Shown: positions 1 to 64,000 of the stretch, one piece after another
Position numbering within the stretch: the stretch's first letter is position 1
Layout: the number at the start of each line of letters is the position of its first letter
NCBI GenBank assembly: GCA_043814605.1
Contig: JBDRJV010000028.1
Coordinates: 92,350 to 156,349 of the forward strand
Origin: Candidatus Omnitrophota bacterium
GTDB lineage: Bacteria; Omnitrophota; Gorgyraeia; B26-G9
Length of the DNA: 64,000 nucleotides
Direction: 5' to 3'
The notes under the pieces: model-generated
What the model was told of the DNA's origin: nothing
Database searches by the model: none
What the model saw: the letters and a program-made list of their open reading frames with translations, nothing else
Translations under genes and position numbers: made by a program

Positions 1-20
1 CGACAAAATATATAAATATT

Positions 21-1229
21 ATGCAAGAAAATAAATCAGGCAAACATCATTTGGCTATTGAATTTTTAACCTCGCAAGAAGAGGAAAAACTTCCGGCAAC
101 ATTTTATGGCAGTACTGGACAAGGGAAATGTTCTGTTGCTGTGCCTGGAGAGTTAACAATTAATAGCGCCTTGGATGAAATATTAGTTTCCGCGCGGCAA
201 ACCAATGCTTCGGATGTGCATATTTCAACGCATAACCAGATTTATTTTAAAATCAACGGGAATTTAAAACCGCAAACCCTAGGCAGGCTAACTCCGCAGC
301 AAGTAAATAATTTAGTCCATACCGGCTTAACGCCGGAGCAATTTAAAAAGTTCAAACATTCTGGCGATATTGAAATAATTTATGTTATCAAAGGCGCCGG
401 GCGTTTCCGATTTTCTCTGACCAAAAAAACCCCGGGGATTGATCTTACCGTGAGATTAATTCCGCTGCAGCTTTATTCTTTTGAAGAATCCGGCATGCCG
501 GAATCCTGCCGCGAACTAACGAAATGGTCGCAAGGGTTAGTGCTGGTTACCGGCCCTATTGGCTGCGGAAAAACAACCACACTGTCTGTGCTTTGTGAAA
601 TGATTAATCAAGCACGCCAGGAGCATATTATTACAATTGAAAACCCGATTGAGTTTGTATTTACACCAAAAAAATGCCAGATTACACAAAGAGAACTGCA
701 TTTACATACTCTTTCCCAGGCAAATGCCTTAAGGGCGGCATTACGGCAAGACCCGGATATTTTAGTAATCAGCGAACTGCGAGATACTGCAAGTATTCAG
801 CTTGCGGCAACAGCTGCAGAAACAGGCCACTTGGTTTTAGGGACAATGAATACAAATGATGCAGCGCAAACAATTTTAAGGATTGTAAATTCTTTTTCGG
901 CAGAAGAAAGAGGGTTAGTACAAAGCATGCTGGCATCATCTCTGCGGGGGATTATTTGTGAACAGTTAATCCCGAAAAAAGATGGCAGCGGCCTTGTTCC
1001 GGCTTACGAAGTTTTATTAGGCACCGGGGCAGTATCGAACTTGATCCGCAAAGGCAATGTTGATCAAATTCTGCGGGTCATTACAACTGGTTCAGCGGAA
1101 GGCATGGTCCCGATGGATACATCATTGATGAAATTATTAAAAGAAGGAGTGATTACTTGGGAGTCTGCTTATGGACGCTGTACGAATAAACAAGAATTTG
1201 AGAAATTTAGATATATGAGGCATGTTTAA
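21..1229 (+). CDS. PilT/PilU-family type IV pilus retraction ATPase, with a ~45-aa N-terminal extension
   Basis: Walker A GPIGCGKTTT, Asp-box/Walker B region, NLIRKGN (AIRNLIRE-like) motif; 402 aa. Confidence 0.8.
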   Translation: MQENKSGKHHLAIEFLTSQEEEKLPATFYGSTGQGKCSVAVPGELTINSALDEILVSARQTNASDVHISTHNQIYFKINGNLKPQTLGRLTPQQVNNLVHTGLTPEQFKKFKHSGDIEIIYVIKGAGRFRFSLTKKTPGIDLTVRLIPLQLYSFEESGMPESCRELTKWSQGLVLVTGPIGCGKTTTLSVLCEMINQARQEHIITIENPIEFVFTPKKCQITQRELHLHTLSQANALRAALRQDPDILVISELRDTASIQLAATAAETGHLVLGTMNTNDAAQTILRIVNSFSAEERGLVQSMLASSLRGIICEQLIPKKDGSGLVPAYEVLLGTGAVSNLIRKGNVDQILRVITTGSAEGMVPMDTSLMKLLKEGVITWESAYGRCTNKQEFEKFRYMRHV

Positions 1230-1244
1230 TATTTTAGGATAATT

Positions 1245-2291
1245 ATGGCAAAAATTGATCCTTTATTTTATGAATTAGTTGAAAAAAACGGTTCGGATTT
1301 GCACTTAGAACAAGGGCAAAAGCCAAAAGCAAGAATTAATGGTACATTAATAGAATTAGCCGAGCATAAAGTTTTAACAGAACAATATTTAAGCGAAATT
1401 TTATCTGGAATCGCGGGGATAGAAAATTGGCAGCGCTTTCAAGATAAAGGCGATATAGATTTTGCCTATGCTTTAGATAATGGGACACGTTTCCGCTCAA
1501 ATTATTTTCGCCAATTTTACGGATACGGAGCAGTTTTTCGCTTAGTCCCATCAAAAATTTTGGACTTTGAACAATTAGGATTACCGGAAGTATGCAAAGA
1601 TATTTGTAAGTTACATTCAGGATTAGTTTTGATTACTGGCCCCACCGGAAGCGGAAAATCTTCAACCCTTGCAGCAATGATCGATTATATTAATAATATT
1701 TTTGTCAAAAAAATTGTTACGATTGAAGAGCCAATTGAATTTATGCATAAAAACAAGAAGTGCATTATTGTCCATCGTGAAGTGGGGGTAGATACTGTTT
1801 CCTTTTCTCAGGGGCTGCGCAGTGCATTAAAAAGCGATGTACACATTGTGTTAGTGGGTGAAATGCGTGATCGCGAAACAATAGAACTAGCGCTTACTGC
1901 TGCGGAAATGGGTATTTTAGTTTTTGGGACTTTGCACACAAATTCAGCGGCAAAAACAATTGACCGCATTATTGATTCCTTCCCGGTTGATAAGAAAGAA
2001 CAAATGCGTGAAATTCTTGCGAACACACTCAAAGCAGTAGTGGCCCAGCAATTAGTCCGGAGCATTGACAATTCTCGCAGATGGGGGGCATTTGAAGTTC
2101 TTTTAAGCAGTACGGCTTTACCGGCGATTATCCGCGCCGGAGATACAAATCTGCTCAAAGGAGAAATTAATACGAATGCTAATGCCGGGATGATTGCTAT
2201 GGATAACTATCTGCTTAAGTTAGTGCGTGAGAATAAAATCTCCCAGGAAGATGCCTTTCTTAAAGCTTTGGATAAAAATCTATTTAGATAA
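1245..2291 (+). CDS. pilT: Type IV pilus twitching-motility ATPase PilT/PilU (canonical length)
   Basis: 348 aa; GPTGSGKSST Walker A; typical PilT N-terminus (DLHL..G..P..RING). The AIRNLIRE motif is degenerate (AIIRAGDTNLL), so this may be a PilU-like paralog. Tandem with the previous PilT. Confidence 0.8.
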   Translation: MAKIDPLFYELVEKNGSDLHLEQGQKPKARINGTLIELAEHKVLTEQYLSEILSGIAGIENWQRFQDKGDIDFAYALDNGTRFRSNYFRQFYGYGAVFRLVPSKILDFEQLGLPEVCKDICKLHSGLVLITGPTGSGKSSTLAAMIDYINNIFVKKIVTIEEPIEFMHKNKKCIIVHREVGVDTVSFSQGLRSALKSDVHIVLVGEMRDRETIELALTAAEMGILVFGTLHTNSAAKTIDRIIDSFPVDKKEQMREILANTLKAVVAQQLVRSIDNSRRWGAFEVLLSSTALPAIIRAGDTNLLKGEINTNANAGMIAMDNYLLKLVRENKISQEDAFLKALDKNLFR

Positions 2292-2325
2292 TTTTCCCAC
2301 AGCTTTTTTCTTTTACATTATTAAA

Positions 2326-2355
2326 TTGACAAAAAGACAGTGCTTGTGATATTAT
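2326..2355 (+). promoter_or_regulatory. Sigma70-like promoter upstream of PFOR (TTGACA-N18-TATTAT), followed by a ~240-nt hairpin-rich 5' UTR
   Basis: ttgaca at 2326-2331 and tattat at 2350-2355. Hairpins ggcttaa..ttaagcc (~2388-2412) and aacataac..gttatgt (~2437-2472) lie in the leader. Confidence 0.45.
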
Positions 2356-2596
2356 ATTTTTCTAATTGGCTTAATATTGCTTAAGAAATTTAAGCCTTTA
2401 GTTACATCAAATCTTTGTGCCTCCTTCAGAATAATAAACATAACTTATTTATTATTAATATGTTATGTCTTTTTAAGTTAAATATGCTGATTGAGTAAAA
2501 ACACAAGAAAAAGATCTATAAAGGGGATTTTTTGTCTCTTTTTTTATGAATTTGCAGGTTAAAAATTAATAATAAAAATTTAAATCGGAGGATGTA

Positions 2597-5500
2597 ATGG
2601 CAAGAAGAAAAATTGCAATGGATGGGAATACTGCAGCAGCTTATGTAGCGCACGCAACGAACGAGGTATGTGCGATTTATCCCATAACCCCGTCTTCGGG
2701 AATTGGGGAAATGGCAGATGAAAGATCAGCGGAAGGAAAAGTAAATATTTGGGGACAGGTGCCGATTGTTTGTGAGTTGCAGTCAGAAGGCGGTGCATCC
2801 GGAGCAGTGCACGGAGCTTTAACTGCAGGGAGCTTAACTTCTACATTTACAGCCTCGCAAGGATTACTTTTAATGATTCCAAACATGTTTAAAATTGCTG
2901 GGGAACTTACGCCAACTGTATTTTATGTAACCGCACGCACAGTGGCCTCGCATGCGCTTTCAATTTTCTGTGATCATTCTGATATCATGGCCGCACGTTC
3001 AACCGGCTTTGGAACTTTTTTTGCCTCAAGTGTGCAGGAAGTTATGGATTTAGGTTTAATTGCCCAGGCGGCAACACTCGAGTCCCGTGTCCCTTTTATT
3101 ATGGCTTTTGATGGATTCCGTACTTCGCATGAGATACAAAAAATTGAAGAATTAACTTTTGATGATATGCGTGCTGTGGTTCAAGAGGAAGCAATTATGG
3201 CGCATCGGTTGCGTGCGCTTACGCCGGATAAACCCACAATTAAGGGGACTTCCCAAAATCCAGATGTTTTCTTCCAGGAAAGAGAAACAGTAAATCCGTT
3301 TTATAATCAGGCTCCAGAAATTATTCAAGAAGTAATGAATAGATTTGCTAAAATTGTTGGCCGGCAGTATAAACTTTTTGATTACTACGGAACGCCTGAT
3401 GCAGAAAATATTATTGTGATTATGGGCTCAGGCGCGGGTGCGGGACAAGAAACAGTGGATTTTTTAAATAAAAACGGCGCGAAGACAGGCGTTGTGATTG
3501 TCCGCGTATACCGTCCTTTTTCTATAGAAGCGTTTATCAAGGCATTACCAAAAACAACCAAAGCAATTGCGGTTTTAGACAGGACTAAGGAGCCGGGTTC
3601 AATCGGAGATCCGCTTTATATGGATGTACGCTCAGCCATTGGCGAAGCCATGGAACAGGGGATAACGCCTTTTAAAAATTGGCCAAAAATTATCGCTGGC
3701 CGTTACGGATTGGGTTCAAAGGAATTTACTCCGTGTATGGTGAAAGCTGTATTTGATAATTTAAAGAAAAAAGATTCTAAAAATCATTTTGTTGTGGGGA
3801 TTAACGAAGATGTAACTAAGAGCAGTCTGCCTCTAGATGATTGTTTTGATGCAGAGCATGCAGATACTTTCCGCGGTGTATTTTACGGCTTAGGGGCTGA
3901 CGGGACAGTGGGCGCGAATAAAAATTCTATAAAAATTATCAGTGAACTTACGAATAATAATGTACAAGGTTTTTTTGTTTATGATTCTAAAAAAGCCGGT
4001 TCCCAAACTGTATCGCATTTACGTTTTGGCAAAAACCCAATCACCAGTACCTACCTTATTCAAAAAGCAAATTTTATTGCTTGTCATAACTTTAGCTTTT
4101 TAGAAAAATACAATATGCTCTCCGGCGCAGATAAAGGGGCGGTATTTTTATTAGCCAGTCCTTACGGTAAAGATGAAGTTTGGGATAAAATGCCTAAAGA
4201 AGTTCAGCAGCAGATAATTGATAAAAAATTAAAGTTTTACATTATTAAGGCTTTTGATTTAGCAAATGAAATTGGCTTAGGCAGCAGAATCAATACAATT
4301 TTACAAACTGCATTTTTTAAAATCAGTAATATTATCCCGGTTGACGATGCAGTAAAAGCAATTAAAGATGCAATTGCTAAAACTTATGGGGCTAAAGGGG
4401 AAAAAGTTGTTAGTATGAATACAAAAGCTGTGGATGCAGCCCTGGCCGCAGTTGAGGAAATTAAAGTCCCGGCCAAAGCAACCAGTAAAATTTCTATCCC
4501 AGATGTTGTCCCGAGTAATGCTCCGGAATTTGTGAAAAAAGTTACGGCGGAAATTATTGCCGGCCGCGGCGATAATTTACCAGTTTCTGCTTTCCCGGTT
4601 GACGGCACTTGGCCGAGTGCAACGTCACAATTTGAAAAACGTAATATTGCACTTCAAATCCCAGAATGGATACCGGATGTTTGTATCCAATGCGGACAAT
4701 GCAGTTTTGTTTGCCCGCACGGTGTAATTCGTATGAAAATATATGACGGGGCTTTATTAAAAAATGCTCCGGAGGGATTCAAAAGCATAAAAGCAATGGG
4801 TAAGGGTTCAGAAACAAAAATATTTACTTTGCAAGTTGCCCCGGAAGACTGCACAGGCTGCGGCGCTTGTGTGCATAAATGTCCGGCCTTAGAAAAAGAT
4901 GCAGATAAAAAACCTACGGGCAAAAAGGCAATTAATATGGTTTCTCAAGCAGAACGCCGGGAGCAGGAAAAGAAAAATTTTGAATTTTTCCTGTCGATTC
5001 CGGACATGAAAATAAAAGATCTGCCTTTTGATATTACAACAGTAAAAGGTTCGCAGTTAATGCGGCCTTTGTTTGAATTTTCCGGAGCCTGTGCAGGCTG
5101 CGGCGAAACGCCGTATGTAAAATTAATGAGCCAGCTTTTTGGCGACCGCGCATTGATCGCTAATGCTACGGGATGTTCTTCAATTTACGGCGGTAATTTA
5201 CCCACAACTCCCTATTGTGTAACCGCAGAGGGGAAAGGCCCGGCGTGGTCCAATTCATTATTTGAAGATAATGCGGAATTTGGTTTTGGCATGCGGCTTG
5301 CGGTTGACCAGCTGCGTGAAAAAGCGCAAATTCTTTTGAAAAAAGTCATAGAAAAAGAATTGTCTGCTTCTAAAAATTTAGCAAATGAAATTATTAATGC
5401 TGTTCAGAAAACACATGCAGATATTGAAACACAGCGGCAAAGAGTAGTTAAATTAAAAGAGGCGCTGAAAAAAGCAAAAAGCACAGAAGCGCAGGAATTA

Positions 5501-6181
5501 TTAAAAATTGCAGATTATTTATGCAAAAAAAGCGTTTGGATTTTAGGCGGAGATGGCTGGGCATATGATATTGGTTATGGCGGGTTAGACCATGTTTTAG
5601 CCCAGGATAAAAATGTTAATGTACTTGTATTAGATACAGAAGTTTATTCTAATACCGGCGGCCAGATGTCTAAAGCTACTCCTATGGGTGCAATTGCCAA
5701 ATTTGCTGCAGCAGGAAAACCAATGTTCAAAAAAGATTTAGCCATGATTGCCGCGACTTACGGTTCAATTTATGTAGCGCGAATTGCGATTGGTGCAAAC
5801 CCGGTTCAAGCGCAGAAAGCAATGATTGAGGCGGAAAGCTATGACGGGCCGTCCATAATTATTGCCTACACACATTGTATTGCGCACGGTATTAATATGA
5901 CTAAAGGCATGGATGAACAGAAAAACGCAGTACTTTCTGGCTATTGGCCATTATTCAGATATAATCCGGACCTTATTGCACAGGGTAAAAACCCCATGCA
6001 GCTTGACAGCAAGGCACCCAGCATACCCTTGGCAGAGTATATTTATAATGAGAATAGATTTAATGCCTTAAAGAAAATGAATCCCCAGCGTGCGGAAATG
6101 CTTTTGAAAAAAGCTCAGGAAGAAGTAAACAGAAGGTTTAAAATGTATGAGTATTTAGCAAAAATGGAGTATAGCAAATAA
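2597..6181 (+). CDS. nifJ: Pyruvate:ferredoxin (flavodoxin) oxidoreductase, single-polypeptide PFOR
   Basis: 1194 aa; two 4Fe-4S ferredoxin motifs (CIQCGQCSFVCP, CTGCGACVHKCP); TPP-binding GDGWAYDIGYGG; characteristic PFOR N-terminus. Confidence 0.95.
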   Translation: MARRKIAMDGNTAAAYVAHATNEVCAIYPITPSSGIGEMADERSAEGKVNIWGQVPIVCELQSEGGASGAVHGALTAGSLTSTFTASQGLLLMIPNMFKIAGELTPTVFYVTARTVASHALSIFCDHSDIMAARSTGFGTFFASSVQEVMDLGLIAQAATLESRVPFIMAFDGFRTSHEIQKIEELTFDDMRAVVQEEAIMAHRLRALTPDKPTIKGTSQNPDVFFQERETVNPFYNQAPEIIQEVMNRFAKIVGRQYKLFDYYGTPDAENIIVIMGSGAGAGQETVDFLNKNGAKTGVVIVRVYRPFSIEAFIKALPKTTKAIAVLDRTKEPGSIGDPLYMDVRSAIGEAMEQGITPFKNWPKIIAGRYGLGSKEFTPCMVKAVFDNLKKKDSKNHFVVGINEDVTKSSLPLDDCFDAEHADTFRGVFYGLGADGTVGANKNSIKIISELTNNNVQGFFVYDSKKAGSQTVSHLRFGKNPITSTYLIQKANFIACHNFSFLEKYNMLSGADKGAVFLLASPYGKDEVWDKMPKEVQQQIIDKKLKFYIIKAFDLANEIGLGSRINTILQTAFFKISNIIPVDDAVKAIKDAIAKTYGAKGEKVVSMNTKAVDAALAAVEEIKVPAKATSKISIPDVVPSNAPEFVKKVTAEIIAGRGDNLPVSAFPVDGTWPSATSQFEKRNIALQIPEWIPDVCIQCGQCSFVCPHGVIRMKIYDGALLKNAPEGFKSIKAMGKGSETKIFTLQVAPEDCTGCGACVHKCPALEKDADKKPTGKKAINMVSQAERREQEKKNFEFFLSIPDMKIKDLPFDITTVKGSQLMRPLFEFSGACAGCGETPYVKLMSQLFGDRALIANATGCSSIYGGNLPTTPYCVTAEGKGPAWSNSLFEDNAEFGFGMRLAVDQLREKAQILLKKVIEKELSASKNLANEIINAVQKTHADIETQRQRVVKLKEALKKAKSTEAQELLKIADYLCKKSVWILGGDGWAYDIGYGGLDHVLAQDKNVNVLVLDTEVYSNTGGQMSKATPMGAIAKFAAAGKPMFKKDLAMIAATYGSIYVARIAIGANPVQAQKAMIEAESYDGPSIIIAYTHCIAHGINMTKGMDEQKNAVLSGYWPLFRYNPDLIAQGKNPMQLDSKAPSIPLAEYIYNENRFNALKKMNPQRAEMLLKKAQEEVNRRFKMYEYLAKMEYSK

Positions 6182-6199
6182 AAAAACAGAAAATAAATA

Positions 6200-6238
6200 A
6201 AAACCCTCTTTTGGTTACTGAGGGTTTTATTTTTTTTT
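6200..6238 (+). terminator. Rho-independent terminator after PFOR
   Basis: aaccctc-ttttggttact-gagggtt hairpin followed by a T9 run. Confidence 0.8.
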
Positions 6239-6317
6239 GCAAAAATTGTTAAATAATGCTATACTTTTATGATTTTTATTAATTAAAGATTGCTATCTCA
6301 GATAATATCAGGATATT

Positions 6318-7766
6318 ATGAAAAAGCGAATAATAGGTCTCCTTATATACACACAGTTATTGTTTGTTTTACCTAATGTTTTTGCAGTTGAAAAAGATTT
6401 TAATTTTCAAAAAACCAAGCAAGACTTAGCTTTCTTATCTCCTTATATCACTATTGATTTTTCAAATATTCAAAACAGTTTCATCTTAAATCAACAGCAA
6501 TGTGAGAATATATTAAATTTTGATAAATCAGAACAAATAGTTTTTGATTTACTAAGGAAAATGCTTAATTTATCTGATAACCAGGCGATTACTACCGAAA
6601 TGATAAAACATCTTCAGAACGAAGATTTTGCTAAGTTATCTTTTAAAGAACAGAATTTATTTCTTGATTTATTGGACCAGGTGGATTATTCAGATGCGAA
6701 AATTGATAAAGATAGTTTTGGGAAAGAAAGATTGGGTACAAAATCAGAGGATTTTTCACAAGCACCTTCAATCCTCGCACTTGCTTGTCCGAATGCTTTA
6801 GATTTTAATATTCAAATTCAAGAATTAGACAATAAGTTGAATATCACCAATCTATCTGCCGTGATTGGCGGTAAGGCAATCAACGCTGCAAAAACACTGG
6901 TTCGCTTTGGAAGAAAAGTAGAAATCATCGGGTTTAATGGCCAGGGTAAGGTAGGTGAGAAATTTAATGCTTTACTCAAGACTAAAGGCATAGAAAATAT
7001 TAGTTTTGTTAAAACTAAGACAGATACACGCCTAAACCCTATGTTTTTTGTTAAAACTCAAGATGAAAACATAGAGAAAAGAATTCTTGTTCCGGGAGGA
7101 AAAATAACAGAGCAGGAAGAAAAAGAATTTTGGCAGAACTTTGAACAAATACTGCAAAATTCACATGTAGGACAGTTTTTACTTATCGGGGGGAGAATTC
7201 CTCCGGGATTATCCGATGATTTTTGGTGTAAAGTAATCACTAAAGCAAAACAAAAAAAGATTAAATGTGAATTTGATTTTAGCATCTCTCTTACTGACGA
7301 ACAGATAGCAATTACTCTTTCTGCTAATCCATATATTATAAAACCAAATTTAGAAGAATTGGCTAAGATTACTAAAACCGATATTTCTCAATTACAGAAT
7401 GACTTTACAATTATTAAAAAAGCAAGGGAACTAAACAAGCAAGGGATAGAAATTGTTATTGTTTCCCTCGGTAAGGCTGGGTCAATTCTTATCACCAAGG
7501 ATCTTGTTTTAAGGGCAAAAGTTCCTGAAATAGATTCTGAAAATACAGTAGGCGCTGGAGATTCGTTTATTGGTGGCTTTGTGCATATGCTTTCGTTAGG
7601 TAAAAATATCGAAGAAGCATACTCTTTTGCCAGTGCAGTAGGAACAGCAACTTGTTTGTACCCCCAAGTAGAAACAGTAAACCTAAATATAGTTGATACA
7701 GTTCGTTCAAAAATCAAAATTTCTTCCCATCTTAAATATCATGTTTTTATAGAAAATTCTATTTAA
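6318..7766 (+). CDS. PfkB-family carbohydrate kinase (1-phosphofructokinase/tagatose-6-P kinase-like) with an N-terminal signal peptide and a ~150-aa N/Q-rich extension
   Basis: C-terminal two-thirds has PfkB signatures (GGKAINAAKTL, DTVGAGDSFIGGF). N-terminus MKKRIIGLLIYTQLLFVLPNVFA looks like a cleavable signal peptide. Confidence 0.6.
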   Translation: MKKRIIGLLIYTQLLFVLPNVFAVEKDFNFQKTKQDLAFLSPYITIDFSNIQNSFILNQQQCENILNFDKSEQIVFDLLRKMLNLSDNQAITTEMIKHLQNEDFAKLSFKEQNLFLDLLDQVDYSDAKIDKDSFGKERLGTKSEDFSQAPSILALACPNALDFNIQIQELDNKLNITNLSAVIGGKAINAAKTLVRFGRKVEIIGFNGQGKVGEKFNALLKTKGIENISFVKTKTDTRLNPMFFVKTQDENIEKRILVPGGKITEQEEKEFWQNFEQILQNSHVGQFLLIGGRIPPGLSDDFWCKVITKAKQKKIKCEFDFSISLTDEQIAITLSANPYIIKPNLEELAKITKTDISQLQNDFTIIKKARELNKQGIEIVIVSLGKAGSILITKDLVLRAKVPEIDSENTVGAGDSFIGGFVHMLSLGKNIEEAYSFASAVGTATCLYPQVETVNLNIVDTVRSKIKISSHLKYHVFIENSI

Positions 7767-7850
7767 CTTAAAAATCCGCTTGCTTATTGACAAAACAGGT
7801 AGAGAGTAAGGTATAATAATTAAAGAATATTAAGATTCTTATTAATGGAT

Positions 7851-7925
7851 CAAGACATCCTATAATAGGAAAGTAGGAGGATGTCTTGATTATATAGATT
7901 AAAATTATTTTATAGAGAGATTACA
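7851..7925 (+). ncRNA. 5' half of the repeated leader element family A (hairpin aagacatcct..aggatgtctt plus the 'gagattacag' arm), here split by the GxxExxY gene
   Basis: Near-identical to 63069-63150. A promoter-like ttgaca (7787) with ggtataat (7810-7817) lies upstream. Confidence 0.5.
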
Positions 7926-8234
7926 GTGATTAAGGAGAGGGATCTGTTAACTGAGAAAATAATCGCTTGTGCTTATAATGTACATAGTAAACTTGGTCCT
8001 GGATTTAGCGAAAGTATATATCATAAGGCATTAAAAATAGTGTTAAAAGAACAGGGTTTAAAGTATCAAACTGAGAAAAGTTTTGATGTTTGTTTTCAAG
8101 GTAAAAACATTGGTAAATGTAGGCTCGATTTAGTCATCGCTGACAAGATTGTAATAGAACTGAAAGCTCTTAGCGGTAATATTCCTGCTGTATTTGAATC
8201 ACAGGTTTTATCTTATCTAAAAGTATCAGGATAA
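7926..8234 (+). CDS. GxxExxY family protein (PD-(D/E)XK-like), GTG start
   Basis: Motif GPGFSESIYHKAL (G-x-x-E-x-x-Y); 102 aa; sits exactly between the two halves of leader element A. The second copy of the element (63069-63252) lacks the gene. Confidence 0.7.
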   Translation: MIKERDLLTEKIIACAYNVHSKLGPGFSESIYHKALKIVLKEQGLKYQTEKSFDVCFQGKNIGKCRLDLVIADKIVIELKALSGNIPAVFESQVLSYLKVSG

Positions 8235-8282
8235 AAGAGCGGGTTTTTGATAAGCTTTGGCAATAAGAGTTATCAAGTTAGA

Positions 8283-8373
8283 AGATTAATGGTTTAATCT
8301 TCGTAATCTATTGTTAATCGTGGTAATCAGGGATAATCCAATCCAGGAGTGAGGATTATACCAGGAGGTATAA
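8283..8373 (+). ncRNA. 3' half of leader element A (cgtaatc arm plus hairpin gggataatcc..ggattatacc), immediately before the RBS of the 8374 gene
   Basis: Matches 63166-63252 almost base for base. Hairpin ends 12 nt before the ATG and is followed by aggagg. Confidence 0.5.
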
Positions 8374-8742
8374 ATGAAAAAAATAGTTATGTTTTTATTT
8401 TTCTTATCAATTACATCAGTAAGCTTTGCACATCCGCCGAGCAATGTGAAAATCAGCTATTCTTCGGAGCAAAGTATGTTGGCGGTTAATTTTACACATC
8501 TTACGAATAATGGTAAAAAACATTATATCCGTAAGATCAGCATTATCCGGAGCGATGTCAGTACTGAGGATACTTATTACGTGCGGCAGGAAGAAGTAAA
8601 AGATGTTTTTAAAACTATACCCATAAAATTAAACCCTAAGGAAATGATTAAATTAAAAATTTACTGTGAAAAGGGCGGGATGAGCGAGACCGCGTATACC
8701 GCGGCAGAGGGAAAAAGTCAAAATAAAAACAAAAAAGAATAG
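8374..8742 (+). CDS. Small secreted protein with signal peptide, hypothetical
   Basis: MKKIVMFLFFLSITSVSFA signal peptide; Lys-rich C-terminus; no recognisable domain. Confidence 0.5.
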   Translation: MKKIVMFLFFLSITSVSFAHPPSNVKISYSSEQSMLAVNFTHLTNNGKKHYIRKISIIRSDVSTEDTYYVRQEEVKDVFKTIPIKLNPKEMIKLKIYCEKGGMSETAYTAAEGKSQNKNKKE

Positions 8743-8751
8743 GGGGGTGCG

Positions 8752-9078
8752 ATGAAAGTAATAATTTTAACTGCTTTAATGATAGTCATATTTATTCCGG
8801 CTTATGTTAGAGCGGAAGAAGCGGATGATGTGACCTATCAAATGCAGGAGATGCAGGGGGTCCCGGGAAATGCCTTGCCGGCAGTTGAAGTGGGCAACAC
8901 AATCTGCCTGGTTAGCGGGGAAGAAGTTGATGAAATGGGAGAACCGGTGAAACATAACTATAACGGGAAAATTTATAGTTTCTGTTGCAGTGGATGTGTG
9001 GAAGAATTTAAAAAAGACCCGAAAAAATATATCAAAATCTTCGAAGATTCTATGATTTTAGAAAACACAGCAGAATAA
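8752..9078 (+). CDS. Secreted YHS/TRASH-domain metal-binding protein
   Basis: Signal peptide followed by a YHS-like KHNYNGKIYSFCCSGCVEEFKKDPKKY motif. Confidence 0.6.
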   Translation: MKVIILTALMIVIFIPAYVRAEEADDVTYQMQEMQGVPGNALPAVEVGNTICLVSGEEVDEMGEPVKHNYNGKIYSFCCSGCVEEFKKDPKKYIKIFEDSMILENTAE

Positions 9079-9217
9079 AAGTTTAAAACAAAAAGCATTC
9101 TTAGCTGTAGGGTTAAATTATTTTTAAAAAATATCAAAAGGCTATAATCTAATCTGAGGGAGTCGCCGGGTTTGGTCAGAGGGGAGAACCCTTGAATTCT
9201 TAAAGAGCCAAAGGTTA

Positions 9218-11230
9218 CTATATTGACTGTTCGATTCTCAGGGTGAGAAAATCCTTCTGGAATTTAGGGAAAATAGCATTAATAAAAAACTCGTGCATTT
9301 TTATATCATCAGCAGAGTAAGTCTGCGTAATTTCATTGATTTTTTGTACGAGCAGCAATATCCGTTGCTTTAAATCTTTTGTATTAAGAATTTTCTGGTA
9401 TATTTTAAAATCTGGGTATTTTTTGCATACCTCTAAAAGTTTAAAGTCGACAGTTTTTTTTATAGCATTTATTAAATAATCATACGCTTGTGGATTAAGT
9501 TTCGCTAAGGCATTATGTTTTAATGCTTCTCGAATAGTAATTGGCTTAGCCTGGCCAAAAATTTGCGGCTTATTTTTGTCGTAATCATCAATGCTTAAAA
9601 TATATATTACAGTATCAAAATCAATGAGTTTTTGTTGAGGCGCCAAAATACAAGGCAACCCATTATGATCTGTCCAAAATGTAACTTTATCAGTAGAAAG
9701 ATTCTTTTCCAAGTAATATATAAGGTTCTGTCCTGGCACGAGCGTTAAATGTAATTTAGTACCAGCCACAGGTTTGTTTTCTATGCGCAGATTAGGGCCC
9801 ATCTGCCATAAGGTTAGGATATCCCCGGGCTGGTTATTGTTTTTGCTTAAGTCTAAATATTCTAAAACAGATTTACTCTCAGGATCCAGGGGTTGTTTTT
9901 TATTATGCAAAACTGGTATTTTTTTATGAGTACTGCGCAAAGTTTGATTTTTTGAACCAAATATTTGTATAGGGAAAGATTGTTTTTCTTGATTTTCTTG
10001 ACTTTTAATATGTGAAATAATTAATTTTTTACCGGATACAATCACTTGTATTTCTACATTTTCCTGAGGGTTAAAGTTATTTGGCAAAATATGTTTTTTA
10101 CAGAAATTTACATAACGCTGTGTTTTATCCAATACCTGAACTTTGAGATATCTTACGCGGATTTGAGTGCTTTTTATTTTTAATGAGTCTAGCAGATTGA
10201 AAAGAGCAGAATAGGTCAAGAAGCTTTTTCCACTCTCGTTGCTTATAGTCAGAAATAAGTGCCATTGCCCATCTTCTGGATTGTAATATTCAATACGTAT
10301 AAAATCATCAAAAAATTTATTTTCTGTTTGCTGTTCTGCAGTTGAACTAAGCGGATAAAGCCGATAAGGGCTGCCGTTTTCTGTCCAGATTAACAGCAAA
10401 GAGTTTATAAAAGGACTAAAATATTTTTGCGCGGGAAATTTTGTTAAGTATCGAAACGCTTTTAAATCATTAGTTGGTATCCCGGCAATAAATCCGGTCC
10501 AGGCATTGTATTTTTCTTTTACCTCAAGCTGAGTATCATAAAGTATGCCTTGTTTTGTATAAAATTCAAAAGGTATTAAAAAATTTGGATCAGCTTTATC
10601 GTAATGATTGCGGCAAACCGCTCTTAAGATCGGAAAGTCTGAATTTGGATTTTGAGAAAAGAACATCCTGACTGGCTGGCTGCTCTGACCGGCATAACGT
10701 ATATAATATTTGCCCCATAATATAATATCTGTATTTTTTTTTGTTTTTTTACCCTCAATAATCAAAACCGGATGAGTTTTTAATAATTTATTTAGCGATA
10801 GCTTTAACTGCGTCATGTTTTTTTGTTTGTCGATGATATTTCCGTTTAAATCAAGGATTATAAAAAATCCTTGTTGAATCAGTTCTTTTCTTTGTCCAAT
10901 AGTCTGGGCTTTAAGCCAGGGGGTTTGAGTTAAGTCTTTATTATGCCAGGAATCAGCCATCACCGCGTTATAATTTAATTCCCAATCTTTCAGCGGGAAT
11001 TGAGAGCTGTTTTTTAATGTTACATAGCTGTTATTTACCCAGCTCTTTGGCAGAGCAAGAATAGAAAGGCTTATCTGCGGGGAAAGCATGTTTTGTTGTA
11101 TTTTTTCAACTCCGGCAATCACTGTAGATTGGGGCAGGCATATCAGACAAATAAAACTACAAAAAGCAAATAAGCAAAGCATTTTTATTATTCTGTTATT
11201 TGTAGCCATATTTTCCCCCTCAAAAAGCAT
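9218..11230 (-). CDS. Large secreted hypothetical protein (670 aa) with signal peptide
   Basis: N-terminal hydrophobic signal (MLCLFAFCSFICLICLP); no motif recognised. The likely true start is the internal Met of MATNN. Confidence 0.5.
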   Translation of the reverse strand: MLFEGENMATNNRIIKMLCLFAFCSFICLICLPQSTVIAGVEKIQQNMLSPQISLSILALPKSWVNNSYVTLKNSSQFPLKDWELNYNAVMADSWHNKDLTQTPWLKAQTIGQRKELIQQGFFIILDLNGNIIDKQKNMTQLKLSLNKLLKTHPVLIIEGKKTKKNTDIILWGKYYIRYAGQSSQPVRMFFSQNPNSDFPILRAVCRNHYDKADPNFLIPFEFYTKQGILYDTQLEVKEKYNAWTGFIAGIPTNDLKAFRYLTKFPAQKYFSPFINSLLLIWTENGSPYRLYPLSSTAEQQTENKFFDDFIRIEYYNPEDGQWHLFLTISNESGKSFLTYSALFNLLDSLKIKSTQIRVRYLKVQVLDKTQRYVNFCKKHILPNNFNPQENVEIQVIVSGKKLIISHIKSQENQEKQSFPIQIFGSKNQTLRSTHKKIPVLHNKKQPLDPESKSVLEYLDLSKNNNQPGDILTLWQMGPNLRIENKPVAGTKLHLTLVPGQNLIYYLEKNLSTDKVTFWTDHNGLPCILAPQQKLIDFDTVIYILSIDDYDKNKPQIFGQAKPITIREALKHNALAKLNPQAYDYLINAIKKTVDFKLLEVCKKYPDFKIYQKILNTKDLKQRILLLVQKINEITQTYSADDIKMHEFFINAIFPKFQKDFLTLRIEQSI

Positions 11231-11555
11231 AATTCTCCTATTTAAAAGTAATAAAATATAGCATATTATTAAAGTTTATGCAATAAGCCTGGCTGTACGC
11301 TTTGAGGAATAGTTCTAAAGGTATTGTGAACAACCCTTCATTGTCTAATGATCTTAAAAATTTTCTGATTTTTATATAAATTTCTATATTCTTAAACTAT
11401 TATTTAACAATATGTTACAGCAATAATTACTCAAGCTTAAATAAAAGTTTTCAAACCCTTGTAAAATCTTAAAGCTTATGGTACACTTTAAAACCTTTTT
11501 TATATATAGAAAAAATAGTCAATAAATAATTAATCAAAAAGAAAGAAAATTAAAA

Positions 11556-12179
11556 ATGGTAAAAATTAATAAAAGTATATTTAGCCGGGCGATTTATTAT
11601 CTAGAGCATCATGAGAAATCCATGCGGGTTCCAGCCTGGATAATCCGCCATCAAAAAGAGGTATTTTTTATTGCCTATCGTATGGGAGAGGTTTTAGGGT
11701 TTGCTTCGGAAAACTTAACTGCCTTAGCAATTACCGCCCGTTTTCACGATATTGGCAAAAGCAATATTGACCCGGGCATTATTAATAATCAAGGTGTTCT
11801 TAGCGATGCGCAGCGTTATGAAGTTTTTGAGCATGTACTTTTTTCTTATCAAATTCTAAAGAAAAAAGGCATAAATTCAAAGATTATTTTAAAAAGCGTG
11901 TTTCATCATCATGAGAATTATGACGGCAGTGGTTATCCGGATAAATTGCGTGCAACAGAAATCCCTGTTTTTGCCCAGATTTTAAGAATTGCGGATTCCT
12001 TCAGTGCCATGCTTGGAGCGCGGCCTTACCGCAACCCTAAGGGAAAAAATTTCAAATCTGCTCTTACGCAAATCGAAAACGGCCGGGGAACATTCTATAA
12101 CCCTAAGATGGTAGATGTTTTTTTAAGGATATTACAAACACCGGATAAAAGCGATTTAATCCCCGGGTTAAACTATTAA
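11556..12179 (+). CDS. Stand-alone HD-GYP domain c-di-GMP phosphodiesterase
   Basis: HDIGK and HHHENYDGSGYPDKL motifs. Confidence 0.8.
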   Translation: MVKINKSIFSRAIYYLEHHEKSMRVPAWIIRHQKEVFFIAYRMGEVLGFASENLTALAITARFHDIGKSNIDPGIINNQGVLSDAQRYEVFEHVLFSYQILKKKGINSKIILKSVFHHHENYDGSGYPDKLRATEIPVFAQILRIADSFSAMLGARPYRNPKGKNFKSALTQIENGRGTFYNPKMVDVFLRILQTPDKSDLIPGLNY

Positions 12180-12209
12180 CACGGATAAAAAAGAAAGAAA
12201 ATTTTTGTA

Positions 12210-15200
12210 ATGCATAATTCTCAAATTTTTCATAAAAAAATCATCCAAAGAATTTTTAGCGTGCTGATTATCAGCGTAATGCTTACCAGTAATATTGCCT
12301 GGGCTGCATTAGATAATCATAATGTTGATACTTTAGCTCCGGCCTTGAATTTAAAAACAGATATTTTTCAGCAAGGAGTTCAAAAGCTGATACAAGACTT
12401 ATCCTCGGATATAGCAGTTGTAACTGACCTCGAAAAAGTAAAAAACATATTATCTGATGATCCAAATTTAGCAAATAACCCCACAATAATAAAAATGCTT
12501 GCAGCTTATGAACAAGCACTTGAGTTTAATTCTCTGGCTATGCAGCAAGTAGCTTTGGCTGAGCAGATGCAAGCAATAGGCAATTTTAAAAGCAAGCAAG
12601 AATATATAGAAAGATTAAAAATGATAGAAAGTTATTTTCTTGATGCGATAAAAATGCTAGATTTGCATTTAAATAATATAGAGAAGGTAAGGGGGATTTT
12701 ACCAGAAGAAAAAAACCAGGTTTTATACGAGATTGCCAGGCTTGGAGCAGAAATATGCGCATCTTTAGCAGATTTTTATTCATTAAATACACACAAATCA
12801 AACCAGTTCTGGATGAAAGCAGAAAAAAACATGGCATTTGCTTTTTCTTTATCTAATATAAAAATTGATTTTTATGCATTAGTCAAAATGGCCACAATTT
12901 ATGGGAAGCTAAGTTTACAATCATCTCTTAAAACAAAAGAAAAAATTAATTTAGTTGATAAATCAATAGCTTTTTTTAAAAAAGCAGAAGAGCAAATACC
13001 TAATCTTGCTAAAATCAAAAAAACAGCTGCAGATATTGCGGATATGTATTCTACATTTTGTAACGTATTTCATGCGGCAGCCTTTTTTGCCGAAGCATTA
13101 CCAGATTATGATAAAGCGTTAAGATATTATGATCAAGCGGAAAAGTTAATCCCGCATTTTATTCAGGATAAATCATATTTAGCAATTATAAAAAAAATGC
13201 ATAAGGATTATTATAATTTAGTTTGGGATTATGCTTCAGCATTGCTTGAAAAAGCAGAAAAACTGAAACCAGAGGAACAAGAAGAACGCAAAAAAGCAAT
13301 AAAGGGATTTTTTCATATTACCAGCCGTATTGCTTTAAAATATTTATCGTATTGTTCAAAAAATGAATTAACAACAGAAGAAAGTATTGAGCCTTTATCT
13401 ATTATTGTGGGCTCGAATCTCGTAGTCGCAACCATTGAATTGGATACAATTAAAAATATAAGCAAAGCTAATCAAAGCTTAAGGCAGGCAGCAGATAACT
13501 TAACTAAAGTAAACCAGTTAAAGCTGTTTAATCCCTTCGACAGTTTTAATAAAGCCCGGTTATATATTCTTTTTATAACTCAACGGATTCAGATGCTTAA
13601 ACAACTGATTTTAAGTGGCGAAGTTTTTAAAAATAATTTTAAAATCACAGAGTATTTAGAACCGGAATTTTTTGGAGAATTTATTAGCCGTTATGAACAA
13701 GGGGAATATAAAGAATTGTTTAGAAAAATACATGCTGAGCAAAAAGATCCTCTTAATCTTGAAAAATTGAGCCAGCAAATATATCTCTATTCTATAATGA
13801 ATAGTAAAGTTTTAAAATTGTTGCAAGAATGTACAGATGCCACCACCAAGGACTTTCAAAGAATTTATGGGGATATTGAATATGAAAAAAAATATAAGGA
13901 GTTTAAACAATATAGATTTAAAGCAGCCATAACAGCTGCAGGGTTATATGTGGTTAACCAGCAATTTAAGCGGGCACAAAAATGTATTAATGTTGCAGTG
14001 CAGGATCAGGCACGATTTATTTCAACTGATTCTTTTCATGAAACAATATTGCCCCAGCTAATACTGGCTCAAGAAAATGGGTTAAATTTTTTAGTCCAAT
14101 TATTATCAAAAAAAGAGGTTAACGAGATTTTAGTTGAAAATTTTATTTCCCATAAGCATGATTTAACTCAAGAAATAATAACATTTTTTACACAAGTTTT
14201 AGATTCCCCGGAGTATAGTTTTTTGCTTAAACAAAACCACATTGTAAAGCTTATCAAAGAACTGGAATTACCGCTTAAAGTCCTTAATAAACAAAAACAA
14301 GATGCAATTCAATCCCCGCAAACAGACGAAATGTTAATTACTGCAGCCAAACAAGCAATAGAGGCATTAAACGGTAACGGCAACGGAAAAACAAAAAAGA
14401 AAAAACAGAAAAAAATAAAAGGTATTGATTTAAAAACAAGCCAAGGCCGCAGGGTTCAGAACGCCTTAACCGTAATTATTGAAAAAGTAGATAACACACC
14501 AAAAAAGAAAGAACAAATAATTACAAAACTAACTGATTATATGCAAACAGTAGTTAATGAGGCTTTAATCCTTAAACAGGCAAATAATATCAGGATGATT
14601 GCCGAGATTTTTGTTTTAACAGAAACAAATTATGGACTGGAGGTTTTGCGAGAATTGGGGCAAGCTGCCGGTACGCCGGCTATTGATTCATTAAGAGAAG
14701 AAATAAATCAATCCTGCAGACAACAGGAGATATATTTAAACAATATGGTTGAAGTTGAGTTAATCGCGCAAGATATAATTGCCCGCTTGGCTAAAATGGA
14801 TACCGCAGATGTCCAGGCGGATAATTTTATTAACGGTATTGAACAAGAATCCCAGAAGTTGCAAAATAAGTATTCTTTTGACAAAGCCAAAGGCAGCAAA
14901 TTAAAAGCTGATTATCAGGCTAAAATTACGCAGGCTTTAATAAGTGCGCGGCAAAGAGTAGAAACAGTAAAAGAAAATAAAATTAGTGTTTTTGAGAGAA
15001 AAGCAGACAGAATTGAAGGCAAATTAAAAGCAAAAATAGAAAAAATTATTAATAAAGAAAATCAGTCTAATTTTCAAAAATATTATTATTTAAAACAATG
15101 GTGGAAAACTTTAGAGTTGCCTTATGCAGACGAAGATATAAAAAATTCACCCAGATGCATACAAGCACAAGAAAAAATCAACTCAACAAAAACAGCAATA

Positions 15201-16094
15201 GATATACAGGTTAACGAAAAACTTTCTCAATTGGCAAAGATGTGTAAAGGAGGAGTTGTTTTTGGGTTATCTGATGATTTTAATACTTTGACTTTTGAAG
15301 TGGTTAAAAAGGTTCATGGACTATCCGAACTTTTTGCTCAGGAAGCAGAGATGCTAATCCCTCAGGCATTAGAATCAAATCCGCAGGTTAATATTATTGC
15401 CTTAACCCCAACCTATGTGGGATTTATTGAACCGACGATAAATAAATGGCAGGAGAAATTAACACAGGCGCGAAAAAAGCAACAAGAAGTTAATGATTTT
15501 ATTAACAAATGCAGTAAAAAAGAAGAATTTCTTAAAGCTGGTTTTAAAAAGATTGTTAATGAGAATAAAAATAGATTCCATAAAATAGAATTGCTTAACA
15601 ATTTCTTCCCTGCACAAAGATCATTCATCCCGCATTTAGATGAAGATATTAACGCTGATGAATACCCGGAAATTATTAAAGCCGTAGATAGTTTGGATAG
15701 CACTTATGATAATCTCTTAAAACAAAAAGATAATTTATCAATTATTTGTTTTGGCAAGCTCAGGATAAAGTTATCTTATGATCCAGACGAAGGGGGATTG
15801 CTGCCAGAGTTTAGTTATGTTAATCCCCAGGATAGGGCGATTAATATTATTCCCGAACAGATAGCGGCAATTCTTGATGATTTACTTGAATTCAACCCAG
15901 ACGTAGATGCTTTTTCAGTAGGAGCAGGCATATCCGGAGAAGAAGAATGGGTTATTGATCTTGCGGATATTTTTGATCGAGAAAAAGAAAAGTTTGATCA
16001 AGCACGCAAAAAGCAGCAAGTAATTCACACAAAAGTTTCTCCAGATACACAATTAACTAATCAATGCAATGTTTTTATCCAATATGCAATTTAA
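12210..16094 (+). CDS. Giant (1294 aa) membrane-anchored alpha-helical/coiled-coil protein, unknown function, 30 nt downstream of the HD-GYP gene
   Basis: N-terminal TM/signal (IIQRIFSVLIISVMLTSNIAWA); K/E/Q-rich helical repeats; poly-Lys patch KKKKQKKIKG. Shares an 'aaaagaaagaaaat' RBS-region motif with the upstream gene. Confidence 0.45.
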   Translation: MHNSQIFHKKIIQRIFSVLIISVMLTSNIAWAALDNHNVDTLAPALNLKTDIFQQGVQKLIQDLSSDIAVVTDLEKVKNILSDDPNLANNPTIIKMLAAYEQALEFNSLAMQQVALAEQMQAIGNFKSKQEYIERLKMIESYFLDAIKMLDLHLNNIEKVRGILPEEKNQVLYEIARLGAEICASLADFYSLNTHKSNQFWMKAEKNMAFAFSLSNIKIDFYALVKMATIYGKLSLQSSLKTKEKINLVDKSIAFFKKAEEQIPNLAKIKKTAADIADMYSTFCNVFHAAAFFAEALPDYDKALRYYDQAEKLIPHFIQDKSYLAIIKKMHKDYYNLVWDYASALLEKAEKLKPEEQEERKKAIKGFFHITSRIALKYLSYCSKNELTTEESIEPLSIIVGSNLVVATIELDTIKNISKANQSLRQAADNLTKVNQLKLFNPFDSFNKARLYILFITQRIQMLKQLILSGEVFKNNFKITEYLEPEFFGEFISRYEQGEYKELFRKIHAEQKDPLNLEKLSQQIYLYSIMNSKVLKLLQECTDATTKDFQRIYGDIEYEKKYKEFKQYRFKAAITAAGLYVVNQQFKRAQKCINVAVQDQARFISTDSFHETILPQLILAQENGLNFLVQLLSKKEVNEILVENFISHKHDLTQEIITFFTQVLDSPEYSFLLKQNHIVKLIKELELPLKVLNKQKQDAIQSPQTDEMLITAAKQAIEALNGNGNGKTKKKKQKKIKGIDLKTSQGRRVQNALTVIIEKVDNTPKKKEQIITKLTDYMQTVVNEALILKQANNIRMIAEIFVLTETNYGLEVLRELGQAAGTPAIDSLREEINQSCRQQEIYLNNMVEVELIAQDIIARLAKMDTADVQADNFINGIEQESQKLQNKYSFDKAKGSKLKADYQAKITQALISARQRVETVKENKISVFERKADRIEGKLKAKIEKIINKENQSNFQKYYYLKQWWKTLELPYADEDIKNSPRCIQAQEKINSTKTAIDIQVNEKLSQLAKMCKGGVVFGLSDDFNTLTFEVVKKVHGLSELFAQEAEMLIPQALESNPQVNIIALTPTYVGFIEPTINKWQEKLTQARKKQQEVNDFINKCSKKEEFLKAGFKKIVNENKNRFHKIELLNNFFPAQRSFIPHLDEDINADEYPEIIKAVDSLDSTYDNLLKQKDNLSIICFGKLRIKLSYDPDEGGLLPEFSYVNPQDRAINIIPEQIAAILDDLLEFNPDVDAFSVGAGISGEEEWVIDLADIFDREKEKFDQARKKQQVIHTKVSPDTQLTNQCNVFIQYAI

Positions 16095-16211
16095 TTATTC
16101 TAAATAATTGGATAAGAGCAGCAATCCATTTCTTAATTAATTTTTTATTCAATATGCAGATAACCTTGATTTTAATCAGAGTTTATGTTATTTTGATAAC
16201 CACTGATAGAT

Positions 16212-16757
16212 ATGAAAAAATTTAATCCACGCAAACAGCATAAATTAAAAGATTATAATTATTCGCGAACAGGGTATTATTATATTACAATATGTACCTA
16301 TAATCGCAGGGAGATTTTTGGCAGCATTCAAAATAATTATATGATTTTAAATGATTACGGTAATATTGCAAGTAAAACATAGGATAAAATTCCCGAGCAT
16401 TTTGCAGATATTGAATTAGATGAATATGTGATAATGCCTAATCATATTCATGGGATAGTCAATATTAAAAATCCTGTAGGGGACGGGCATGCCCGTCCCT
16501 ATTATAAAAACAATAAATTATCAATAATTATTGGTTCATTTAAATCAGCAGTTTCCAAAAAGATAAACATAATTTATGATGGTTTGTTTAAATGGCAACG
16601 ATCGTATTACGATAATGTAATTAGAACAACAAATTCATTACATAAAATAAGGCAATATATTAAAGAAAATCCATCGATGTGGGCAATGGATGAAAATAAT
16701 ATTGTAAATTATCAAGTAAGGGACAAGGCATGCCTTGTCCCTACAGGAACAGAATAA
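16212..16757 (+). pseudogene. tnpA: IS200/RAYT-like Y1 (HuH) tyrosine transposase interrupted by one in-frame TAG (16380-16382)
   Basis: Single frame reads MKKFNPRKQHKLKDYNYSRTGYYYITICTYNRREIFG...ASKT*DKIPEHFADIELDEYVIMPNHIHGIV...WQRSYYDNVIR (HuH HIHGIV plus catalytic SYYD Tyr). TAG is a real stop elsewhere in the window (e.g. MscS, MBL genes), so this is a nonsense mutation or sequencing error. Confidence 0.75.
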
Positions 16758-16825
16758 ATATTAAAAGACTTCTCGCCCTGAAAACAGGGTTCGAAGTTCT
16801 CAAAATTTGTTTCACAAATTTCGCG

Positions 16826-16915
16826 GGAGAGGTGCCGGAGCGGTTTAACGGGCATGCCTGGAGAGCATGTGTAGTCGCAAGGCTACCCAGGGTTCGAATC
16901 CCTGCCTCTCCGCCA
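16826..16915 (+). tRNA. tRNA-Ser (anticodon GGA), type II with long variable arm, CCA encoded
   Basis: Acceptor ggagagg/cctctcc; 3-bp D-stem ccg/cgg; anticodon stem catgc/gcatg with loop cuGGAga; long variable arm; T-arm caggg-ttcgaat-ccctg; discriminator G plus CCA. Confidence 0.85.
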
Positions 16916-17485
16916 AAAATAAAATCCCCTTTTCAGGGGTTTTTATTTCATAGAGGGAAACGAAGTTTTTACCTATGGGCGCTCGTTCCGCCGATGGCGG
17001 GAGCTCGCTGTCACTCCTTTCCATAATGTTGAATTCTTAGTCAAAAAAGATGGGGAGTATTATCCACTTTTTATTTAAAAATCTTTGCCCATCATAGTAA
17101 TTCCTTTAAAATCAATAAGTTAAGTTAAAACAGTTGACAAAGGAAGATTTAGAATGTATACTTAGTAATAGGATTTACAAAGTTTTTATTAACATTTGGA
17201 CAGTTAAATTGAAAGGTGCAAGATAAAGAGACAGGGAAAAAGAAAAAGGAAATTATATTATTTTTGATTACTGAAAAGTAATTATTAAAATTTGTTATTA
17301 GTAGCCCCTATCTCCCAATTGAATACCCTTCAATTATTAAATATCCGAAAAGGCAAACCCTAAGCAATTAGGGGACCCCGGCGATAATTATTCCGGGTCC
17401 CGCCAAAGGCGGGAGCAAAGCTACGGGTCTTTTATCCAAAGATTGCCGAGCATACCGATAACGCGCAGATTAAAAATTGGACAAG

Positions 17486-17541
17486 ACAGCCGAGCTGCCG
17501 AAGTATCTAGATGATGCTTTAGTAGTTCGGCTGTTTTTTTA
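17486..17541 (+). terminator. Hairpin + T7 (acagccga..tcggctgt-ttttttt), 75 nt upstream of the C25 peptidase start; terminator or attenuator of an upstream small transcript
   Basis: 8-bp stem plus T-run. Preceded by GC hairpins ggaccccgg..ccgggtcc and cccgcc-aaagg-cggg in the tRNA-peptidase spacer. Confidence 0.5.
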
Positions 17542-17615
17542 TAACTGAAGCGTATCAGTATGTTAAAGTATTTAGGATAGGTTATTGTTGTAACAAAAAA
17601 ACGGAGGTAACGATT

Positions 17616-20600
17616 ATGAAGAAATTGTTTATAGTTTTATTTGTTTTAAGTATGTTTTCTTTTTTATATTGTATCATTTTTACGAATAATGTGTTTGCTG
17701 AAGAGATTAGAATACCAATTGAGTTCCCTGAACCAATACTTACCCCTGCAAGTAATGGTTATTGGCATATTGAGATGAATGGCATGCGTAGTATTGCCAA
17801 TCCTGGAGAGCCTGTTTTACCGGTAAAAGGGGTAAAGGCACTTATACCTTATAATAACGAAATAAAATCATATCATGTTGAATTAGGCCGGAGGATTGAA
17901 CAGTTTGGTTCTTATAAGATTGAACCTGGCCAAAAAGAGTATCCGTTAAGTTATGAAGGAAAGATAGACTACACCCAGCCTAAGAAAGAAATTTATAAAA
18001 GTGCTGGTGTTTATCCTGCAAAGCGAGCATCTGATAAATTTAACAAACAGCGCTTACATGGATATGAGATTGCGGTTATAAATCTGCATCCTGTGGAATA
18101 TACTCCGATTTCTGGAAAGATTGCTTATTATGATTCAATGACTTTAGTGATAAAAACTCAGAAAAAGTCTAGCACAGCAGCGCCGTTTATTAATCGCCAC
18201 AGCCCTGGAAAAGAAAGGAAATGCCAGGTAAAGAATTTGCCAAGGCATAGAAAAAAATTATTAAGTCTGATTGACAATCCTCAAACTCTAGATACCTATA
18301 ATAGCGCAGTTGATACACAAGATAATAGCGTGATTCAGCAAGAAAATTCTGGTATAGCCGACGAACAAGCAGCAGCGGCGTTTGGTATTGTGCCTTCCGG
18401 GGATTATCGATATGTGATTATTACTGCTGCGGCATTTGAAAATGTTTTTCAAGCGCTTGTTAATCATAAAATTCTCAAAGGCATAATGGCAACGATAGTA
18501 ACTACAGAATGGATATATGCTAATTATGATGGGACTCGTCCTGATGGGGGAATTGATAATGCTACCAAAATCCGGAATTTTATCATTGACGCCTATGAGA
18601 ACTGGAATACAGAATATGTACTCTTAGCTGGCGATGGCGATGGGGCGAATTTGGGAGGTGAAAGTGAAGATAGTATTATCCCTGCAAGATGCCTCCGTAG
18701 CGGCGGGGCAACTATTGCCGCGGATTTGTATTATGCTTGTTTAGATGGTAGTTTTGATAATGATCAGGATGGTGAATATGGCGAAGAAAATGATGGAATA
18801 GATGGAGAGGAAGTTGATCTTGTTGCAGAGGTGTATGTGGGCCGCGCACCAGTTGACTCAATATCTGAGGCGGAAAATTTTGTAAATAAAACTATTCAAT
18901 ACGATGAGATAGGGGGCTCTTATCTGCAGCAATGTTATATGTTAGGAGAATATTTGTGGGTTAAAACATGGGGTGCGGATTATATGGAGGAAATCCGGCT
19001 TGGCTCGGATAATTACGGCTATTCTACAATGGGGTTTATTGAGAATGAATTTTTTAATGTCAAAACGCACTATGATAAAGATAACCCTCCTGTTGGCTGT
19101 CATGGGCAGGAATTAGTGGATATTATTAATAATGAAGTTCATATATTAAATCATGTCGGGCACTGTAATAATTTCTTTCTAGCAAAACTTTATGTGCCGG
19201 ATAAGAATATCTTTGAATCTGAGGAACAAAAAAATAAGTATGCGGATGTTAACTTAATTACCAATGAGAACCCCTTTTTTATGAATAGCCAGGGGTGTTA
19301 TCCGGGAGCATTTGATAATAAGGATGCTTATACCTTAAATTATTTGCCGGATGATTGCATTGCTGAGCATTTATTGGGGGAAGAGAAAGGCGCGTTTGCC
19401 CTCATAGTTAATTCAAGATATGGATGGGGAATTTTAAATTCGACAAACGGTCCTTCACAATATTACCAGCGGCAATTCTGGGATGCGGTATTTAGGGAAG
19501 GAATATTAGAATTAGGCAGAGCTAATCAGGATTCCAAAGAAGATAATATAGAGTTTATTGATTATGGCATGAATCGTTATTGTTATTTTACAGTTAATCT
19601 CTTAGGGGATCCGCAGCTGCAGCTTCATGTAAGTATCCCTGATATTGATTTTTATCTGAGCGCTCCGTTGCTTAATAGTTGCGTAAAGGGAACTATTGAT
19701 TTGATCGGAACTGTTGATGGAAATAAGCTGGATAGCTATGAATTATACTATTGGGAGGAAAAAGATGCGGAGAATAAAATTTTATTAGGAAAGTCATTTT
19801 CTCCAGTCAACGACGGACGTTTAGGGGTCTGGGATACTACAGAATGCGTGGATGGAAATTATGTGCTTGGAGTTCGGGTGATAACAAATAGCATAGACAG
19901 CAACGCCTATTGGCTTGAACGTGCAATTAAAGTTGATAATGTAAATGAGCCGCCTGTTTTTAAACAAACATCAAGCAAAGGTGCCATTGCGAATGATGTT
20001 CTTCATCCTGAAGAACCAGAACGCGATGTTTATCTTTTGTTTTCCGTAAGTGCTGAAGATCCTGATGATCCGAACACACAAGCAGGAACACTGGTGTATT
20101 CTGCGGAAAATATTCCTCGTAGAGCAAATTTTAATGCAGATACAGGAAGTTTTTCATGGGCTCCTTTAATTTCAGATATAGGACGGCATACAGTAACATT
20201 GAAAGTCCAAGATAGTGAACATTTGATAACTCAGAATATAGATATTTATGTGTTTGAAGCTGATAGTACCAAAATAACTGGTACTAATTATTGGGATCAT
20301 TGTGATATTGATGAATATCAGGAGCCAGTGATAGGTAAAACACTTACTTATAAAGTATGGCAGAAGGACCTGGGGAGCATTGGTGCGGATAATATTATTT
20401 TTAGTAATATGTCGGAAATTGTGAAATATAATATAAATGAACCGCAAGAACCGACACGGATTAGTGATAATGGCAGGGATACGCGATTCTTAGCAGTTTC
20501 GCAGAATCGAATAGTGTGGAATACTCGGGACTACTCGAATTATGAGAAAATATTATCAGATATATTAATACATGATTTGGAAAGTGGACAGGAGAGACAA

Positions 20601-21947
20601 ATTACCAATATGCCTGCTGAACGCAGATATATTAATATAGAAGGAAATTATATAGTCTGGCAGGACAAAAGAAATGGCAACTGGGATATCTACATGTATA
20701 ATATCGCAGATGGGGCAGAGGTGCAAGTTACTGATGAGCCTTGCGATCAGAAATATCCAGGCATCTCTGGTAACCGGATAGTTTGGCAGCAAATAAGAGA
20801 AAAAGATGGTTACTGGGATATCTATATGTATGATATTACAACTGGCGTAAAAACACAGATTACTGATTCCCCTTTTAATCAGCAACATCCCTGTATTTCA
20901 GGCAACCGCATAGTTTGGTCGGAAAAGATATTTTTTAACTGGCATGAAGATTCGGATATTTTTATGTATGATATAGCAAGCGGCCAGACAACGCAGATTA
21001 CTAACGATCCTGCAGCACAAGATTATCCAATTATCAAAGGAGATATGATAACCTGGCTTGACCACCGAAGTGATGACCTTTATGGGGATCTGATGTGGGA
21101 TATTTATATGTATAATTTAAATTATAATATCGAAGTTAAAGTTAATAATAATATGTTGTTCGGGGATTATGGTGGTTCTACTAATCCGACGAATATTCCT
21201 GTAATCTATGATGGCCGGATTCTCTGGGCAGGAGGTGATTATTATAATGATGGTATTTATGTATTTAACATGATATTTAATACACCGCCAGAAATTTTTC
21301 CTGTTTTTGCTCAAGAAGTTTTTGAGGAAAAACCAGTTGCTTTCTATGTACGAGCTACAGATAATGAAGGAGACGAATTAATATATAACGCGCAATTAGC
21401 TGTTTCCGGAGAGTTGGTTTCAACATTAGGCGCGAGTTTTACTACAGTTATTCTGGGAGATTTTAATCAGGATGGCCGAGTGGATATGCAGGATTGGTTG
21501 ATGTTCAGTTCAGCTTGGGGCGCAGTAAAAGGAGATGAAAATTATAATGCTCAAGTAGACTTAGACAGTGACGGAAAAATTAACATACTTGATCAGCAGA
21601 TATTTAGCACAAACTGGGGGACTACAGATTATTCTGGCACTAAGGCTGGATTTTTTGAATGGGTGCCTGCGCAGCATCAAGGGCCTGATGATTACGAATT
21701 GGAATTTATAGCTACAGATAATCATAATGCTGCAGGGAAGGGGTTAATTACAATTACAGTGTATATCCAGGGAGATTTTAATAAAGACGGCCGGGTAGAT
21801 ATGCAAGATTGGTTGATTTTTAGTTCAGCTTGGGGCGCAGTAAAAGGAGATGAGAATTATCTTCCGGATGTTGATCTAAATAATGACGGAAAAATTGATA
21901 TGCTTGATCAGCAAATATTTAGTAGTAATTGGGGGAGAACAGACTAA
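17616..21947 (+). CDS. Secreted peptidase C25 (gingipain-like cysteine protease) with beta-propeller repeats and two C-terminal dockerin domains
   Basis: Signal peptide. C25 signature region YVIITAAAFENVF..IRNFIIDAYENWNTEYVLLAGDGDG..IP plus His/Cys candidates (HVGHCNNF, NSQGCYPGAFD). About 5 repeats of 'GNRIVW..WDIYMYD..G..TQITD'. Two dockerin-type Ca-binding repeats (GDFNQDGRVDMQDW..DLDSDGKINILD and the GDFNKDGRVDMQDW paralog). Confidence 0.7.
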   Translation: MKKLFIVLFVLSMFSFLYCIIFTNNVFAEEIRIPIEFPEPILTPASNGYWHIEMNGMRSIANPGEPVLPVKGVKALIPYNNEIKSYHVELGRRIEQFGSYKIEPGQKEYPLSYEGKIDYTQPKKEIYKSAGVYPAKRASDKFNKQRLHGYEIAVINLHPVEYTPISGKIAYYDSMTLVIKTQKKSSTAAPFINRHSPGKERKCQVKNLPRHRKKLLSLIDNPQTLDTYNSAVDTQDNSVIQQENSGIADEQAAAAFGIVPSGDYRYVIITAAAFENVFQALVNHKILKGIMATIVTTEWIYANYDGTRPDGGIDNATKIRNFIIDAYENWNTEYVLLAGDGDGANLGGESEDSIIPARCLRSGGATIAADLYYACLDGSFDNDQDGEYGEENDGIDGEEVDLVAEVYVGRAPVDSISEAENFVNKTIQYDEIGGSYLQQCYMLGEYLWVKTWGADYMEEIRLGSDNYGYSTMGFIENEFFNVKTHYDKDNPPVGCHGQELVDIINNEVHILNHVGHCNNFFLAKLYVPDKNIFESEEQKNKYADVNLITNENPFFMNSQGCYPGAFDNKDAYTLNYLPDDCIAEHLLGEEKGAFALIVNSRYGWGILNSTNGPSQYYQRQFWDAVFREGILELGRANQDSKEDNIEFIDYGMNRYCYFTVNLLGDPQLQLHVSIPDIDFYLSAPLLNSCVKGTIDLIGTVDGNKLDSYELYYWEEKDAENKILLGKSFSPVNDGRLGVWDTTECVDGNYVLGVRVITNSIDSNAYWLERAIKVDNVNEPPVFKQTSSKGAIANDVLHPEEPERDVYLLFSVSAEDPDDPNTQAGTLVYSAENIPRRANFNADTGSFSWAPLISDIGRHTVTLKVQDSEHLITQNIDIYVFEADSTKITGTNYWDHCDIDEYQEPVIGKTLTYKVWQKDLGSIGADNIIFSNMSEIVKYNINEPQEPTRISDNGRDTRFLAVSQNRIVWNTRDYSNYEKILSDILIHDLESGQERQITNMPAERRYINIEGNYIVWQDKRNGNWDIYMYNIADGAEVQVTDEPCDQKYPGISGNRIVWQQIREKDGYWDIYMYDITTGVKTQITDSPFNQQHPCISGNRIVWSEKIFFNWHEDSDIFMYDIASGQTTQITNDPAAQDYPIIKGDMITWLDHRSDDLYGDLMWDIYMYNLNYNIEVKVNNNMLFGDYGGSTNPTNIPVIYDGRILWAGGDYYNDGIYVFNMIFNTPPEIFPVFAQEVFEEKPVAFYVRATDNEGDELIYNAQLAVSGELVSTLGASFTTVILGDFNQDGRVDMQDWLMFSSAWGAVKGDENYNAQVDLDSDGKINILDQQIFSTNWGTTDYSGTKAGFFEWVPAQHQGPDDYELEFIATDNHNAAGKGLITITVYIQGDFNKDGRVDMQDWLIFSSAWGAVKGDENYLPDVDLNNDGKIDMLDQQIFSSNWGRTD

Positions 21948-22062
21948 ATACTATATTGGAATGAGAATTTTAGTTAATAAACATAGCTAGAAATAAGAAT
22001 CCCCAGTCAAAAAGGCTGGGGATTTTCTCTGTTTAAAATTTACAAAGAAGATAGAAATAAAC

Positions 22063-22092
22063 TTGACATACCCTGGGGGGGTATGGTATACT
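22063..22092 (+). promoter_or_regulatory. CsoR promoter with embedded CsoR-type operator palindrome ATACCCTGGGGGGGTAT (22068-22084)
   Basis: ttgaca (22063-68), tatact (22087-92). The operator is near-identical to the B. subtilis copZA CsoR site (ATACCC-N-GGGGGTAT). Confidence 0.7.
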
Positions 22093-22112
22093 ATATTATG
22101 AAAGGAGGGCAA

Positions 22113-22385
22113 ATGAATAAATATCCTGACCATCAAGAAAACATAGTTTCATTTAAGCGGATAGAAGGCCAAATCAGGGGTATCCAAAAAATGGTTGAAG
22201 AACGCAAATACTGCGTGGATATCCTTACCCAGATACAGGCAGTAAAAGCAGCTTTGGCAAGGGTAGAAAGAAATATCTTACAGAAACATATTGAAAATTG
22301 TGTGGTAAATGCTGTTAAAGGAAAATCCGCAGTTGAAAAAAATAAAAAACTTGAAGAAATTTTTCAATTGCTCAAAAAGATGTGA
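22113..22385 (+). CDS. csoR: CsoR/RcnR-family copper-sensing transcriptional repressor
   Basis: RIEGQIRGIQKMVEE..YCVDILTQI..H..C pattern; start at Met-11 of the track ORF after RBS aaaggaggg. Confidence 0.8.
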   Translation: MNKYPDHQENIVSFKRIEGQIRGIQKMVEERKYCVDILTQIQAVKAALARVERNILQKHIENCVVNAVKGKSAVEKNKKLEEIFQLLKKM

Positions 22386-22399
22386 GAAAGGAGGAGAAA

Positions 22400-22525
22400 A
22401 TGAAATATTTGATCATCGCGCTAATAATTGCTGTTATTGCATTTTCAGGGATATCTATGTCAAATGCAAAAACAGAAGGCTGCAAATGTTCTCCATGTGA
22501 ATGTTCACCCTGTGAATGCCGTTAA
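22400..22525 (+). CDS. Unannotated 41-aa peptide: N-terminal TM helix plus C-terminal CxC-rich metal-binding tail (MKYLIIALIIAVIAFSGISMSNAKTEGCKCSPCECSPCECR)
   Basis: Perfect RBS aaaggagga 8 nt upstream, 14 nt after csoR stop, followed by a strong terminator. Not in the ORF track (<60 aa). Confidence 0.6.
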   Translation: MKYLIIALIIAVIAFSGISMSNAKTEGCKCSPCECSPCECR

Positions 22526-22546
22526 TTAAATGGAAACGAAAGTTTA

Positions 22547-22590
22547 GCGAAGAGGGAATATCATAAGCATTATCCCTCTTCGTTTTTTTG
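22547..22590 (+). terminator. Rho-independent terminator of the csoR-peptide operon
   Basis: gcgaagagggaata-loop-tatccctcttcg plus T7. Confidence 0.8.
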
Positions 22591-22843
22591 TCTTTAAAAT
22601 ACTGGCTCTTTAAATTAAATCTTTTATAAAATCTCTGCCCGCCTTATTATTATTGAGAAAAAAAGCATAATGTGATAAATTAATCATATGAAAATATGGC
22701 CAAAAAAGTTATTGGACAAGACAATTTTTTATAAATAAGAATTGTTTTTTTTATTTATGCCGACTTTCATAACGGACAGAAAGATAAATAGTAAGAAGGC
22801 ACAGGGGAAGTAGGGGCAGATTTTACAAGCTGATAAAATTCAT

Positions 22844-23179
22844 ATGAAACCAAAAACAAATAATCTATTTCAGGAAATCTCTGGGCAACTTTCCCAAGAA
22901 ATTTTTGATACCCTGCTGGAAACAGAAAATTTTCGTTTAGAACGCATAGTCTCTCAAGGCCAAAGCACTCCTCCCGGAGAATGGCTTGAGCAAAAACAGG
23001 ATGAGTGGGTTGTTTTACTCAGCGGTGCGGCCAGGCTATTATTTGCGCAAGATAAAACTCAACTGAATATGAAGCCCGGAGATTATGTGCATGTCCCGGC
23101 AAATTGTAAGCACCGGGTAGAATGGACAGAGCCGAATACGAAAACTGTTTGGCTTACTCTGCATTATGAAAATAAGTAA
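22844..23179 (+). CDS. Cupin-domain protein
   Basis: PGDYVHVPANCKHRV cupin motif; 111 aa. Confidence 0.55.
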   Translation: MKPKTNNLFQEISGQLSQEIFDTLLETENFRLERIVSQGQSTPPGEWLEQKQDEWVVLLSGAARLLFAQDKTQLNMKPGDYVHVPANCKHRVEWTEPNTKTVWLTLHYENK

Positions 23180-23241
23180 GGGTTTTTATTTATAACCTAG
23201 TAGTATAATACAACCCAGTTTTTGACAAGGAGACTGATTAA

Positions 23242-23685
23242 ATGCAATATTCGCAAGCTAAGCAAGGCAGAATATTTATTATCCGGCTAGAAGACGGAGA
23301 TATTATTCACGCGGAAATTGAAAAAGTTGCACGTGAAGAATCCATTAAAGCTGCAGCTTTAATTATTGTCGGCGGAGTGGACAAGGGCAGTAAGCTTATT
23401 GTCGGGCCTAAACAAGGGCGTAAAAAACCGGTTATAGCCATGGAACATATTTTGAACAATGTCCATGAGGTCGCCGGCACAGGCACTATTTTCCCGGATG
23501 AAAAAGGCAATCCCCTGTTGCATATGCATATTACTTGCGGCAGAAAAACCGCTACGGTAACCGGATGTATCCGCAAAGGCGTCAAGACCTGGCATGTTTT
23601 AGAGGTTATATTATTTGAATTGGTAAATACAAAATCAGCACGTGTTTTGGACAAAGTTACAGGATTTAAGTTGTTAAAAGCCTGA
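23242..23685 (+). CDS. PPC (DUF296) domain DNA-binding protein
   Basis: GRIFIIRLEDGDIIHAEIEKVAREESIKAAALIIVGG pattern typical of the PCC/DUF296 fold. Confidence 0.5.
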   Translation: MQYSQAKQGRIFIIRLEDGDIIHAEIEKVAREESIKAAALIIVGGVDKGSKLIVGPKQGRKKPVIAMEHILNNVHEVAGTGTIFPDEKGNPLLHMHITCGRKTATVTGCIRKGVKTWHVLEVILFELVNTKSARVLDKVTGFKLLKA

Positions 23686-23819
23686 TATGAAAAATCAGAT
23701 TAAAGATTAAAGAAGCAAGGCAATATTTAATTTGTAAAAATAATTCCCTCCTTATATTAAGCGCATTTTTGTGTTCAATTTTAGGGCTAGTTTAAAGGCT
23801 TGACAAAAATATTGTTCAA

Positions 23820-25106
23820 ATGAAAAAGCAAACCACATTTATTTTAGTTACAGTAATTATTACCTATTTAATAATTGAAATGTTTACAGGGATTGTTTTG
23901 TATTTTATCTCTGAGCGGAAATTTTGGTGGGATTTTGCTCTAAATAATAAAACGCAACTAATCCCAGAAAAATTAGCCAAGGAAGATATTGTTTTACCGC
24001 CTTGGCTTGTAAGAAATGATGAAAAACAGCTGATTCATCCCTATTTGGGGTTTATTAATAACCCGGCGCAAATGGAATCAACCCGGTTTGGATTTACCGA
24101 TAATAAGTCTCCTCTTCAAAAAAAATCTCAGGGTAAGATTATTGTCGGAATTTTTGGCGGGTCTGCAGCCGAAATATTTGCGCAATTCGGAAAGCAGGCA
24201 CTAAAAGAACAATTACAAAAATACCCAAAATTTACTGGTAAAGAAATTGTTGTGCTTAACCTGGCAATCGGCGGATATAAGCAGCCACAGCAGTTAATCG
24301 CGCTTAATTATATCCTGGCCTTAGGCGGAGAATTTGATATTGTGATTAGCTTGGACGGTTTTAATGAGGTGGTGCTGCCGGTTATTGATAACCTTCCGCA
24401 CGGGGTTAATCCTTTTTTCCCTTGCCGCTGGGATTTGAAAGTAAAAAGTGATGTTATAACCGAAAAAGAAATAGTTTTGCTATCAGAAATTATCCGGCTT
24501 AAGCAATTAAAGAAAAAACTAGCAGATTTTTATGCAAAAGGGTTATTACGTTATTCTCCTACAGTTTGTTTAATTGTGCAGCGCTTATATATTAATGCAG
24601 AAATAAATACCGCAAAAAAGAGAACGGCACTATTTGATCTGCCGAGAGTAGCGGAAAATAAAAGTGTGGTTGCTTGCGGGCCGGAATTTAGCTATGAAAC
24701 TAACCAGGAATTGTTTAAAGAGCTGACATCAGTATGGATAAAGGGATCAGTATTTATGCATAATTTATGTAAGAATAATGGGATTGAATATTTTCATTTT
24801 CTGCAGCCTTGCCAGTATCTCCCCGAGGCAAAAATAATGACGGATGCAGAACGTAAAATAGCTTTTAATGAAAAAGCCAGACACCGGCAAGCAGTTATTG
24901 ACGGGTATCCGTATTTAATAAAAGCAGTAGAACAGTTAAAGCAGAAAGGAATTATTTCCCAGGATTTAACCAAAGTTTTTTTAGATCACCCCGAACCAAT
25001 ATATATTGATGATTTTTGCCATTTTGGCCAAGCCGGCAGCCAAATTATTGCGGATGTTGTTGCAAAAACAATAATTCAAAAACTAGAAAAACAGTATTCC
25101 GATTGA
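23820..25106 (+). CDS. Membrane-anchored hypothetical protein (possibly an SGNH-like/AlgX-like fold)
   Basis: N-terminal TM helix; GIFGGSAAE and LDGFNE segments; no confident family assignment. Confidence 0.4.
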   Translation: MKKQTTFILVTVIITYLIIEMFTGIVLYFISERKFWWDFALNNKTQLIPEKLAKEDIVLPPWLVRNDEKQLIHPYLGFINNPAQMESTRFGFTDNKSPLQKKSQGKIIVGIFGGSAAEIFAQFGKQALKEQLQKYPKFTGKEIVVLNLAIGGYKQPQQLIALNYILALGGEFDIVISLDGFNEVVLPVIDNLPHGVNPFFPCRWDLKVKSDVITEKEIVLLSEIIRLKQLKKKLADFYAKGLLRYSPTVCLIVQRLYINAEINTAKKRTALFDLPRVAENKSVVACGPEFSYETNQELFKELTSVWIKGSVFMHNLCKNNGIEYFHFLQPCQYLPEAKIMTDAERKIAFNEKARHRQAVIDGYPYLIKAVEQLKQKGIISQDLTKVFLDHPEPIYIDDFCHFGQAGSQIIADVVAKTIIQKLEKQYSD

Positions 25107-25585
25107 TCGGTTATTTTTTTAATTATTTTTTTGCCGGGAAATTACAATTTAAAACTAACCCCATGCTTACTTAATTTTTATAAAAAATAACTTAAAAGAA
25201 ATATTTAGTATGCTATAATATGTAGTAATATAGGAACAATCGGCGGCTTTTTGGTTGTTGTGGGTAATGTAATTTCTGATCCGGATTCAACAAGTTCAAC
25301 AACAATTAATGAACGGTCAAATTGACGGTTGTGTTTATAGTACCGGGGAATTCAGAGTCAACGGAGGAGGAGCAGGCTTAAATGTTTTAGGTGGTGTTTG
25401 GTCTGGCAGTGATGGAGTAAGATTAAACGGATCTGTGGAAATTGAGTATCATAGACCTTATATGGATGCAATCCGATATGTTATTAACCCCAGTTCCGAT
25501 ATCCAATTAGTTTCCTGGCGCAAACTTTAAAACATTTTAATATTTTGATATTTTGATATTTTGATATTAATCTGAGAATCAATAC

Positions 25586-26749
25586 ATGCAAACTTTAATT
25601 TCTGATCTGAGTATATTACTTGTTGCTGCGGCAATATTATCGTATCTGGCAATAATCCTGAAACAGCCGATTATTATTGCGTATATTATTTGCGGGATTA
25701 TCATTGGGCCGGGCGGCCTCGGGTTAATCAAAGGTTTTGATTTTATTGAAATTATTTCTCATCTAGGTATTACCTTATTGCTTTTTTTAGCCGGCCTTTG
25801 CCTGCATCCGCAAAAACTTATTGGATTATTCAAAAAAACATCTCTGATTACATTTGCCAATTGTACAGTTTCATTCCTAGTCGCTTTTATATTTAGCTTA
25901 CTGTTTAAATTTAATTTTGTTGACAGTGTATGTATTGGGCTAGCGTTAATGTTTTCCAGCACAATTTTGGTGGTTAAATTATTGCCGACAACCAGATTGC
26001 ACCATGAGCGAATGGGCGCAATCTGTATCAGTATTTTAATATTACAGGATTTATTAGCTATTGCGGTTTTGGCTTTAGTGCGCAGTTTTAGTTTATCCGG
26101 GGTATTGCTAATTCAATTTCTTTTTTTGGTCATAAAACTTATTGCTTTTATCTTAATATTAATTTTAGTTGAGCAATTTATCTTAAGAAAAATAATGTAC
26201 CGGATCGAGCGTTTACACGAAGCTTTATTTATTTTAGGCCTGGCCTGGTGTTTTGGCATTGCGAGTATTTCCAACCAAATGGGTTTATTTTATGAAACCG
26301 GAGCTTTTTTTGCCGGGGTGGCTTTAGCGCGTCATAAAATTTCTCTTTTTATTTCGGAGAGCTTAAAACCATTACGGGATTTTTTCCTGGTTTTATTCTT
26401 CTTTACTTTAGGCGCGCGGTTAGATTTTTTTGTTTTAAAAAATGTTTGGCTGCCGGCATTTTTATTAGCAATTATTTTTATTGTCTTTAAACCGTGGTTA
26501 TTTAAAGTACTTTTTATTTGGGCCAAAGAAAAACCGGCTTTTTCACAAGAGCTGGGGATAAGATTAGGCCAGTTGAGCGAGTTTTCTTTACTGGTGGCAA
26601 TATTAGCTTTTCAGCTAGAGCATATCAGCAGTTCGGCATCACAATTAATTCAGCTAGTTACAATTTTTACTTTTATTATGTCTAGTTATATAGTTGTTTT
26701 AAAATATCCCACTCCGATCGGGACATCTGAACAGCTTATTCGTGATTAA
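25586..26749 (+). CDS. Cation:proton antiporter (CPA/Na+/H+ exchanger family)
   Basis: Polytopic protein; N-terminus IIAYIICGIIIGPGGLGLI is typical of Na+/H+ exchangers. Confidence 0.7.
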   Translation: MQTLISDLSILLVAAAILSYLAIILKQPIIIAYIICGIIIGPGGLGLIKGFDFIEIISHLGITLLLFLAGLCLHPQKLIGLFKKTSLITFANCTVSFLVAFIFSLLFKFNFVDSVCIGLALMFSSTILVVKLLPTTRLHHERMGAICISILILQDLLAIAVLALVRSFSLSGVLLIQFLFLVIKLIAFILILILVEQFILRKIMYRIERLHEALFILGLAWCFGIASISNQMGLFYETGAFFAGVALARHKISLFISESLKPLRDFFLVLFFFTLGARLDFFVLKNVWLPAFLLAIIFIVFKPWLFKVLFIWAKEKPAFSQELGIRLGQLSEFSLLVAILAFQLEHISSSASQLIQLVTIFTFIMSSYIVVLKYPTPIGTSEQLIRD

Positions 26750-26896
26750 ATTCAAACCCTGCAAATAAGATTTTACTGAAACGCTTTTATTTCTCCAAAA
26801 ATAAGTTTAAAATAGAAAAAACAGCTGTATACTAAATTAGTGTGTTTAATTTTTTAGTCCAAGTGGTTTTTTAAAAGAAGAAGGAAAGGGAAGGAT

Positions 26897-27211
26897 ATGG
26901 AGCAACCCTACAATAATAAAGAAGATTATTTACTGCAAAAGAAACTGTTAAGTTATCTGCTGGCAAAAACGGATAAACGCGCTAATGCGGCAGAACTTAT
27001 TAAACTAGCTTCCTGCCCGGGAAATATTTTTCGTCGTAATATTAATTTTATGCTTGAACAAGGATTTATCACCGGGAGAGAATTCTCTCTGGAATTTATT
27101 AAAGCCGGGGGTGATTCAAGCTTTAGAATGTCCGTTGTCTTAACGGCACAAGGGGAACAGCGGTTTGTGGATATGATCAAAGAAGAGCAGTCAAATTCAT
27201 TTTATGAGTGA
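26897..27211 (+). CDS. Hypothetical small protein (possible winged-helix)
   Basis: 104 aa; no motif recognised. Confidence 0.35.
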   Translation: MEQPYNNKEDYLLQKKLLSYLLAKTDKRANAAELIKLASCPGNIFRRNINFMLEQGFITGREFSLEFIKAGGDSSFRMSVVLTAQGEQRFVDMIKEEQSNSFYE

Positions 27212-27456
27212 ATTAATTATTGGACATGGCAAAAAAAGAAAGAGAAAATCGGCATAGATATTAATAAAAATTTAAACAGTGTTTACATCTCTTGACAACC
27301 TAAATGTTATGGCTTATCATATTATTTCACAGATAGTTATAATTGTTAAGTGTTTAATCGAATTGACCTGCCAAGTTAATTCATAGCAGTTTATAGTAGT
27401 GAGGCTTTTATATGAAAATTCTCCCGCTAAGACGGGATCATGGGGAGGAATAAATT

Positions 27457-28509
27457 ATGCCGGAATTTTTAAATAATATATATTTAGGAAATAGCCTTTT
27501 AAAATATCTTATTAGCGCAGGGATTTTTTTAGGAGCAGTGATTATTTTACAAGTCATCCGCAAAATGGTTATTACCCGCTTGAAAAAATTTTCCAGTAAA
27601 ACACAAACAGCAATCGATGATTTTGTGGTGAAAATTTTTCAACGAAATATGATGCCGCTGCTTTATTTAGGGGCATTATATATATCATTACAGAATTTAG
27701 TTGTGCCGGAACAAATAACCAAAATAGTTAATCTTTCAAGTATAATTATTTTGACAGTAATGGCAATCCGGTTTAGTGTGTCTTTGAGTACTTATGTATT
27801 ATATGCTTTTTGGATTAAAGACGAGAAAAACGAAGCGCGGGAAAGGTCGCTTAAAGGGGTTTTAAGTGTAATTAAAGTTATTGTTTGGGGCGGCGGTATC
27901 GTTTTTTTGCTGGATAATTTAGGATTTAAAATTTCTGCGGTAATTGCCGGATTAGGTATTGGCGGGATTGCGGTTGCTTTAGGCGCTCAGGCAGTTTTAG
28001 GAGATCTGTTCAGTTTTTTCTCTATTTTATTTGACCGGCCTTTTGAAATCGGCGATTTTATCATTGTTGGAGATTATTTAGGATCAGTTGAATACATTGG
28101 GATTAAAACTACCCGTATCCGCAGTTTAGGCGGCGAACAGCTGATTTTTTCTAATACAGACTTAACAAATTCGCGGGTGCGCAATTATAAAAGAATGCAA
28201 GAACGCCGTGTCGTATTTAAATTAGGGGTTACTTATGATACAAATTATGAAAAGATAAAAGAAATTCCCCGGATTGTTAAAAGTATCATAGAAAAAGTCA
28301 AAGAAACCAGATTTGACCGGGCGCATTTTTCCGCATACGGAGATTTTAATTTAGTAATAGAAGTTGTATATTATGTTTTAAGCCCGGATTATAATAAGTA
28401 TATGGATATTCAGCAGGAAATTAATTTAGCCATAAAGAAAGAATTTGAAGCAAAACAAATTGAATTCGCATTTCCCACTCAGACGTTATATGTGAATAAA
28501 CAAACATAG
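27457..28509 (+). CDS. MscS-family mechanosensitive channel
   Basis: TM helices plus conserved MscS beta domain (GDFIIVGDYLGSVEYIGIKTTRIRSLGGEQLIFSNTDL). A ttgaca-N17-tatcat promoter lies ~27292-27320. Confidence 0.8.
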   Translation: MPEFLNNIYLGNSLLKYLISAGIFLGAVIILQVIRKMVITRLKKFSSKTQTAIDDFVVKIFQRNMMPLLYLGALYISLQNLVVPEQITKIVNLSSIIILTVMAIRFSVSLSTYVLYAFWIKDEKNEARERSLKGVLSVIKVIVWGGGIVFLLDNLGFKISAVIAGLGIGGIAVALGAQAVLGDLFSFFSILFDRPFEIGDFIIVGDYLGSVEYIGIKTTRIRSLGGEQLIFSNTDLTNSRVRNYKRMQERRVVFKLGVTYDTNYEKIKEIPRIVKSIIEKVKETRFDRAHFSAYGDFNLVIEVVYYVLSPDYNKYMDIQQEINLAIKKEFEAKQIEFAFPTQTLYVNKQT

Positions 28510-28565
28510 TACAGCGTCTAGCGTTTAGCGATTAGCGTTTAGAAAAAAGAAATTTCTCGTTATTT

Positions 28566-28636
28566 GCTACTCTCTACTCGTTGAGAACATTAATATTAAT
28601 TTTAGCGAAATTCCCGCAAGGGCGGGGCTACTTTAA
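28566..28636 (+). repeat. Repeat element D copy 1 (71 nt: gctactctctactcgttgagaacattaatattaattttagcgaaattcccgcaagggcggggctactttaaa), ends 10 nt before the 28647 start
   Basis: Second copy at 32243-32313 (2 differences). Contains hairpin cccgc-aagg-gcggg and the rc of the agtagagagtagc motif. Preceded by the 'tagcgtttagcgattagcgtttag' micro-repeat (28518-28541). Confidence 0.7.
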
Positions 28637-28646
28637 AAGGTAAAGC

Positions 28647-29018
28647 ATGGCGCGTGAATTAATTATCATCGGGGATCGGGTATTAATTAAACCGGACAAT
28701 CAAAAAGAAATGACGAATTCAGGGCTTTATTTGCCGCAAGGGGCCTATGAAAAAGAAAAAGTTCATAGCGGGAAAATAATAAAAGTTGGACCAGGAATCC
28801 CGGTTCCTGAACCGCAAAATTTTCAAGATGAGCTATGGAAGGAAACTCAGGATAAGTCAACACAATATTTCCCGCTGCAGGCAAAAGTAAATGACCGGGC
28901 TATTTTTTTGAGAAATTCTGCTGTGGAAATTGAATATGAAGATATAAAATATGTAATTGTTCCTCAGGCTGCGATTTTAGCTTTGATCCGGGATGATCTT
29001 TTAGACGATATGATTTAA
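28647..29018 (+). CDS. GroES/Cpn10-like protein (long, with insertion), no adjacent GroEL
   Basis: GDRVLIKP..SGLYLP..EKEKVHSGKIIKVGPG..AIFLRNSAVEIEYEDIKYVIV matches the Cpn10 pattern with a ~25-aa insert. Confidence 0.5.
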   Translation: MARELIIIGDRVLIKPDNQKEMTNSGLYLPQGAYEKEKVHSGKIIKVGPGIPVPEPQNFQDELWKETQDKSTQYFPLQAKVNDRAIFLRNSAVEIEYEDIKYVIVPQAAILALIRDDLLDDMI

Positions 29019-29044
29019 ACTGTTTAAAAAACAAAGGCAAATAA

Positions 29045-29788
29045 ATGCAGGTAATTTTTTTGGGAACCAATGGCTGGTTTGATACTGATACGGGCAATAC
29101 TATTTGTACGTTAATTAAAACTAAAACCTGCAATATAATTTTAGATGCGGGGTTTGGTATTTATAAAGCAGACCGCTATCTTGAGAATAAAAACCCCACA
29201 TTTTTATTTTTAAGCCATTTACATCTTGATCATACTGTAGGAATGCATGCCTTAGCGAAATTTAAATTTCCGAAAGGGCTAACCGTAATTACTCCTGTAG
29301 GCACAAAAACAGCTTTAAATAAAATTATTGCTCAGCCATTTACAATTGCTTTTAAAAATCTTTCGTTCAAAGTTAATGTGCTCTGTGCAAAAAAACAGAT
29401 GCGATTTGCCCAAGGCCGGGTTCAAACTGCGGAATTAGTGCACCAAAGCCGGTGTTTTGGCTATCGTTTTGAATTTCAAAATAAGGTAATTACTTATTGC
29501 ACAGATACAGGGGTTTGTGAAAACATTTTGAAATTAGCGCAAGGGGCAGATTTGTTGATTACAGAATGTGCACTCCGGCAAGACCAGGATGATCAGGGTT
29601 GGCCGCATCTGGATCCCACTCACGCGGCCAATCTCGCAAAAAAATCAAAAGCCAGGAAATTAGTGCTGACTCATTTTGATGCCGATAATTACCCCACCAA
29701 AAAAGCCAGGCAAAAAGCACAAGTTTTTGCTAAGAAAATTTTTCCTCAAACTCTCGCGGCTTATGATAGCATGAAATTGTCAGTATAG
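29045..29788 (+). CDS. MBL-fold metallo-hydrolase
   Basis: LSHLHLDHTVG (HxHxDH) motif. Confidence 0.7.
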   Translation: MQVIFLGTNGWFDTDTGNTICTLIKTKTCNIILDAGFGIYKADRYLENKNPTFLFLSHLHLDHTVGMHALAKFKFPKGLTVITPVGTKTALNKIIAQPFTIAFKNLSFKVNVLCAKKQMRFAQGRVQTAELVHQSRCFGYRFEFQNKVITYCTDTGVCENILKLAQGADLLITECALRQDQDDQGWPHLDPTHAANLAKKSKARKLVLTHFDADNYPTKKARQKAQVFAKKIFPQTLAAYDSMKLSV

Positions 29789-29809
29789 TATTATCAAATA
29801 AGAGGAATA

Positions 29810-31081
29810 ATGATGATAAAAAATATTACGTTGAAACAGGCAATTTTTTTCTGGGTAATATTGCTTTTTTCTTTTTACACTGGCGCGGCCGCACAAACTT
29901 TCATATCCCAGGATCAAAAAAATCAGGTTATTATTGATCAGATAAAAAACTATTATAACCAAATCAATACTTTTTCTGTTAATTTTTCCCAGGTTAATTC
30001 TGCCCCCGGATCGGAAATAAAATTAAAAGGAACATTATACTACCAAGCTCCGGATAAATTAAAATCGGAAGTAATTATTGAAGGGATGGCGCAGGAGGAT
30101 AAAATAAAAACTTTAACAATTTTTGACGGACAATTTTTATGGCAGCAGCAAAGTTTAATAGATGAAAAAAATATTAATGTCCTGAAATCAACAATAGATA
30201 AAAATACTTTACAGGGTCAGGAATTATTAAGACAGTTTGATTTTAAAGAACAGCTGGATTATTTGTTCAGCAAATATAATGTTATTAATTTTGAAAAAGA
30301 AACTAGGGAAGGAAAAGCGGTTAACGTGTTAAATTTAGAAATAAAAGAAGACAATCGCAATAAATTGGAATTATTAATTAAAGCAAAAGGCTATAAATCG
30401 GTTTCAGATATTATGCCTGAGCAAATTTTACTTTATGCTGACGGAGAACAAGGCCGGTGTTTAAAAATTGACACATTTAATACAAAACATAAACTGGTTT
30501 CAAGTATCAGCTATACTGATACAAAAATTAATCCGGGATTACCAAAGGATATATTTATTTATGTTGTGCCGGAGGGAGCGGATGTTATTGACATGACGCA
30601 GACTTTGAATAATCCTAAGGATACAGGACAAAACACAGTAAATAAAATCATCGAAGAAAACTGCCCGGGATTTTCATTATTAGATTTAAACGGGAATACT
30701 TATGAGTTTAAAAATTATCAGGATAAAATTATAATTATTATTTTTTGGGCAACCGGGGCGTCTCTTTGCGAAAAAGAGCTGCCTTTAATACAGGAATTAT
30801 TTGAAAATTATAAGCAGGATAATCAGGTAGCAATATTTACAGTCAGCCATGAGCCAAAAGATGATTTGCTGAATTTTGTTTTTCAAAATAAGTATACTTT
30901 TCATGTTTTATTAGATGCAGAACATAAGTTAGCTCAGGATTTCAGGATACATTCTGTCCCGAGTTTATTTGTGATTGATAAAAAAGGGAAAGTAAATAAA
31001 GCCTATTTTGGTTTCTACGATGATATTATTGACAAGCTGGATGCAGATATTGAAGAATTAAAACAAATAGAGGAATTTTAA
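29810..31081 (+). CDS. Secreted protein with LolA-like N-domain and thioredoxin-like (redoxin/TlpA-like) C-domain
   Basis: Signal peptide; C-terminal FSLLDLNGNTYEFKNYQDKIIIIIFWATGASLCEKELP..HSVPSLFVIDKKGKV (SxxC variant). Confidence 0.5.
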   Translation: MMIKNITLKQAIFFWVILLFSFYTGAAAQTFISQDQKNQVIIDQIKNYYNQINTFSVNFSQVNSAPGSEIKLKGTLYYQAPDKLKSEVIIEGMAQEDKIKTLTIFDGQFLWQQQSLIDEKNINVLKSTIDKNTLQGQELLRQFDFKEQLDYLFSKYNVINFEKETREGKAVNVLNLEIKEDNRNKLELLIKAKGYKSVSDIMPEQILLYADGEQGRCLKIDTFNTKHKLVSSISYTDTKINPGLPKDIFIYVVPEGADVIDMTQTLNNPKDTGQNTVNKIIEENCPGFSLLDLNGNTYEFKNYQDKIIIIIFWATGASLCEKELPLIQELFENYKQDNQVAIFTVSHEPKDDLLNFVFQNKYTFHVLLDAEHKLAQDFRIHSVPSLFVIDKKGKVNKAYFGFYDDIIDKLDADIEELKQIEEF

Positions 31082-31089
31082 AAAGGTGA

Positions 31090-31875
31090 TTGATTTTGCA
31101 TGTCTTGAATAAAGAGCAGAAAATAGCGCAAGCTGCGGCAATTAGTGCCGGAAAACTTATAAAAAGAAGATTAGGTAAAATATCCAGAATCCATTTTAAG
31201 GGTGCGATAAATATTGTTACGGATGTTGATAAAAGAGCAGAAAAATTAATTATAAAAAAACTGAAAAATGAATTCCCGGATTATGGGATTCTAGCAGAAG
31301 AAAGCATCCCGGAAGAAAAAGGTACTTGTAAGTGGATAATCGATCCTTTAGACGGAACAACTAATTTTGCGCACGGGTTTCCTTTTTTTGCTGTATCTAT
31401 TGCCTTAGAGAAAAACAGGGAAACTGTTTTGGGTGTTGTTTATGAACCATTGCGGGAAGAATTATTTATCGCTTTAAAGGGGGAAGGGGCTTTTTTAAAT
31501 AAAAAAAGAATTTATGTGTCAAAAGTTAAAGATATAGAGAAAAGTTTTTTAGCTACGGGTTTTTCCTATAGCTTTAAGCATAAAAAAAATAATAATATAA
31601 ATAATTTTAAAAAATTTTTAATGGCTTCGCTGGCCCTGCGCCGGGCTGGGTCAGCATGTTTAGACCTTTGTTATGTGGCCTGCGGCAGATTTGACGGATT
31701 CTGGGAGCTGGATCTTTTCCCCTGGGATATGGCCGCCGGTGCCTTGATTGTTCAGGAAGCTGGTGGTAAAATCACGGAATGTTCAGGAAGTAAGTTTAAT
31801 AATTACAGTAAAAGTATTTTAGCCAGCAATGGGAAAATACATAAGGCAATGCTGAAAGTCGTAGATAAAAAATAA
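31090..31875 (+). CDS. Inositol monophosphatase family protein (SuhB-like), TTG start
   Basis: WIIDPLDGTTNFAHGFP and WDMAAGALIVQEAGG motifs. Confidence 0.8.
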   Translation: MILHVLNKEQKIAQAAAISAGKLIKRRLGKISRIHFKGAINIVTDVDKRAEKLIIKKLKNEFPDYGILAEESIPEEKGTCKWIIDPLDGTTNFAHGFPFFAVSIALEKNRETVLGVVYEPLREELFIALKGEGAFLNKKRIYVSKVKDIEKSFLATGFSYSFKHKKNNNINNFKKFLMASLALRRAGSACLDLCYVACGRFDGFWELDLFPWDMAAGALIVQEAGGKITECSGSKFNNYSKSILASNGKIHKAMLKVVDKK

Positions 31876-32242
31876 ACGATAACCGATCTTTGGGAATCAA
31901 ATAAAAACACATCCTATGAAATAATGTTTATTTTCTGGCAATTTATGCCCGAAGACTATGCCGCCAAAAAACCATCCTTGGTTTATGGCGTTTCGACATC
32001 CTGCCAGCCTCGCCGTTACAGTGAGGTTGGCATGAAGATGGCTAGGCGGGTCTTCATCTTCGTACATAAATTAAAGAAAATCACACATAATTTCATTATG
32101 GCTGCTTTTTTTATTTAATTTTCAAATAAGTAATTAAATCAAAAATTGTTCGCAAACTGTAGTAATATTATAAATAGGGTAAAGGGAATCAAGATAAGGA
32201 GAAAGTGAAAAAATCTCGCTACTTGCTTGTGCCCGTAAGGGT

Positions 32243-32313
32243 GCTACTCTCTACTCGTTGAGAACATTAATATTAATTTTAGCGAAATCCCGCAAGGGCG
32301 GGGCTACTTTAAA
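32243..32313 (+). repeat. Repeat element D copy 2, ends 10 nt before the GTG start at 32324
   Basis: See 28566-28636. Confidence 0.7.
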
Positions 32314-32323
32314 GAGGAATAAA

Positions 32324-33268
32324 GTGCGTACCGGAGTTTCATATTTATCTTCACACAACCCAAAGCATATCAGAGCAGACCTGGAAGAAATTAAAAGCCT
32401 GGGATGTGATGATATATTGCTGGCAGCCCAGGAAAATGATTTTTTGTATTTCCCAGGTAAATTAAAGTTTTTACCGGAAATTGCCAAAGAATACGGGATC
32501 CGGCCGATTGCTGTTTTCTGGGGCGCAATAAATTATTTTGGCGGCGGCAGGTCCAGCCAATTTTTACTTTACAATCCACAAACGCACCAAGTTAATAAAG
32601 ACGGTTCGTATAATCCCGCAGGTTGTTATAATAATCCGCAAGCAGTAGGTTTTATCAAAAAACTGATTGATGAAATTGCCGAATATGGTTTTTGCGGTTA
32701 TTTTATTGATGAGCCTTCATTGCTTGATTGTTATTGTCCGTCTTGTTGTGAGCTTTTTGAGAAAATGTTTTCGGCAAAGCTTCAAGATGCAAATTATACA
32801 GCCTATAATCAATTTCGTAAAAAATGCGCGATTAATTATGTAGAGGATATTTCGGATTATATAAAAACCAAATTCCCCAAAATAGAAACAATGTGCTGTG
32901 TTATGCCGCAAGATCAAGTGCTTTGGCCGCAAATTGCCAAAATCCAGAGTTTAGATAATTTAGGCACAGATATTTACTGGGTTAATAATGATCAGGATGC
33001 TGAACTTACCCGTCCTTTGATCAGGGAAATTGCTGGTTATTGCCAGACTAATCAAAAAAAACACCATCAATGGCTCCAAGCATGGGGAGTTGAAAAAGGC
33101 CGGGAAGCGAAAATTAAAGCGCAAGCTGAAATTATTATTAATGAGAATCCGGATAGTTTATATGTCTGGGCGTATAATGGACAACTCGGTACATCTGAAA
33201 CCTGCGAAGACCCAGGCCTTTCTTGGCAAACAGCGTGTGAAATATTAAAAAGCGTTAAACATCTATAA
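32324..33268 (+). CDS. TIM-barrel glycoside-hydrolase-like hypothetical protein (GTG start after RBS aaagagga)
   Basis: Pattern ..GIRPIAVFWGAINYFGGG..CGYFIDEP resembles glycosyl-hydrolase-like TIM barrels; weak. Confidence 0.35.
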   Translation: MRTGVSYLSSHNPKHIRADLEEIKSLGCDDILLAAQENDFLYFPGKLKFLPEIAKEYGIRPIAVFWGAINYFGGGRSSQFLLYNPQTHQVNKDGSYNPAGCYNNPQAVGFIKKLIDEIAEYGFCGYFIDEPSLLDCYCPSCCELFEKMFSAKLQDANYTAYNQFRKKCAINYVEDISDYIKTKFPKIETMCCVMPQDQVLWPQIAKIQSLDNLGTDIYWVNNDQDAELTRPLIREIAGYCQTNQKKHHQWLQAWGVEKGREAKIKAQAEIIINENPDSLYVWAYNGQLGTSETCEDPGLSWQTACEILKSVKHL

Positions 33269-33341
33269 TGATGCTAGATCCTTGATGCAAGATACTCGTT
33301 TGTTTTTTTAGTGTTTAGAATCCAGGATCCAGAAGCCAGGA

Positions 33342-34664
33342 TTGATAATGAACCAAAAAATTGCCCTTATCTTAGCTCCGCCATTTTGGCCGAATTTACC
33401 GCCGCTTAGTTTAATCAGTCTGGCTAGCTTTCTTGATTTTCATTCCGTAGAATCAAAATTGTTTGATTTAAATAATAAAATTTTTAATTTAAGCGATGAT
33501 AGCTTAAAAAAAGAGTGGCTAATCAGTGCAAATAAACCACTAGAAGATAAAATGCTGCATTTATTAAAAACAAAATTTAAAAAACAAATAACTCATGTTT
33601 ATGAACAGCTTTTAACCTATGATATTGCAGGATTTTCCTGTTTTAGAAGTAATTTTCTGATATCTTTAACAATGGCGCAATATTTGCGTCAAGTCAAAGG
33701 TAAAAATATAAAAATTATTTTTGGCGGGCCGCAAATTACTAATCTGTATTTTAAAACAAAAGGGGAATATACTGCGGAATTATATAAGCTCGCGAATTTA
33801 ATCGTTACCGGAGAAGGAGAAAAACCATTATTAGATTTTATCTGCAAAAAGACAAAGCAGAAGATAATCTGCTTTGATCAGTTAAAAAATATAGGTGATT
33901 TTAACTATATCAAAGGGTATAAAAATATTAATAATAATCTTTATCCTAAAAAACAGGCGATGCCTTTACTTTTTTCCCGCGGCTGTATGCGTCAATGTAA
34001 ATTCTGTTCAGAAAAATTATTATACAGAAATTTACGCATAAAAAAAATAGAAACAATAATTAGTGAAATAAAATATTTGCAAAAGGAAAAAGGAGTTAAA
34101 CAATTTATTTTTCACGATTCCATGTTAAATGCGGACTTAAAGGAATTAGAAAAATTATGTGATATGATAATTGAAAGTTTTGGGTCTATCCCCTGGGAAG
34201 CTCAAATGGGGGTAAGAACAGATATGAGCGAAGAACTTTTATTTAAAATAAAAAAAAGTGGCTGTTATAACCTTTTTATTGGGCTTGAATCCGGATCGGA
34301 CAATACATTAAAAAATATGAACAAAGGTTTTACCGCAGCTCAAGCAAAAAAATTTTTCAAATCTTTGAATAAAGCCGGGTTATTTTTTGGCGTGAGTATG
34401 ATTGTGGGATTCCCCCAGGAAACAGAAGAAGATTTAGAAGAGAGTTTAAAATTTTTAATTGATCATAAAAACATAATTCCAAAAATTGAGCAGATTAATC
34501 CCTTTGTTTATTATGCGGGCACAGCCGTGGATAAAAATCTGGGGTATCGCGATAATCCCGAAATTTTAGCCAAAACAGATTATTTTATTAGCAGGCTTAA
34601 ACAGGAAAAGTTCAAAATGACAAAAGCATTCTTAAATAATCTGGTAGAAAAATATAAGGAATAA
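33342..34664 (+). CDS. B12-binding-domain radical SAM protein
   Basis: CMRQCKFC (CX3CX2C) plus N-terminal B12-binding-like region (IKIIFGGPQIT). Confidence 0.7.
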   Translation: MIMNQKIALILAPPFWPNLPPLSLISLASFLDFHSVESKLFDLNNKIFNLSDDSLKKEWLISANKPLEDKMLHLLKTKFKKQITHVYEQLLTYDIAGFSCFRSNFLISLTMAQYLRQVKGKNIKIIFGGPQITNLYFKTKGEYTAELYKLANLIVTGEGEKPLLDFICKKTKQKIICFDQLKNIGDFNYIKGYKNINNNLYPKKQAMPLLFSRGCMRQCKFCSEKLLYRNLRIKKIETIISEIKYLQKEKGVKQFIFHDSMLNADLKELEKLCDMIIESFGSIPWEAQMGVRTDMSEELLFKIKKSGCYNLFIGLESGSDNTLKNMNKGFTAAQAKKFFKSLNKAGLFFGVSMIVGFPQETEEDLEESLKFLIDHKNIIPKIEQINPFVYYAGTAVDKNLGYRDNPEILAKTDYFISRLKQEKFKMTKAFLNNLVEKYKE

Positions 34665-34954
34665 AATTGTGAAAGTAAAAGTGATTATTTTATGAAATCT
34701 TTCCTTACTTTAATTTGATTTTAAATTATTAATAACTCAGCTATTTCTTTAATATAATTATTGATTACAATGTTCATATTAATATTAAATGTTTTAATGA
34801 TATGCAACATGTCGGATATCCTTAACTTATTATTTTAAAGTTAGTTATAGCTAAAAATTTCCCTTCTATCAAGTTGTAAAATATCCATATATATGGTATA
34901 CTTTTAAAACTTTTTAATAAAAGAGAATCAATAAAAAATTGAAAGTAAAAATAT

Positions 34955-35380
34955 ATGAAAAAATTAGGCAAAACATTTGTTTCTATTGTTATAATCCAAA
35001 CATTATTAATATGTTATATGTTTAGCGGGGATTTGTCTACTTGTTTAGCGGCTCAGGAAACAACAACTTTAGTTTTTTCAGCAGTAAAGTTGCAAATATA
35101 CACTGCTGTTTTGTTTTCTTCTACACTAGCTCCGCAAGTTGTACTTACCCAAAAAGATATCCGTAATGGTTTTCTTGAGAATATATCAAAATCAAAAGAA
35201 ATTATGTTGCAGCAGATTAACTCAGAATTGACTAAAATAGCTCTTGAACGTGGCACTAAAACAAGCAGCAGTATGCTTAGAAATCGTATTCCTCTCAAAT
35301 TAATAGGCAGTCAGGAGACTCAAAGGTATTTAAATAAGGGATATACCCGGGATGAAAAAGAACAGGTTCAGCATTATTGA
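34955..35380 (+). CDS. Small secreted hypothetical protein
   Basis: Signal peptide; 141 aa. Confidence 0.4.
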   Translation: MKKLGKTFVSIVIIQTLLICYMFSGDLSTCLAAQETTTLVFSAVKLQIYTAVLFSSTLAPQVVLTQKDIRNGFLENISKSKEIMLQQINSELTKIALERGTKTSSSMLRNRIPLKLIGSQETQRYLNKGYTRDEKEQVQHY

Positions 35381-35562
35381 GCCTAATACTGCGGGGAATT
35401 TATTTAATAGGGAAAAGCAGGAGTTATTGAGGTCTCGTCAGATTGTTGATAATAATACATTAAGAGTGATTGAAAATGCAATATAGTGACGAATTACCTG
35501 AAAAAATATATTAACCTCGTTGCTTTTTAATTATTACTAATGAATTTTCCTGGAAAATAATT

Positions 35563-36471
35563 ATGGAAATTATTGAAACTAAAGTTTCAACAATTTTAAG
35601 ACCAACCGGCATTGATCTGGCTTCTTATGTGATTAATCCTTATCAGGGGTGCCAGCTGGGTTGTTTTTTTTGCTATGCACAGTTTAACAGAGTAGCGCAA
35701 AAAGAAAAAATGTCTTGGGGAAGTTATGTAAAGGTAAAAATCAATGCTTTAGAGGTCTTAGAACAAGAGCTAGATAAATTAAAACCAAAAAAAATTTTGC
35801 TTGGCTCAACCACAGAGTGTTTTCAACCGATCGAAAAAAAGTTCAAAATTACAGGGCAAATATTAAAACTATTAAATAACAGAAAAATAAAATATATTAT
35901 TCTTAGCCGTGCCCCGCTTATTGCAGAGTATCTCCCCTGGCTGAGGCAAGGTTTTTGTGAGACTATTTATTTTACAGTTGATGTTTTGCCGGATAGATTG
36001 AGGAAAATATCCCAACCGCAGGCGATAGCTACAAGCAGAAGCATACAAATTATTAATAACCTAACCCAGAATAAAATCAATGTAATTGCTTATTTTTGCC
36101 CAATTATGCCGTGGTTATTTGATTCTCAAGACGTATTAAATAAAATCCCGGGGAAAATGAAATATACGGAATTTGAAATTTTGAATTTTAATATGGCTGG
36201 TTCCCAGGGGATTATGAAATTCATTAAAGATTTTTATCCGGAACATGTTAAAAATTATACAAAACTTTTAAAAAATAAGAGTTTTTATGAGAAGACAATA
36301 AATAATCTGGAGCGAGAAATTAAAGATAGCTTTAACAAAAAATTCACCATAATAAGAGTTCATAAACATAAATACGGGAATTATTTTAATAATCGTTATG
36401 ATCCGGCAAAAGTTATTCTAGTTCTATTTTATTTGAGCGCAATTTCTTTTTTACGGCACGGATTTCTTTAA
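35563..36471 (+). CDS. Radical SAM protein of the spore-photoproduct-lyase/DNA-repair-photolyase-like family
   Basis: PYQGCQLGCFFCYA (CX3CX2C) near the N-terminus, typical of the SPL-like family. Confidence 0.65.
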   Translation: MEIIETKVSTILRPTGIDLASYVINPYQGCQLGCFFCYAQFNRVAQKEKMSWGSYVKVKINALEVLEQELDKLKPKKILLGSTTECFQPIEKKFKITGQILKLLNNRKIKYIILSRAPLIAEYLPWLRQGFCETIYFTVDVLPDRLRKISQPQAIATSRSIQIINNLTQNKINVIAYFCPIMPWLFDSQDVLNKIPGKMKYTEFEILNFNMAGSQGIMKFIKDFYPEHVKNYTKLLKNKSFYEKTINNLEREIKDSFNKKFTIIRVHKHKYGNYFNNRYDPAKVILVLFYLSAISFLRHGFL

Positions 36472-36826
36472 CCTTACGCAGTTTTTCCCGGGTTTTTTTG
36501 GAGCGTTTTCGTTTTTGCTTTTTTATTTTTGCAATACGTTCTTGTTCCTGGGTCTGCTGTTTTAAAATTATGCTTTGAATTTTTTCAATCAAAATCCTGC
36601 GGGCATAAAAGCGGTTTAAAGTTTGAGAACGGGTTTTTTGGCATTTTACTTCCAGGCCTGAGGGTGAATGCTTGAGATATACACAGCTAGAAGTCTTATT
36701 TAATTTTTGCCCTCCTGGACCTTGCGCGCGAATAAAACGCTCAACAAGCTGAGATTCTTTGATTCCCAACAAAGCCATTTGTTCTTTTTGTGATTTTTGT
36801 TTTTGAAAACCAGCTATTCTTTCCAT
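36413..36826 (-). CDS. arfB: ArfB-like peptidyl-tRNA hydrolase (GGQ release-factor domain with basic C-tail)
   Basis: GPGGQKLNKTSS GGQ motif; Lys/Arg-rich C-terminal tail; 137 aa. Confidence 0.75.
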   Translation of the reverse strand: MERIAGFQKQKSQKEQMALLGIKESQLVERFIRAQGPGGQKLNKTSSCVYLKHSPSGLEVKCQKTRSQTLNRFYARRILIEKIQSIILKQQTQEQERIAKIKKQKRKRSKKTREKLRKVKEIRAVKKKLRSNKIELE

Positions 36827-37040
36827 GCTAATATAATAACATAGAACAAGTGATAAAGAGGGATAATAAATAATCCTGTAGGGACAGCCCCGACGAAGGA
36901 GGGGTGCGAAGCAGGCACTGCCCTGTCCTTCAACAATAGTACAAAAATAATAATATAGACCAGAGGCATTGCTTGTCTGCTAACAAATAAAAACACATCC
37001 AGTGAAATTATGTTTATTTTCTAATAATTTATCCGGTCGT

Positions 37041-37247
37041 GTCTTGTGTTTATTCACACCAGACCACTCGTTGGTCCCCAGCGAGGCCCAACTTCGTTCG
37101 GCGATCCGTGTTCGCGCTTGAGGCTTTAATAATTTTTTAGCCTCAAACCATGCCTGCTCACACTTCTCAACGTCCGGCTTAGAATAAACACATAACACAT
37201 AACAGCTATGAGCTATCAGCCATAAGCTAGTTACTGGCAACCTTTTT
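37041..37247 (+). ncRNA. Structured RNA element B copy 1 (~200 nt, hairpin-rich, ends in a T-run), candidate sRNA
   Basis: Paralog at 40964-41168 (~85% identity). Compensatory changes preserve the stems (gttgg..ccaac vs gttagg..cctaac; gtgtttattc..gaataaacac vs gtatttattc..gaataaatac); loop-only changes in the gaggc-loop-gcctc hairpin. Confidence 0.55.
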
Positions 37248-37465
37248 CAGAATAACACACACATTTACTATGGTCTATGGTCTGTTGTCCCGAATGAAGT
37301 TACTTCTTTAGCTGCCTCATCGGGATTCCGCGGCTGCGGGATCTTTGGTCTGGACGGTTTTTTGTTTCTTGAAAAAAGGACTTAAAAGGGATATAATTGC
37401 GGAAAAGAAACGATAAATTAACCTGCTTAAAAAACTAAAATTGGTTAATATGGGACGCAAGTCTT

Positions 37466-40087
37466 ATGACAAAGTTTACAAAAAATAACAAAAAGTTATC
37501 AGAACAAGATAAAGAAACTGCCGTGATTTTAGACGAAAATATTAAACGTATAAAAAAAGGGCACGAAAGGACTTTAGATGCCCTGCAGGAAGGCTTTGAG
37601 CTTTATCAAACTTTATTTGAAATATCCCCGGAAGCAATAAATCTCATTGATTTAAAATTTAATATTATTATGGGCAATCAGCAGTCTGCGTATTTACACG
37701 GGGTAGAGAATATTGATGAGTTAATCGGGAAAAGTGTTTTTGATGTGGTTTTACCGCGGGATAAGAAACAGGTAAGGACTATTTTAGAATTAATTATAAA
37801 AAGTGGCAAGCCTCAAACTCAAGAACGCTGTCTTGTCAGAAGTGACGGATCAGTTTTTATGGCTGACATTACTGTCTCTGTGATTAAGAATGTAAAAGGC
37901 GACCCGGTAGCTCTAATTTCTGTTGTCCGGGATGTAACCGAACGCAAAAATATCGAACAAGCATTAATGGAAAGCGAATTGCGCTACCGGACTCTTACCG
38001 AAGCATCAATTGCCGGAATCTATATTATTCAAGATGATAAATTTATTTATGTGAATCCTGCGCTTTGCGAAATGTTCGGCTATTCCCAGGAAGAGGTTAT
38101 CAATAAATATAGTTATAATGTGCTGACACATCCGCAGGACCGGATTCAAGTCACCCGTCAACTAAAAAAACGTTTTCAAAATAAAGCGGATGAAGTGCGG
38201 ACAATATTTAGAGGGCTAAGAAAAGACGGCAGCGTAATCTATTGCCAATCTCTGGGACGGGTAATCGAACTAAATGGTAAACCAGCCATTATCGGAACTT
38301 TGATTGATATTACTGAACGTAAAAAAATGGAAGAAAAACTTGCGTATAAATACGAATTAAATAATATTATTACCTATTTATCCACAAAATTTATAAATTT
38401 AAACCCGCAAGATGTTGAAGCGGGGATAGACGATGCTTTAAAGATTATCGGAGAATTTGCGCAAGTTGACCGCAGTTATGTATTTTTATTTTCCAATGAT
38501 CATACAAAAGTAGATAATACAAATGAATGGTGTGCAATTGGGATTAATTCTCAAATTAAAAAATTAAAAAAAATACCGGTAGAAAAGTTCCCTTGGATTT
38601 TTAAAAAGATTAAAAAAGGCGAAACTGTATGTGTTCCACGATTAGAAGATTTACCCGCTGGGGCTAAAGCAGAAAAATACGAATGGAAAAAAGAAAATAT
38701 CCGATCATTAATTAATGTTCCGATGATTTATCTGGGGCAGGTAATTGGGTTTGTCGGCTTTGATGCGGTAAAAGAAGAAAGGGAATGGGATGAAGATATC
38801 CAGATATTACTTGGGATCGTGGGAAATCTTTTTGCCACTATTATTGAAAGAAGGCAAATGGAACGAGATATCAAAAGTTTAAATAAAGAACTTTTAAAAA
38901 CAAATATGCATTTAAAGCAATTAGCACTGAAAGATTCTTTAACTAATTTATACAATCACCGTTATTTTGCAGAAGCAATAGAGGCAGAGTTTATCCGGGC
39001 CAAAAGGTATGCCTTGCCGCTTTCGGTAATCATGGTTGATATTGATTATTTTAAATCGATCAATGATGTTTACGGCCATCAGTTTGGCGATTTAGTTTTA
39101 AAGCAGCTTGCCGGCCAGCTGACAAATATGGTGCGTAAATATGATACAGTTATTCGTTATGGCGGCGAAGAATTTGTGATTATTACCCCCGGCGCAAATA
39201 AAGAAATTGCCATGATTTTAGCGCAAAGATTACTGGATCTGCTAAAGCTTAATAAATTTGGCAATGAACAACATGGAGTAAAATTAAAATTGAGCGTAGC
39301 TGTCGTTTGCTTCCCGGAAGATAAAATCCATCAAGGAAGTAATTTTATTGAAATTGCCGAGTACGTTTTAAATAAAGTAAAAGAAACCGGAGGCGATAAA
39401 ATTTATTCATATTCAGACCTTAAAAAACGCAAGGAAATTAGTATGCTCGATGCCGAAGTGACGACAGATGTTAATGTACTTAAAGATCAATTAGATAAAT
39501 TAACAAAAAGAGCTAACCAAAGTTTAGTGGAAGCAATTTTTGCTTTTGCTAAAACAATAGAAATAAAGGATCATTGTACAGGAGAACATGTGGAGAAAAC
39601 TGTACATTACGCGACAGAAATCGCAATGTCTTTTGATTTATCGGAAGATGAAATCGAACGTATTAGACAGGCGGCGATATTGCATGATTTAGGGAAAATT
39701 GGCATTAGTGAAAAAATCCTCCGTAAAAAAACAAAACTTACAAAAAAAGAATATGAAGAAATTAAGACCCATCCTCAAGTTGGAGCGGATATTCTAAGGC
39801 CGATCCATTTCTTCCATTCGATTATTCCTTTTATTCTCCACCATCATGAACATTGGGACGGGAAAGGGTATCCTTTTGGCTTAAAGGGGGAAGAAATTCC
39901 TTTAGGTGCACGGATTATTGCTGTTGCGGATACGTTTGAAGCCATAACCTCTGACCGGTATTACCGCAAGGCGGCTTCTGTCCAAACAGCAATAAAAATA
40001 ATTAAAGAAGTCTCCGGCACACAATTTGACCCTAAAATAGTAGAGGTGTTTTTGCAGGTAATACAAAAAGAACAAAAAAGGTTTTAA
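37466..40087 (+). CDS. PAS-PAS-GAF-GGDEF-HD-GYP sensor protein (diguanylate cyclase / c-di-GMP phosphodiesterase)
   Basis: RYGGEEF (GGEEF) active site; HD..HHHEHWDGKGYP (HD-GYP); two PAS blocks (VVRDVTERK, LIDITERKK). Confidence 0.85.
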   Translation: MTKFTKNNKKLSEQDKETAVILDENIKRIKKGHERTLDALQEGFELYQTLFEISPEAINLIDLKFNIIMGNQQSAYLHGVENIDELIGKSVFDVVLPRDKKQVRTILELIIKSGKPQTQERCLVRSDGSVFMADITVSVIKNVKGDPVALISVVRDVTERKNIEQALMESELRYRTLTEASIAGIYIIQDDKFIYVNPALCEMFGYSQEEVINKYSYNVLTHPQDRIQVTRQLKKRFQNKADEVRTIFRGLRKDGSVIYCQSLGRVIELNGKPAIIGTLIDITERKKMEEKLAYKYELNNIITYLSTKFINLNPQDVEAGIDDALKIIGEFAQVDRSYVFLFSNDHTKVDNTNEWCAIGINSQIKKLKKIPVEKFPWIFKKIKKGETVCVPRLEDLPAGAKAEKYEWKKENIRSLINVPMIYLGQVIGFVGFDAVKEEREWDEDIQILLGIVGNLFATIIERRQMERDIKSLNKELLKTNMHLKQLALKDSLTNLYNHRYFAEAIEAEFIRAKRYALPLSVIMVDIDYFKSINDVYGHQFGDLVLKQLAGQLTNMVRKYDTVIRYGGEEFVIITPGANKEIAMILAQRLLDLLKLNKFGNEQHGVKLKLSVAVVCFPEDKIHQGSNFIEIAEYVLNKVKETGGDKIYSYSDLKKRKEISMLDAEVTTDVNVLKDQLDKLTKRANQSLVEAIFAFAKTIEIKDHCTGEHVEKTVHYATEIAMSFDLSEDEIERIRQAAILHDLGKIGISEKILRKKTKLTKKEYEEIKTHPQVGADILRPIHFFHSIIPFILHHHEHWDGKGYPFGLKGEEIPLGARIIAVADTFEAITSDRYYRKAASVQTAIKIIKEVSGTQFDPKIVEVFLQVIQKEQKRF

Positions 40088-40141
40088 TTGTGTGTTTGGT
40101 TAATATCCGTAAAGAAAAAAATTAAAAATAAGGTACAAAAA

Positions 40142-40864
40142 ATGGGAGAAGTAGAACTAAATATTAAACTTTTAGAAGTTTCACAAAATGCTGTTTCAGT
40201 GATTTATGCAGCTTGCCGGCAGTGTTACTCTGCTAACTTTGCCGGGGATGTTTTTAGCCAAGTACAGGATTCAAAAGAAAAAAGAGAAGAGTTTATTCGC
40301 AAGATTATTGCTTCAGGACATGAAAGCCCGCTTGAACATGTAAAATTTACTTTTGCAATTGAAGGGGTTTCCCGGGCTCTAACCCATCAACTGGTTAGGC
40401 ACCGTATTGCAAGTTATTCACAGCAAAGCCAGCGCTATGTAAAAGAAACAGATTTTGACTATATTGTGCCGCCTGCAATTAATTCGGAAAAGGAATTAAA
40501 GAATGAATTTTTAAAAATAATGGGAAATATCCAGCAAAGTTATAATAAAATACTGGAAATTTTTAAAACAAAAAATACAACCGGAGAAAAAGCTAATCAA
40601 GATGCCCGGTTTGTTTTGCCGCAAGCTGCTGAAACGAAGATTGTGGTTACGATGAATGCGCGGGAATTGCGGCATTTTTTTAAATACCGCTGTTGTGCAC
40701 GGGCACAATGGGAAATCAGGAATTTGGCCGAAAATATGCTGAAGATCACTAAAGCCCAGCTGCCTTGTATTTTTGAAAATGCCGGGGCAAAATGTGTGGA
40801 GCTTGAATATTGCCCTGAGGGTGAAAAATTCTGCTGCGGCCGCTATCCGCCAAAAAAATCCTAA
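40142..40864 (+). CDS. thyX: Flavin-dependent thymidylate synthase ThyX
   Basis: RHRIASYSQQSQRY ThyX motif. Confidence 0.85.
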   Translation: MGEVELNIKLLEVSQNAVSVIYAACRQCYSANFAGDVFSQVQDSKEKREEFIRKIIASGHESPLEHVKFTFAIEGVSRALTHQLVRHRIASYSQQSQRYVKETDFDYIVPPAINSEKELKNEFLKIMGNIQQSYNKILEIFKTKNTTGEKANQDARFVLPQAAETKIVVTMNARELRHFFKYRCCARAQWEIRNLAENMLKITKAQLPCIFENAGAKCVELEYCPEGEKFCCGRYPPKKS

Positions 40865-40963
40865 ACTCTAAAATCTTCTTCCTAAACCTTAAGTAAAAGT
40901 TATTTTATCTTACAGTAGCTGATATTTTTTTCGTTCAATTTAAATTTATTTTTCACAAACACT

Positions 40964-41168
40964 GTCTCGTATTTATTCACACCGGAACACTTGTTAGGCC
41001 CCGGCGAGGCCTAACTTCGTTCGGCGATTTGTGTTCGCTCTTGAGGCTTTATTTATCTTTTAGCCTCAACCCATGCCCGCTCACACTGCTCAACGTCCGG
41101 CTTTGAATAAATACTCGCCAGTAGTATCAACTTTAAAGAATAAAGCTTGTAACTGTCAGCTTTTTTTA
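40964..41168 (+). ncRNA. Structured RNA element B copy 2, ending in a clear intrinsic terminator (aaagct-tgtaactgtc-agcttt + T7 at 41141-41168)
   Basis: See copy 1. Lies 100 nt after the thyX stop. Followed by the micro-repeat gctaatcgctaaacg (41199-41213, rc of the 28518 motif). Confidence 0.55.
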
Positions 41169-41225
41169 AGGATGATGTATTTTCTCTATTCGCTGACCGC
41201 TAATCGCTAAACGTTATTTTATTAA

Positions 41226-41253
41226 TTGACAAACCAAGAGCAGTTGATATAAT
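41226..41253 (+). promoter_or_regulatory. Promoter of the cobalamin-riboswitch operon (TTGACA-N16-TATAAT)
   Basis: ttgaca 41226-31, tataat 41248-53. Confidence 0.6.
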
Positions 41254-41257
41254 ACAA

Positions 41258-41500
41258 AACAAATACAGGTGCTCTTAGGAAGAGCTTAAAAAGGGAAGTA
41301 TGGTTTAAAGCCATCACGGTCCCGCCGCTGTAACTGAGGACGAAACTTATAAAGCCACTTTCTTAGCATTTAAGATGGGAAGGTATAGGGAGTAGGATGA
41401 TTCAGAAGTCAGAAGACCTGCCTGTTATTAATAAGTGTATAGCAGAAATGGATTTTCGCTATCCTCGCGGAAGGATGAATTAAAATCAGGGTGCAATCCT
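41258..41500 (+). promoter_or_regulatory. Cobalamin (AdoCbl) riboswitch
   Basis: aaaaAGGGAAgtatGGTttaaagCCatCACGGTCCCGCCgCTGTaa core (B12-box-like), plus downstream aaGCCACTTtcttagcatttaagatGGGAAGGTa and aGTCAGAAGACCTGCC segments matching the Rfam cobalamin consensus. Confidence 0.8.
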
Positions 41501-41535
41501 TTAGGTCATTTACAGGACTTGGAGGATTTTTTTTT

Positions 41536-42474
41536 ATGCAAACTTATGTAAGTATCGCTCGGGAAGTTAAAAGCAAAATAATTCAATCCATAAAAAATAA
41601 TAAAGCCCAAGGGATTCTTTTTTCCGGCGGTCTAGATACAGGGATTATTGTCGCAATATTTCCTAAGTTACCGTGTATAAATATCCAGCTAGAAAATTTC
41701 AGCACAGACTTGACGTATGCCCAAGAATTAGGAAAAATTTTTGATCTAAAAATTTACTTCCTAACAATCAATGCACAAGAAGTTATTGATGCAATTCCTG
41801 AGGTTATCAGAATCCTTAAGAGTTTTGACCCGGCGCTTCCGAATGATTTAGCCGTATATTTTGGGCTAAAATTTGCTAAAGAAAAAGGCATTAATTCTTT
41901 ACTTACTGGCGACGGGGCAGATGAACTATTTGCCGGCTACGATTATATGCGTCAAACTCCTGGCCTAGCAGAATATATCCGATATATTTCCCGGCGGATG
42001 CTGTTTAGCTCAAATAAATTAGGAGAATATTTAGGGGTTGGTATCAAACAGCCGTTTATCAGTAAAAGTATTGTTGATTTAGCGGTCAATGAATTATCTT
42101 GTGATTTGAAGATTGCCAAGTATGATGAAAAAATATTCGGCAAATGGATACTGCGTAAAGCGTTTGAAGATATCCTTAGCCCAAATATTGCTTGGCAAAC
42201 GAAAAGGCCTTTAGAAATTGGATCAGGCATGACTCAAATCAGAAAAATTATCGCTGATAAAATTTCAGATAATGAATTTGCTAAAAAGAAAAAAGAATAT
42301 GGAATAGATTTTTACACAAAGGATCATTTTTATTATTATGAAATTTATAAACAGGTAATCGGAGATATCCCGATACCTTTAGCGGATCAAGAAATATGCC
42401 CAAGCTGCGGTGCGGGATTTTTTATCGGGTCATTACATTGTTATACCTGCGGCTGGGTAAAAAAATGGGAATAA
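41536..42474 (+). CDS. Asparagine-synthetase-like PP-loop ATP pyrophosphatase (amidating domain only, no Ntn glutaminase) with C-terminal zinc ribbon
   Basis: SGGLDTG PP-loop; AsnB C-domain-like length; CPSCG..CYTCGW zinc ribbon; first gene after the B12 riboswitch (RBS ggagga). Confidence 0.6.
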   Translation: MQTYVSIAREVKSKIIQSIKNNKAQGILFSGGLDTGIIVAIFPKLPCINIQLENFSTDLTYAQELGKIFDLKIYFLTINAQEVIDAIPEVIRILKSFDPALPNDLAVYFGLKFAKEKGINSLLTGDGADELFAGYDYMRQTPGLAEYIRYISRRMLFSSNKLGEYLGVGIKQPFISKSIVDLAVNELSCDLKIAKYDEKIFGKWILRKAFEDILSPNIAWQTKRPLEIGSGMTQIRKIIADKISDNEFAKKKKEYGIDFYTKDHFYYYEIYKQVIGDIPIPLADQEICPSCGAGFFIGSLHCYTCGWVKKWE

Positions 42475-43145
42475 AAGGGAAGGCAGAAAACAGAATGAAA
42501 TCATTTGTTTCTTGGAGCAGCGGTAAAGAAAGCGCATTAGCTCTTTACCGAATGCAAAAAAAAACACAGGTTTCTTGTCTTTTGAATATGGTCTCCGAAG
42601 ATAAAAAAAGAGCCCGGTCTCATGGGATTGAAGTTGAGTTAATCAAAACCCAATCAGAAGCTCTGGGCTTACCGCTTATTTTAAAAACAAGTACTTGGGC
42701 AAATTATGAAGCGGTTTTTAAGAAAACGCTTATTGAATTAAAGTCAAAAGGTATTAATTCTGGGATTTTTGGGGATATTGATATGCCTGCGTATAAAAAT
42801 TGGGTAAAAAAAGTTTGCGCCTATGCCGGGATAAAGGCTTATTTACCCCTGTGGCAGGAACCAAGAAAAGTTTTAATGGATGAATTTATCCGGTTGGGAT
42901 TTAAGGCGATAGTTATTTGTGTAAAAACAGAATATTTAAATAAAAATTGGCTGGGACGCGTAATTGATAAAGAATTTATTAAAAAACTAAAAACATTAAG
43001 GAACGTAGATCTGTGCGGCGAAAATGGCGAATATCATACTTTTGTCTATGATGGACCGATTTTTAAAAAACCCGTAGAGTTTGTAAAGAATAAAATCATC
43101 AATAAAAAAGAACATTTATTCCTGGAATTAAACAAAAAAAATTAA
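42465..43145 (+). CDS. DUF71/Dph6-like PP-loop ATPase (diphthine-ammonia-ligase family, MJ0570-like)
   Basis: VSWSSGKES PP-loop characteristic of the ATP_bind_4/DUF71 family; start uncertain (42465 or 42495). Confidence 0.55.
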   Translation: MGIKGKAENRMKSFVSWSSGKESALALYRMQKKTQVSCLLNMVSEDKKRARSHGIEVELIKTQSEALGLPLILKTSTWANYEAVFKKTLIELKSKGINSGIFGDIDMPAYKNWVKKVCAYAGIKAYLPLWQEPRKVLMDEFIRLGFKAIVICVKTEYLNKNWLGRVIDKEFIKKLKTLRNVDLCGENGEYHTFVYDGPIFKKPVEFVKNKIINKKEHLFLELNKKN

Positions 43146-43150
43146 AGATC

Positions 43151-43993
43151 ATGCATTTATCAAAAATATTGTTATTTATTTTTATAGTATTCTCAGGCAG
43201 TTTAGTTTTTGCTCAGAATGATTTTAAAAGAATAGTTTCTTTAGCCCCTTCTTTAACCGAGGAACTTTGTCAATTAGGAGCTGCGGATAAAATTATCGGG
43301 ATAACGACTTATTGTACAAGGCCTGAATATATTCAGGAAAAAGAAAAAGTAGCCAGTATCATTGAAGTTAATTTAGAAAAACTTATTACGCTTAAGCCGG
43401 ATGTTGTTTTAACGATTCCGCTGACAGACCAAAAAGCAAAACAGGCCATTAAGAATTTAGGCATAGAACTGGTAGAATTTCCCCGGGCAAAAAATTTTCC
43501 AGATATTTGCAGCCAAATGCTAAAATTAGGGAGCATTATCCAGCAGGAAGACAAAGCTAAAAAGCTTGTGCAGAGAGCACAAGAAAAATTTAATCAGGTT
43601 AAAACAAAAGTAAAGCTAGATAACCAGCCTAAAGTTTTTATTCAAATCGGCTTCAAGCCTCTGGCTACAGCCAATAAAGAGTATTTTATCGATGATTTGA
43701 TAACTCAAGCCGGAGGGATTAATATTGCCTCAGAATCTCCGGGGGTATTGTATTCGCGGGAGAAAGTTATTGAGCTTAACCCGGATATTATCATCATTGC
43801 TAATATGGGCATAACCGGAGAAAAAGAAGAAGAGCATTGGAGTAAATACAAATCTTTAAGTGCTGTGAAAAAAAATAAAATTTATACAGTTGACTCATAT
43901 AAATATTGCTGCCCAACTTTAGATAATTTTGTGAATGCATATGAAGAAATTGTTTCGTTTTTTAATGAAGGGGAAATAAACAGTGAAGAATAA
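43151..43993 (+). CDS. btuF: ABC transporter periplasmic substrate-binding protein, BtuF/FhuD-like (class III SBP)
   Basis: Signal peptide; RIVSLAPSLTEELCQLGAADKIIGIT typical of BtuF/PF01497; B12 riboswitch context. Confidence 0.75.
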   Translation: MHLSKILLFIFIVFSGSLVFAQNDFKRIVSLAPSLTEELCQLGAADKIIGITTYCTRPEYIQEKEKVASIIEVNLEKLITLKPDVVLTIPLTDQKAKQAIKNLGIELVEFPRAKNFPDICSQMLKLGSIIQQEDKAKKLVQRAQEKFNQVKTKVKLDNQPKVFIQIGFKPLATANKEYFIDDLITQAGGINIASESPGVLYSREKVIELNPDIIIIANMGITGEKEEEHWSKYKSLSAVKKNKIYTVDSYKYCCPTLDNFVNAYEEIVSFFNEGEINSEE

Positions 43994-44990
43994 AATTATT
44001 AAATTAATTACCTGGATTATTTTGCTTTTCCTGGTTCTTTTGGCTATCAGCATAATCGCCATATCTACAGGCACATCAAAAATCCCCTTTAAAATTGTAA
44101 CAGCATGTTTGTTTTTACAAGGGAAAAATTGTTCTATCACAGATGCGGATATTATTTTAAAGATTCGCATGCCTAGAATTTTATTAGGGTTTGCCGTGGG
44201 AAGCGCTTTAAGTTTGTGCGGAGTAATTTTGCAAGGCATGTTTCGTAACCCGCTGGTTGAGCCTTATACTCTGGGAATTTCCGGCGGCGCAGCTTTAGGG
44301 GTGTGTTTGTGTATTGCTTTAGGACTGAATAAGAATATTGGAATAATTGCCATTCCTTATGCCGGATTAATTGGTGCTGGATGCGTAATTTTTATAATTT
44401 ATTTGTTAAATGTTTCTCGCGGTAGGCTTAAAATCCACGGGCTTTTACTCTCAGGGGTAATGGTCAGTTTTATTTGTGCATCTTTATTTATGCTGATTAT
44501 GGCGATTGTAGGGGCTGAGGATTTACAAGGTATAATTTTTTGGACAATGGGAACTTTGGAACAGCCGGTTGCTTATTTAATAAAAGTAATGATGGTTGTT
44601 TCTGTTGGCGGCTTGATTATTGCCTCTTTTTTTTCAAAAGAGTTAAATGCTTTTTCTTTAGGAGCTGAGCAGGCATTGCATTTAGGGGTTAATACTGAAA
44701 GAATAATGATGATACTTTTTTTTACTACATCTATATTGACAGGAGTCAGCGTTTCTGTTGCCGGGATAATCGGTTTTGTGGGATTAGTTATCCCTCATTT
44801 TATGCGGCATTTAGTCGGAACAGACCACCGCTTGCTGCTAATTACCAGTTATCTTAGTGGGGGCATTTTTCTGATTATCTGCGATACTATTGCCCGTACA
44901 ATAATTAGCCCTCTGGAATTACCAGTAGGCGTGATTACGGGAATTATTGGCGGAGCAGCATTTATAATTGCTTTACTCAAGAAAGAATAA
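43983..44990 (+). CDS. btuC: FecCD-family ABC permease (BtuC-like)
   Basis: Polytopic; FecCD signature region; overlaps neighbours by a few nt (operon). Confidence 0.8.
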   Translation: MKNKIIKLITWIILLFLVLLAISIIAISTGTSKIPFKIVTACLFLQGKNCSITDADIILKIRMPRILLGFAVGSALSLCGVILQGMFRNPLVEPYTLGISGGAALGVCLCIALGLNKNIGIIAIPYAGLIGAGCVIFIIYLLNVSRGRLKIHGLLLSGVMVSFICASLFMLIMAIVGAEDLQGIIFWTMGTLEQPVAYLIKVMMVVSVGGLIIASFFSKELNAFSLGAEQALHLGVNTERIMMILFFTTSILTGVSVSVAGIIGFVGLVIPHFMRHLVGTDHRLLLITSYLSGGIFLIICDTIARTIISPLELPVGVITGIIGGAAFIIALLKKE

Positions 44991-44998
44991 ATAAAAAT

Positions 44999-45808
44999 AT
45001 GCTTAAAATTAAAGATATTAGCTGCGGATATAAAAACCAATTTTTGCTTGAAAATATATCGTTTTCTTTAACCGCTGAAGGAAATTTTACGGGCACAGGG
45101 ATTACCGGAATTGTCGGGCCTAACGGTTCCGGCAAAACAACGTTGCTGCGGGCAATAACAAAAGTATTGCCTTTATTAAAAGGAGAAATTTTTTGGCAAG
45201 AGAAAAATATCCGGGATATGGATTTTAAGGAATTAGCGCAAAGTATTACTGTTGTTTCTCAAGATAGGGAAATTCCAGCGGATATTAGCGTGGAAGAATT
45301 TGTTTGTTTAGGCAGGATTCCGCATCAAAGCAAATTTCAGTTTTTTGAATCACCACATGATCAGAAAATAGTTAATTCCTGCCTGGAGCTTACCGGAACT
45401 AGGGCATTTAAAAAACGCTTAATCAAAACTTTAAGCGGCGGCGAACGCCAAATGGTAGTTATGGCCCGCGCTTTGGCACAGGAACCGAAAATGCTTTTGT
45501 TGGATGAGCCTACGGTATTTTTAGATATTTCACATCAAGTGGCAATGTTAAATCTTATCCGCCGGCTGCATCATGAAAAAAAAATCAATGTATTAATTGT
45601 TTTGCACGAATTGAATTTAGCCAGTGAATATTGCGACCGAATTATTTTGCTTAATAAAGGGCAGATTGAAAACATCGGAACACCTGAGCAGGTTTTTACT
45701 AAAGAAATCATTGAACGGGTTTATAAAACCCCGGTTTTTGTAAAAAAACACCCTTTATCTGGCCGGCCGTATTTAGTGATTGTATCCGAGGATAATAATG
45801 AAAATTAA
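44999..45808 (+). CDS. btuD: ABC transporter ATP-binding protein (BtuD/FepC-like)
   Basis: GPNGSGKTTLLRAI Walker A, LSGGERQ signature, LLLDEPT Walker B. Confidence 0.85.
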   Translation: MLKIKDISCGYKNQFLLENISFSLTAEGNFTGTGITGIVGPNGSGKTTLLRAITKVLPLLKGEIFWQEKNIRDMDFKELAQSITVVSQDREIPADISVEEFVCLGRIPHQSKFQFFESPHDQKIVNSCLELTGTRAFKKRLIKTLSGGERQMVVMARALAQEPKMLLLDEPTVFLDISHQVAMLNLIRRLHHEKKINVLIVLHELNLASEYCDRIILLNKGQIENIGTPEQVFTKEIIERVYKTPVFVKKHPLSGRPYLVIVSEDNNEN

Positions 45809-45842
45809 AAAATATAGTTTTTCCCAAGGGGAGAATAAAATT

Positions 45843-46373
45843 ATGAGAAAAACAGGGTTGATCCAAATTTATACAGGCGAAGGCAAAGGCAAAACAACCG
45901 CAGCTATGGGCTTAGCTTTAAGAGCTTATGCCCAAGGATTATGTGTTATGTATATCAGTTTTCATAAGGATCCTAAGTTTTATTATGGCGGAGAACAAAA
46001 AATTCTAAAAAAATTAGGTATTTTTGTAAAATGTTTTGCGAAATCACATCCTTTTTGTTCTGTGAAAAATAAGACAAAGGCTTCAAGATACGAATGTTTA
46101 AAGGCTATTCAATATATAAGAAAAATATTTAAAAAAAATAAAGTAAATTTATTGATTTTAGATGAACTTAATATTACAGTACGCGACGGATTTTTAAAAG
46201 AAGATGAAGTTTTGCATTTATTAAATGAAAAACCAGAGGGATTAGAACTTGTGTTAACCGGACGAGGTGCAACTAAAAAGATGATTAGGCAAGCAGATTT
46301 GGTTAGTCATATCAAGGAAATTAAACACCCTTTTAAAAAGGGGATCAAAGCGCGCCGGGGAATAGAGTTTTAA
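45843..46373 (+). CDS. cobO: Cob(I)yrinic acid a,c-diamide/cob(I)alamin adenosyltransferase (CobO/BtuR family)
   Basis: GLIQIYTGEGKGKTTAAMGLALRA P-loop typical of CobA/CobO; start at the internal Met of the track ORF. Confidence 0.8.
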   Translation: MRKTGLIQIYTGEGKGKTTAAMGLALRAYAQGLCVMYISFHKDPKFYYGGEQKILKKLGIFVKCFAKSHPFCSVKNKTKASRYECLKAIQYIRKIFKKNKVNLLILDELNITVRDGFLKEDEVLHLLNEKPEGLELVLTGRGATKKMIRQADLVSHIKEIKHPFKKGIKARRGIEF

Positions 46374-46425
46374 AAAAATATTAGCTACAGGTGTTAGGTT
46401 ACAAGTTTCAGGCCAAAACATTTTT

Positions 46426-46530
46426 ATACATCTGCGGCCTAAAACCGCGCCCATTTATGGCGCGGATAAAAGGAAGCTGCTTGAATATTCCACCCCAGGA
46501 ACCACGGGCTTTAGCTTGTGGGGGTTCCAT
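46426..46530 (+). ncRNA. Structured RNA element C copy 1 (~105 nt)
   Basis: ~92% identical to 49503-49607. Stem acggg/cccgt in copy 2 becomes acggg/cttgt in copy 1, so the transitions convert G-C to G·U pairs on the + strand only; conserved hairpin ccgcgcc-atttat-ggcgcgg. Confidence 0.55.
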
Positions 46531-46746
46531 TTATGACTTGCAGCTTGATTCCGGATACTTGTAACTTGAAAGGTGGTGATCAAAGATTAGAAAATGTGAT
46601 TTTTTGCTAGGGGTTTTTATTCAATAAGTGAAAAAACAACGTTAAGAGAGAAGGAAATAACCAGATAAACAAAGGAACTCCCGTAACCTAATTGTATATA
46701 AAACTACAATTAAGAATTCGGGGACTGCCCCGCAACGGTAATATTT

Positions 46747-46810
46747 GGAAGTAGCAAGTAGAGAGTAGCAAGTAGAGAGAATCCAAAAAAATCTCGCTAC
46801 TCGGATCTCG
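46747..46810 (+). repeat. Heptamer-based repeat element F (agtagcaagtagagagtagcaagtagagag ... tctcgctactcgg ... cttgctact), imperfect palindrome upstream of the TonB-dependent receptor gene
   Basis: Shares the agtagagagtagc and aaaaaatctcgctact motifs with 32215-32260, with element D (as reverse complement) and with 63716-63750 (agagtagagag x4). Confidence 0.6.
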
Positions 46811-46885
46811 TTGCTTGCTACTTTTAAAAAAGTCCGGTCGATTGATTATCTGGTAAAAACTCTCGCGGGAGGAGATAGAAAGAGT

Positions 46886-48772
46886 ATGAAAAAAATATTT
46901 TTTATAATTTATGTTTTAATTTTTAGAATAGTTGCAAATAATAATTTGTATGCACAGGATTATGATTTAGGTCAGGTTATTGTATCCGCTACAAAAACCA
47001 AAACTTACCAAAGGCAAGTGGGTAGTTCCACAACAGTTGTTACACAAGAGCAGATTAAAAAAACAGGGAAAATTACAGTTTGTGATGTACTGCAGGATTT
47101 AGCCGGAGTTACCGTAACTGCTAACGGGCCTTTAGGCGGGGCAACATCTGTTGACTTAAGAGGTGCTAAAAGAGGCCAGACACTGATAATGATTGATGGC
47201 GTGGAAGTTTATGATCCGATGAGTGTAACCCGTGATTTTAATTTTGCGCATTTAACTGTAGATAATATCGAAAGCATTGAAATTGTACGCGGGCCGCAAA
47301 GCACGCTTTACGGCTCAGAAGCAATGGCCGGAGTCATTAATATTATTACTAAAAAAGGCAAAGATGTTACGCAGGGGTATGCTAGTGTTGAAGCCGGATC
47401 AAATTCCACATTTAAAGAATCAATGGGAATTAGCGGTACTGAGGGAAAATTAAATTTTTCCACAAATGCTTCCAGATTAGATTCTGAGGGCATTTCGCAT
47501 GCGCGTGACGGCGTGGAAGCAGACAGATATTCTAATACAACAATTTCCTCAAACATGAGCCTGGATGTATCGGATAACAGCAATGTTTTTATTTCCACGC
47601 ATTATTTAGATGCAAAATTTGATATTGATGACGGTGCATATCAGGATGACCCTAACCGGGAAAATGAAACTGAACAGTTTGCCGGAAAAATCGGCTGGCA
47701 ACAGGATATTACAGAAAATTGGGATCATGACTTAAGTTTTTCAGGCATAATGTCCGATCGTATTGATGCGGACCGGGCGGATACAGCCAGCTTAACAAAT
47801 ACAACAGAAAACGAATACTCCCGGTTTCGGGGTGATCGCAAGAAACTGGAATGGCAGCATAATATTTCTCTTTTTGATCTGGATACAAACACTTTAGGGT
47901 TTGAATATGAAAGAGAAAGCGGGGCTTCGTATTCCCGCGGTACGAATTGGTGGAGTAATACAGCTGCGGATAAAAGGACATTATTAACCCGATCTTATTA
48001 TGCCCAAACACAGCTTGAATTAAAGGATAACTGGTTTTCGACTCTAGGCCTGCGGATTGATGATCAGAGTATTTTTGGTACAGAGCCGACTTATAAAGCG
48101 GAAACTTCTTATTTAATCCCGGAAAATAATATGCGTTTACGGGCAAGTTTTGGCACTGCCTTTCGTGCGCCTAATGTTTATCAGCTTTATAACGCAGTTT
48201 ACGGCAACGCGCGTTTAGCTCCGGAAGAAAGCCGGGGTTTTGACTTAGGTATGGAAAAAAGTTATTTAGGAAATAAATGTAATTTAGCGCTTACATATTT
48301 TTATAATAAATATAAAAATTTAATTGATAGCCATCCCACAACCTGGCAGTATGTGAATATTAGTAAAGGAACATCGCAGGGGATTGAAATTGAATCTAAA
48401 TTAGAAGTTACGGATTCTCTGGGCATCGGAGCTAATGGAATGTATAATAAAAACCGCGACCCGGATACAGGAAAAGAATTCGGCCGCCGGCCCAGACGAC
48501 AGATGAGCACATTTATTGATTGGGATTATTGCGCACAAGGAAATATTTATTTATCCGCTCGCTATGTGGGCAGCCGCCGTAATGCGCCGCAATATACAGA
48601 TAATGTGAATGGAAGATATATTATTGTGGATATCAGCAGCAGGTATGAATTAAATGATAATCTAGAGCTTTTTGGAAGGGTGGATAATTTATTTGATGTT
48701 GATTATGAGCCGGTACGCGGTTATGCGGGTCAGGAAAGATTTACTTCTGTAGGAGTTAAAGGAGATTTTTGA
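46886..48772 (+). CDS. TonB-dependent outer-membrane receptor
   Basis: Signal peptide; TonB-box-like DLGQVIVSATK; plug domain; C-terminal ..VGVKGDF ending in Phe. Confidence 0.85.
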   Translation: MKKIFFIIYVLIFRIVANNNLYAQDYDLGQVIVSATKTKTYQRQVGSSTTVVTQEQIKKTGKITVCDVLQDLAGVTVTANGPLGGATSVDLRGAKRGQTLIMIDGVEVYDPMSVTRDFNFAHLTVDNIESIEIVRGPQSTLYGSEAMAGVINIITKKGKDVTQGYASVEAGSNSTFKESMGISGTEGKLNFSTNASRLDSEGISHARDGVEADRYSNTTISSNMSLDVSDNSNVFISTHYLDAKFDIDDGAYQDDPNRENETEQFAGKIGWQQDITENWDHDLSFSGIMSDRIDADRADTASLTNTTENEYSRFRGDRKKLEWQHNISLFDLDTNTLGFEYERESGASYSRGTNWWSNTAADKRTLLTRSYYAQTQLELKDNWFSTLGLRIDDQSIFGTEPTYKAETSYLIPENNMRLRASFGTAFRAPNVYQLYNAVYGNARLAPEESRGFDLGMEKSYLGNKCNLALTYFYNKYKNLIDSHPTTWQYVNISKGTSQGIEIESKLEVTDSLGIGANGMYNKNRDPDTGKEFGRRPRRQMSTFIDWDYCAQGNIYLSARYVGSRRNAPQYTDNVNGRYIIVDISSRYELNDNLELFGRVDNLFDVDYEPVRGYAGQERFTSVGVKGDF

Positions 48773-49428
48773 TGAATTTTATAAAAACTGGTATATGGGT
48801 AAAGGCATCCGATAAAAAAGTTCTTTTCTTTACGTTTACTATTTCGCTACTATTACACACAGTATTGTTATATGGGGTGGAAGTGTTTTTTGATCGTTCA
48901 CATTTACAGAATGAAAATATTGTAGAAACAAAAATCGTAGAATTAACACGAGAAGAAGTAAATAAAATTAAAGAGAGGCCTTCCCTGTTGCCGGAGATTA
49001 ATGTAATCGGAGAGGTTTCCCGTTTGACGCGGAATTACAAATCCCAAATTCCAAATGACAAATTATACTCTGAGAATGTGGAACAAGCGATAGCATTAGA
49101 GCATAAACAAAATATGGAGATAGATAAAGCAGCAGAAGAGGCGATGTTAAAGTATCAGGATATACTCAAGAAAAAAATAGAATCACAGCGCGTCTATCCT
49201 TTACGTGCCAGAGAAAAGGGGATTGAAGGAAACGTAGGAATTTGTTTTAATGTTTTACGCAGCGGACAAACTAACAACATCAGGATCAGTAATCATTCCG
49301 GCTCAGAATTACTGGATCAGGAGGCTTTAGATACAATAAAACGCGTCAATCAATTCCCGCCTCTACCGGATGAAATTAAAACTGATAATGTAAACATTCA
49401 AGTTGCCATAGTCTTTTCCCTAGATTAA
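48769..49428 (+). CDS. tonB: TonB (energy transducer, C-terminal domain protein)
   Basis: N-terminal TM anchor; C-terminal QRVYPLRAREKGIEGNVGICFNVLRSGQ..I TonB-C pattern. Confidence 0.75.
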   Translation: MMNFIKTGIWVKASDKKVLFFTFTISLLLHTVLLYGVEVFFDRSHLQNENIVETKIVELTREEVNKIKERPSLLPEINVIGEVSRLTRNYKSQIPNDKLYSENVEQAIALEHKQNMEIDKAAEEAMLKYQDILKKKIESQRVYPLRAREKGIEGNVGICFNVLRSGQTNNIRISNHSGSELLDQEALDTIKRVNQFPPLPDEIKTDNVNIQVAIVFSLD

Positions 49429-49502
49429 CCATCCATGCATCTACGAGGTGGAAATATGGTTGGATTTGACAAAAATTGACTAAAAAGAGTACAATGAATT
49501 TA

Positions 49503-49607
49503 TACATCCGCGGCCTAAAACCGCGCCCCTTTATGGCGCGGATAAAAGGATGCCGCTTGAGTATTCCACCCCAGGAACCACGGGCTTTAGCCCGTAGGGG
49601 TTCCATT
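49503..49607 (+). ncRNA. Structured RNA element C copy 2, 24 nt upstream of the DJ-1/PfpI gene
   Basis: See 46426-46530. Confidence 0.55.
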
Positions 49608-49630
49608 AATTTATAAAGAAACGGAAAAGA

Positions 49631-50185
49631 ATGCCTAAAAAAGTTTTAGTATTTTTAGCGGAAGGTTTTGAAGAAATGGAAGCAGTAATCAGTGTGGATT
49701 TACTGCGCCGGGCGGAATTAGATGTAGTTATCGCGTCTATTGAGGATAAACTTTTAGTTAAAGGGTCTCGCAATATTTATGTGCAAGCGGATATTTTGCT
49801 TGATGATTATAAAGAAATACCCGATTGCTTGGTTTTGCCCGGCGGCGGGTTTGGTGCTAAGAATTTAGCAATCAGCGATAAAGTAAACGCTTTAATTAAA
49901 AAGTGTTACAAACATGGTAAATTAATTGCGGCAATTTGTGCTTCTCCCGCTGTAGTTTTAGCTAAAACCGGGATTTTAGAAGGTAAAACAATAACGTGCT
50001 ATCCAGGATGCGAAACTATTGTAAAAGGAAACATCAGGATAATTGAAGATAGTGTGGTTATCGAGGATAATATTATTACCAGCCGCGGTCCGGGAACTGC
50101 ATTTGATTTTACTTTAGCGATTATTAAAAAACTTTGCGGCAATAATGTTGCAGAGAATGTTAAAGAAAAAGCATTAATCATATAA
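49631..50185 (+). CDS. DJ-1/PfpI (ThiJ) family protein
   Basis: AICASPAVVLAKTGILEGK nucleophile-elbow Cys motif. Confidence 0.8.
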   Translation: MPKKVLVFLAEGFEEMEAVISVDLLRRAELDVVIASIEDKLLVKGSRNIYVQADILLDDYKEIPDCLVLPGGGFGAKNLAISDKVNALIKKCYKHGKLIAAICASPAVVLAKTGILEGKTITCYPGCETIVKGNIRIIEDSVVIEDNIITSRGPGTAFDFTLAIIKKLCGNNVAENVKEKALII

Positions 50186-50208
50186 TTTAATAGGAATAGG
50201 GAAAATTT

Positions 50209-50601
50209 ATGGAACAAAAAAGAGTATATCGTAGGATTGAAGGTTTTGTGAAAGTTGAATGTATTTCTCATGCTTGCGGGGTTACAACCGTGATGACAAC
50301 TCAAACCCGGGATATTGGTGCCGGAGGAGTTAAGGTTTACTTAAATTATAGTTTTAAGCCAAAAAATAAAATACAGTTAAAAATTACTTTACCCGTTGAA
50401 TATAACCAGCCGGTTATTAATACTGAAAGCGAGGTAATCACATCCAATTTAATTGGGGTGATTGGAGATACAGGGGAAGAAAAGCTTTATGAAACACGGT
50501 TTAAATTTACGAAAATTGATTTAAATGCAAAACAGGCAATAACACACTATGTTTATGATTGGCGCAAGAAAAAGCGTAAAGCTAAATTTGACTTAGCCTA
50601 A
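50209..50601 (+). CDS. PilZ-domain c-di-GMP receptor
   Basis: RRIEG (RxxxR-like) and DIGAGGV (DxSxGG) motifs; 130 aa. Confidence 0.6.
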   Translation: MEQKRVYRRIEGFVKVECISHACGVTTVMTTQTRDIGAGGVKVYLNYSFKPKNKIQLKITLPVEYNQPVINTESEVITSNLIGVIGDTGEEKLYETRFKFTKIDLNAKQAITHYVYDWRKKKRKAKFDLA

Positions 50602-50632
50602 CTATTAAAACACAAAGAGGTAAAGGTAAAAA

Positions 50633-51019
50633 ATGAGCGTATTAAATGCAAAACTAAACTTTTCTTTCCTTTGCGACCATGCTTCTGTTAGCCGTGAAGG
50701 AAAACTAAGCATGAATGGAATTTTTGAAAACATTAATGTGCGTGAATTTCCTACACATCACCCCCTAATGTTTGTTATTGCTAATATTTCCGGGCTTAAT
50801 AATAAAGACCGATTTACTTGTGAATTAGTTTTTGATGACGAACAAAAAAAAACAATTGCAAGCATATCACAGGAAGTTAAAATTGACCCAAAAAGAAATT
50901 TTGGTTTTATCGGGCAATTTATTAACGTGCGCTATGAAAAATCAGGTAATTATTTGATCCGGTTTTTTGTGGATAATAAGGAAGTTGGTGCGCATTCTTT
51001 TCTCGTCCGCCAAACATAA
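50633..51019 (+). CDS. Hypothetical protein (128 aa), 31 nt downstream of PilZ gene
   Basis: No motif recognised. Confidence 0.4.
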   Translation: MSVLNAKLNFSFLCDHASVSREGKLSMNGIFENINVREFPTHHPLMFVIANISGLNNKDRFTCELVFDDEQKKTIASISQEVKIDPKRNFGFIGQFINVRYEKSGNYLIRFFVDNKEVGAHSFLVRQT

Positions 51020-51031
51020 TTCAAAAGGGAG

Positions 51032-51091
51032 CAGGGTAAGGGGGAAGGTTGAAGATCAAACCTTTCTCCCTAAACCCCTTACCCTGTTTTT
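51032..51091. terminator. Bidirectional intrinsic terminator between convergent genes
   Basis: cagggtaaggggg-N30-ccccttaccctg with ttttt on + and a T-run on the minus side; the minus-strand gene's stop codon lies inside the 3' arm. Confidence 0.7.
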
Positions 51092-52941
51092 AAAACAACT
51101 TCCACCATTCCGCGTACAGAATTAGTACAATAAATATTATCGGCATTTTTTAAGTCATTAAGATTTAATATTTTTTCTTTTACTTTTTTAGGGTGTTTTT
51201 TTATGAAATATTTACGGTAGACACCAGGCAAAAGCCCGCAAGAAACCGGCGGGGTATAATATAAATTATTTTTTTTAACAAAAATATTAGAAATAGCGCC
51301 TTCGGTGATTTCGTTCTTATTGTTTAAGAAAATTACATCAAAAACTCCCAATTGAGAATATTTTTTAAATTCTTTATCGTAAATTTTCCGTTTGGTTGTT
51401 TTATGGTAAAGGAATGGATTGTTTGGATTTATCCTGATTTTTGAAATAATAATTTTTTGTCTTTCTTTTAAGTTTGATGAAGTTATTGGGGTTGTTTGAA
51501 TTTTAAAATCACCGTTTACATCTAAGAGCATACGAATTTTACAGGCAGAATTTTTATTAAGAGCAGCTAATGGTTGAGTTAAGCCGTTTACAATTTTAGT
51601 TTTTATAAAAGGTATCCCAAAGAATTTTGCAGAAAGCCGCATTCGTTTCAGGTGCTCATTTAAAAATGAAATATTTGTTTTTTTGTCTAAAAGCATAGTT
51701 TCAATAAGTTGAAAGTGTTTAGGCTTAAGAAATTCAGCTTTTAAAAGGCATTCTTGAAATTCAAGATTACTTTTTGAATTGTAAGTAATCCCGCTGCCAA
51801 TACCCATTTCGCCTTTATTTTTTTCTAAAATAATTGTCCGGATAGCAATATTAAAAACCCCTTTCTTTTTCGGGCTAAAAAATCCAATAGAACCTGTGTA
51901 AATTTTTCGGTCCTCTGGTTCAAGCACTTTAATAATTTCCATCGTGTGTATTTTGGGGGCTCCGGTTACTGATCCGGAAGGGAAGAGGCTGGAAAACAAT
52001 GCAAACAGGGAAAGGTTGTTTTTTATTTTGCTTTTTATGGTGGAGGTCATTTGAAAAAGCGTGGTATATTTTTCTACACGAAAAAGGTCAGTTACTTTTA
52101 CCGAACCGGTTTTTGAAATTTTTCCCAGGTCATTACGCAAAAGATCAACAATCATAATGTTTTCTGCGCGGTTTTTAAGATCCATCCCCAGGTTAATTTT
52201 GTACTGCCGGTCTAATTCCGGGTTGAGTCCGCGCGGAGCTGTTCCTTTCATTGGTTTTACATGGATATTTTCTCCTTTTAATTTAAAAAAAAGTTCCGGA
52301 GAAAAAGAAAGCACAGTAAATTCCGGAGAATTGATAAAAGCCGAATAGTTTACCGGTTGTTTTTTGCGCAGATCTTGATATAGAGCAAAGGGGTTGCCGT
52401 GAAAATCAAATTTATATTTTAATGTATGGTTGACTTGATAGGTATCGCCGGATTCAATGCATTTTTTTATGGATTTAATATCTTTAAAATATTGGTTACG
52501 AGTAATATTTAAATGTTTATTTTTTATGATGTATTTATTGCCAAATTTGCCGGAAAGATGATTTGATTGCAACGTGTTTATTTTAGGTAAAAATTTGTTT
52601 GTATAATGATTGAACGTGATCGGTGCATCAAAAACCCCCATCCAAATTAAAGGAAAATCATAATTATTTTTTTGATATTTTTCAAGCTTATCAATTAAAG
52701 CAAATCCGGCTTCATAGGAAACAAAGCCGGCCACATAATACCCCTGATGAACAGCTTTTTGTATTTTATTAAAACAATCTTTAATTTGTCCGGGTGTATG
52801 GCAGGTAATAATTTGCTGGGGGCAGCGGAAAATATAAGAGAAAAAATTCTCCTTATCCTGCAGAGAACTTTCCAGCAAAACATAATTTTTTTGCGTTGTA
52901 AGATAATTAAAAACTGTGTTTAATGGTAAATTGTAGCTCAT
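51079..52941 (-). CDS. pabBC: Aminodeoxychorismate synthase component I fused to aminodeoxychorismate lyase (PabB-PabC; class IV aminotransferase domain)
   Basis: Chorismate-binding signature TGSIGFFSPKKKGVFNIAIRTI; C-terminal class-IV aminotransferase fold (GVFDVIFLNN..EITEGAISNIF). Start set at the internal Met (MSYNLPL), because a terminator hairpin occupies the upstream part of the track ORF. Confidence 0.75.
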   Translation of the reverse strand: MSYNLPLNTVFNYLTTQKNYVLLESSLQDKENFFSYIFRCPQQIITCHTPGQIKDCFNKIQKAVHQGYYVAGFVSYEAGFALIDKLEKYQKNNYDFPLIWMGVFDAPITFNHYTNKFLPKINTLQSNHLSGKFGNKYIIKNKHLNITRNQYFKDIKSIKKCIESGDTYQVNHTLKYKFDFHGNPFALYQDLRKKQPVNYSAFINSPEFTVLSFSPELFFKLKGENIHVKPMKGTAPRGLNPELDRQYKINLGMDLKNRAENIMIVDLLRNDLGKISKTGSVKVTDLFRVEKYTTLFQMTSTIKSKIKNNLSLFALFSSLFPSGSVTGAPKIHTMEIIKVLEPEDRKIYTGSIGFFSPKKKGVFNIAIRTIILEKNKGEMGIGSGITYNSKSNLEFQECLLKAEFLKPKHFQLIETMLLDKKTNISFLNEHLKRMRLSAKFFGIPFIKTKIVNGLTQPLAALNKNSACKIRMLLDVNGDFKIQTTPITSSNLKERQKIIISKIRINPNNPFLYHKTTKRKIYDKEFKKYSQLGVFDVIFLNNKNEITEGAISNIFVKKNNLYYTPPVSCGLLPGVYRKYFIKKHPKKVKEKILNLNDLKNADNIYCTNSVRGMVEVVLKTG

Positions 52942-52963
52942 TTTAAATAAATTAGTTAAGTTA

Positions 52964-53003
52964 AAAAAATAAAACCACCCCTTAACGAACCTGGGTGGTT
53001 TTA
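52964..53003 (-). terminator. Intrinsic terminator-like hairpin + U7 in the 5' leader of pabBC (minus strand), ~25 nt before the start codon
   Basis: Minus-strand read: aaaaccaccc-aggttcgttaa-ggggtggtttt-attttttt. A good minus-strand promoter (TTGACT-N16-TATAAT, + coords 53032-53060) lies ~60 nt upstream. Confidence 0.5.
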
Positions 53004-53375
53004 TAAACCTAGGCATAATCCGTTTAAAAATATTATATGAAATTATTTAGCTAAGTCAAGTTAACAAGGCTGTTATGCAGAATTTTGTGTTTTTTCTAAA
53101 CCTGGCTAAAATTATTTTAAACAGTTAATTCTTATTTTTGATTTTACTTCAAAAATCCCTAGATAAAATTTAAAAATATCATTGTTTTAGCTTCCAGACA
53201 AAATATTATGCTTTATTTAAATGCTGGTATATAATAAATTAAAGATGATTTTAGATATAGTAAAAAAAATGTATAATGCATAAAGTTTTGATACTCTGCC
53301 TCATCATTTAGCAGAGAGCATGTGCCGGCAATCTGTAACTTGAAACTTGTAGCTTAAATTGAAAGGAGTTGTTTT

Positions 53376-54113
53376 ATGAACATGTTATTGTTTTTTATTG
53401 CCTTGATTGTTTCTTTTATTATTGTGAGAATTGGGGCAATTGCTTTTGAATTAACCGGGCTGGATTGGTCCATGGCCACATTTCAGTCGCTTTCTTGTTT
53501 TACCGGTACGGGATTTACCACCAAAGAATCGGAATTAGTAACAAATAATCCCAGCCGCAGGCGAATCGCATCAGTTTTAATAGTTTTAGGACATGCCGGG
53601 TTTGTTACTCTAATTGCTACTTTTGCAAATTCATTAAGGTCTTTCGGGCTTAATCAAAAGCTAAAGACTTTATGGCTGCCGATACATGTGCCGGAGATAA
53701 TAATCCCTTGGATAAATATAACAATTATTTTTATCGCTATTTTTGCGAGTTACCGTATTGGTGTATATACAAAATTTGACCGTAAGTTAACGAGTCTTTT
53801 GCGTTCACGTATTGTAAAAAACGAAATAATTAAAAGGGTTTCTTTCGAAGAACTCGTTGTCGCAACTGGCGGTTATGGGATTTCTCAGATTGAAATAGGC
53901 CCAGAGTGTTCAATAATTGATAAGACATTAATGAATTCAGAATTAAGGAGTGCGGATATCACAGTTTTGGCAATTCAAAGAGAAGGAACAATTATTCCGA
54001 ATCCTTCCGCACATACCCGGATTAGCTTGGAAGATAAGTTAATTTGTTTTGGCAAATTAGAGAATATTCGTAATAAAATATGTGTTATCCCTAAGGAAAA
54101 AAATAAAACATAA
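53376..54113 (+). CDS. Small membrane protein with C-terminal TrkA-C (RCK_C) domain
   Basis: Hydrophobic N-half with FTGTGFTT segment; C-terminal RCK_C-like GPECSIIDKTLMNSELRSADITVLAIQREG. Confidence 0.5.
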   Translation: MNMLLFFIALIVSFIIVRIGAIAFELTGLDWSMATFQSLSCFTGTGFTTKESELVTNNPSRRRIASVLIVLGHAGFVTLIATFANSLRSFGLNQKLKTLWLPIHVPEIIIPWINITIIFIAIFASYRIGVYTKFDRKLTSLLRSRIVKNEIIKRVSFEELVVATGGYGISQIEIGPECSIIDKTLMNSELRSADITVLAIQREGTIIPNPSAHTRISLEDKLICFGKLENIRNKICVIPKEKNKT

Positions 54114-54115
54114 AA

Positions 54116-55384
54116 ATGCAGAATAAAATTAAAATAAAAATAAAAAAACCAGAATTGACTGCTCCGGCAGGGGATTGGCCGGGATTAGTTACGGCAGTAG
54201 CTAGTGGAGCGGATAGTGTGTATTTTGGGGTCAAAGGTTTTTCGATGCGTAATCTATCCGGTAATTTTAATATTTCAGAATTAAAAAAAGTTATGGATTA
54301 TCTGCATGCTCATAATAAAAAAGGATACTTGGCGCTAAATGTTTTTATCAGAAACGAGGAATTAAAAAAAATCAAAACTATCTTAACCCAGGCGAAAATT
54401 TCTAAAGTTGATGCAATTATTCTCTGGGATATGGCGGTTTTAGAACTAGCAAAAAAAATAAAACTAAACATCCATATTTCCACACAGGCAAGCGTAGCTA
54501 ATTTTCAAGCTTTTAAATTCTATAGCAAACTTGGGGCAAAAAGGATTATTTTAGCCCGTGAGTGCACGCTTGCGGACATAAGAAAAATTATTCAAGAGAA
54601 GAAAATACAAAAAATTAAAACCCAAATTGAATGCTTTGTGCACGGAGCGATGTGCATAAGTGTATCCGGCAGATGTTTTCTTTCCAGCTATACGTCCGGC
54701 AAATCCGCAAATCGGGGTGAATGTTTACAGTATTGCCGCCGGGAATTTTTTATTAATGACCTAGATAATCAAGGACAATATTTAATTGGAGAAAACTATG
54801 TTTTAAGCGCTAAGGATCTTTGTACGCTTGAGTTTGTTGATCAGTTAATTGAATCAGGGATTGAGTCTTTTAAGATTGAAGGCAGAAGGCGTGCCCCGGA
54901 ATATTTAAAAGTAGTTACGCAAGCATACCGGAAAGCAATAGATGCTTATTCTAAAGGTGAGTTGGATAAAAAATTAAAGCAAGAATTAAAAAGCCAAACG
55001 CAAGCTGTTTTTAACCGGGGATTTTCCGAGGGATTTTATTTTGGAGCCCCGGAAAATGACCGGAGCCGTGGGCTTGAAAATAAATACGAAAAAATTTATT
55101 TAGGACAGGTGAGAAAATTCTTTAAAAAAATTAGTGTTGCTGAAATCCATTTGCAAAATGAAGCTTTAAAAAAAGGGGATGAACTTTTAATTACCGGGAA
55201 AACAACACAGGCTTCGTTTGTCCAGGCTTGCGAAATACAACAAAAGCATACATTTGTCGATTCTGCAGCAAAGGGAGAGTTTGTAGGAGTTAAAGTCCCG
55301 ATGGCCGTAAAGCCGCAGGATAAAGTTTTTTTATGGTTAAAAAAAACAAAACAGAGAGAAGAGGTAAATAAAGATGAAAATTAG
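54116..55384 (+). CDS. Peptidase U32 family protein
   Basis: ELTAPAGDWPGLVTAVASGADSVYFG and E..CFVHGAMCISVSGRCFLSSY U32 signatures. Confidence 0.85.
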   Translation: MQNKIKIKIKKPELTAPAGDWPGLVTAVASGADSVYFGVKGFSMRNLSGNFNISELKKVMDYLHAHNKKGYLALNVFIRNEELKKIKTILTQAKISKVDAIILWDMAVLELAKKIKLNIHISTQASVANFQAFKFYSKLGAKRIILARECTLADIRKIIQEKKIQKIKTQIECFVHGAMCISVSGRCFLSSYTSGKSANRGECLQYCRREFFINDLDNQGQYLIGENYVLSAKDLCTLEFVDQLIESGIESFKIEGRRRAPEYLKVVTQAYRKAIDAYSKGELDKKLKQELKSQTQAVFNRGFSEGFYFGAPENDRSRGLENKYEKIYLGQVRKFFKKISVAEIHLQNEALKKGDELLITGKTTQASFVQACEIQQKHTFVDSAAKGEFVGVKVPMAVKPQDKVFLWLKKTKQREEVNKDEN

Positions 55385-56063
55385 CTGTTTGGGAGTAGAT
55401 ATTGAAAATGGGAAGATTAAATATCAGGATGAAAGATTGGTAAAACTTACGGAAAAGTTTGACCCTAAAAAAATTTCACCGTTTTTCGCGGAGTTTGTGG
55501 GAGAGAATTTTAGCGGCAGTGATTGTATAATTGTCGCTCGCGATAAAATTTTAGATTTTTTAATTATGGATATGGAAAAAGTAGATACGCGCATGAATAA
55601 TACAAAAGACGAAGCGGAAAAGAAAATATGGCAAAAACTTCAGCAATACTTAGAGAAAGAAGTACCGGTTTGTGATATTGAATTTAACGCGGAGGAATTT
55701 TCTAAAGTCAAAGAACTTGCACCGTTAAGCTTAAAACCAACACTTGTAGTAGAAGGCGAGATAGAAATCAATGATTTAATTATTCAGGCCTTTTCTAAAT
55801 CCGGCATGATGTTTTTTTATACTGCTGGTAAAAAAGAAGTAAGGTCTTGGCCGGTTAAAAAAAATTCAGATATAATTACTTGTGCAGGGAAAATTCATTC
55901 TGATCTTGCCCGGGGGTTTATTAAGGCGGAAATTATAAACTTTAAAGATTTTATCAATTTTCATAATATGCAGGAAGCTAAGGCTAACGGATTGGTAAAA
56001 CTGGTTGACCGTGATTATATTGTCCAGGAAGGAGATATCATCGATATCCGGTTTAATGTTTAA
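55374..56063 (+). CDS. YchF C-terminal-half homolog (TGS/DUF933 region) lacking the N-terminal GTPase P-loop
   Basis: FFYTAGKKEVRSWPVKKNSDIITCAGKIHSDLARGFIKAEII...VQEGDIIDIRFNV parallels YchF-C. Middle LSLKPTLVV resembles the YchF helical-domain motif; no GxxxxGKS/T at the N-terminus. Confidence 0.55.
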   Translation: MKISCLGVDIENGKIKYQDERLVKLTEKFDPKKISPFFAEFVGENFSGSDCIIVARDKILDFLIMDMEKVDTRMNNTKDEAEKKIWQKLQQYLEKEVPVCDIEFNAEEFSKVKELAPLSLKPTLVVEGEIEINDLIIQAFSKSGMMFFYTAGKKEVRSWPVKKNSDIITCAGKIHSDLARGFIKAEIINFKDFINFHNMQEAKANGLVKLVDRDYIVQEGDIIDIRFNV

Positions 56064-58167
56064 TAAGAGAAATAAAACACTATTTATTGCCGGCGGATTT
56101 TTAGCGGCAATTATTATCCTCGAGATATTACTTCAATTATATTCCTTTATTATAGTTGAAAAGGAAAATTCAACACGTCCAGACTTATTAAATAAAGCAG
56201 GTCTTTGCCGTATTCTTTGCCTGGGGGACTCTTATACTTATGGCATTGGGGCCGGGTTCAAATACAGTTATCCGGCTCAATTACAAAGACAATTAGACCA
56301 AAATTATCCAGAAAGCCATTTTAAAGTGATCAACGCCGGGTTGCCGGGTATTAACACGCCAATTCTTTCTCAGGAAATACAAAATAAGTTAAAAATGTAT
56401 GATCCAGACATTGTAATTGTAATGATTGGCGTCAATGACCAATGGAATTTTGAGGGATTTCTATCCCTAGAGAATCCAGGCACAAGGATATTGAATAAAT
56501 ATTTTAAATGGTCTAAAGCATTTAAATTAATAAAAATTTCAACACAGAATTTTAAAAAAAATCCCTTAATGTATGTATCGCAAGAAAAGGGGACAAAGTT
56601 AAATAAAAACTATAAGTATCATGATTACGTTTTTATGAAAGCAAATTTATTAAGACAGGAAAAACAATTTGAACAGGCAAACCAATACTATAACTGGCTG
56701 GAAAAAGAAAATTTAGATAACAGCAGTGTTTATTTAGAAAAAGCCCGTTGTTATCGGCAGATGCTTAAACACCAAAATATAGATTTGTCAACATCCTGGA
56801 GAAACGAAACAATTGTAAAAACCAATAAATATTTAACAAAAACAATTCTAAGGCTGCTGGATAAAACTAGTTTTTCAGGAAAATTAACTCCAGAAATGGC
56901 CCAAGAAATAATAGAGTTGAATAATTTTTTGGTGAGCATCTTAACAAGTTTGATTAATAATTACTATTTTGAGAAAAATAAACAAGTAAAGCAATATTTG
57001 CAGGATGAGATTACTTGGGTAAATGAATTTATTTACCGGCTGATCAGATATGACCGGATTAAAGTCTATACCCCGGAACAACAAGCAGAAAAATTATTAG
57101 AGGTATCAAGAATCTTTAATAAAATTACAAAAAAAGAATTCGAAGATAAAAATAAACATCCTCACGCTTATCTAGATAAAATAAAACTACTAAAAGAAGC
57201 AAGCCTTTTCGGCTTAAGCAAAGAAATATTACAAAAAGAAATAATTTCAATCACCCGTGATTTAAGGCAGAACAGTTTTTATTATGAAAGCTTAATTCTT
57301 TTAGATAAAGCATTAAAATTGCAATGCGATGAAAAAGAAGTATGGGATGAATTAGATGAGGTTTTTATTGATTGGGGGCAGCCGGATAAAACCATAGGCT
57401 ATTATCTTTATTTGCGGGAAAGTTATCCTTTGAAGGAGCAAATATATCTAAGGTTAGGCCGTACATATAAAATGTTAAAAGATTATGTAAGGGCAAAAAA
57501 ATATTTTAAGCAAGTTTTAGAAATAAACAGCCAAAATCAGGAAGCCATAGAGTCAGTCAGAACTGCGGAATTTTTTGTGGATAACTCCTTAAGCGTGGAT
57601 AGCGCAGAACAGATAACGGAAACAGAGATAAATGATTTTATTAACAGTTTTAAAATTAGAATAAATGCACAAGCAGAAGATTTAAATCAGGGGAAAAACA
57701 AAGCAAATAAGTTAAAATCAGAAGAGCAAAGAAAAGCAGAAAAAAATGAAAATATTATTAATGATTGCGTTGATGCCCAGGCATTAACCATTATTGGCAA
57801 AGACGATCCGCACACTTTAAATTATGTTGATAACGCGCAACAATTGAACGAAATTGCTTTTAATATGCTTGAGAATATTTTTTTACGTTGTCAGGATAAG
57901 GGAGTGGTGTTGTTTTTTTTAGGGTATCCGGGAGAGACTCCGGAATATGTGGTTAATGCGGCTCAAAAATATAACATACCGTTTTTAGATTCAAGAAAAG
58001 TATTTTTAAAAATAATTACACCCGAAAATATTAAAGATTATTTTGTTCAGGATGGCCATTGTACTGCAGAAGGCTATGGGATTATCGCTCAGGTGGTATT
58101 TGATAAAATTTGTGAACTTCAAAAATCACAAACAGATACAGCTGTAATGGAAAAAATAACTAAATAA
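56056..58167 (+). CDS. Membrane-anchored SGNH/GDSL hydrolase fused to TPR-like helical repeats
   Basis: LCLGDSYTYGIGAG (GDSxxxG block I), VMIGVNDQWN (block III); long helical TPR-like remainder; C-terminal ..DGHCTAEGY (block V-like DxxH). Confidence 0.6.
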   Translation: MFNKRNKTLFIAGGFLAAIIILEILLQLYSFIIVEKENSTRPDLLNKAGLCRILCLGDSYTYGIGAGFKYSYPAQLQRQLDQNYPESHFKVINAGLPGINTPILSQEIQNKLKMYDPDIVIVMIGVNDQWNFEGFLSLENPGTRILNKYFKWSKAFKLIKISTQNFKKNPLMYVSQEKGTKLNKNYKYHDYVFMKANLLRQEKQFEQANQYYNWLEKENLDNSSVYLEKARCYRQMLKHQNIDLSTSWRNETIVKTNKYLTKTILRLLDKTSFSGKLTPEMAQEIIELNNFLVSILTSLINNYYFEKNKQVKQYLQDEITWVNEFIYRLIRYDRIKVYTPEQQAEKLLEVSRIFNKITKKEFEDKNKHPHAYLDKIKLLKEASLFGLSKEILQKEIISITRDLRQNSFYYESLILLDKALKLQCDEKEVWDELDEVFIDWGQPDKTIGYYLYLRESYPLKEQIYLRLGRTYKMLKDYVRAKKYFKQVLEINSQNQEAIESVRTAEFFVDNSLSVDSAEQITETEINDFINSFKIRINAQAEDLNQGKNKANKLKSEEQRKAEKNENIINDCVDAQALTIIGKDDPHTLNYVDNAQQLNEIAFNMLENIFLRCQDKGVVLFFLGYPGETPEYVVNAAQKYNIPFLDSRKVFLKIITPENIKDYFVQDGHCTAEGYGIIAQVVFDKICELQKSQTDTAVMEKITK

Positions 58168-58237
58168 AACTTGATATTTATCTTAAAATAAGGTATAAAC
58201 TTGAGATATTTTGAGTTAAGGGGATAAAGAGTAAAAT

Positions 58238-58786
58238 ATGTTTAGCCGGGCCGAGGCATTAGTTTTGCTTAATCAGTATATTCAAAACCAAAACCTGATA
58301 AAACATATGCTGGCAGTTGAAGCATGTATGAGGGCTTTAGCGCTTAAATTTTCAGAAAATTCCGAAACTTGGGCAATGTCCGGGCTTTTGCATGATTTAG
58401 ATTATAACCAGACGAAAGATGATTTTAGTCAACACGGGTTAATTAGTGCGGAAATTTTGGCAAAAATCCAAATTTCTCAAGACATCATAGATTCAATTAA
58501 AACACATCCCGGTCATTTCCCGCGGGAATCTTTAATGTCTCAGGCGTTGTATTGCGTTGATCCTTTAACCGGATTGATTGTGGCTGCAGCGCTAATGCAT
58601 CCGGATAAAAAATTGAAATCCGTAGATGTAAAGTTTGTACTAAATAGGATGAAAGAGAAACATTTTGCCAAGGGAGCAAACCGCGAACAGATCAATGCTT
58701 CTGGGCAATTAGGGATAAAGTTAGAAGAATTCATCAGTATTTGTCTTAATGCAATGCAGGGCATTGATAATGAGTTAGGGTTATAA
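58238..58786 (+). CDS. HD-domain hydrolase
   Basis: H..LAVEACMRALA..LLHDLDY HD motif; 182 aa. Confidence 0.6.
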   Translation: MFSRAEALVLLNQYIQNQNLIKHMLAVEACMRALALKFSENSETWAMSGLLHDLDYNQTKDDFSQHGLISAEILAKIQISQDIIDSIKTHPGHFPRESLMSQALYCVDPLTGLIVAAALMHPDKKLKSVDVKFVLNRMKEKHFAKGANREQINASGQLGIKLEEFISICLNAMQGIDNELGL

Positions 58787-58844
58787 TTTTAAAGAAAAAT
58801 AATTTCTGAAGTTTTTTTATAGCTGTGAACTTGTAATTGATGGG

Positions 58845-59324
58845 GTGAAAATGATTGTAAAAAATAATATGCAGACACAAATTTTATCTGTGAAACGCGG
58901 GACAACTCTAACCCAATTATTAGGGTTATTTAAAGATTTCCACAGTTTTCCAGTGGTTCCGGTTGTAGATAATGATAATGTATTAATCGGCATTGTGCAT
59001 ATTAAAAGTTTTTTTGAAATTTTTCAACCTACGTATCAAGATATTTTAATGCGTAATCCGCTTTCGATGATCAGCCGGGCGCCGGCTAATATTTTTGATA
59101 TTGATATTGACGAAGGTTTGGGATTTTTGGTATTAGTTGCGGATATTATGGATAAAAATATTGTAAAAATTAAAGAAAACCAGGAAATCAGAGCAGCTTA
59201 TGATTTAATGCATTTACATGGCTGGGATGCGATTCCTGTGGTTGATGACCAAAATAAGTTAATGGGGATTATTAGTACCTTCGATATTATGATAAAAATT
59301 TTTCAAGAAAAAGGATTAATATAA
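58845..59324 (+). CDS. CBS-pair regulatory protein (unit 1 of tandem duplication)
   Basis: Two CBS motifs; ~80% aa identity to 60591-61064. Confidence 0.7.
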   Translation: MKMIVKNNMQTQILSVKRGTTLTQLLGLFKDFHSFPVVPVVDNDNVLIGIVHIKSFFEIFQPTYQDILMRNPLSMISRAPANIFDIDIDEGLGFLVLVADIMDKNIVKIKENQEIRAAYDLMHLHGWDAIPVVDDQNKLMGIISTFDIMIKIFQEKGLI

Positions 59325-59360
59325 AAACATGAAAAAATATAAGAATTTGAAAGCACGATA

Positions 59361-60536
59361 ATGAATATAATTTTAGGTGTGGGTATTATTTTAATCTTTG
59401 GCCTTTTTTCCGGGAAAATTGCGGAAAAAGTTAAAACCCCGGCGATTACTGCCTATCTTATTTTAGGAATATTAATCGGTCCTTATGCTTGTAATCTTAT
59501 TTCCGGGAATGTAATCAAAATTTCCGGGATTATTTCTAATATTGCTTTAAGTTTTATTGCGTTTAGCATTGGGCAGAATTTTTCTGTGCAGACTTTCCGG
59601 GAAGTTGGTAAGCAAGTATTATGGATTTCAATACTGGAAGCCTTGGGAGCCTGGATAGTAACAGTTGTGGCTTTGGTTTTTTATAAAGTTCCTTTGTATT
59701 TAGCGCTTATTTTTGGGGCAATTGCTGCGGCAAGTGCTCCGGCAGCAATAATTATGGTTGTGCGTGAATATAAAGCACGGGGAAAATTTGTGGATGTTTT
59801 AATGGGTGTGGTTGCGTTGGATGATGCCTGGGGATTGATAATTTTCTCTATTTCCATGGCTTTATCAAAGGCAATGTATGCACATCTTTCCACGAGCGTA
59901 GGGAATGTTTTAGGTAAGGCATTTTTTGAAATTGGCGGTTCTTTTCTGCTGGGAGGAGTTTTGGGAGTTGCCTTAAGCCGGATGGGAAGGTTTTTAAAAA
60001 ATCAAACAGAACTTTTAATTTATACAGTAGGCATAATTTTTATCGCAACTGGATTAGCGCTGTATTTTCATGTCTCTGTTTTGCTCACCACCATGTTTTT
60101 AGCGGCTGTAGTTGTAAATTTAAATAGTGAAAGTTTTAAATTTTTCGATGTTTTAAGCCATATTGACTGGCCGATATATCTTATATTTTTTGTTTTAGCC
60201 GGGGCCAGTTTAGAAATTGATTTATTGATGAAAATCGGTATAATAGGTATTGTATACATAATTTTTCGCGTTGTGGGAAAAATTATCGGTACTTATTTAG
60301 GGGCAAAAATTTCTGGAGCAAGCTCTGATATTCAGAAATATTTAAGCTTAGGCTTATTGCCGCAAGCCGGAGTTGCTTTAGGAATGGCTTTAATTGCCCG
60401 GGATCAGTTTCCTGAATTTGGCGGTATTATTTTTACAACGGTTGCAGCGACAACAGTGATCTATGAAATAATTGGTCCTTTTTTTGTTAAGATGGCCCTA
60501 ATTAAGACAAATCAGATTCAAACACTTTCACATTGA
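59361..60536 (+). CDS. Cation:proton antiporter (unit 1)
   Basis: Polytopic; N-terminus AITAYLILGILIGPY; paralog of 61067-62275. Confidence 0.75.
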   Translation: MNIILGVGIILIFGLFSGKIAEKVKTPAITAYLILGILIGPYACNLISGNVIKISGIISNIALSFIAFSIGQNFSVQTFREVGKQVLWISILEALGAWIVTVVALVFYKVPLYLALIFGAIAAASAPAAIIMVVREYKARGKFVDVLMGVVALDDAWGLIIFSISMALSKAMYAHLSTSVGNVLGKAFFEIGGSFLLGGVLGVALSRMGRFLKNQTELLIYTVGIIFIATGLALYFHVSVLLTTMFLAAVVVNLNSESFKFFDVLSHIDWPIYLIFFVLAGASLEIDLLMKIGIIGIVYIIFRVVGKIIGTYLGAKISGASSDIQKYLSLGLLPQAGVALGMALIARDQFPEFGGIIFTTVAATTVIYEIIGPFFVKMALIKTNQIQTLSH

Positions 60537-60590
60537 TAATGTTATTAAATTTTTTTTCTCTAATTTACTAAAATTTACTAAGGGTAAATT

Positions 60591-61064
60591 ATGCAAGTAA
60601 AAGAAATAATGCAGACACCTGTTTTAAGTGTAAAACGCGGGACAACGCTTTCCCAGTTGTTAGAATTATTCAAAGACTTCCATAGCTTTCCAGTGGTTCC
60701 AGTTGTAGATAATGATAATATATTAATTGGCATTGTACATATTAAAAGTTTTTTTGAAATTTTCCAGCCGCATCATCAAGATATTTTAATGCGTAATCCG
60801 CTTTCAATGATCAGCCGGGAGCCGACTAATATTTTTGATATTGATATTGAAGAAGGCATGGGATTTTTAGTATTAGTTGCGGATATCATGGATAAAAAAA
60901 TTGTGAAAATCAAAGAAACTCAAGATTTAAAAGAAGCGTATAATTTAATGCAATTACATGGACGGAATATGGTCCCGGTTGTGGATGATCAGAAAAAACT
61001 GGTAGGGATTATCAGTGTTTTTGATATTGTTATGAGATTGTTTAAAGAAAAGGGACTTTTGTAG
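60591..61064 (+). CDS. CBS-pair regulatory protein (unit 2)
   Basis: Paralog of 58845-59324. Confidence 0.7.
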   Translation: MQVKEIMQTPVLSVKRGTTLSQLLELFKDFHSFPVVPVVDNDNILIGIVHIKSFFEIFQPHHQDILMRNPLSMISREPTNIFDIDIEEGMGFLVLVADIMDKKIVKIKETQDLKEAYNLMQLHGRNMVPVVDDQKKLVGIISVFDIVMRLFKEKGLL

Positions 61065-61066
61065 CA

Positions 61067-62275
61067 ATGAATGCTCTCCTTGGCATAAGCATAATTCTTT
61101 TGTTTGGCCTTTTATCCGGAAGAGTTGCGGAAAAAGTGAAAACTCCGGCAATTACTGCCTATCTTGTATTAGGAATTCTTCTTGGGCCTTATATGTTTAG
61201 TTTTGTGCCCAAGAGTATCCTCAATTCTTCAGGATTAATTTCTAATTTTGCGTTAAGTCTAATTGCTTTTAATATTGGGCAGAATTTTTCTAAAAATATT
61301 TTTCAGCAAGTTGGCAATCAGGTATTATGGATTTCTGTATTAGCAGCTTTTTCTGCCGGAGCCTTTGTTGTCTGCGGATTATTTTTGTTAGGACTGCCTT
61401 TATATATTGCTTTAATTTTTGGCGCAATTGCTACCGCGACTGCACCGGCAGCGTTGATTATGGTAATCCGGCAGTATAAAGCAAAGGGGAGATTTACAGA
61501 AATCTTAATGGGGGTTGTGGCCATTGATGATGCTTGGGGCTTGATTGCTTTTTCGGTTTGCTTGGCTTTTGCCCGTAAAATTCATTTTAATCATACTTCT
61601 AGTTTTTTTCAAGTAGTGTTAAAATCTACAGCTGAAATTGCCGGGTCTCTTTTTTTGGGAGCGGTTATTGGTTTTATTTTTGTAAAATTTTCTAAATATA
61701 TTTATAGCCAAATAGATTTATTAATCTATACTGTCGGAACTATTTTTTTTACTGCAGGACTGGCAATACATTTTCATTGGTCAGTACTTTTAGCGTGTAT
61801 GATGCTTGCAGCAGTGATTGTTAATTTTGACCGCGAAAATTTTCGATTCTTTGATATTTTACAAACTATTGACTGGCCGATATATCTACTATTTTTTGTT
61901 TTAGCCGGAGCTAATTTAGAAATTGAACTTTTAACTAAAGTTGGCTTAATTGGTACGGTATACATTGTGATGAGAATTGTCGGAAAATGCGTGGGCACAT
62001 ATTTAGGGGCAATTGCCTCAGGGGCCGGATCCGACATCAGAAATTATATGGGAATAGCCCAAATGCCTCAAGCGGGCGTGGCTTTAGGCATGGCGTTAGT
62101 TGCTAAGGATAGTTTTTCTGAGCTGGGCGGCATGATTTTTACCACCATTGCAGCGACAACAATTATTTATGAAATAATCGGCCCTTTTTTTGTTAAATTC
62201 GCCCTACAAAAAACTAACCAAATACCTCAGGCAAAACCGACAAAATTAGAAGTCCCGGTGGAAACTTCTTCATAA
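61067..62275 (+). CDS. Cation:proton antiporter (unit 2)
   Basis: Paralog of 59361-60536. Confidence 0.75.
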   Translation: MNALLGISIILLFGLLSGRVAEKVKTPAITAYLVLGILLGPYMFSFVPKSILNSSGLISNFALSLIAFNIGQNFSKNIFQQVGNQVLWISVLAAFSAGAFVVCGLFLLGLPLYIALIFGAIATATAPAALIMVIRQYKAKGRFTEILMGVVAIDDAWGLIAFSVCLAFARKIHFNHTSSFFQVVLKSTAEIAGSLFLGAVIGFIFVKFSKYIYSQIDLLIYTVGTIFFTAGLAIHFHWSVLLACMMLAAVIVNFDRENFRFFDILQTIDWPIYLLFFVLAGANLEIELLTKVGLIGTVYIVMRIVGKCVGTYLGAIASGAGSDIRNYMGIAQMPQAGVALGMALVAKDSFSELGGMIFTTIAATTIIYEIIGPFFVKFALQKTNQIPQAKPTKLEVPVETSS

Positions 62276-62974
62276 TTAAAGGATTTCTTTTTTCTTTAAA
62301 TATCGAAACTTGCCTGGTTCTAAATCTCCGAGTTTTAATTTCCCGAATTGAATTCTTTTTAATTCAATTACCGGATGATCAAAGAGCGCAAAGATTTTAC
62401 GAATCTCTCGTTTGCGGCCTTCATGCAGAATAAGTCTGATTTTTGTTTTTGTTTTTTCCCGGCGAATAATTCTAATTTTACAAGGAGAGGTTTTGTAATC
62501 TTCAATATTTATGCCGCCTTTTTCAATTTTTTTTATAGTTGATGGCTGAAGGGGGTTTTTCATGGATACTTCATAAATGCGGTCTATTTCAAATTTAGGA
62601 TGGGTAAGCTTGTAGCTTAAATTTCCGTCATTAGTTAAAATTAAGAGACCGCAACTGTCTTTATCCAAACGTCCTACCGGATAAACCCGGGCGAAAATAT
62701 CCGGTAAAAGATCTAATACGGTTTTCTCCGCATGTACATCTTTAGTGGTTGTAATATAGCCCTTTGGTTTATGCAAAAGAATATATAATTTTTTTTCTAA
62801 TTTTAAAGGCGTATTATTTATCAGAATTCTATCTTTATTAGGGTCTGCTTGCGTACCTAATTCAGAGATAATTATTTGATTTACCTTTACCTTGCCCTGC
62901 GAAATGAGCTCATCTGCTTTTCTTCGTGAGCAGAACCCGCTTTTAGCGATAATTTTATTTAAACGTTCTTTCAT
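62276..62974 (-). CDS. rRNA pseudouridine synthase (RsuA/RluB family) with S4 domain
   Basis: S4 N-terminus; GRLDKDSCGLLILTNDG catalytic motif. Confidence 0.85.
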   Translation of the reverse strand: MKERLNKIIAKSGFCSRRKADELISQGKVKVNQIIISELGTQADPNKDRILINNTPLKLEKKLYILLHKPKGYITTTKDVHAEKTVLDLLPDIFARVYPVGRLDKDSCGLLILTNDGNLSYKLTHPKFEIDRIYEVSMKNPLQPSTIKKIEKGGINIEDYKTSPCKIRIIRREKTKTKIRLILHEGRKREIRKIFALFDHPVIELKRIQFGKLKLGDLEPGKFRYLKKKEIL

Positions 62975-63068
62975 TATTTTTTTATTTTTTCTTTAATTTT
63001 AAATCAGTTGACAAGGATCTTAAATATAGTTTACACTAAAAATACATTTCTTGCTGAAAAAAAATAAT

Positions 63069-63252
63069 AAGACATCCTATAATGGGAAAGAAGGATGATG
63101 TCTTGATTATATAGATTAAAGTTATTTTATAGGGAGATTACAGTAATTAAGCAGAAGGATCCATTAGATGGTTTAATTTTCGTAATCTATTGTTAATCGT
63201 TGTAATCAGGTATAATCCAATCCAGGAGTGAGGATTATACCAGGAGATTCTT
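63069..63252 (+). ncRNA. Leader element A, intact uninterrupted copy (~185 nt) in the 5' UTR of a CBS-domain gene
   Basis: Hairpin aagacatcct..ggatgatgtctt (63069-63105); long-range arms gagattaca/cgtaatct; hairpin ggtataatcc-aatccaggagtga-ggattatacc (63209-63241); then caggag RBS and ATG at 63253. Colinear with 7851-7925 plus 8283-8373. Confidence 0.55.
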
Positions 63253-63708
63253 ATGATCGCTGGCGATATTATGACGAGAGAAGTTAAAACTGTCAATCCG
63301 CAAATGCAAATAAGGGAATTAGCGGCTTTTTTTGTGGAGGAGAATATTAGCGGTGCTCCGGTTATTAATGCCTCAGGAAGATTTTTAGGGATAGTTACGG
63401 AAGAAGACCTGATTTATCAGGATAAGAAGGTTCATTTACCAACTTTCTTAAATTTATTCTCAAGTATTTTTGCTATCGGCTTGGATCAAATGGAGGAAGA
63501 ATTTAAAAAAATTGCCGCCACCAATGTTGAACAAATAATGCAAACCAATTCGAAAATAATAACAAAAGAAACAACCATTGAAGAAATTGCTACGATTATG
63601 AGTGAAGATAAAGCCTATTATCTTGTGGTTATGGAACAGGGCAAGATTGAAGGAATTATTACAAAAAGAGATTTAATTAAAGCGGTAGCGAAAGGAAAAA
63701 TCTGGTAA
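63253..63708 (+). CDS. CBS-pair domain protein
   Basis: Two CBS motifs (GAPVINASGRFLGIVTEEDLI, GIITKRDLI). Confidence 0.7.
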   Translation: MIAGDIMTREVKTVNPQMQIRELAAFFVEENISGAPVINASGRFLGIVTEEDLIYQDKKVHLPTFLNLFSSIFAIGLDQMEEEFKKIAATNVEQIMQTNSKIITKETTIEEIATIMSEDKAYYLVVMEQGKIEGIITKRDLIKAVAKGKIW

Positions 63709-63767
63709 TTTATGGAGTAAAGAGTAGAGAGTAGAGAGTAGAGAGTAGAGAGAAAGGGGTGTAAGGC

Positions 63768-64000
63768 ATGAATGAAAAAGATGAATTTTTGAAAATGATG
63801 CAGAAAATGAATGTTAATAAATTGGCAGCAATAGTTTACGGGTTTTTACGGGTTTTCAGCATTTTTTTAGTGTTTTTAATATTTTTTGGAAACTGTATAT
63901 TTTATGTTGGTCCGGATGAATTTGCGATTAAACAGGTTAATATTGGCTTGAATCCGGGGATAAGAGAAAAAGTTTATAATACCGGACTGCATTTAATTGC
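63768..64000 (+). CDS. SPFH/band-7 (HflK/C-like) membrane protein, 5' partial in window
   Basis: TM helix then VGPDEFAIKQVNIG..G..VYNTGLH typical start of the SPFH domain; runs off the window end. Confidence 0.5.
   Translation, partial: MNEKDEFLKMMQKMNVNKLAAIVYGFLRVFSIFLVFLIFFGNCIFYVGPDEFAIKQVNIGLNPGIREKVYNTGLHLI

Follow-up and report, generated by a model that had tools for sequence, protein, structure and literature searches.

The 64,000-nt stretch of DNA analysed here (the window), from a contig of a Candidatus Omnitrophota bacterium (JBDRJV010000028.1), contains two similar sequences, one of which carries a small gene of the GxxExxY family (copy 1), while the other lacks this ORF (copy 2). 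A preliminary description regarded them as two copies of one leader RNA, with the gene sitting precisely inside the first and the second left empty. The locus raises the question of whether a gene has entered a regulatory RNA or whether the whole unit belongs to the gene. Paralogue expansions have long been noted in the GxxExxY family; to our knowledge, PF13366/TIGR04256 has no known function, and we know of no explanation for its multiplication within genomes.

The split, colinear similarity of about 90% reported for the two copies proved real, comprising one block at 7852–7949 versus 63069–63166 (90% identity) and another at 8289–8367 versus 63168–63246 (96% identity). The resemblance is far above chance, yet it is also present outside the source genome. 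Within the window there are exactly two copies of the element and no third. The boundaries of the blocks differ from those proposed, since both extend past the ORF ends. In copy 2, where a lone G at 63167 parts the two blocks, 339 nt of copy 1 (7950–8288) are missing, and codons 1–8 of the ORF are kept (GTG ATT AAG GAG AGG GAT CTG TTA in copy 1 versus GTA ATT AAG CAG AAG GAT CCA TTA in copy 2), as are its last three codons with the stop (ATG GTT TAA). The similarity thus reaches into both ends of the ORF, and the gene is not precisely inside the element; the roughly 35 nt taken for filler in copy 2 are homologous to the ORF's own ends. Because both of these ends survive there and the start codon is mutated from GTG to GTA, copy 2 is an internal-deletion derivative of a gene-bearing copy and not a scaffold awaiting a gene.

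All features described below lie on the + strand. Upstream of copy 1, a promoter-like sequence read from the DNA (7787–7817) consists of TTGACA (7787–7792), a 19-nt spacer and TATAAT (7812–7817); it belongs to the native flank, outside the repeat. The 80 nt to the left of copy 1 are identical (80/80) in a related locus, L083, and unrelated in another, L082 (23/80), and in copy 2. Homology between the copies begins at the first base of a hairpin, HP1 (7852–7887; AAGACATCCT, a 16-nt loop starting with TATAAT, and AGGATGTCTT), which forms the 5' end of the repeat. It is followed by two left inverted-repeat (IR-L) units carrying the family motif: unit 1, GATTATATAGATTA, at 7888–7901, and unit 2, GATTACAGTGATTA, at 7919–7932, the latter overlapping the SD-like GAGAG and the GTG start of the nuclease gene. 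The full GxxExxY (PDDEXK_3) frame spans 7926–8297. A small palindrome over its stop codon (AGATTAA TGGT TTAATCT, 8283–8300) is predicted to form a hairpin. Right inverted-repeat (IR-R) unit 1, TAATCTTCGTAATC, begins with this stop codon (8295–8308), and unit 2, TAATCGTGGTAATC, occupies 8315–8328. A second hairpin, HP2 (8330–8362), is built from GGGATAATCC, a loop containing a second CCAGGAG, and GGATTATACC, with one G.A mismatch in the stem; an HP2 model, R1, matches copy 1 at 8315–8370 (E 6.5e-8). Homology among near-identical copies stops at ...ACCAG (8364), within the segment (8363–8376) that holds the AGGAGG SD and the ATG (8374) of an unrelated 122-aa gene. Copy 1 (7852–8364) is a full-length cassette, but a nonsense codon interrupts its gene. 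The complementary arms noted earlier, GAGATTACA (7917–7925) and CGTAATCT (8302–8309), are indeed present, and the hairpin ahead of an SD was seen in both copies.

The second site shows the same order without most of the gene. A native promoter of the CBS gene (TTGACA, an 18-nt spacer and TACACT, 63008–63037), conserved in orthologous loci that have no element, precedes HP1 (63069–63104), the IR-L units (63105–63149; unit 1 at 63105–63118, unit 2 at 63136–63149), the ORF remnant (63143–63176; GTA in place of GTG, codons 2–8, the extra G, the last three codons with TAA), the IR-R units (63174–63207; unit 1 at 63174–63187, unit 2 at 63194–63207) and HP2 (63209–63246). The latter, composed of GGTATAATCC, a loop and GGATTATACC, is a perfect stem followed by AGGAG and matches the model with an E of 1.2e-10; the CBS gene starts at 63253. 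Copy 2 (63069–63246) is thus the cassette minus 339 nt of its gene, and it lies within the CBS gene's 5' UTR. Loci of CBS orthologues (66% amino-acid identity) keep the same native promoter and lack the element, and no closely related strain was found to carry a full nuclease gene at this site, the nearest CBS orthologue found being 69% identical. No terminators were predicted around either copy, and HP1 has no T-run; no rRNA was present in the window, and both copies lie between protein genes.

The 102-aa ORF (7926–8234) first taken for the gene turned out to be a truncated form. The frame continues past the in-frame TAA (8232–8234) to 8297, giving 123 codons, and the read-through protein matches TIGR04256 over profile positions 2–115 of 116 with 118.8 bits (E 1.6e-34; curated cut-off, 35 bits), while a paralogue, P0001, matches PF13366 with an E of 1.3e-35. 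Codon 103, TAA in copy 1 and in L082, which carries the same allele, is Tyr in the paralogues. The nonsense codon costs the protein 21 C-terminal residues, among them the invariant GLLINFGNKSCQ block, so that the gene is inactivated or shortened and the full-length ORF is not intact in the window, whose only GxxExxY-like coding stretch lies at 7926–8294. The frame carries GPGFSESIY, LD(68) and IE(78)LK(80), and in the active site E29, D68, E78 and K80 do not vary among 38 homologues. An AF2 model predicts a compact alpha-beta nuclease core whose nearest folds are Cas4 and Hjc. Among solved structures there was no relative by sequence; the fold matches are generic PD-(D/E)XK nucleases, and they include RNA-cutting relatives, namely splicing endonucleases and cap-snatching enzymes. 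A profile search placed about 20,000 clusters at 50% identity in PF13366/TIGR04256, with many two-domain fusions of about 265 aa, an arrangement that suggests that the enzyme may act as a dimer. A defence system and phage carriage were both considered and rejected, since the nuclease gene had no match among the PADLOC defence models and no phage-borne relative in IMG/VR. Furthermore, no conserved partner gene was found next to the nuclease gene in the loci compared.

The features of copy 1 recur widely. In the sampled set (L001–L084, nearly all on MAG contigs), about 63 of 69 related loci present a fixed order of HP1, tandem GATTACAnnGATTA, the ORF, the reverse complement TAATCnnTGTAATC, HP2 and the SD of an unrelated co-directional gene, within a cassette of about 520 bp. 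Each cassette contains two or more GATTACAnnGATTA units, the last of which overlaps the RBS and start codon of the nuclease gene. Along with the gene, these non-coding flanks have been kept in MAGs assigned to Omnitrophota, Planctomycetota, Desulfobacterota, Nitrospirota, Elusimicrobiota, WOR-3, Ratteibacteria and others. The enclosure of the ORF by complementary arms, already proposed for copy 1, was accordingly borne out, as GxxExxY genes from dozens of genomes lie between these same arms and hairpins. Moreover, the similarity goes beyond generic promoter or RBS sequence: additional copies have the structured flanks in common over their whole length, and the promoters are not part of the repeat. 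A 12-base composite motif was seen more than 100 times in 1.1 Mb, versus about 0.1 expected by chance. When the 5' flank was aligned with the reverse complement of the 3' flank, the median score was 40, compared with 18–20 in the controls, and complementarity exceeded both controls in 63 of 69 loci; terminal inverted repeats are thus present.

The motifs differ between divergent protein subfamilies and the complementarity of the flanks is kept, as illustrated by the repeat pairs of L074 (GACAGGATAACAGGAT and ATCCTGTTATCCTGTC), L070 (GGATGGACAGGATGG and CATCCTGTCCATCC) and L072 (GATGAAC.. and GTTCATC..). Units within one element agree at variable positions more often (263/354) than units from different elements (233 +/- 5; p 2e-4). 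Regarding the register in which IR-L and IR-R would pair, nested and crossing arrangements fit equally well, and the spacer bases inside the units show no covariation in a defined register. Mismatches between the flanks include a modest excess of G:T (105) over A:C (65) on the + strand, and the long-range IR-L/IR-R stem does not form when the entire copy 1 RNA is folded to minimum energy. These tests fit recognition of the repeats as DNA as well as their pairing in RNA. On finished plasmids of cultured bacteria, only distant family members (33–41% identity) were found, with an architecture that is weak in Treponema, replaced by direct repeats in Fusobacteria and absent in Persicobacter; the claim of a conserved cassette is therefore limited to the clades sampled in L001–L084.

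Both hairpins appear to be maintained as structures. Perfect hairpins of at least 6 bp starting 0–2 nt outside the repeats occur at 25% of sites versus 2.5% of random positions, and compensating substitutions are present in HP1 as well as in HP2. The HP2 model yielded 47 matches, every one on the gene strand, 97.6% paired; five of its eight pairs show double changes, and the score was reached by none of 500 shuffles. HP1 occurs with at least 10 different stem sequences by direct count, its mismatches on the + strand being mostly A:C (5 versus 1), a small number overall. The loops are hypervariable and the stems alone are conserved. HP2 adjoins the SD, and many loci offer two alternative 3' arms for it.

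The position of the cassette relative to its neighbours is also constrained. A co-directional ORF begins 40–130 nt downstream in 78 of 81 loci; the upstream neighbour lies on the same strand in 61/72 loci and the downstream neighbour in 68/78. In 13 of 22 loci the stop codon of the upstream gene falls at -2 to +4 nt of HP1. The cassette site is a spacer between co-directional genes or, as in the window, between a promoter and its gene. Downstream of the element we found more than 60 functionally unrelated genes, including rmlA-like, rpsD, phoU-like, purC, epimerase and CBS genes. The genes downstream of the two window copies are likewise unrelated, as originally stated, with a 122-aa protein followed by a YHS protein after copy 1 and the CBS protein after copy 2.

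At least five paralogues of at least 90% identity, two of which lie at contig ends, are spread over different contigs of the source MAG, and near-identical copies occupy five or more sites in the population, with L081, L082 and L083 having different neighbours. Copy 1 is identical to L083 up to 8140 and to L082 from 8055 onwards, with zero mismatches on either side. Gene-less copies are common, in other genomes as well, in agreement with the earlier suggestion of a selfish element whose ORF is optional. An identical truncated form was found at two sites of one MAG, although the junction that L067 and L068 have in common may have arisen by repeated deletion at a CTTGATTT microhomology. The copy 2 junction GGATCCATTAGATGGTTTAAT had no match in JGI metagenomes; the 3' block TTCGTAATCTATTGTTAATC matched only L090, the orthologue of L067. 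Since all gene-less copies can be explained by deletion, trans-mobilisation is hypothetical. Target-site duplications were absent at the five defined junctions (the left side shared by copy 1 and L083, the left side of L082, and those of L081 and copy 2; the right sides read ACCAG followed by GAGG...), no exact empty site was found at high nucleotide identity, and neither transposition nor homing was seen directly in the sequences compared. The source MAG is outside the GTDB representative set, in which the best relative is 79% identical.

Taken together, these observations are best explained if both window sequences are, as we consider probable, members of a multi-copy selfish nuclease cassette of the GxxExxY (PF13366/TIGR04256) family that lives in operon spacers. 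We infer that the cassette is a selfish, mobile or gene-converting element. In the mechanism that we propose, a dimeric nuclease would recognise the tandem half-sites at both cassette ends and cut at or near the conserved junctions between CT and GATTAC and between GTAATC and AG. Such cuts would promote the spread of the cassette, by copying, to new stop-codon-to-SD spacers or to gene-less copies related to it. HP1 may supply a stable 3' end to the upstream message, so that the upstream neighbour stays expressed, and HP2 with the adjoining SD may supply a protected, translatable 5' end to the downstream message, while IR-L/IR-R pairing could mask the nuclease start in read-through transcripts. 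Deletion between short GATTA-type repeats would generate gene-less copies, which might persist because they are harmless.

A different function for the same parts, serving expression and not mobility, would be that of an RNA processing module, in which the long IR-L/IR-R duplex of an operon transcript is cut by RNase III or by the nuclease itself, in the manner of 23S rRNA intervening sequences, releasing the nuclease message and leaving an upstream mRNA that ends in HP1 and a downstream mRNA that begins with HP2 and the SD, the module spreading by ordinary recombination and horizontal transfer. The strict co-orientation with both neighbours, the exact filling of the stop-to-SD spacer, the placement of 47/47 HP2 matches on the transcribed strand, the hairpin covariation, the excess of G:T over A:C in the flanks and the RNA-cutting enzymes among the fold matches all agree with such a module. 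However, it leaves unexplained the near-identical copies at unrelated sites and the shift of the repeat motif with the protein clade, and it fits poorly with the spacer bases that do not covary in a defined register, with the predicted copy 1 fold that lacks the long-range stem and with the predominance of A:C among HP1 mismatches on the + strand. As a complete account we regard it as rather unlikely; as an addition to the selfish cassette, RNA processing is compatible with it. The shared cis-regulatory leader or riboswitch put forward in the preliminary description, which would control both downstream genes, now appears very improbable. Each copy does have a promoter-like site before it and an SD behind it, HP2 with its alternative 3' arms adjoins that SD, and the predicted folding of the copy 2 RNA slightly surpasses that of shuffled sequences (z -2.1), but Rfam 15 gave no gathering-score match at either site, only chance-level matches with E around 4–5 in 62950–63300 (searched up to E 10), 78 loci show no relation among their downstream genes, the stems but not the loops are kept, and the flanks accompany the nuclease gene and not a pathway. 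Orthologous CBS genes also use the same promoter without the element, and the riboswitch reading is largely refuted.

The repeats could also be operators of a stationary, autoregulated nuclease gene, defence- or toxin-like, with the copies representing gene-converted paralogues and copy 2 a decayed one. The homogeneity of units within an element, the change of motif along with the protein clade and the overlap of the gene start by the repeats are in line with this reading, as is the hybrid make-up of copy 1, which exactly combines two other copies and, unless it is an assembly artefact, shows that copies recombine. Against it stand the lack of a PADLOC match and of a conserved adjacent partner gene, and the gene-less copies retained at many sites; moreover, operators would need neither covarying outer hairpins nor a fixed spot relative to the neighbours' stop codon and SD. 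We therefore judge a stationary gene improbable. The same hybrid, with its zero mismatches to L083 and L082, and the two paralogues at contig ends would be expected if the repeat and its odd contexts arose from mis-joined short-read contigs, but the element occurs with the same architecture in independent assemblies, samples and phyla, and an artefact as the source of the pattern seems highly unlikely. The doubt is confined to the linkage between the left (PfkB-like) and right (122-aa) neighbours of copy 1; both copies exist.

If the selfish cassette reading is extended to the family, GxxExxY proteins may be the dedicated nucleases of widespread, undescribed operon-dwelling selfish elements, cutting their own half-sites and copying the cassette or refilling gene-less copies, a generalisation that we put forward tentatively. 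In this scheme, a dimeric mini PD-(D/E)XK enzyme would cut the tandem GATTACA-type half-sites bracketing its own gene or, alternatively, the palindrome formed where the repeat sets abut in a gene-less copy; gene-less copies would be reconverted to gene-bearing ones, amounting to homing into a dispersed repeat, and the built-in hairpins and SD would keep the host operon working. If true, this would account for the paralogue expansions of the family. The conserved design supplies concrete candidate substrates and cut sites, and, should the nuclease act on its own repeats, it would add a new class to the enzymes of mobile elements and would be a compact, sequence-specific nuclease whose tandem half-site code looks programmable.

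Several known systems share parts of this design. REP/REPIN sequences with their RAYTs also combine short palindromic repeats in intergenic spacers with an enzyme gene bracketed by inverted repeats of its presumed target type, a repeat sequence that follows the enzyme clade and gene-less inverted doublets scattered in the genome. RAYTs, however, are HUH/Y1 enzymes and usually single-copy, whereas the cassette gene is multi-copy and encodes a PD-(D/E)XK enzyme of about 123 aa (PF13366 only); in addition, the cassette has tandem 14-nt units, outer hairpins and strict co-orientation with its neighbours. Like the cassette, MITEs and the TIR insertion sequences from which they derive have terminal inverted repeats and occur in several copies, and copy 2 is reminiscent of their non-autonomous forms with internal deletions. 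Unlike them, the cassette shows no target-site duplication and no recognisable DDE or other transposase, the PD-(D/E)XK nuclease being the only gene inside, and its insertion is confined to stop-codon-to-SD spacers in one orientation. IS200/IS605 elements and PATEs share the subterminal hairpins at both ends, the lack of target duplication, the small size and the gene-less derivatives, but the cassette, a 522-bp unit, encloses no TnpA (Y1) or TnpB ORF and its ends are two-fold symmetric (hairpin-repeat ... repeat-hairpin), in contrast to IS200/IS605 hairpins, whose action is limited to a single strand.

Free-standing homing endonuclease genes, such as phage seg/mob and the PD-(D/E)XK enzymes I-Ssp6803I and I-Bth0305I, are likewise small nuclease genes that sit between host genes of the same direction and have hardly any polar effect; rank 19 among the fold matches is a PD-(D/E)XK homing enzyme domain, and the two-domain fusions recall monomerised homing enzymes. 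They differ in normally lacking cognate inverted repeats and hairpins and in spreading between alleles of one site and not to many sites. The ORF-bearing intervening sequences of 23S rRNA (S23p, four-helix-bundle type) also hold a small ORF within complementary arms of a longer transcript, with excision proposed to occur by cleavage of the closing duplex without religation, whereas the cassette lies in mRNA spacers, not in rRNA helices, and encodes a different protein family. Searches of Rfam and the literature returned no account of the cassette, and the full-text literature searched names the GxxExxY family and never treats its flanks; as far as we found, a design present in many bacterial phyla is apparently undescribed there. 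Apart from their mode of spread, such cassettes break MAG assemblies and can yield hybrid contigs, as copy 1 may exemplify, and they leave structured 180-nt leader inserts that are easily mistaken for riboswitches.

The GxxExxY frame at 7926–8297 lies within a cassette (copy 1, 7852–8364) that has a gene-less counterpart in the window (copy 2, 63069–63246). Two colinear blocks join the copies, 7852–7949 with 63069–63166 (90% identity) and 8289–8367 with 63168–63246 (96%), separated in copy 2 by a single base. The similarity reported in the preliminary description was thus real, but its boundaries were misplaced, as the blocks enter the coding sequence at both ends of the ORF, covering codons 1–8 (GTG ATT AAG GAG AGG GAT CTG TTA in copy 1, GTA ATT AAG CAG AAG GAT CCA TTA in copy 2) and the final three codons with the stop (ATG GTT TAA). 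Copy 2 lacks 7950–8288 (339 nt), has GTA in place of the GTG start codon and keeps coding remnants; consequently, it is an internally deleted gene-bearing copy and not an empty scaffold. The 64-kb window contained no third cassette copy and no other GxxExxY-like coding stretch. The 102-aa ORF of copy 1 (7926–8234) is a truncated frame: past the TAA at 8232–8234, a codon that is Tyr in paralogues, the frame is open to 8297, and the 123-residue read-through product matches TIGR04256 end to end (E 1.6e-34). Copy 1 is most likely a full copy in decay, and copy 2 a gene-less derivative produced by deletion.

In the protein, residues E29, D68, E78 and K80 were invariant among 38 homologues. The AlphaFold model predicted a minimal PD-(D/E)XK core (pLDDT 86, pTM 0.79), and Foldseek searches of the PDB with it retrieved Cas4 SSO0001 (E 9e-5), the Holliday-junction resolvase Hjc (TM 0.50, rmsd 3.9), lambda exonuclease, a homing-endonuclease catalytic domain and tRNA-splicing endonucleases. 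For the predicted model, these matches confirm a nuclease fold rather than a specific assignment. Sequence searches found no relative of solved structure, and no PADLOC model matched the protein. Profile searches recovered approximately 20,000 clusters at 50% identity, many of them two-domain fusions of approximately 265 aa, suggesting that the protein works as a dimer. In these fusions (P0251, P0255, P0256 and many more) two GxxExxY domains stand in tandem within one chain, and in a few members (P0372, P0385) the domain is embedded in proteins of approximately 900 aa.

The window ORF is identical to MFH1460179.1, encoded on a 162-kb contig of a Candidatus Omnitrophota MAG, which has at least four additional paralogues of 90% identity or higher on separate contigs, where contig ends interrupt two of them. 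Near-identical cassettes with different neighbours occurred on metagenome contigs from other samples: L081 is bordered by a membrane-protein gene and a NIL/ferredoxin gene; L082 shares the nonsense allele and downstream gene of copy 1 and differs in its upstream gene; L083 has an intact gene, the PfkB-like gene and promoter found upstream of copy 1, and purC downstream. Homology among these copies starts at the very first nucleotide of the 5' hairpin, AAGACATCC, and runs to ...ATTATACCAG, directly before GAGG; no target-site duplication was visible at their junctions. Copy 1 is an exact hybrid, with 0 mismatches to L083 up to 8140 and 0 to L082 from 8055 on (7772–8473 with flanks), which places the crossover inside 8055–8140. 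It represents either a recombinant of two copies or a chimeric assembler join, so that the PfkB-like gene and the downstream 122-aa gene may not be true neighbours.

A close paralogue, searched against a set that represents each species by one genome, recovered 80 loci (1.06 Mb, many phyla), nearly all on MAG or metagenome contigs. The non-coding flanks of copy 1 aligned to many of these loci as well as the gene did, and a single architecture was read in them: an outer 5' hairpin (HP1, ending CT or CTT), 14-nt tandem units, the ORF, reverse-complement units, A, an outer 3' hairpin (HP2) and AGGAG. After HP1 come at least two copies of GATTACAnnGATTA, the last overlapping the SD and the start codon (ATG/GTG ATT AAA); the ORF ends in RRLMV plus stop and is followed by at least two copies of TAATCnnTGTAATC, the reverse complement of the 5' units. 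HP2, preceded by A, most often reads GGTATAAT...ATTATACC, and an unrelated gene starts 5–9 nt past AGGAG. A 12-base composite motif occurred more than 100 times in the sampled DNA, against approximately 0.1 expected, and was correctly oriented on either side of the gene. At locus L018 (10400–10700), three tandem copies of the 3' module, each with two TAATC..GTAATC units and a GCGCGC hairpin, separate the nuclease gene from the gene that follows; their period is 114 nt.

When each 5' flank was scored against the reverse complement of its own 3' flank by strand-symmetric local alignment, the median score was 40, compared with 18–20 for direct-orientation and shuffled controls, and 63 of 69 loci exceeded both controls. 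In divergent protein subfamilies the motifs differ, yet the two sides remain complementary (GACAGGATAACAGGAT / ATCCTGTTATCCTGTC in L074, L076 and L079; GGATGGACAGGATGG / CATCCTGTCCATCC in L070; GATGAAC.. / GTTCATC.. in L072). Variable unit positions agreed within elements in 263 of 354 cases, compared with 233 ± 5 between elements (p 2e-4); a nested pairing register fitted no better than a crossing one. Among distant members on finished plasmids, Treponema showed a weak form of the design (ACACGGATTC / GAATCCGTGT), Fusobacteria had direct repeats, and in Persicobacter the design was absent. The architecture is thus established for the sampled clades, not for all of PF13366. On the plasmid of Fusobacteria bacterium ZRK30 (L092, 1100–1630), the gene lies between 22-nt direct repeats, CAGATTTAATCCGTGTACCTAT, each followed by AGGAGG, with no inverted repeats.

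At 46 of the 184 TAATCnn(n)GTAATC sites counted on both strands, a perfect stem of at least 6 bp began 0–2 nt beyond the unit, compared with 50 of 2000 random positions, giving the cassette two-fold symmetric ends (hairpin-T-GATTAC ... GTAATC-A-hairpin). A covariance model built on the final 3' unit together with HP2 and the SD matched 47 sites (E < 1e-3, 1.13 Mb), all on the gene strand. In its alignment 97.6% of cells were paired, with two-sided changes in 5 of 8 pairs (22 cells); none of 500 shuffles attained the score and slid controls collapsed, although a model-fitted alignment favours structure. Independent examples come from the rpsK–rpsD site, where HP2 in different MAGs is AGTTTTAAT/ATTAAAAC, AAATTTAAT/ATTAAATT or GTTTAAC/GTTAAAC. 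HP1 showed at least 10 different stem sequences adjoining the first unit. At the rpsK–rpsD junction in Desulfobacterota MAGs (L051, 9898–9933; L057, 557–593; L066, 8934–8969), HP1 takes its 5' arm from the final rpsK codons and has the stop codon in its loop, and synonymous codon differences between MAGs are mirrored by the 3' arm. The HP2 loop often holds a second, degenerate 3' arm, TTATACCTGA before GATTATACCAGGAG (L003, L004, L007, L011, L025, L034, L037, L067), seen in the window as a second CCAGGAG (8340–8368, 63219–63246). The 5' arm thereby has two alternative partners, and the doubling could be a switch or a footprint of end formation.

In 78 of 81 loci, a co-directional ORF of at least 70 aa began 40–130 nt past the nuclease stop, mostly preceded by the SD next to HP2. 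By a longest-ORF strand test, neighbours were on the same strand upstream in 61 of 72 and downstream in 68 of 78 cases, the exceptions being mostly undetermined by that test. The upstream stop codon lay -2 to +4 nt from HP1 at 13 of 22 loci (TAA-GACATCC, TAG-ACATCC), and the upstream ORF ended inside HP1 at 7 more; the cassette thus exactly fills the stop-codon-to-SD spacer of packed operons, through either target choice or selection. Unlike these, copies 1 and 2 each lie behind a promoter-like site. The promoter of copy 2 (GTTGACAAGG ... TTTACACTA) is kept at orthologues of the downstream CBS gene (start 63253), as is the synteny (Na/H exchanger, pseudouridine synthase on the minus strand, CBS, Band_7), and the leaders of these syntenic orthologues lack the cassette, which identifies copy 2 as an insertion in the CBS gene 5' UTR; a close strain with the exact empty allele was not found. 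In contigs L085–L088 (1270–1400), which encode an identical CBS protein, a AATACCTTACCT tandem repeat upstream of the conserved promoter varies in copy number, and the leader of approximately 115 nt is unrelated to the cassette.

Gene-less arrays recur elsewhere: 5' units directly abut 3' units at intergenic positions in L007, L008, L015, L023, L031, L035 (three), L053 and L055 (three). Both hairpins and an SD are often present in these arrays, and several retain scraps of the ORF start, like copy 2. Deletion between short GATTA-type repeats at both ORF ends is sufficient to generate them. In a single Planctomycetia MAG, two loci with different neighbours (L067, L068) carry an identical fusion of HP1 to codon 67, also present in L090, a metagenome orthologue of L067; either a defective element was duplicated to the other site or the same microhomology deletion arose more than once.

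The cassette is most likely a multi-copy selfish element in which cognate inverted repeats and outer hairpins enclose a nuclease gene. The preliminary proposal of a selfish element with an optional ORF was broadly right, except that it took a deletion derivative for an empty scaffold; its riboswitch reading was wrong. Two observations, a repeat motif that differs from one protein clade to the next and the exact placement of the gene between its two repeat sets, suggest that the nuclease recognises its own repeats, where it may also cut; spread could proceed by transposition, or by homing or gene conversion among copies. Operon spacers may tolerate the cassette because a stop codon, two stabilising hairpins and an SD context come with it or are preserved by it. 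Compatible with this reading, and partly supported, is a role of the repeats in RNA, through fold-back masking of the nuclease start or as an RNase III site. The strand bias of the HP2 matches and a modest excess of G:T over A:C mismatches (105 to 65, with approximately 59 to 53 expected by composition) point to such a role, whereas the complete copy 1 RNA is predicted to fold with HP1 and the stop-codon hairpin but without the long-range stem. The literature searched contained nothing on the flanks of GxxExxY genes, an absence that is no proof of novelty; the finding offers a large protein family without known function an explanation that can be tested.

The window also holds a full-length cobalamin riboswitch match (41250–41439; Rfam, 104.9 bits, E 3.3e-25) and a c-di-GMP-I match just above threshold (17342–17502; 38.2, gathering score 35), whose 161 nt against an 87-position model imply large insertions; an 87-nt long-arm tRNA (16826–16912) lies 430 nt upstream of the latter. 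Intergenic tandem heptads, GTAGAGA / AGTAGCA, occur at 63709–63754, 46750–46781 and 7799–7808, and a 50-nt repeat (28565–28614 and 32242–32291, 98% identical, 3.7 kb apart) starts with the heptad complement (TGCTACTCTCTACTC...); together they make up a second family of repeats in this genome. Immediately before the copy 2 locus, 58857–62098 comprises two adjoining segments of approximately 1.7 kb, 70–87% identical (repeat families D1–D3), which look like tandem paralogues of a membrane-protein gene because the second falls largely inside a 402-aa membrane-protein ORF (61067–62275). Dispersed repeats were found at 37040–37191 and 40963–41114 (152 nt, 87%) and at 46423–46534 and 49499–49610 (112 nt, 92%).

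Follow-up and report, generated by a model that had tools for sequence, protein, structure and literature searches.

An amber-interrupted RAYT gene of probable TnpAY1 subclass 2.4 type, with REPs in its own reading frame, in an Omnitrophota genome

We analysed a transposase gene and its surroundings in a 64,000-nucleotide stretch of DNA from a Candidatus Omnitrophota genome (the window). The locus is probably, at roughly 85%, a REPtron of the TnpAY1 subclass 2.4 or RAYT group 4 type in an AT-rich genome, with its cognate REPs lying in frame inside the coding sequence of their own transposase. The gene in the window is most likely a decayed, amber-interrupted new member of this widespread and already published kind of RAYT. 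Two hairpins within the reading frame are genuine REPs, one family present twice in inverted orientation, and comparison with related loci indicates that selection acts on the DNA hairpin and its foot, with the encoded peptide as a passenger.

Results

A Y1 transposase gene of the RAYT family

TnpAY1 subclass 2.4 is the same group as RAYT group 4 of Bertels et al. 2017 (Quentin, Siguier, Chandler & Fichant 2018, BMC Genomics 19:475, PMC6006769). The gene and its protein motifs are placed as follows.

16212-16757, plus strand: RAYT / TnpAY1 subclass 2.4 gene, probable pseudogene; 181 codons with one amber, TAA end at 16757
16380-16382, plus strand: in-frame TAG in place of the codon for the nearly invariant Trp W57; TGG to TAG transition at 16381
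16440-16451, plus strand: HuH motif NHIH (N77-H80), read from the sequence and its translation; fits the subclass 2.4 form NH[IFV]H
16593-16625, plus strand: W motif region WQRSYYDNVIR (W128-R138), placed by profile alignment to 4er8
16656-16673, plus strand: Tyr motif YIKENP, aligned to DYIYINP of 4er8; Y149 (codon 16656-16658) is the predicted catalytic Tyr

Translation of 16212-16757 gave one continuous frame in which the TAG at 16380-16382 was the single internal stop, as had been proposed in the original prediction. With the stop masked, the protein passed the gathering cutoff of the Pfam family Y1_Tnp (PF01797; 25.7 bits, cutoff 23). The top NCBIfam match was REP_Tyr_transpos (NF047646) with 52.2 bits, which does not reach the equivalog cutoff of 80. 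The same model was matched by all 44 aligned relatives with a top E-value of 7.5e-19; because this best score is itself estimated at only about 68 bits, the shortfall of the window protein looks like a property of the subclass rather than a result of decay. The score against the NCBIfam model transpos_IS200 (NF033573) was 16.3 bits, below the cutoff of 55. A profile built from the 44 relatives matched the E. coli TnpAREP structure 4er8 (E = 1.9e-4), with the WQ....(E/D)H..R and Y...NP blocks aligned. The AF2 model (mean pLDDT 81) had a Y1 transposase fold, and Foldseek matched it to the TnpA proteins of IS200, IS608 and ISDra2 and to 4er8, the last of which gave the best query TM-score (TMq 0.58). 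Judged by sequence and predicted structure, the product is a RAYT/IS200-like Y1 transposase, as first proposed, and a predicted single-domain HuH/Tyr endonuclease of single-stranded DNA.

Members of subclass 2.4 have the HuH motif NH[IFV]H, the W motif WQ, the Tyr motif YIxNNP, and half of them are longer than 194 aa, the median (PMC6006769). The window protein was assigned to this subclass because its NHIH, WQ and YIKENP motifs match the published signature. YIKENP agrees with the class 2 signature Y---NP and has E for N relative to the subclass form YIxNNP, which is also the consensus of the homologs. In E. coli TnpAREP the GTAG tetranucleotide is contacted by W94, Q95, E100, H101 and R104 (PMC6006769). 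W128, Q129 and R138 of the window protein aligned with W94, Q95 and R104, and D134 and N135 took the positions of E100 and H101, so that one GTAG-contacting position has Asn (N135) where the family consensus is His. The catalytic Tyr had been placed in the sequence SYYD. The alignment with 4er8 shows that assignment to be wrong: the predicted catalytic residue is Y149 in QYIKENP, and WQRSYYD is the W motif, in the GTAG-recognition region.

A protein search returned 593 homologs, of which the closest (54-63% identity) came from Omnitrophota MAGs. Homologs at E <= 1e-30 were found in Cyanobacteria, Bacteroidota, Chloroflexota and Pasteurellaceae, which are the taxa that the literature lists for subclass 2.4 or group 4, and at this threshold the family comprises 8,395 cluster representatives (50% identity).

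The amber codon

The W57 column contained Trp in at least 90% of 44 aligned sequences, and every other nearly invariant residue in that alignment was intact in the window protein. TAG terminates 3 of the 29 long open reading frames in the window. A 586-nt contig in ENA (ERZ928008, here L081) was identical to 16271-16815, TAG included; over its first ~45 nt it departs from the window sequence, a hint of a second context or strain. Two products of the window, of 1294 aa and 56 aa, were looked up in the assembly index and neither was on record there, and L081 therefore comes from a different assembly. Since W57 is nearly invariant, the TAG is reproduced in L081 and TAG is a stop elsewhere in the window, the gene is most likely a pseudogene that arose by a TGG to TAG change, with a one-base sequencing error or a strain polymorphism as the possible alternatives. 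The lesion is taken to be recent because the remaining nearly invariant residues are intact.

Recoding of TAG was considered and ruled out, in line with the earlier view: TAG ends other reading frames, homologs have Trp at this position, and one copy in the nearest genomic relative (L001) is stopped prematurely at another codon (G37). L001 also carries a second, 5′-truncated copy of 419 nt (96% identity) that spans REP1 to REP2. Decay is common among the near relatives, at positions other than W57.

An intact and active gene, with the TAG explained as an error of sequencing or assembly, as a variant of a minor strain or as a codon that is read through, would accord with the presence of one lesion only, with the preservation of the other nearly invariant residues and with the fact that both REPs are still perfect palindromes. 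Against this stand the identical TAG in a separate assembly, the use of TAG as a terminator in other reading frames of the window, and the decay of subclade relatives at other positions. On balance we think it unlikely that the gene is intact, and treat it as a recent pseudogene in what follows.

Two inverted REPs in the reading frame

The two hairpins are located as follows.

16476-16499, plus strand: REP1, GTAG foot at 16476-16479 followed by a 20-nt perfect palindrome at 16480-16499; in frame as V89-P96, with CT ahead of the foot (16474-16475)
16720-16744, minus strand: REP2, 22-nt perfect palindrome at 16720-16741 with its foot at 16741-16744; inverted with respect to REP1, in frame as the C-terminal tail R170-T178

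The palindromes are GGGACGGGCATGCCCGTCCC (REP1, 16480-16499) and GGGACAAGGCATGCCTTGTCCC (REP2, 16720-16741), and the expectation of two near-identical, GC-rich palindromes that are both in frame was borne out at these positions. A search of the 64 kb (~35% GC) with the palindrome pattern gave two matches, both in the gene, where 0.00 were expected from 100 shuffles. Folded as single-stranded DNA, the two palindromes gave energies of -9.6 kcal/mol and -10.1/-10.4 kcal/mol, with z-scores of -3.4 to -5.0. GTAG lies directly 5′ of REP1 (cctGTAGgggac...), and CTAC lies directly 3′ of REP2 on the plus strand, which is GTAG on the minus strand. When REP2 was reverse-complemented it aligned in register with REP1, the flanking CCTGTAG included, and the REP consensus is CCTGTAGGGGNNNGGCATGCCNNNCCCC. 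In both cases, on the plus strand for REP1 and on the minus strand for REP2, GTAG is followed by a GGG..CCC stem base of three G-C pairs. Canonical REPs are defined by the tag GT[AG]G, placed 5′ at the foot of their GC-rich hairpin, and TnpAREP uses this tag for recognition and as a guide (PMC3733652, PMC6006769, PMC8266576), and the REPs of subclass 2.4 are long and 'double-foot', with three G-C pairs at the stem base (PMC6006769). The dinucleotide CT was found immediately 5′ of GTAG in both window REPs and in 13 of 18 aligned REPs of the subclade.

REP1 lies between the HuH and Tyr motifs and starts 40 nt past the first HuH codon, close to the family median offset of 46 nt. REP2 forms the final ~10 codons, and the pair brackets the C-terminal half of the gene, which carries the W and Tyr motifs. 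In the AF2 model, pLDDT values below 50 were confined to residues 89-98 and 168-181; the former is the only such segment inside the protein and falls between the strand 78-85 and the helix 102-122. The peptides encoded by REP1 and REP2 are thus predicted to be disordered and peripheral, and the protein should tolerate them. The REP insert of subclass 2.4 has likewise been modelled as a peripheral extension (PMC6006769). Such tolerance of a disordered loop explains how the REPs persist in the reading frame; it does not explain what the REPs do.

Conservation of the hairpins among relatives

DNA was compared at nine close loci (L001 and L162-L170, minus L164, which duplicates L163). REP1 was present in eight of them, at +259 to +269 from the gene start, and was missing from this position in L166. 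A REP2-type hairpin was found at the 3′ end in seven of the nine (+505 to +545). Stems differed from locus to locus (GGGAC.., GGGAT.., GGACA.., GGGCC.. and GGGCT..), and in L165 the foot of both REPs was GCAG. Among 18 REP1 and REP2 sequences from 10 close loci, 96.7% of cells were paired. The same 18 REPs contained 32 double-sided stem changes against 10 in shuffles (0/500), and all four variable stem pairs had changed on both sides, none on one side only.

A second set comprised 140 loci of the family from many phyla, including metagenome contigs at <=43% identity among the matches listed. A GC-rich perfect hairpin lay between HuH and WQR in 106 of these (76%), and 104 of the 106 had a GT[AG]G or C[TC]AC foot. 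Altogether 135 hairpins were found, with 121 distinct sequences. The HuH-WQR interval held 3.97 hairpin-bearing loci per kb, compared with 0.111 tagged hairpins per kb outside the RAYT zones, a difference of ~36x. The GTAG foot was translated in the frame GTA-GGG 66 times and in the frame xGT-AGG 23 times, and never in the frame that turns TAG into a stop.

REPs in frame inside tnpAREP, generally between HuH and Y, are the feature unique to subclass 2.4 (PMC6006769), and because they are its published hallmark the arrangement seen here is not novel. The palindromes had originally been taken for a REP invasion or a non-canonical arrangement, a view that cannot be upheld now that the equivalent position is seen to be occupied in 76% of the 140 loci. 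The internal REP position is ancestral and family-wide.

We also considered that the palindromes are kept for the peptides that they encode, VGDGHARP and ACLVPTG, with no role as nucleic acid. Close homologs do have similar peptides at both positions, VGDGHARP or VGTGHALS behind the HuH motif and, at the C-terminus, ACLVPTG or ACLAPTG. Across the family, however, the peptides vary widely, whereas hairpin and GTAG/CTAC foot persist; stem changes are always compensatory, two reading frames are in use, and both peptides are predicted to be disordered. In L168, moreover, REP2 occupies the same DNA position and straddles the stop codon. Selection for the peptides is therefore very unlikely. Since stem changes are compensatory, two frames are used, and hairpin and foot outlast the divergence of the peptides, selection is on the DNA hairpin and its foot, and the peptide is carried along. 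It had been allowed at the outset that the palindromes might be confined to the gene and be conserved protein-coding sequence. They do not recur elsewhere in the window and they are conserved in homologs, but this conservation is that of the DNA hairpin, not of the peptide.

Covariation cannot tell hairpins in RNA from hairpins in single-stranded DNA, and the hairpins might act mainly in the mRNA, with REP2 stabilising or terminating the transcript at its 3′ end and REP1 providing a checkpoint of translation or decay. REP2 is at the 3′ end of the reading frame, and REPs elsewhere are known 3′-UTR elements (PMC3733652). The conserved, inverted GTAG/CTAC foot, on the other hand, is the element by which TnpAREP recognises single-stranded DNA and is guided on it, and has no obvious role in RNA; in the mRNA, REP2 would present CUAC and not GUAG, and no run of T follows it. 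A main role in mRNA thus seems to us improbable, if less so than selection for the peptides, and the hairpins are best read as elements of single-stranded DNA.

Surroundings of the gene

Two neighbouring features had been linked to the gene in the original prediction.

16826-16915, plus strand: tRNA-Ser(GGA), found with ARAGORN and Rfam; adjacent to the RAYT gene and probably unrelated to it
16072-16088 and 16142-16158 (span 16072-16158), plus strand: direct repeat of a 17-mer, 16/17 identical, with both copies upstream of the gene

The tRNA-Ser(GGA) does begin after 68 nt from the TAA of the RAYT gene (16757), as had been stated. Its interpretation as an integration hotspot did not hold: only 1 of 60 homologous loci had a tRNA within 100 nt and, to our knowledge, Y1 HuH enzymes are not tRNA-targeting integrases. 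The direct repeat is likewise real, and rare (two such local repeats in the window against ~0.3 per 64 kb in Markov controls), but it is not the insertion footprint that it was suggested to be, since its copies bracket only 53 nt and not the RAYT element. We know of no target duplication in Y1 transposition of the IS200/IS605 type; the geometry, with both copies upstream, and this mechanism together rule out target-site duplication by the RAYT as the source of the 17-mers.

In the earlier account, a mobile element with its transposase had recently integrated beside tRNA-Ser and REPs had then invaded the gene. The tRNA 68 nt downstream, the rare direct repeat upstream, and 11-nt identities of the tRNA with REP1 and with the intergenic region could be cited in its favour. 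They are outweighed by the ancestral, family-wide position of the internal REP, by the single tRNA-adjacent locus among 60, and by 17-mers that do not flank a gene whose type of enzyme is not known to make target duplications. The gene of relatives, furthermore, is found among housekeeping genes, as in L163, where it lies between xseA and xseB. Recent integration followed by REP invasion is accordingly highly improbable, and an inherited internal REP remains the preferred reading.

The window is rich in other short repeats, which had been thought mobilisable by the transposase. None of these repeat families contained the GTAG-footed GC hairpins that were sought in them, and they were ruled out as RAYT substrates. 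Hairpin scans that covered the 64-kb window and 158 kb from loci of the close subclade detected no further REP copies. With no dispersed REPs in these 64 kb and 158 kb, any REP-mobilising role of this RAYT is therefore without a visible product.

Discussion

What the protein would do at its REPs

The biochemistry in the literature concerns group 2 and group 3 enzymes only (PMC8266576), and on the function of the internal REPs of subclass 2.4 we found nothing past the 2018 description. By analogy with the group 2 and group 3 enzymes, we infer that proteins of this family bind and cleave REPs. For the protein encoded here, the ligand would be a REP folded in single-stranded DNA. The GTAG foot may then be read as a guide through the WQ...D(H)..R region, and cutting and rejoining would take place at a nearby CT, for which the CT directly 5′ of GTAG at both REPs is a candidate.

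In the Omnitrophota subclade, the only substrates of the RAYT could conceivably be the REPs of its own reading frame. This suggestion, which we regard as doubtful, arises from the lack of a dispersed REP in ~158 kb together with the rearranged partial copies. Inverted REPs around the catalytic half would, on such a scheme, drive self-directed cutting and rejoining. If so, the outcome would be autoregulation or the copying of REP-bounded gene segments, instead of the mobilisation of a genomic REP population. Hints in this direction are the 419-nt REP1-REP2 partial copy in L001 and the alternative 5′ junction in L081.

A third hint is seen in L169 (ERZ28669879), where a tandem array of deletion derivatives has junctions that abut REP feet. 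It lies on a contig with 1.27x coverage and a fold-back, and the array may be an artefact; for these reasons it was not relied on as evidence of REP-directed recombination.

Significance

With in-frame REPs in RAYT genes on record since 2018, and in a very large family, the locus has small discovery value. It extends the range of subclass 2.4 to Omnitrophota-like genomes, and the compensatory stems, the covariation of the foot and the frame usage give quantitative support for selection on the DNA hairpin rather than the encoded peptide. A subclade with a translated 3′ REP and no visible dispersed REPs also comes to light. For annotation, peptides like VGDGHARP and ACLVPTG in 'transposase' matches should be recognised as translated REPs.

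Comparison with known systems

The closest known system is subclass 2.4 itself. The window protein shares with it the NH[IFV]H, WQ and Y---NP motifs and a length of ~180-195 aa, and the REPs share the GT[AG]G foot, the three G-C pairs and the location, one in the beta3:alphaC loop and one at the edge of the gene. The patchy but wide phyletic spread is also common to both. The hosts described are Cyanobacteria, Bacteroidetes and scattered other phyla (PMC6006769); the papers name Cyanobacteria, Bacteroidetes, Chlorobia and Caldilineae, whereas the host here belongs to the Omnitrophota. The window gene differs further in its YIKENP, with E for the consensus N, and in a HuH-Tyr spacing of 72 aa against a median of 88. 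In the window's subclade the 3′ REP is translated as a C-terminal tail; no dispersed REPs are found nearby, and the window copy is interrupted by a nonsense mutation.

E. coli TnpAREP (YafM; 4ER8), of subclass 2.2 or RAYT group 2, has the same Y1 HuH fold (TMq 0.58), the same WQ....(E/D)H..R and Y...NP blocks, and GTAG-footed REPs that are inverted around the gene. Sequence similarity between the two proteins is weak. In E. coli the REPs lie on either side of the gene, their stem is bulged and they are dispersed in hundreds of copies, whereas those of the window have perfect stems, lie inside the reading frame and have no dispersed copies in the 64 kb.

The TnpA proteins of the IS200/IS605 family (IS608, ISDra2) resemble the window protein in fold and in HuH/Tyr chemistry, and the ends of these elements are hairpins with a 5′ guide tetranucleotide. 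Their Tyr motif is Y---Q in contrast to Y---NP here, and the window protein scores below the transpos_IS200 cutoff. The window hairpins, moreover, do not bracket the whole gene as LE and RE would, and the gene is present in one copy in the 64-kb window.

Palindromic repeats that are tolerated in frame, in loops or at termini, are also known as intragenic REPs and as Rickettsia palindromic elements (Di Nocera et al. 2013, PMC3733652). Those repeats are scattered in unrelated genes at sites that are not conserved. In the system described here, by contrast, REPs are inserted into the gene of their own transposase, at a site that is conserved from one phylum to another.

Copies of the RAYT gene in other assemblies and relatives

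A second assembly of the RAYT gene is provided by an independent contig of 586 nt (L081, ENA ERZ928008), which is identical to window positions 16271-16815, the TAG codon included. Upstream of this match, positions 1-45 of the contig diverge completely from the window, within the N-terminal coding region. This divergence points to another genomic context or another strain, or else to a graph artefact.

The nearest genomic relative (L001), from an Omnitrophota MAG, carries RAYT copies at 1579-2118 and 9154-9572. One copy has a premature stop at codon 37; the second, 5′-truncated and 419 nt long, is 96% identical, and its REPs are beginning to lose their pairing. At a further homologous locus (L163, 6849-8924) the RAYT gene sits between the genes for the large (xseA) and the small (xseB) exonuclease VII subunit.

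In the relative L169 (4351-5880, mirrored at 11878-14869), a tandem array of deletion derivatives lies 3′ of an intact RAYT gene. At REP1 the junctions of the array adjoin the 3′ side, and at REP2 they adjoin the CTAC foot; reiterations of 47 nt surrounding the HuH codons are present in the array as well. Because this contig has a coverage of 1.27x and a fold-back structure, the array may be an artefact.

Both REPs of the relative L165 (10262-10285 and 10519-10542) have the foot GCAG/CTGC in place of GTAG/CTAC. The foot therefore co-varies within one genome.

Surroundings of the RAYT gene

A 17-nt direct repeat is present upstream of the RAYT gene, with 16 of its 17 positions identical:

16072-16088, first copy, overlapping the upstream ORF (1294 aa) at its 3′ end
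16142-16158, second copy, 70 nt further on

Such local direct repeats are rare by chance, with about 0.3 expected per 64 kb. The RAYT gene is not flanked by its two copies.

Resemblances involving tRNA-Ser were also seen. The exact 11-mer ACGGGCATGCC is common to REP1 (16483-16493) and the tRNA (16848-16858), the 11-mer CAGGGTTCGAA in the RAYT-tRNA spacer (16785-16795) recurs identically in the tRNA T-arm (16888-16898), and the variable arm of the tRNA, GTAGTCGCAAGGCTAC, is itself a GTAG...CTAC hairpin. These are probably coincidences.

Other repeats in the window

Runs of the heptamer GAGTAGA (7 matches in the window versus 0.02 expected) were found at four places:

28567-28579 (-)
32244-32256 (-)
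46756-46768 (+)
63715-63748 (+)

Two of these runs fall in a pair of 50-nt units, 28565-28614 and 32242-32291, which share 98% identity. The runs were considered as REP-like elements and rejected, since they contain GTAG without a hairpin.

Three long-range repeat pairs, of approximately 80-110 nt and 90-96% identity, are also present:

7852-7949 and 63069-63166
8289-8367 and 63168-63246
46423-46534 and 49499-49610

The last pair holds a GC hairpin, CCGCGCC..GGCGCGG, which lacks a GTAG foot.

Riboswitches

Two riboswitches were detected with Rfam:

17342-17502 (+), c-di-GMP-I riboswitch, 38.2 bits (gathering cutoff 35)
41250-41439 (+), cobalamin riboswitch, 104.9 bits

A 152-nt repeat (37040-37191 and 40963-41114, 87% identical) terminates shortly 5′ of the cobalamin riboswitch. 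The c-di-GMP-I riboswitch lies shortly 5′ of a 1443-aa ORF (17616-21947). Close to the C-terminus of this ORF are tandem repeats, at 21449-21631 and 21764-21946, that share 81% identity and to us look dockerin-like.

What the first reader, a model, noticed from the sequence alone, without database searches (positions are those of the whole stretch)
22063..22590. CsoR regulon in miniature: textbook operator plus an unannotated 41-aa membrane-anchored CxC peptide
The promoter carries ATACCCTGGGGGGGTAT between -35 and -10, almost identical to the B. subtilis copZA CsoR operator. Immediately after csoR is a short ORF missed by the ORF track (<60 aa). It has an excellent RBS and encodes a TM helix followed by CKCSPCECSPCEC, a metallothionein-like Cu(I)-binding tail. 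No CopA or CopZ is adjacent. A membrane-tethered Cys-rich peptide as the sole CsoR-regulated effector would be an unusual minimal copper-buffering system. Two YHS-domain/secreted small proteins at 8374-9078 may be functionally related.
Basis: partly seen in the sequence, partly recalled or inferred. Interest (0 to 1): 0.5.

Follow-up and report, generated by a model that had tools for sequence, protein, structure and literature searches.

The report
CsoR operon with exported cysteine peptide
A copper-sensing repressor gene in an uncultured Omnitrophota bacterium is always co-transcribed with a tiny, previously uncharacterised gene for an exported six-cysteine peptide, which most likely soaks up toxic copper outside the cytoplasm in place of the usual copper pump.

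Summary
Window 22063-22590 carries a near-consensus sigma-70 promoter. A CsoR-type operator (TAC-N9-GTA) fills its spacer. Then come a 90-aa CsoR with the Cu(I) ligand set (C34/H59/C63), a 41-aa ORF with its own GGAGG, and a terminator.

The same cassette occurs in 14 distinct relatives (CsoR 50-89% identical) whose flanking genes are all different. The peptide ORF is under purifying selection, and its six Cys are invariant. All five homologues found by peptide similarity alone lie directly after a csoR gene. None of these loci has CopA or CopZ nearby, whereas about 60% of more distant csoR loci do.

It has MK, a 13-14-residue hydrophobic core, a conserved Gly, and a small-x-Ala site in 14 of 14 sequences. 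The product would be a 17-19-residue exported (CxCxx)2CxC peptide. One relative has expanded it to 20 Cys through a 15-nt tandem repeat.

The best reading is a copper-induced, extracytoplasmic mini-metallothionein. Copper binding, export and the "sole effector" claim are untested. The weak Pfam hit to FeoB-associated peptides fails every membership test. I found no description of this peptide family.

The parts
21996..22033 (+). Intrinsic terminator of the upstream 1443-aa gene. It insulates the csoR unit from read-through.
   Evidence: Terminator scan: 13-bp stem with 6 GC pairs, followed by a T-run.
22063..22092 (+). Sigma-70-type promoter: TTGACA (22063-22068), 18-nt spacer, TG-extended TATACT (22087-22092).
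   Evidence: 11 of 12 consensus matches. The same hexamers are conserved in 13 relatives while the flanking DNA is unrelated.
22068..22084 (.). CsoR operator ATACCCTGGGGGGGTAT (TAC-N9-GTA with a G-tract). It fills the promoter spacer.
   Evidence: Unique in the window. 13 of 13 modules have TAC-N9-GTA at the same place, and there is one site per locus across 83 kb. It fits the TAC-X9-GTA rule for CsoR sites (PMC3902906) and differs by one base from the S. aureus copX CsoR box (PMC5947656).
22104..22108 (+). Ribosome-binding site (GGAGG) of csoR.
   Evidence: Read directly from the sequence. Conserved in relatives.
22113..22385 (+). csoR: a 90-aa CsoR-family repressor with Y33-C34, H59 and C63 (x-C-H-C).
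   Evidence: PF02583 at 9.5e-27. Best solved-structure relatives are Cu(I)-sensing CsoRs 4M1P (4e-19) and 4ADZ, with the Cys/His/Cys aligned. The ligands are invariant in 13 relatives.
22390..22394 (+). Ribosome-binding site (GGAGG) of the peptide gene, 5 nt before the ATG, inside a 14-nt intergenic gap.
   Evidence: Read directly from the sequence. GGAGG/GGAGA is present in every relative's 14-25-nt gap.
22400..22468 (+). Predicted Sec signal peptide (residues 1-23, MKYLIIALIIAVIAFSGISMSNA), with SPase I cleavage predicted after Ala23.
   Evidence: MK n-region, 13-14-residue hydrophobic core, Gly near -7 in most variants, A/V/S at -3 and Ala at -1 in 14 of 14 variants. Similar to other exported proteins of this window. 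No dedicated predictor was available, so this is an inference.
22469..22525 (+). Mature peptide KTEGCKCSPCECSPCECR (18 aa, 6 Cys, C-x-C-x-x-C-x-C-x-x-C-x-C) plus stop codon.
   Evidence: The six Cys are invariant in the nine 40-43-aa variants whose coding DNA was aligned, while the TGT/TGC codons flip; five of the six are invariant once the two longer variants are added. pN is 0.10-0.45 against pS 0.39-1.0, giving dN/dS 0.13-0.56. The motif occurs nowhere else in the window or loci. In L166 it is expanded to 20 Cys by a 15-nt tandem array.
22546..22590 (+). Intrinsic terminator that closes the two-gene operon.
   Evidence: 12-bp stem plus U7, -22.1 kcal/mol, z = -4.5, no shuffle folded as well. 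Equivalent hairpin and T-run in relatives.

Best explanation
This is a self-contained, autoregulated two-gene copper-response module.

1. With little copper, apo-CsoR binds the TAC-N9-GTA operator in the spacer between -35 and -10 and blocks RNA polymerase.
2. Cu(I) binds C34/H59/C63 and releases CsoR. One mRNA then yields more CsoR plus the 41-aa pre-peptide.
3. The pre-peptide is exported by Sec and cleaved after Ala23. This releases an 18-residue peptide with six cysteine thiolates into the periplasm of this diderm anaerobe.
4. There the peptide sequesters Cu(I) as a polynuclear thiolate cluster; six Cys would fit a Cu4S6-type cluster. In effect it is an exported mini-metallothionein.
5. 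In this clade the peptide occupies the position that copA/copZ, or a Cus-type outer-membrane factor, occupies next to csoR in other lineages.

Shown here: the anatomy, conservation, purifying selection, strict csoR linkage and absence of an adjacent pump. Inferred: copper as the inducer, export, cleavage and Cu(I) binding.
For: - Anatomy: promoter, operator, two ribosome-binding sites and two terminators are all present.
- CsoR identity: PF02583. C-H-C plus Tyr are aligned to the solved Cu(I) sensors 4M1P and 4ADZ and are invariant in relatives. Published criteria for Cu(I) sensors are x-C-H-C with Tyr35/Glu81, and CstR lacks the His (PMC8643695).
- Operator: it matches the TAC-X9-GTA rule (PMC3902906) and the S. 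aureus CsoR boxes (PMC5947656).
- Conservation: 14 distinct modules, with CsoR 50-89% identical and unrelated flanking genes.
- Independent linkage test: five homologues found by peptide similarity alone are 5 of 5 directly downstream of a PF02583 gene.
- Coding: dN/dS is 0.13-0.56 with synonymous sites saturated and the Cys invariant.
- Export: signal-peptide features are conserved in 14 of 14, and the charge distribution puts the N-terminus inside and the tail outside.
- Cell type: a TonB-dependent receptor indicates an outer membrane, and pyruvate:ferredoxin oxidoreductase indicates an anaerobe.
- Partners elsewhere: sister PVC/Omnitrophota csoR genes, several with this promoter/operator design, are followed by envelope proteins. 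These are an outer-membrane efflux protein, a porin-like protein, an exported YHS protein, or exported Cys/His-rich proteins. About 60% of more distant csoR loci have a P1B-ATPase adjacent, against 0 in this clade.
- Precedents: RicR controls the metallothionein MymT (PMC3944814). CsoR controls the surface lipoprotein CopL (PMC10233261).
Against: - No experiment or expression data exist for any member.
- No signal-peptide predictor could be run. The hydrophobic stretch (15-24 uncharged residues, depending on the variant) could in some members act as an uncleaved anchor.
- Cu(I) binding is inferred only from Cys content and from the regulator.
- All-thiolate peptides also bind Zn, Cd, Hg and Ni.
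- The fate of a copper-loaded periplasmic peptide is unexplained.
- Only 64 kb of the genome was visible, so CopA or Cus genes and further CsoR boxes may exist elsewhere.
- The position of the second-shell Glu is only approximately aligned.
Confidence: 0.6

Rival explanations
1. Same operon and same copper logic, but the N-terminal segment is an uncleaved signal anchor. The Cys-rich tail then stays tethered to the outer face of the inner membrane.
For: The uncharged stretch reaches 19-24 residues in some variants (window, L161, L081, L167). Tethering would stop the loss of a 2-kDa peptide. CupA and CopL are precedents for membrane-attached extracytoplasmic Cu binders (PMC7558416; PMC10233261).
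Against: Ala at -1 and A/V/S at -3 are invariant in 14 of 14, and a Gly lies near -7 in most, while the hydrophobic residues themselves vary freely. An anchor would not need such a pattern. In several variants the strictly hydrophobic core is only 13-16 residues before a polar N/H/Q.
Confidence: 0.2
2. The regulator senses something other than copper, such as reactive sulfur species or another thiophilic metal (Ni, Co, Zn, Cd). The exported thiol-rich peptide would then buffer that stress.
For: The CsoR family includes persulfide, Ni/Co and formaldehyde sensors, and weaker hits to InrS, RcnR and FrmR were found. Omnitrophota live in anoxic, often sulfidic habitats. The outer-membrane efflux partners in sister clades are not metal-specific. 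A His in a (P/A)DH motif is invariant near the N-terminus.
Against: The Y-position His that CstR lacks is present and invariant, as is the Tyr. The best structural and NCBIfam relatives are Cu(I) sensors. The same (P/A)DH motif occurs in CopA/CopZ-adjacent CsoRs of Bacteriovoracales, so it is compatible with copper sensing. The His does not align with the W position of InrS or RcnR (with numbering recalled from memory).
Confidence: 0.1
3. [quoted passage not shown] It would act in iron uptake, with a cytoplasmic tail.
For: Pfam hit at 26.7 bits, E = 6.6e-6. Four of nine relatives hit at E < 0.01. In L167 a dtxR-feoA unit lies about 150 nt downstream.
Against: The score is below the gathering cutoff of 27. 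No feoB was found next to the peptide gene in any locus that extends downstream. In L167 a terminator and a separate promoter region lie between the peptide gene and dtxR-feoA. The Cys spacing CxCx2CxCx2CxC differs from the family's Cx3-5Cx2-3Cx6-8C (PMC8749426). Linkage to csoR is strict, 14 of 14. The resemblance is what a hydrophobic N-terminus plus a Cys-rich tail would give by composition alone.
Confidence: 0.04
4. The ORF encodes a secreted disulfide-rich or post-translationally modified peptide (a RiPP, bacteriocin or signal), not a metal binder.
For: It has a short leader plus a Cys-rich core, like SCIFF/ranthipeptide or lanthipeptide precursors (my own knowledge). In L162 a B12-binding radical SAM gene and a CPBP protease gene lie upstream of csoR.
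Against: No maturase, transporter or immunity gene is conserved; the flanking genes differ in every locus. The leader is a standard Sec signal peptide, not a RiPP recognition leader. The only conserved partner is a metal sensor.
Confidence: 0.04
5. The ORF is not translated, and the region is just the csoR 3' UTR.
For: Several gene callers skipped it. No expression data exist.
Against: The reading frame is open in 14 of 14. The RBS is conserved, dN/dS is well below 1 with synonymous sites saturated, the Cys are invariant despite codon changes, and a 15-nt in-frame repeat expansion has occurred.
Confidence: 0.02

Closest known systems
CsoR-copZA systems (B. subtilis, S. aureus, S. lividans, Geobacillus CsoR; PDB 4M1P, 4ADZ)
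   Same: PF02583 repressor, x-C-H-C Cu(I) ligand set with the Tyr, a G-tract TAC-N9-GTA operator overlapping the promoter, and autoregulation.
   Different: The co-transcribed partner is not a P1B-ATPase or CopZ but a 41-aa exported Cys peptide. No pump lies within 3-5 kb in any of the loci long enough to show it.
RicR regulon of Mycobacterium tuberculosis (ricR, mymT, lpqS, socAB, mmcO)
   Same: A CsoR-family Cu(I) repressor controls a small, originally unannotated Cys-rich copper-binding protein (MymT), envelope proteins and small ORFs (PMC3944814; PMC7558416). NCBIfam's best hit for this CsoR is the RicR model, at 79 bits, far below its cutoff of 175.
   Different: MymT is cytoplasmic, has 53 aa, is unrelated in sequence and is transcribed from its own promoter. 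Here the peptide carries a signal peptide, is 17-19 aa when mature, and is fused into the repressor's own operon.
CopL (S. aureus copXL/copBL), a CsoR-controlled surface lipoprotein
   Same: It is a CsoR-regulated extracytoplasmic protein proposed to bind copper outside the cell and limit its entry (PMC10233261; PMC5947656).
   Different: CopL is a much larger lipoprotein encoded next to a copper ATPase. This peptide has no lipobox, is unrelated in sequence and has no pump partner.
Csp1, the Tat-exported copper storage protein of methanotrophs
   Same: An exported, Cys-rich Cu(I) store or buffer in the periplasm of Gram-negative bacteria (PMC7558416).
   Different: Csp1 is a pre-folded four-helix bundle of over 100 aa that forms tetramers and is exported by Tat. 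This is an 18-residue, presumably unstructured, Sec-exported peptide.
[quoted passage not shown]
   Same: About 40-50 aa, with a hydrophobic N-terminus and a Cys-rich C-terminus. Weak HMM similarity.
   Different: The score is below threshold, the Cys spacing differs, the genomic partner is csoR rather than feoB, and the predicted topology is opposite. The PF12669 topology is from my own recollection.

Membership tests
Cu(I)-sensing CsoR (CsoR/RcnR superfamily, PF02583) | PF02583 domain above the Pfam gathering score | tested here: met
   93.7 bits against a cutoff of 22.8, E = 9.5e-27.
Cu(I)-sensing CsoR (CsoR/RcnR superfamily, PF02583) | x-C-H-C first-shell ligand set (Cys, His, Cys at the X, Y, Z positions) | tested here: met
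   C34, H59 and C63 align with the Cys/His/Cys of 4M1P and 4ADZ and are invariant in 13 relatives. The criterion is taken from PMC8643695.
Cu(I)-sensing CsoR (CsoR/RcnR superfamily, PF02583) | Second-shell Tyr before the first Cys, and a Glu on helix 3 | tested here: inconclusive
   Y33 is present and invariant. E81/E82 align with the VEE of S. lividans CsoR, but with Lys against the Geobacillus Glu in the ungapped alignment.
Cu(I)-sensing CsoR (CsoR/RcnR superfamily, PF02583) | G-tract pseudopalindromic operator (TAC-X9-GTA) at a regulated promoter | tested here: met
   TACCCTGGGGGGGTA lies in the promoter spacer and is conserved in 13 of 13 modules. The rule is taken from PMC3902906.
Cu(I)-sensing CsoR (CsoR/RcnR superfamily, PF02583) | CopA and/or CopZ in the immediate gene neighbourhood (true of the vast majority, per PMC8643695) | tested here: not met
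   No DKTGT/CPC ATPase or GMxCxxC protein was found in any locus of the clade that extends 3-5 kb from csoR. About 60% of csoR loci at 41-57% identity have one.
Cu(I)-sensing CsoR (CsoR/RcnR superfamily, PF02583) | Cu(I)-dependent release from DNA | not testable with these tools
   This needs EMSA or anisotropy with the recombinant protein.
[quoted passage not shown] | HMM score at or above the gathering cutoff | tested here: not met
   26.7 bits against a cutoff of 27. Only 4 of 9 relatives reach E < 0.01.
[quoted passage not shown] | Encoded next to, or fused to, feoB | tested here: not met
   No feoB was found next to the peptide gene in any locus that extends downstream. In L167 a dtxR-feoA unit follows only after a terminator.
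[quoted passage not shown] | Cys motif Cx3-5Cx2-3Cx6-8C | tested here: not met
   The motif here is CxCx2CxCx2CxC. The family motif is taken from PMC8749426.
Bacterial metallothioneins (SmtA/BmtA, MymT) | Small, very Cys-rich, with CxC/CxxC motifs | tested here: met
   The mature peptide has 6 Cys in 18 residues (33%) and three CxC motifs. L166 has 20 Cys.
Bacterial metallothioneins (SmtA/BmtA, MymT) | Sequence homology to a known metallothionein family | tested here: not met
   No metallothionein family appears in Pfam or NCBIfam scans at E <= 0.1-1. An exhaustive phmmer search found only 7 unnamed 40-43-aa relatives.
Bacterial metallothioneins (SmtA/BmtA, MymT) | Binds several metal ions in thiolate clusters | not testable with these tools
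   This needs Cu(I) titration and ESI-MS of the synthetic peptide.
Sec/SPase I-exported proteins | Positive n-region, hydrophobic h-region of about 7-15 residues, c-region with small residues at -3 and -1 | tested here: met
   By inspection of 14 variants: MK/MR start, a 13-14-residue core, a Gly near -7 in most, A/V/S at -3 and Ala at -1 in all. No SignalP-type predictor was available.
Bacterial lipoproteins (CopL-like) | Lipobox [LVI][ASTVI][GAS]C at the cleavage site | tested here: not met
   The residues before the first Cys are TEG, TDG, IDG, TDS, IDD and similar, with an acidic residue at -2 and no Leu at -3.
RiPP precursors (SCIFF/ranthipeptide-like) | A conserved adjacent maturase (radical SAM or similar) | tested here: not met
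   Flanking genes differ in every locus. A radical SAM gene is near only in L162-164.

The most novel reading that the evidence does not exclude
These peptides are a previously undescribed family of Sec-exported mini-metallothioneins. They are 17-19 residues when mature, with a (CxCxx)n unit that can expand by 15-nt tandem duplication. Each would assemble a Cu(I)-thiolate cluster in the periplasm. They would be the dedicated output of an autonomous CsoR cassette that, in a clade of Omnitrophota/PVC bacteria, takes the place of the CopA/CopZ efflux arm next to csoR. If so, copper would be neutralised by stoichiometric sequestration outside the cytoplasm rather than by pumping.
Probability: 0.5. 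Interest if true: 0.65.

Novelty: new variant of a known kind. Interest (0 to 1): 0.55.

Why it matters
CsoR regulators are almost always paired with a copper-exporting ATPase and a chaperone. Here a whole clade of uncultured, small-celled anaerobes pairs csoR only with a gene so short that gene callers often miss it.

If the peptide is an exported Cu(I) sponge, three things follow:
- It would be the smallest bacterial metallothionein-like molecule known, and the first I know of to be Sec-exported.
- It would add a sequestration-only arm to bacterial copper defence.
- It would provide a very compact, portable part (about 530 bp: sensor, operator and effector) that can be tested directly with a synthetic 18-mer and a reporter fusion.

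The case also shows how conserved micro-ORFs downstream of regulators can be recovered from metagenomes through synteny.

Tried and rejected
- A word-indexed protein search with the 41-aa peptide found nothing. An alignment profile and an exhaustive phmmer search were needed.
- Exact-sequence look-ups of the window's peptide and CsoR failed, although an identical CsoR exists in NCBI (P0001). 'Unannotated in this MAG' therefore could not be checked.
I could not then scan those collections for the operator or for a back-translated peptide pattern.
- The literal B. subtilis operator string was not found in any held paper.
- No paper holds the phrase 'periplasmic metallothionein', and the papers listed for Omnitrophota plus copper gave nothing relevant.
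- The terminator scanner missed the operon's terminator because its loop is 15 nt. Folding confirmed it.
- PF12669 membership was considered and rejected.
- A lipoprotein reading was rejected because there is no lipobox.
- A RiPP reading was rejected because no maturase is conserved.
- The N-terminal (P/A)DH histidine was considered as a fourth ligand that would mark a Ni sensor. I rejected this because CopA-linked CsoRs share the motif.
- Structure prediction was not attempted, because an 18-residue metal-free Cys peptide would give no meaningful model.
Full report
**What is in the window**

Positions 21996-22033 hold the terminator of the upstream 1443-aa gene. A near-consensus sigma-70 promoter follows: TTGACA at 22063-22068, an 18-nt spacer, and a TG-extended TATACT at 22087-22092, matching 11 of 12 consensus positions.

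The spacer is filled by ATACCCTGGGGGGGTAT (22068-22084). This is the only match in the 64-kb window even with three mismatches allowed (expected 0.05). It is also the only TACC-N7-GGTA in the window.

The rest of the unit is:
- GGAGG at 22104-22108, then a 90-aa ORF at 22113-22385;
- a 14-nt gap containing GGAGG (22390-22394);
- a 41-aa ORF at 22400-22525, MKYLIIALIIAVIAFSGISMSNAKTEGCKCSPCECSPCECR;
- a hairpin plus U7 terminator at 22546-22590 (-22.1 kcal/mol, z = -4.5).

**The regulator**

The 90-aa protein is a PF02583 member (93.7 bits). Its best solved relatives are the copper sensors Geobacillus CsoR (4M1P, 4e-19) and Streptomyces lividans CsoR (4ADZ). Y33-C34, H59 and C63 align to their Tyr-Cys, His and Cys.

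The literature defines Cu(I)-sensing CsoRs by the x-C-H-C set plus a Tyr/Glu second shell. The persulfide sensor CstR lacks the His (PMC8643695). The operator fits the TAC-X9-GTA G-tract rule established for CsoR (PMC3902906). It differs by one base from the S. aureus copX CsoR box ATACCctggGTGGGTAT; that paper tested CsoR binding to the copA, copX and copL promoter fragments by EMSA (PMC5947656).

An invariant (P/A)DH motif near the N-terminus is not a sign of a nickel sensor. CopA/CopZ-linked CsoRs of Bacteriovoracales have the same motif.

**The organism**

An identical CsoR is recorded from a Candidatus Omnitrophota MAG (P0001). The window also encodes a TonB-dependent receptor, so the cell has an outer membrane and a periplasm. 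It encodes pyruvate:ferredoxin oxidoreductase, which points to an anaerobic lifestyle. No copper ATPase or Cus system was found among the window's large ORFs that I scanned or near csoR.

**Is the small ORF real?**

I fetched csoR loci from species-representative genomes and from metagenomes, plus contigs carrying close CsoR homologues. Every relative with CsoR at least 67% identical has, 14-25 nt after csoR and behind a GGAGG, an ORF of 40-72 aa with the same design.

I then searched with the peptides themselves. A profile search found 7 proteins. An exhaustive phmmer search of 1.84 billion representatives also found 7 hits at E <= 0.001, all 40-43 aa and none with a functional name or Pfam domain. 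The five that were new (P0124, P0125, P0127, P0128, P0129) were each looked up, and all five lie directly downstream of a PF02583 gene. One of these has a CsoR only 50% identical to the window's.

That gives 14 distinct modules in all. The flanking genes differ in every one. The promoter hexamers and a TAC-N9-GTA operator, however, are present in all 13 modules whose upstream DNA is available. There is exactly one operator per locus across 83 kb.

Codon analysis of nine variants gave these results:
- Synonymous sites are saturated (pS 0.39-1.0).
- pN is 0.10-0.45, and dN/dS is 0.13-0.56 wherever it can be computed.
- The six Cys columns are invariant while their codons switch between TGT and TGC.

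The six-frame motif C.C..C.C..C.C occurs only in these ORFs across all fetched DNA, and never in 50 shuffles of the window. In L166 the tail has grown to 20 Cys through a 15-nt (five-codon) tandem array of 7.4 copies. This is a genuine protein-coding gene whose only constant companion is csoR.

**Signal peptide, not membrane anchor**

All 14 variants share the following:
- a start of MK or MR;
- a 13-14-residue hydrophobic core whose residues vary freely;
- in most variants a Gly about seven residues before a small-x-Ala triplet (SNA, VNA, VSA, VQA, ANA, AYA, VTA, AFA, VRA, VFA, STA);
- immediately afterwards a polar or acidic stretch and the first Cys.

This is the n/h/c architecture and -3/-1 rule of SPase I substrates. 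It resembles other exported proteins of this window (...NNVFA|EE...SVSFA|HPP...AYVRA|EE). There is no lipobox. The positive N-terminus and the neutral-to-acidic tail put the tail outside the cytoplasm whether or not cleavage occurs. I could not run a dedicated predictor, so cleavage after Ala23 is a well-supported inference rather than a result. The predicted product is KTEGCKCSPCECSPCECR.

**What sits next to csoR elsewhere**

Among csoR loci at 41-57% identity, about 60% have a P1B-ATPase adjacent, often with a CopZ-like HMA protein. No locus of the peptide clade that extends far enough has one. [quoted passage not shown]

In other PVC/Omnitrophota relatives, several of which carry the same TTGACA-operator-TATACT design, csoR is followed by one of these:
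- an outer-membrane efflux protein (PF02321, 1e-30 to 1e-47);
- a porin-like 335-aa protein;
- an exported YHS-domain protein;
- exported Cys/His-rich proteins of 120-140 aa.

The theme in this lineage is that CsoR drives defences located in the cell envelope. The exported peptide fits that theme.

**Mechanism proposed**

Apo-CsoR occludes the promoter spacer. Cu(I) binding at C34/H59/C63 releases it. The bicistronic mRNA then yields CsoR and the pre-peptide. Sec export and SPase I cleavage release a six-thiolate peptide that sequesters Cu(I) in the anoxic periplasm. Six Cys would suit a Cu4S6-type cluster, as described for other six-Cys Cu(I) sites; that part is my own knowledge and inference. 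The larger L166 and L003 variants would bind more.

The anatomy, conservation, selection and linkage are shown here. The inducer, export, cleavage and metal binding are inferred.

**Comparison with known systems**

- The regulator and operator are ordinary CsoR biology.
- RicR controlling the cytoplasmic metallothionein MymT and small ORFs is a precedent for a CsoR-family repressor driving a Cys-rich copper binder (PMC3944814; PMC7558416).
- CopL is a precedent for a CsoR-controlled extracytoplasmic copper-binding protein (PMC10233261).
- Csp1 is a precedent for an exported Cys-rich Cu(I) store (PMC7558416).
- None of these is homologous to this peptide, and none is a Sec-exported peptide under 20 residues that is fused into the repressor's own operon.
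[quoted passage not shown] It also fails on gene context and on Cys spacing.
- I found no paper describing such a peptide.

**The YHS side claim**

ORF 8752-9078 is an exported YHS-domain protein. It has no CsoR box upstream. A 41%-identical exported YHS protein directly follows csoR in L087. A copper role is therefore plausible, but regulation by this CsoR is not supported.

**Verdict**

The topology needs correcting: the peptide is exported and probably cleaved, not anchored. The 'sole effector' claim is untestable from 64 kb. I rate it a new variant of a known kind and moderately interesting, because it defines a conserved, experimentally tractable micro-protein family with a clear hypothesis.

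Noticed in passing
window 8374-9078: Two adjacent small exported proteins. ORF 8752-9078 has a YHS domain (1.9e-9) and is 41% identical to an exported YHS protein that lies directly downstream of csoR in L087. No CsoR box lies upstream in the window. ORF 8374-8742 has no family hit.
   Followed up: partly
L005, L006, L007, L015, L019, L086 (about 20-45 nt after csoR): In other PVC/Omnitrophota relatives, csoR (with the same promoter-embedded operator in some of them) is followed by a 420-440-aa protein. The three that I scanned (L005, L007, L019) are outer-membrane efflux proteins (PF02321), presumably the start of a Cus/Czc-type operon; the other three look similar by sequence.
   Followed up: partly
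L089 567-983; L094 440-808: Exported 122-138-aa Cys/His-rich proteins with no Pfam family lie directly downstream of csoR. They may be another uncharacterised class of envelope metal binder.
   Followed up: no
L004, L008, L085 (about 335-aa ORF after csoR): A conserved signal-peptide protein (FYKEL..GGYS..FEYFRKFSNDYGD) with only a weak porin-like hit (Porin_4, 8e-4) follows csoR.
   Followed up: no
L166 5396-5506: The peptide tail is a 15-nt tandem array (7.4 copies) encoding repeated CxCxP-like units, giving 20 Cys in 72 aa. This shows that the motif is a modular unit that can expand.
   Followed up: yes
L167 391-1243: In a marine (GOS) contig the csoR-peptide unit is followed, after a terminator, by a dtxR-like iron repressor and feoA. 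This is curious given the weak PF12669 (FeoB-associated) hit, but it is a separate transcription unit.
   Followed up: partly
window 17616-21947: A 1443-aa exported protein ends in three dockerin-like repeats (GDFNQDGRVDMQDWL.FSSAWG...D.D.DGKI..LDQQIFS.NWG). It lies immediately upstream of the csoR unit.
   Followed up: no
L165 1345-2724; L166 1-259: Genes for a CcdA/DsbD-type membrane thiol reductant (DsbD_TM) lie 2-5 kb from the module in two relatives, with a thioredoxin-like gene beside it in L165. They could keep exported thiols reduced, or this could be coincidence. The window has a membrane-anchored or exported AhpC/TSA-redoxin protein at 29810-31081.
   Followed up: no
window 16428-17026: Two short overlapping ORFs, the first with a weak IS200-like transposase hit (Y1_Tnp, 1e-3). 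This may be a degraded insertion sequence.
   Followed up: no
window 9218-11230 (-) and 12210-16094 (+): Large ORFs of 670 and 1294 aa with no Pfam family at the thresholds used.
   Followed up: no
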